A stretch of DNA of 20,000 nt from an uncultured virus (IMG/VR IMGVR_UViG_3300009154_000049). Its lineage: Duplodnaviria; Heunggongvirae; Uroviricota; Caudoviricetes. Location of the stretch: the IMG/VR virus record IMGVR_UViG_3300009154_000049. One strand, given 5' to 3'. A program made the position numbers and the translations under genes. How positions within the stretch are numbered: the first letter of the stretch is position 1; every line of letters starts with the position of its first letter. The notes beneath the pieces were generated by a model. It searched no databases, was not told the origin of the DNA, and saw only the letters and a list, made by a program, of their open reading frames with translations. Below are positions 1-20,000 of the stretch, one piece after another.

Positions 1-50
1 GCCAGGATCACGTATCCGCTGGTGTCTCCGTTGATCTTCACATAGGCCAT
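1..50 (-). CDS. 5' fragment of a small phage fibre/structural protein (runs off the window; MAYVKINGDTSGYVIL...)
   Basis: Not in the ORF track. ATG at 50-48 lies one base after the TGA of the 430-aa gene (TGAcATG) and the frame is open to the window edge. From memory, an N-terminal 'I-x-GDTSG-x-V-x-L' is typical of small phage proteins that follow genes ending in '...SGS-x-W-x-IV'. Confidence 0.7.
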   Translation of the reverse strand, partial: MAYVKINGDTSGYVIL

Positions 51-51
51 G

Positions 52-1344
52 TCACACTATGCTCCAGTAGCTGCCGCTGCTGACCGTGACGGTCACGCCG
101 GGATTGATGGTTATTGGACCAAAGGTCCCGCTGTTGTAACCGCTGGGAACCGTGTAGTTGGCAGTGATGGTGTTGCCGTTGGTCCAGAAGGTCTGATCAG
201 TGCCGCCTCCAGTGGCGCCTCCGAGACCACCCCACTGGGTACCATTGTAGCCCTCGAAGTAGCCAAGGCTGCTGTTGAAGCGCAGCAGCCCAGTGGCAGC
301 AGCAGGTCGCTGTGCTGTGCTGCCCACCGGCAGCAGCGCAGCATCTGTCTTGAATATGCTCATCGCGTAGGGAGGCAGTGCTGTGGTACCTATGCCAAGG
401 TTGCCACCGAATATGCCTCCGCTGACCGTGCTGACGTTGCCACCTGCTGTCATGCCTCCACCTGCGATGAGGTTACCAGTGGCATCCCAGCTGGGTCCAC
501 CAGTGCTGAGACTGCCGGGTGTCACTGATCCTGCTGCGGGTATTACCGTGGTGGTGCTGAGATTGCTGATCACTATCTCGATGGCAGTGCCCAGAGGTGG
601 TGGCGAGTTGAATATGATGCTGCTGCCCACCCAGCTGTAGGTGTTCTTGCGCTGGTACACGCCCTGGAGATACACGTTGGTGTTGACCACGCTGGTTGCC
701 GAATAGTTGCCTGTGGCAAATGTGGTCGTGCTGCCATTGCCTGTGTAGTCAAACACGGAGGTGCCCAGGGCACCCGTGGTGATGCTGCTGCCATCGCTGA
801 AGTTGATGGCACCGCCGAGGTTGACGTTGCCACCCACGGTGATGTTGCCAGTGGCACGCATGCTGCCAGTGACATCCAGCTTGAACACGGGTTGGCTAGT
901 GCCTATGCCCAGATTGCCATTGATGTCCAAGCGCATGTTTTCCGTGCCACTGGTCTGGAAAACCAAGGGCAGATAAGGACTGTTATCGCTCCTGTCTGAG
1001 GCCAGTCGCACGTTGCTTTGGTTTGATTCCAGGGTAGCAAAGCTGCTGGACAGCACGTTGCTGTTGCTGTAGGCTAGGAAGCTGCTCACAGTGCCGCCGC
1101 TGTTGGGGTGCGTGCCTATCAGCGCGTTACCATTGTATGTGGTAGTGGTGATGAAGGCACGCAGCAGAGGATTGGCATTGCTGAAGTCAGCTTCGAAGCT
1201 GCTGGCAGTGCTGTTCATTATGAGATTGCCCAGATTATCCACGCTGAGCTGCGTGGCACCGCTGGTGGTCACGTTGAAGGCAGAAGCCGTGCTCTTGACG
1301 TAGAGCGCCACCGTGCTGAGGTTCTGTGCTGGTGAATTGGCCAT
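52..1344 (-). CDS. Putative tail-fibre/virion fibre protein (430 aa)
   Basis: G/S/T/N-rich. Contains GNLGIGT motifs, one F-x-DG motif and a T7-fibre-anchor-like module (YTGNGSTTTF...VYLQGVYQ...YSWVG...IEIV). Also has an LPVGSTAQRP...RFNSSLGYFEGYNG motif and the common phage C-terminus GATGGG...GPITINPGVTVTVSSGSYWSIV. TAAATA lies 24 nt upstream. Confidence 0.8.
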   Translation of the reverse strand: MANSPAQNLSTVALYVKSTASAFNVTTSGATQLSVDNLGNLIMNSTASSFEADFSNANPLLRAFITTTTYNGNALIGTHPNSGGTVSSFLAYSNSNVLSSSFATLESNQSNVRLASDRSDNSPYLPLVFQTSGTENMRLDINGNLGIGTSQPVFKLDVTGSMRATGNITVGGNVNLGGAINFSDGSSITTGALGTSVFDYTGNGSTTTFATGNYSATSVVNTNVYLQGVYQRKNTYSWVGSSIIFNSPPPLGTAIEIVISNLSTTTVIPAAGSVTPGSLSTGGPSWDATGNLIAGGGMTAGGNVSTVSGGIFGGNLGIGTTALPPYAMSIFKTDAALLPVGSTAQRPAAATGLLRFNSSLGYFEGYNGTQWGGLGGATGGGTDQTFWTNGNTITANYTVPSGYNSGTFGPITINPGVTVTVSSGSYWSIV

Positions 1345-1368
1345 GCTGCTTCCGGTAATAGTGCGCTG

Positions 1369-1374
1369 TATTTA
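1369..1374 (-). promoter_or_regulatory. Putative T4-like late promoter core (ggTAAATAc)
   Basis: TAAATA in the 70-bp intergenic gap, 24 nt upstream of the ATG at 1344. It matches the 3' six bases of the T4 gp55 late consensus TATAAATA. Confidence 0.6.
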
Positions 1375-1414
1375 CCTATGCTAGGGCTTGGATCCTGCTG
1401 GCTTCATGACTGCG

Positions 1415-1747
1415 TCAGGGTTTTGGATATTTGTCCTTGATTGCCAAGCAGGCATCTATGTATGCCTGGATCTGCTCAGTATCCCCCTTGACAATGCCAT
1501 CCAGATAGTCCCTGAAGTCCGGATATTCTGCTGCGCGCTGTGCCTTGTAGGAAACCGCAGCATCGGCTGCAATCTTGGCTGCCCAGGCAGCATCAAGCTG
1601 TGCTTGGGTTGGCTGCGGACCCAGCTTGGCATCCCATTTCAACACCTGATCTGGCTGGCTTTCTGGCTGACCAGTCATGTAATCTCCGGGGCCATGAGAT
1701 ATATTGGCCTGTGCCAGATATGCTAGGATTTGATCGTTCAGAGCCAT
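1415..1747 (-). CDS. Small tail-fibre assembly/chaperone-like protein (110 aa)
   Basis: AAGGA RBS. Directly follows a fibre-like gene. The sequence W-D-x-x-LGPQPT-x-x-QL...YKAQRAAEYP...YLD...AIKDKYPKP resembles small XkdW/Tfa-like phage proteins (recognised by eye). Confidence 0.65.
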   Translation of the reverse strand: MALNDQILAYLAQANISHGPGDYMTGQPESQPDQVLKWDAKLGPQPTQAQLDAAWAAKIAADAAVSYKAQRAAEYPDFRDYLDGIVKGDTEQIQAYIDACLAIKDKYPKP

Positions 1748-1758
1748 GTGTTCAGTCC

Positions 1759-2550
1759 TTATGAAGAGATGCTATACAAAGATGCTTGACCCGAAAAAGT
1801 TGTTGTTCCATTGAATTGAATTTTAATAGCGGTATAAGGTGTTGTACCCGTGTTATAACCATTGAAACTTGACCAATAACCAGCTGAACCGTTGTAGGTA
1901 AATGCTGTTCCATATATTTGTACAACACCCAAACTAGTAGCAAGATTAAAATTATCAATGGTAAAATTACCATTAACTCCATAACTGCCAGTATATGTTG
2001 TAATACCTGTGGTCATATAACTAGAACCTAAACTACCCCCATAAAATTGATTACTTCCATTATTGGGAGAATACCCAAAATATCCTCCATATCCGCTAGT
2101 CAAGTACGTTGGTCCAGAGCCTATCCCCAGCAAAAATCTCAAACCATCATTGGTCGATGGTTGTAAGTTTTCAACAAACATCAGGTATCTTATATAACCA
2201 GACAATCCAGTCCACTGCAGAGCAGTTGTAGTGCCAGCTGTGGCGGTTTGCGTGGATATCAAAGTCATGGTCTGAGCGACCGCTGCGCTGGACATGAAGG
2301 AGCCGTCGCCAAACACCACGCCATAGCCTGCCGTGCTGATCTGTATGTTGCCACCTGTATGCACCGTGGGACCAAACACTGTCATTGACACATTGCTGTT
2401 GACGCTGCTGGTACCTATATTGTTGCCCACCGTGAGACCGCCATAGATGCTGCTGGTGCCTATGCCGACTCCACCGCCGCTGGTCCACAGCTGAGTGCCA
2501 CCCACTCGCAGACCGTCTTGGTCAAGCCACATCAGCTGGTTAGTGGTCAT
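1759..2550 (-). CDS. Short fibre/adhesin-like protein (263 aa) with an AT-rich, Tyr/Gly-rich C-terminal domain
   Basis: The ATG overlaps the upstream stop (ATGA at 2547-2550) and has an AGGA RBS. The N-half has GVGIGT and FGDGS fibre motifs. The C-half is a predicted beta-rich domain ending ...[12 protein letters not shown]. Confidence 0.8.
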
Positions 2551-2906
2551 CGTTCCTGCTCCAACTGTGCTATCCTGGCCTGCAGGTCTTCGATCTGTGC
2601 CTGCTGTTCTTTTACAGCTTCTATCAGCAGTGCAGTCAGTTTCTCATACTGAACAGTTAGGTAGTTCTCACCGCTCTTACTGCCAGTGCTGCTGTTGATA
2701 TCAAGATCAAACGGCGCTGGTCGCACTGCTTCGGGTAGCACTGCCTGCACTTCCTGCGCTATCACACCCACATCGTGCATCTGAGTCGGTTCGAAACCAA
2801 GGTCCTTGACCATGGGTTTCCAATCAAAAGTCACACCTCTGAGGCTGAGTACCTTGCGCAGAGCATTGGGTATCTGTACCAAGTTTTCCTTGAGCCTATT
2901 GTCCGA
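2547..2906 (-). other. Peptidase S74 / intramolecular chaperone auto-processing domain
   Basis: S-D-x-R-L-K cleavage motif (TCG GAC AAT AGG CTC AAG from 2906), G-V-I-A-Q-E motif and terminal coiled coil. Confidence 0.9.
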
Positions 2907-5369
2907 GCTATAAGCTGTGATTTCGTTTGTTGCGCTAAATGCTCCAGTGTCTGCGAAGGTAAACAGGACGCTGTTATAAGCGTTATTGATTATCTCTATG
3001 CCACCACTTTGGTTGATTCGTATGAACTTAGTAGGTGTGGTAGCACTCGCATAGGTGTTGGTCAGCGTAAAAATGCCAGCATAGACGGCACCGCCATATG
3101 TATTATTGTTGGATATAGTCATGGCCGATGCGCCGCTGCTGCCGCCGTTGGTGCTGTTTATGGTAGCAAACGTCACGTTGCTGCTGGTGCTAACGGCCTG
3201 GCCTATGCTGATGGTGCCTGTGGTGGTTATGGGACTAGGGCTCAGCGTAACGCCTGTGCCTGCGGCAAGGTTGGTTACTGTGCCGCCGCCGCTGGGGCCA
3301 GTTGGACCTGTGGTAACTGACGTGGGACCAGTTGGACCAGTAACCGTGCTGGTAGCGCCAGTTGGACCAGTTGGACCAGTAACCGTGCTGGTAGCGCCGG
3401 TGGGTCCAGTATATCCAGTTGGACCAGTAACCGTGCTGGTAGCGCCAGTTGGACCAGTGTATCCAGTGTAGCCAGTATAACCTGTAGGACCAGTTGGTCC
3501 TCCGTTTGGTCCTGTGGGACCTGTGGGAGATGCAGTGCTGGTGATGAATATGCTGCCAGGACTGTTGGTTATGCTGATACCCGAGCCTGCTGTCAGGGTG
3601 CTGAGAGTGTAGTTGGTACCATTGCCTATCAGCAGCTGACCACTGGTAGGCACGGTGTTCAAACCAGTACCACCACTGCCCACTGGCAAGGGATTGGTCA
3701 TTGTGACCACGCCGTTGCTGTTGATGCGCTGTGCTTCTGCGTAAACCTCTGAGCCAATGCCGCCAGTGAAGTAGCCAAACTTCAGTCCACCACCCGTGAG
3801 TGCGACTATGTTGCCACCACCTGCTGCGCCACCCGATACCAGTTCCAAGCCGCCGCCTGTGCTGGCAAATACGGTCAGTGCTGTGTTGGTGTTGTTGCTG
3901 GGTGTGAACGTGCCTATGCCCACTGCGCCCTGTATGCTGGCGCCGTTGGTGTTGGAGGTCAGCGGCGCTGTGCCTACGTAGCTGTTGCCAACCACCAAAC
4001 CGCCGTTGATCTCCATGGTGTTCTGTGGTTGCGTGACAGCGTTTATGCCCACGCGATAGTTAGTGCTGACATAGCTCCATGCTATAGCCGGAGAGGTCGC
4101 CGCGCTGTCGCCCCTGCGCAGATAGCCAATGCTCTGTGGTATCGTTGGATCATAGCCCAGCACAGCACCAAAGCTGATCACGTTGCCCACGGTGATCTCT
4201 TGGCGTGCTGCGTTGCCTGGCCTGCTGTTAAACAGCACATAATCTGAGCCATAGAGGCTGAACTGATAGGCAGGCGTAGCTGTGCCTATGCCCAAGCGCT
4301 TGTTGGAGTTGTCCCAGACGAAGCTGCTGCCGTCACCTGTGAAAGTGTTGCTGGTTCCAGCTACCTGTATGGTGCTGATGGGACCATAGCTCTGGCTGCT
4401 ACCGCTGCCGGTGCTTGCTGTGGTCTGCCTAGTACCATCAGGGAAGATGATGCCGCTGCTGGTGCTGGCCGTGTTGCTGATCACAACGTTGCCCCAGACC
4501 CAGAGGTTGCTGCTGTTTGTCGTGGTAGCGATTCCCACACCGCTGCTGGTTCCGATTCCCAGAGCACCAAAGAATGTGCTGACTCTGCCACCGACGTTGA
4601 TGTTGCCACCAATGCCGGCTCCGCCATTGATCAGCAGGGCCCCAGTGGTGCTGCCAGTGCTGGTCGTGCTATTGCCTATGAATAGGTTTCCAACCAACAC
4701 TGGTCCGCTGAGATAGCTGGCCACGTTGGTGTTTGAATACACGGTACCAGTGCTGGCAGTGATGAGGAAACTGCCGTCGGAAAAGTAGATGCCGCTTTGC
4801 CCCAGCGTGTTCTTGAGGATCACGTTGCCATAGAGACTGCTGCTGCCATAGACAGCAAACACATTGGACAGGCCCAGGGTGCTGCTAGTACCTATGCCGA
4901 GGTTACCACCTATGGTGCTGTTGGTGCTTACTGACACGTTGAAATTGCCAGTGACACTGGCATTCCCAGCTATGGTCACATTACCAGTGACACCGACATT
5001 ACCATTTACAGCGACATTGCCTGATATCGCAGCACCATTGGTGACTGATATGCCCTGCCTGAAGTTGGCAGACACGTTGGCATCAAATCCATACAGAGGT
5101 GTGGTAGTACCTATGCCCACGTTGCCGGCAAAGATCGCAGTGTTGGACACGGTAATGCCCCGCCTGAAGTTGGCAGACACGTTGGCATCAAATCCATACA
5201 GAGGTGTGGTAGTACCTATTCCCACGTTGCCAGTGGTGCTGGCCAGCACCACCATGCTGCCGCTGGCAGTGACCGTGCCGCTGTTGCCAGTGACCATGAC
5301 CTGGTTAGGTGGATACTGCGTGTTGTTGTCCGTGCTGGCCATGCCAGGAAACGGGACGAAATCAACCAA
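2547..5369 (-). CDS. Collagen-containing tail fibre with C-terminal Peptidase S74 intramolecular chaperone (~940 aa)
   Basis: Multiple GNVGIGT motifs, a G-X-T collagen block, and a C-terminal SSDNRLKEN...LRGVTFDWK...[15 protein letters not shown]...[14 protein letters not shown] coiled coil. Start reassigned from TTG 5384 to the in-frame TTG 5369 because GAGGAG (5382-5377) lies 7 nt before it. Confidence 0.88.
3290..3530 (-). repeat. Collagen-like G-X-T repeat block (GPT/GYT/GAT with TSTVT interruptions)
   Basis: Translated [22 protein letters not shown]...; the DNA unit gttggaccagtaaccgtgctggtagcgcc occurs three times. Confidence 0.9.
5057..5231. repeat. Intragenic direct repeat, 70 bp x2 (69/70 identical), period 105 bp
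   Basis: 5057-5126 vs 5162-5231; both encode [23 protein letters not shown]. Confidence 0.9.
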
Positions 5370-5394
5370 GGTACGGCTCCTCAAGAATGCTTGA

Positions 5395-5401
5395 TATTTA
5401 T
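5395..5401 (-). promoter_or_regulatory. Putative T4-like late promoter core (gATAAATAtc)
   Basis: ATAAATA lies 25 nt upstream of the proposed TTG start at 5369, nearly the same spacing as at 1369-1374. Confidence 0.65.
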
Positions 5402-5409
5402 CCGTGGTC

Positions 5410-5438
5410 TTGGCAACTATCCAATCGCCATGTATACT
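5410..5438 (+). promoter_or_regulatory. Sigma70-type (early) promoter TTGGCA-N17-TATACT
   Basis: -35 TTGGCA at 5410-5415 (5/6 match), a 17-nt spacer and -10 TATACT at 5433-5438 (5/6 match). Followed by a GGGAG RBS and ATG at 5458. Confidence 0.7.
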
Positions 5439-5457
5439 GTGGCCAGGGAGACATCAC

Positions 5458-5919
5458 ATGCACATACACCAAGTCATGACAGCTGCCAGCTATAGGATGG
5501 TCGAGGGTCGCGACTGGCTCTGGGACTTTTTAGGCAAGGATTGCCGAGAGATACTGTTTGAAAGCTGGGGTCTGCACGACAGCAACGAACACTTTCCTGT
5601 GAGCACTGTGTTCCACTGCAGCACCGGCGATGTCCGACAGCTCACGGTAGAGACCAAAGACGGTGCGTGGCGATGGATGTCACAGCAGTGCCATGCTGGT
5701 TACATCCTAGCCTGTGCGGATCTGGGTGAGCAGCCTTGGCAGGAAAAAGGCATAACCTGGGTCACAGACCCTGTTGAGATCGTCGACATGATCGCAGCTG
5801 CCCTACATCCAGATCGTAGGCCCGATGATGCCGACGAGAGCTATCGCTGGAGCAGCAGCGGTGACATGATAGTAGAGCGCGACGATGGCACCGGCTGGGT
5901 CAGCGTCAACCCAGATTGA
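5458..5919 (+). CDS. Hypothetical phage protein (~153 aa), opposite orientation to the cluster
   Basis: Fills the gap between two minus-strand genes and has its own promoter and RBS (AGGGAG ending at 5450). Its globular, acidic, Trp/Cys-rich composition is unlike the antisense shadow ORFs. The ORF-track start at 5404 lies upstream of the predicted promoter, so ATG 5458 is preferred. Confidence 0.75.
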   Translation: MHIHQVMTAASYRMVEGRDWLWDFLGKDCREILFESWGLHDSNEHFPVSTVFHCSTGDVRQLTVETKDGAWRWMSQQCHAGYILACADLGEQPWQEKGITWVTDPVEIVDMIAAALHPDRRPDDADESYRWSSSGDMIVERDDGTGWVSVNPD

Positions 5920-8900
5920 TCAAGCCTGGGCTTCTGTCCAGCTCAGTCGTGCCTGTATGTTCTTGGATCCAACGTCGATGTTCTGCGCCACAACAGTGAG
6001 AACGTCCGGTCCGTCTGGATATACCTGCTGACCAGCGATGTTGTTGGTTCCGCCGCCTAGTATTGAGTTACCAAGATCGCGCACGATGGTCAGATCCTGC
6101 TGTGTAACCGCATAGGTGGTACCACCTGCTGTGGCAGCGAAGAACGCGAAGATGTTCTCACCACCCACGATGGTGGTGCCGATGGGATGATATGCCACCT
6201 GCGCCAAGCTGGAACCGCCAACACCTTGGAACGTGCTGGTCGTTGGTGCTTGGATCACACCATTCAGCACCAGAGTCATGAGGAACAGACCGTTGCTGGC
6301 CAAGTCAACTTCAAACGGGCTCAGCTGCATGTGGTTAATGATTTCTTTGGTACCAAGCGGGCCTGTGATGCCGCCCTGCACTGATGGTCCTATGCGAATG
6401 CTCAACAACGCCGCACGCTGGTTCTGACCCACGCTGAGTGCGCTGACCATGCCCGCGATGAACACGAATGATTTATCGTTGTCAAACTTACCATCCATGA
6501 TCACAGATGTTCCCCAGTGCGCGATGCTTGGCGTGAAGAACGGTGCGTGCTGTTGTATGCCTATGGGTAATGTAGCAGCATAGGTATGTGTGGTATTGGC
6601 ATTGGCCATCTGCAGCGTGGTCAGCGTTATGCTGTTGGTCGCAGTGGGTGCTTGGTTCAGCGTGATGGTGTTGGGTGAACCATAGGTTATCTTCTGTATG
6701 TAGGTATTGCTGGGTATGCCCGTGCCCGTCACATACATGCCTGCCTGTATGCTGGCATTGTAGAGGCTGGTGCTAGTGGTGATGTTGGCATTGCCGCTGG
6801 TCGTGCTCACGCTGGCCACAGTACCAGCTGTCTGCCCTCTGGTGGTAACGTTGAAGCTGGTGGCTGTCTTGCTGTCATAGCTGACATATTCTGGATTGTT
6901 GTAGTCCTTGATCACCAATATGCCGTTGGTAGGGAATGCTGCGGTGTTGGCCACGTTCAGAGTGGTGGCACTAGCGGCAAATGTGCTGGTCAGCTGCGTC
7001 TCAGGCACTTCGTTGTTGACCTCATAGTGGCCTGGCAGGTTACCTGAGCGCATGTAGGATAGGTACTGCACGTTGTTGTGCTGCAGCTTGTGAGCATAGT
7101 AGATGTTACCGTCAACGGTACGCACTCCCCAGCGCACGAAGCCTGCGCCATACCAGCTGTAGTCCACGTACCACATCTGTATCTTGGTTAGATCTATGAC
7201 ATATCCACTTGGACCAGTGCCATCCAGCTTGTCAATGTTGAACGTGTTCTGCGCAATGCGCAGATCCTGCACCTTGCTGACCTGTGCCTGGCTGATGCTG
7301 GCACCGCGATAGGGCGGGCTGATGGTCATTGAAGTGTTGCTGAGTATCTGCAGCACGCGATAGGTCTGACCACGTATGACTATGTAATCAAACGGTACCA
7401 ACTGTGTGGCAAACTGCGTGGCAGCATTGTCACCAGTACCAGTGGTCAAGCCAGTTACCGTGCCGCTGCCCTGAGTGACGCTGACGTAACCAGTTATCTG
7501 TTGCGTGGCTGATCTGCGCACAGCATACAGCGTCTGCCCGTCAAATTCCCAGTAGATACCGTTCTGCTGTTCAAACAAGCCCATGCGCACCTTGCTGCCA
7601 AACCATGCGTTTGGACCTATCTGAGGTATGCCTGCGCAGGTGGTGCTGCCCAGCGTCTGTTGCGCATACACATTCAAGGTATAAGCATCCGGTGTCTGCT
7701 GCACAGTGTAATTGCCAGCATAACCACTAGTGATGCCATTGACACCAGTGCTGATGGCACTGTTGCTCACGTAGACGTTGGCACCAGCTGATAAGAAGTG
7801 CGGAGATTTGGTCTTGATGGTTATCACTGCACCCACACCTGTGTCGTTAGCTGTGATGGTGTCTGTGGGGATTGGTGGCTTGACAATGGTGCCAGTGCTG
7901 ACCTGTATGCCTTTGCCTGATTGATAGCGGAAATATCTGCGCGTCTGGCGTATCACGCTGACATTGTGCGCAACTGGGTTGCCCGTGCTGAAGAACACGC
8001 CTCCGTCAAAAGCCCTGTGGCTGATCACGAGATCGTTGCGAGGTATCACGTTGGCCACGTTTGATCCAGTGGCTGGTATGGCATTCAGCGACACTTGGAA
8101 GCTGCTGTCGTTGGTATATCCTACCACCGTCCATGATCCGTTAAAGGTGCTTACGTTTGAGTTTGATACCAACACACCGTTGCCTACCTGCAGTCCGTGC
8201 GGCTGTGCCATGGTAAACGTCGCTGTGGTGCCACCCGAAGCGAATGTGATGTTGCCCGTGCTGCTGTTCAGTGCGTAGGCAGCACCGGTGTATAGGAACC
8301 CTGGGAACACGGTGGTCGCGCTGGGGTTGAATATGCTGCCAGTAGTGCCTGTGTAGGCATATCTGCTGGTGGCCACGAGACCGTTGCCGTATTGGTTGGT
8401 GTTGTCGATGTTGAACCAACCATTGGCGCCGGCAAAGTTGGTGTCAGCCACGTACATGGACTGTCCTGCCACGGGTAGCTGTTGGTTCATGAAGTTATAG
8501 GCGGCAGCGGGATTGATCTGATTGAGGGTGTTGGCTGCCAGGGTGAGGCTGGTGTCGCTGTTGATAACTGACACAGTACCCACTGGTGTGTAGCTGCTGG
8601 TGAACAGGTAATAACCAACCTGCAGCTGCTGAGTGAACAGCGTGTTGGTTCCAACCACAGCGTTGGTACCACTTGAAACCAGTATGGTACCTGAGCCTGC
8701 TGTGAAGCCCACGTTCACTGTGAACACAGTGCTGGTGGCTGCGGCATTGATGTCGCTGACGTTCAGCGGATTGTTGACGTTGTAGTAAGCACCTGGCTTG
8801 TTGTTGGTCAGAGTTGTGAGTTCCCACTTGGTGGGCTGCAGTCCATATTCAAAGTCAGTGTCGATCAGTGCCTGTGGTTCTGATACTCTGCTCTTGCCAA

Positions 8901-9219
8901 CTGGATCAAGCTGTAATTCAGATGGTGCCACGTAATCATTTTGCTCATCAACCAGTATCTGCAGCTGATCAGTGCTCTTGAAGTTGCTGCCTGTGGTGTT
9001 GTAGGCCACCGTGATCAGCGTGTTCACGCTGCCTGGAGTGGTCACATAGTCATAGGCAAATGTAGCCAACAGATTCTGGTCGCTGAAATTATAGATGACA
9101 GTGTTGTTGGTCACGTCCGTGATCAGCAACAGCCTCTGCTGTGCTATGTAACCTGGCACGGTTATCAGCTTGGCAGCCGGGGTGAAAGTGTAGTATACCT
9201 GTGGTGTTACCCTACGCAT
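5920..9219 (-). CDS. Large virion structural protein (1099 aa), resembling T4-like cyanophage structural proteins
   Basis: AGGAG RBS. The motifs YTFTP...RLLLITDVT...IYNFSD, DPVGKSRVSEPQALIDTDFEYGLQPTKWE, RQTRRYFRYQSGKG, IDYSWYGAG-like VDYSWYGAGFVRWG and the terminal RLSWTEAQA match my recollection of that family (not searched). Confidence 0.8.
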   Translation of the reverse strand: MRRVTPQVYYTFTPAAKLITVPGYIAQQRLLLITDVTNNTVIYNFSDQNLLATFAYDYVTTPGSVNTLITVAYNTTGSNFKSTDQLQILVDEQNDYVAPSELQLDPVGKSRVSEPQALIDTDFEYGLQPTKWELTTLTNNKPGAYYNVNNPLNVSDINAAATSTVFTVNVGFTAGSGTILVSSGTNAVVGTNTLFTQQLQVGYYLFTSSYTPVGTVSVINSDTSLTLAANTLNQINPAAAYNFMNQQLPVAGQSMYVADTNFAGANGWFNIDNTNQYGNGLVATSRYAYTGTTGSIFNPSATTVFPGFLYTGAAYALNSSTGNITFASGGTTATFTMAQPHGLQVGNGVLVSNSNVSTFNGSWTVVGYTNDSSFQVSLNAIPATGSNVANVIPRNDLVISHRAFDGGVFFSTGNPVAHNVSVIRQTRRYFRYQSGKGIQVSTGTIVKPPIPTDTITANDTGVGAVITIKTKSPHFLSAGANVYVSNSAISTGVNGITSGYAGNYTVQQTPDAYTLNVYAQQTLGSTTCAGIPQIGPNAWFGSKVRMGLFEQQNGIYWEFDGQTLYAVRRSATQQITGYVSVTQGSGTVTGLTTGTGDNAATQFATQLVPFDYIVIRGQTYRVLQILSNTSMTISPPYRGASISQAQVSKVQDLRIAQNTFNIDKLDGTGPSGYVIDLTKIQMWYVDYSWYGAGFVRWGVRTVDGNIYYAHKLQHNNVQYLSYMRSGNLPGHYEVNNEVPETQLTSTFAASATTLNVANTAAFPTNGILVIKDYNNPEYVSYDSKTATSFNVTTRGQTAGTVASVSTTSGNANITTSTSLYNASIQAGMYVTGTGIPSNTYIQKITYGSPNTITLNQAPTATNSITLTTLQMANANTTHTYAATLPIGIQQHAPFFTPSIAHWGTSVIMDGKFDNDKSFVFIAGMVSALSVGQNQRAALLSIRIGPSVQGGITGPLGTKEIINHMQLSPFEVDLASNGLFLMTLVLNGVIQAPTTSTFQGVGGSSLAQVAYHPIGTTIVGGENIFAFFAATAGGTTYAVTQQDLTIVRDLGNSILGGGTNNIAGQQVYPDGPDVLTVVAQNIDVGSKNIQARLSWTEAQA

Positions 9220-9240
9220 CGTGCTCTCCTAACGCCCCCA

Positions 9241-17979
<8,739 letters not shown>

Positions 17980-18001
17980 CTAATGCCACTGATATGTGTG
18001 A

Positions 18002-18007
18002 TATTTA
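18002..18007 (-). promoter_or_regulatory. Putative T4-like late promoter core (gcTAAATAtc)
   Basis: CTAAATA lies 40 nt upstream of the GTG start of the 2906-aa gene, in a 54-bp intergenic gap. Confidence 0.65.
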
Positions 18008-18015
18008 GCGAAGGT

Positions 18016-18363
18016 TTATCGCGCGTCTAGCCTTGCTCGCAGATCATCAACCTCGGTCTTGAGCTGCTTGACAGCTTCTATCAGCAGTGCTGTAAGCTTC
18101 TCGTACTGCACAGTGAGATAATGCTCACCACTGATGCTATCCAGCCCATCTGGTGTGCGATCAAAAGGAGCAGGTCGCACAGCTTCTGGTAGTACTGCCT
18201 GTATGTCCTGTGCTATCACACCAACATCGTGTTGGTAAGATGGATTGAAGCCAAGCTCGTTAGCCTTGTTTATATCCCAGTCAAACATCACGCCTCGCAG
18301 ACTCATGATCTTTGATATTGGATCGGTAATCAGCGAGATGTTTTGCTTGAGGCGTGCGTCAGA
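18016..18363 (-). other. Peptidase S74 / intramolecular chaperone auto-processing domain
   Basis: S-D-A-R-L-K motif starting at 18363; strongly similar to the domain at 2547-2906. Confidence 0.9.
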
Positions 18364-20000
18364 GCTATATGCTGTGATCTCGCCAGTGGCAGTGATGGTG
18401 CCTGCTGTGCTGTTGGCTGCGCCGGCACCAATGGCATTGAACTGCACGTTGTTAGATGTACCAACGGCCTGTCCTATGCTGATGCTGCCGCTGGTAGTGA
18501 TCGGATTAGGACTGAGCGTAACACCCGTTCCCTGCGTTATGCTAGTTACCGTGCCGCCGCTACCTGTAGCTGATATGGTGATGCTGCCCGCGCCATTAGC
18601 TATGCTCACTCCTGATCCAGGTGTGAGAACTGCCCTAGTAAAACCTGTGCCGTTACCTATGTCTAACTGGCCATTTGATGGAACGCTGCCGAGACCAGTA
18701 CCACCACTGCCCACTGGCAAGGGATTGGTCATGGTCACCACGGAGTTGCTGTTTACACGCATGGCATCTGTGCTGTTGCTGGCGAAGCCAAGCGTGTTAG
18801 CGGTTGGTATGTAGATGCCGTTAGTTGGTACAGTGCTGGCCCAGGTTAGGCTGAAGGTACCGCTTGTGGTTATGGTCTGGGAAGTGCCACCGCTCACGCT
18901 GAGGCCAGTGGTGTTGGTGTTCATGGCCACGCTGGTTACTGTACCAGCGCCAGTGCCTATGACCACACCGTTCACGTAATAATTGCCCGTGACGTTGACA
19001 TCACCGCTGACATCAACCTTGTAGGCTGGGACAGATACACCAAATCCAACCTTGCCAGAGGTGTTGAAGTAAAGGATGTCATGCGTGTCGGTACCGGTTC
19101 CTATCTCCAGAGTGGTGTATAGGCTGCTGAATCCGCCCTGATACCACTTGATCCACGCAGTACCGCTGGCACCGCTAGGCTGTTGCCATATGATGCCGTG
19201 GCTGGCATCTGAACTGCTAGTGCTGGTGCTAGGAACGATCGCTCCGCCCTGTATCATGGTGAGGTCGCCGCGCACGTTGACCTGTGCGGCAGTGCTGCCA
19301 ACACCAAGGCTCTGTGGACCTATCCTCAGCTGATCAACGCCGTTGGCAGTGAATGCCACTACGTTGCTGGCCTGCCTATACATGCCTGTGGTAAGAGCAC
19401 CCAGCCAAGAATAGCTCGGAGTGTTGATTGTGTCGCTGGCATTACCAAGATGTTGGCGTGCCACGTATACGTTGCCGCCTGCGATGAAGTTGTTGCTACC
19501 ACCAACCGTGGTAGTGGTGTATGTGCCCACGGCCACGTTAGCGCCAAGGCTGCCAGTTGGGCCATAGTAGATATCATTGGCATTTGGACTTGCTGCATAA
19601 ATCCATTGGCTGGCGCCAGTAGCACCAGTGGCTCCCGGACCAGTTGGTCCAGTGGCACCAGTGGCTCCGGTTGGACCAGTGGCACCTGTGGGTCCACCGC
19701 TGGGTCCAGTGACACCCGTGGCGCCCGTGGCACCAGTGGCACCTGTGGGACCGCTTACCGTGCTGCCTGAACCAGTGGCACCTGTGGCACCAGTTGGACC
19801 TGTCGCTCCAGTCGGCCCACTGGTCGTGCTACCTGCGCCTGTGGCACCTGTGGCACCGGTCGCTCCCGTGGGACCTGTTGAACCTGTGCTGGTTGCGGTA
19901 CCAGCAGCACCAGTGGCTCCGGTTGGACCAGTGGCACCTGTGGGTCCACCGCTGGGTCCAGTGACACCCGTGGCGCCCGTGGCACCAGTGGCACCTGTGG
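18016..20000 (-). CDS. Collagen-containing tail fibre with C-terminal Peptidase S74 chaperone (5'-truncated, at least 660 aa)
   Basis: The frame of the 506-aa ORF stays open upstream of 19536 to the window end (manually translated ...[45 protein letters not shown]...). The C-terminus is SSDARLKQN...[15 protein letters not shown]...[15 protein letters not shown]. Confidence 0.9.
19612..20000 (-). repeat. Collagen-like G-X-T block with a perfect direct repeat of at least 94 bp
   Basis: 19655-19748 is identical to 19907-20000 (offset 252 bp = 84 codons); GAT/GPT/GVT triplets. Confidence 0.92.

Follow-up and report, generated by a model that had tools for sequence, protein, structure and literature searches.

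An AT-rich head domain in a short fibre-type gene of an uncultured freshwater phage, probably imported by recombination

We analysed a stretch of 20,000 nucleotides from an uncultured virus (hereafter the window), in which the end of one short gene is rich in A and T. This AT-rich end is quite probably the head domain of a short fibre-type protein that was imported by recombination, through cassette replacement and allele exchange, its alleles being old and AT-rich and the head a lectin-like one for a receptor. The locus itself is ordinary host-recognition mosaicism, the usual route by which phages vary host recognition.

The gene, its neighbours and its codon shift

Fibre and virion genes are clustered in the window, where matches to S74, collagen and PHROG tail families occur. 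The features needed here are the following.

52..1344, minus strand: 430-aa structural-type gene (MANSPAQN), the downstream flank, kept in the relatives L138 and L140
1368..1376, minus strand: GGTAAATAC motif, probable late promoter of the next gene and downstream seam of the cassette, where homology to L138 and L140 resumes
1415..1747, minus strand: XkdW-like partner gene (P0002), 110 aa, part of the cassette and probable fibre-assembly helper, with G or C at 54/106 synonymous third positions (GC3s)
1759..2550, minus strand: P0001, 263 aa, probable short fibre or virion adhesin, a function suggested by context
2372..2550, minus strand: conserved start of P0001 (roughly aa 1-60), serving as the cassette's upstream homology arm
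2269..2371, minus strand: neck of P0001 with a GVVFGDGS motif and host-like codons, GC3s 24/34
2104..2268, minus strand: first third of the beta-sandwich domain, conserved, MTLISTQTA to GPTYLTSGY, GC3s 21/52
1759..2103, minus strand: remainder of the domain, hypervariable, with a conserved end (SLY.ISS-stop), GC3s 21/112
2547..5384, minus strand: 945-aa tail fibre with a C-terminal S74 chaperone domain (Pfam PF13884, E 3e-16; PHROG tail-fibre matches)

The frame of P0001 (2550-1759, minus strand, 263 aa) is unbroken, its start overlaps the stop of the 945-aa gene (ATGA), and its protein has been recorded from 12 contigs. The protein itself matches no Pfam or PHROG family; it is probably of fibre type, judging by its context, and GxxFxDG motifs similar to that of its neck also occur in the 945-aa gene and in a 2906-aa gene. 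A sequence-only reading of this DNA had described an AT shift that passes without frameshift or stop, and the intact frame agrees with this; the GC figures it gave (104/300 at 1801-2100, 38/60 at 2281-2340 and 53% at 1441-1560) were reproduced exactly on recounting.

The depression at third positions that this reading had assumed is real. Synonymous GC3 of P0001 drops from 0.67 to 0.24 across the best change point, which lies at codon 104 (window 2241) and has a likelihood reached by none of 2000 permutations; in codons 113-263 G or C stands at 34 of 147 synonymous third positions versus 88 expected from the amino acids (p 8e-20). The minimum GC3 over 1029 windows of 150 codons in the other six genes was 0.36. 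Nearly all codon families are shifted in the AT-rich part, and the drop in GC3s is stepped, from 24/34 in aa 60-94 to 21/52 in aa 95-149 and 21/112 in aa 150-263, with 54/106 in the next gene (Fisher p 0.004 for the second versus the third segment, a split picked after the data had been seen). The shift was correctly placed in the C-terminal domain, but its proposed start at 2220 has to be moved, because the domain begins at M95 (2268), and MTLISTQTA, which fell to the supposed linker ahead of the domain, forms the first strand of the domain in our model.

The partner P0002 passes the Pfam XkdW profile (PF09636) marginally, with 24.8 bits against a cut-off of 24.6, and its top fold match is the XkdW structure PDB 2hg7 (probability 0.96, E 0.18); its homologue in locus L101 matches Phage_tail_APC (PF16778) too. 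A tail-assembly role has been suggested for a Bacillus phage homologue (PMC8190038).

The source is probably a large freshwater phage, jumbo and T4-like. The seven runs that contain at least half of the sampled words are freshwater metagenomes, and a jumbo phage seems likely since the 68-kb record of one relative is rated 13% complete and a homologue lies on a 493-kb contig. A 136-kb contig (L137) differs from the window at 9 of 12,550 bases, none of them in 1376-2550. Scans of viral contigs with P0001 and two neighbours returned no close relative, and 50,697 GenBank phage records gave no match; a scan of bacterial genomes returned one locus, which sits on a binned 5-kb contig and does not point to a host. 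The GGTAAATAC motif presumably resembles TATAAATA of T4. RTAAATAY occurs three times in the window versus 0.85 expected (reached by 8/200 shuffles), at 1368-1375, 5394-5401 and 9500-9507 on the minus strand; two of the three sites lie just upstream of gene starts, as late promoters would. A lone 171-aa ORF (5404-5919, plus strand) lies within the fibre cluster on the opposite strand; it has no family match and has the same place in L083.

Units of exchange at the locus and in the domain family

Syntenic relatives were found on three distinct contigs (L083/L139, which are one contig, L138 and L140), with 72-80% DNA identity in the flanks. All three keep the gene start and carry another end domain, and between them they keep the S74 fibre gene upstream (syntenic in L083/L139 and L140) and the MANSPAQN gene downstream. 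The gene after the P0001 homologue also differs, encoding 252 aa in L138 and 802 aa with DUF7483 in L140. DNA likeness to L083 and L138 stops near 2372 and that to L140 between 2449 and 2430, aa 1-43 of P0001 being common to the L140-type allele, and homology to L138 and L140 resumes at GGTAAATAC (1376-1368). Since likeness breaks within 2449-2372 and returns at this motif, and since the next genes of the relatives differ, the domain and the XkdW-like gene arrived together; as judged from these alignments, the exchanged unit runs from about 2370 to 1377 and takes in both the end domain and its XkdW-like partner. Cassettes of at least three types are known here with their DNA context. The relatives' own genes there have a GC3 of 0.55-0.59, so the locus as such is not strongly AT-biased.

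Contigs that differ from the window in two runs (X5, 12/127; X11, 12/228) both cease to match at 2424, which is codon 43 and the point of the L140-type departure. The X11 record has 208 further letters, and a co-existing second cassette is possible.

The two halves of the protein, which the sequence-only reading had proposed to search separately, have different relatives: among 22 homologues, 16 share only the start and 5 only the end domain (MTLISTQT to SLY.ISS). The swap of a fibre tip that it had suspected is supported, as relatives keep the N-half and carry other C-domains and this C-domain occurs behind many unrelated N-halves. It had also called the acquisition domain-precise and possibly recent. 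At this locus the partner gene changed too, and no close donor was found, so that "recent" is unsupported; the domain is 46-48% identical to its nearest relative, shows no change across runs from 2017 to 2025, and has a low GC3 near the norm of the family.

The end domain has 169 residues (window 2268-1762, starting MTLISTQTA). Searched alone it gave 213 representatives from uncultured phages, with a best identity of 46%; it was matched end to end in most of the matches listed (150 of 213), behind N-terminal parts of 0-490 aa. We fetched 53 loci of the family and dropped 14 near-identical copies, which left 39 loci that are still related, and in this set the domain of L122 duplicates the second copy in L109. 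The best domain identity among the fetched loci was 48%, and the median pairwise identity among 49 domain copies was 35%. An XkdW-like gene lies directly behind the domain in 23 of the 39 loci. Seven loci of small phages (L085, L095, L103, L104, L108, L109 and L112) carry two to three domain copies close together that are 31-41% identical to each other.

Exchange of domain alleles is seen within the family, where identity breaks just past MTLISTQT and returns at SLYGISS-stop. In three loci (L086, L088 and L126) DNA identity is 94-100% as far as MTLIST and drops to 24-70% in most blocks of 10 codons beyond it; their domain proteins are 45-53% identical with silent sites near saturation, and the DNA of their partner genes is 83-88% identical. 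L097 and L118 have 96% identical partners and 40% identical domains, and the domains of L112 and L113 are identical, with 61 of 872 bases differing in their flanks. Star-like in shape, with stars on 5 of 37 inner branches, the domain tree is compatible with exchange without proving it, since the carrier lineages are unclustered on it (11 changes versus 11.5 when shuffled), but a single clade for L086, L088 and L126 is not rejected (p-AU 0.30). L108 and L129, once considered as a recent transfer (domain 68% identical in amino acids), were dropped, as their partner genes are also related (83% DNA).

A codon-locked seam at the 5' border was considered as well and rejected, silent identity there not being raised (0.44 versus 0.40 expected; 0.43 versus 0.39 in the interior); at the 3' border it was modestly raised (0.43 versus 0.33 expected). 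The terminal Tyr of the family (L084-L136) is TAC in 39 of 49 copies, the conserved interior Tyr being mostly TAT and the window's copy having TAT at the terminal position, and among the last eight codons C-ending ones are commoner for the adjacent Leu and Gly. These C-ending codons may be what is left of a resident end, or may reflect a constraint imposed by the start of the next gene.

From these comparisons we propose the following course. Comparison with the relatives shows the first step, in which a cassette made up of the C-domain and the downstream helper was exchanged; its limits are the conserved start of the gene and the TAAATA motif that belongs to the following one. The domain allele would then have been replaced between MTLISTQT and SLYGISS-stop with the helper staying, as is seen in the family and as probably applies to the window's copy; a helper that stays when domain alleles change fits the order of GC3s, 0.51 in the partner, 0.40 in the conserved third and 0.19 in the variable part. 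The alleles would be old ones that pass mainly between phages of lower GC, and this circulation, together with fast evolution under weak codon selection, may hold them near an AT-biased mutational balance. The head, predicted to be a lectin-like beta-sandwich, would bind a glycan or protein of the host surface, and changing host receptors would keep many alleles in play.

AT-richness of the family and its possible causes

In 37 of 39 loci the domain is richer in A and T than the sequence around it once amino-acid content has been corrected for (median -0.14), and at four-fold sites it is below context in 36 of 39. Domain GC3 follows context GC3 with a slope of 0.51, and this regression predicts 0.33 for the phage of the window versus 0.26 seen, so the window's copy is typical of its family and a recent low-GC donor is not needed. 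In the most AT-rich carriers the domain is still below context in 10 of 11, and mixing among the sampled carriers thus cannot alone explain the AT-richness. All 9 further domain copies from these loci are low too (one of them the duplicate of L122), and GC3 is lower in variable than in conserved columns (0.17 versus 0.22). A control C-domain family from the same loci has a median of +0.06 and is below context in 3 of 11; it is seemingly more conserved, so the depression may reflect rate and not a special process. The family-wide AT depression, which the control family lacks, is the odd feature of the case. Bacterial mutation is reportedly universally AT-biased, according to one study. The simplest reading of the AT-richness is import from lower-GC phages combined with weak codon selection in a fast-evolving allele. 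No description of the base composition of this family was found in the main texts of mostly open-access papers. Given the family-wide depression, low GC3 in a fibre tip alone is no proof of recent transfer from a low-GC donor.

Compositional changes also occur elsewhere in these phages. Other fibre-type genes of the group (L137:12501-13601; L138:2838-3617 and 4121-8095) show milder C-terminal drops in GC3, from about 0.8 to 0.4 and from 0.7 to 0.36. The complete 61-kb genome G002, with GC3 near 0.6, has a four-gene block of GC3 0.14-0.26 (L147:16357-19713), and a GcrA-like gene at L146:8815-9513. In the relative G001 a RuBisCO large-chain-like gene (L151:6188-7330) lies inside a glycosyltransferase/nucleotidyltransferase cluster, and the record also has PhoH, DnaJ, Clp ATPase, peptide deformylase and folE/PTPS genes.

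We then compared the window with consensus contigs, in which rare variants are invisible, from 4 of 24 runs, one of which (X5) may stem from the campaign that yielded the source. A single X5 contig covers 900-2470 and shows 0 differences to the window, X8 (2025) is identical over 1844-2247, and X9 (2022) is identical over 1482-2039 and 2113-2296, the covered parts being letter-identical across the 2017, 2022 and 2025 runs; pieces that differ occur upstream, at 2355 and above. X11 was left out, having no real cover over 1346-2282 yet a 99% piece at 2674-3228, and this gap proves nothing. Among 17 near-identical pairs, 0 of 8,440 domain bases differ versus 445 of 91,197 flank bases, the pairs not all being independent and many of the flank differences being clustered. 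A single residue, in the neck, distinguishes two cluster members. A mutation rate able to turn 98% identity into 55% would be expected to yield dozens of domain differences in these pairs.

The template or second copy that the sequence-only reading proposed to look for did not appear in 28 kb (the window plus 8.2 kb): no template repeat was found, the best adenine-tolerant match being 44/60, nor a second domain copy or second tip, and G002 has a single domain copy. There is no recombinase among the window proteins, no reverse transcriptase among eight window and eight L137 proteins, and none in four related records, one of them complete. The 60 ORFs of at least 100 aa in G002 include no reverse transcriptase, DNA deaminase or recombinase family; its sole deaminase-like match is a dUTPase/dCTP-deaminase, and its domain copy shows the same GC3 drop. 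At four-fold sites the family has A 1725, T 1678, C 391 and G 304, with no strand or context signature, and the differences between alleles involve all six base-pair types, not adenines only, and extend to silent positions within conserved codons.

An inverted repeat of 17/18 (window 1870-1887 versus 2532-2549) pairs the start of the gene with part of the domain. It was reached by 26/1000 synonymous and 3/1000 codon-order shuffles and is probably due to chance; inverted templating from the flanks was rejected, as it is not a family trait (p 0.60). Invertible fibre switches of the Mu gin or P1 cin type have a recombinase, inverted crossover sites and a silent second tip. Such a switch was discarded here, with no second tip found in the 28 kb and no recombinase among the window proteins, and inversion at the 17/18 repeat would stop the gene at codon 11.

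The main alternative to import is that one ancient cassette arrival was followed by drift of the domain in place, under AT-biased mutation, with no later exchange and no low-GC donor. Such drift would account for a domain that is below its context nearly everywhere and yet tracks it, for the lower GC3 of variable columns, and for a partner that is host-like and silent-saturated versus its nearest relatives; the positive correlation between recombination rate and GC in 119 bacterial species (82%), as given in part of PMC11879095, points the same way. We nevertheless regard it as unlikely, because the fall in L086, L088 and L126 from 94-100% to about 55% DNA at the first codons of the domain needs a crossover, the identical domain of L112 and L113 coexists with many flank differences, and the domain shows no excess of short-term change. 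The remaining readings invoke an active process or an artefact. A dedicated process other than a diversity-generating retroelement (DGR), such as a deaminase, recombination-tied error-prone repair or a mutagenic polymerase, could load the domain with A and T, and this would suit the family-specific depression seen in all nine further copies and absent from the control, as well as the point mutations of gp38 chimeras, which PMC3157838, in its part on these chimeras, ascribes among other explanations to local error-prone repair. A localized mutator of this kind, which the sequence-only reading had considered, seems highly improbable to us, as at contig level no domain difference separates the window from L137, the members of three runs, the two cluster members or the 17 pairs from each other, nearly all codon families are shifted without signature, and no reverse transcriptase, DNA deaminase or recombinase family was found among the 60 longer ORFs of G002.

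Slightly less remote is an episodic, domain-bounded and AT-biased diversification, for example error-prone repair accompanying each allele exchange at the conserved borders, which we give a slim chance. If true, populations would be uniform between events and every copy would lie below the GC of its carrier even in the AT-richest carriers, and receptor-binding domains would have a route of diversification with neither template nor reverse transcriptase. That the domain is the target of a DGR encoded elsewhere in the genome is hardly credible: a C-terminal Tyr/Gly/Ser/Asn-rich domain within a fibre cluster would be a natural target, but the 28 kb holds no template, the four related records hold no reverse transcriptase, and changes at all base pairs and at silent sites are unlike the adenine-only pattern described in the relevant part of PMC3240598. 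The two DGR features that could be tested in full, adenine-confined variation and a variable region differing among near-identical genomes, both failed. The abrupt change in composition might finally suggest an assembly chimera, which is ruled out for practical purposes by the X5 contig that bridges the junction; the protein is known from multiple contigs, the frame is intact, and the junction sits on the domain border of the family. We thus favour recombinational import of an old AT-rich allele.

The head and its place among known systems

The domain is modelled as a beta-sandwich of 12 strands (pLDDT 90.7). Its model matched 112 predicted viral structures at E<=0.001, including Stf-repeat, collagen and tail-fibre proteins, and no solved structure at this level in Foldseek; an unnamed viral beta-sandwich protein (BFVD A0A6J5QEI2) has the same predicted fold (TM 0.88). 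The best Z against solved structures was 7.5, for GH32 C-terminal and galectin-type sandwiches, a common level, and a sequence search of the PDB gave one weak match (E 0.18). With no clear match among solved structures, we infer the binding of a receptor by the head from its genomic context. What emerges is a large beta-sandwich family, as yet unnamed, whose borders are sharp and conserved and which has an XkdW-like partner. It is a good candidate for receptor binding in uncultured freshwater phages, and the pairing of domain and partner gives a lead on the role of XkdW.

Fibre tips and their chaperones form cassettes in the stf-tfa genes of lambda, H-G of P2 and S-U of Mu. The present locus is like these in that a tip and a small downstream helper travel together, and unlike them in that the helper is XkdW-like, no invertase was seen, and contact between head and helper is putative. 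Of 116 aligned relatives of the domain, 59 match phrog_14820, a family with no assigned function against which the copy in the window stays short of E 0.001, and the same predicted fold occurs in unnamed viral beta-sandwich proteins. Like the DGR target of the Bordetella phage BPP-1, as far as PMC3240598 describes it in the part concerned, the protein belongs to the fibre region and has a hypervariable C-terminal domain; unlike that system, template repeat, reverse transcriptase and adenine-specific pattern were not found in the 28 kb and four related records, and the domain is invariant within populations.

The adhesins of T4-type phages, for which exchange near conserved motifs and a case of a lambda fibre cassette moving into T4 are described in part of PMC3157838, provide a parallel in the way they work. 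As in g37-g38 of the T4 superfamily, according to the same part of that source, a conserved anchor is joined to a variable specificity domain with exchange in or near conserved motifs, and the distal part of the gene is replaced together with the next gene; unlike there, the head has no glycine-rich gp38 motifs and is a 12-strand beta-sandwich instead, without a PDB sequence match apart from the weak one given above. In aquatic phages, the relevant parts of PMC3909814 and PMC7468147 describe metaviromic islands and flexible genes that include lectin-like, C1q-like and XkdW genes and whose variants persist over years. The variation reported here differs from these in being resolved to a domain and its borders, and base composition is not discussed in those parts of the two sources; it is like them in that variable host-recognition genes lie between conserved flanks.
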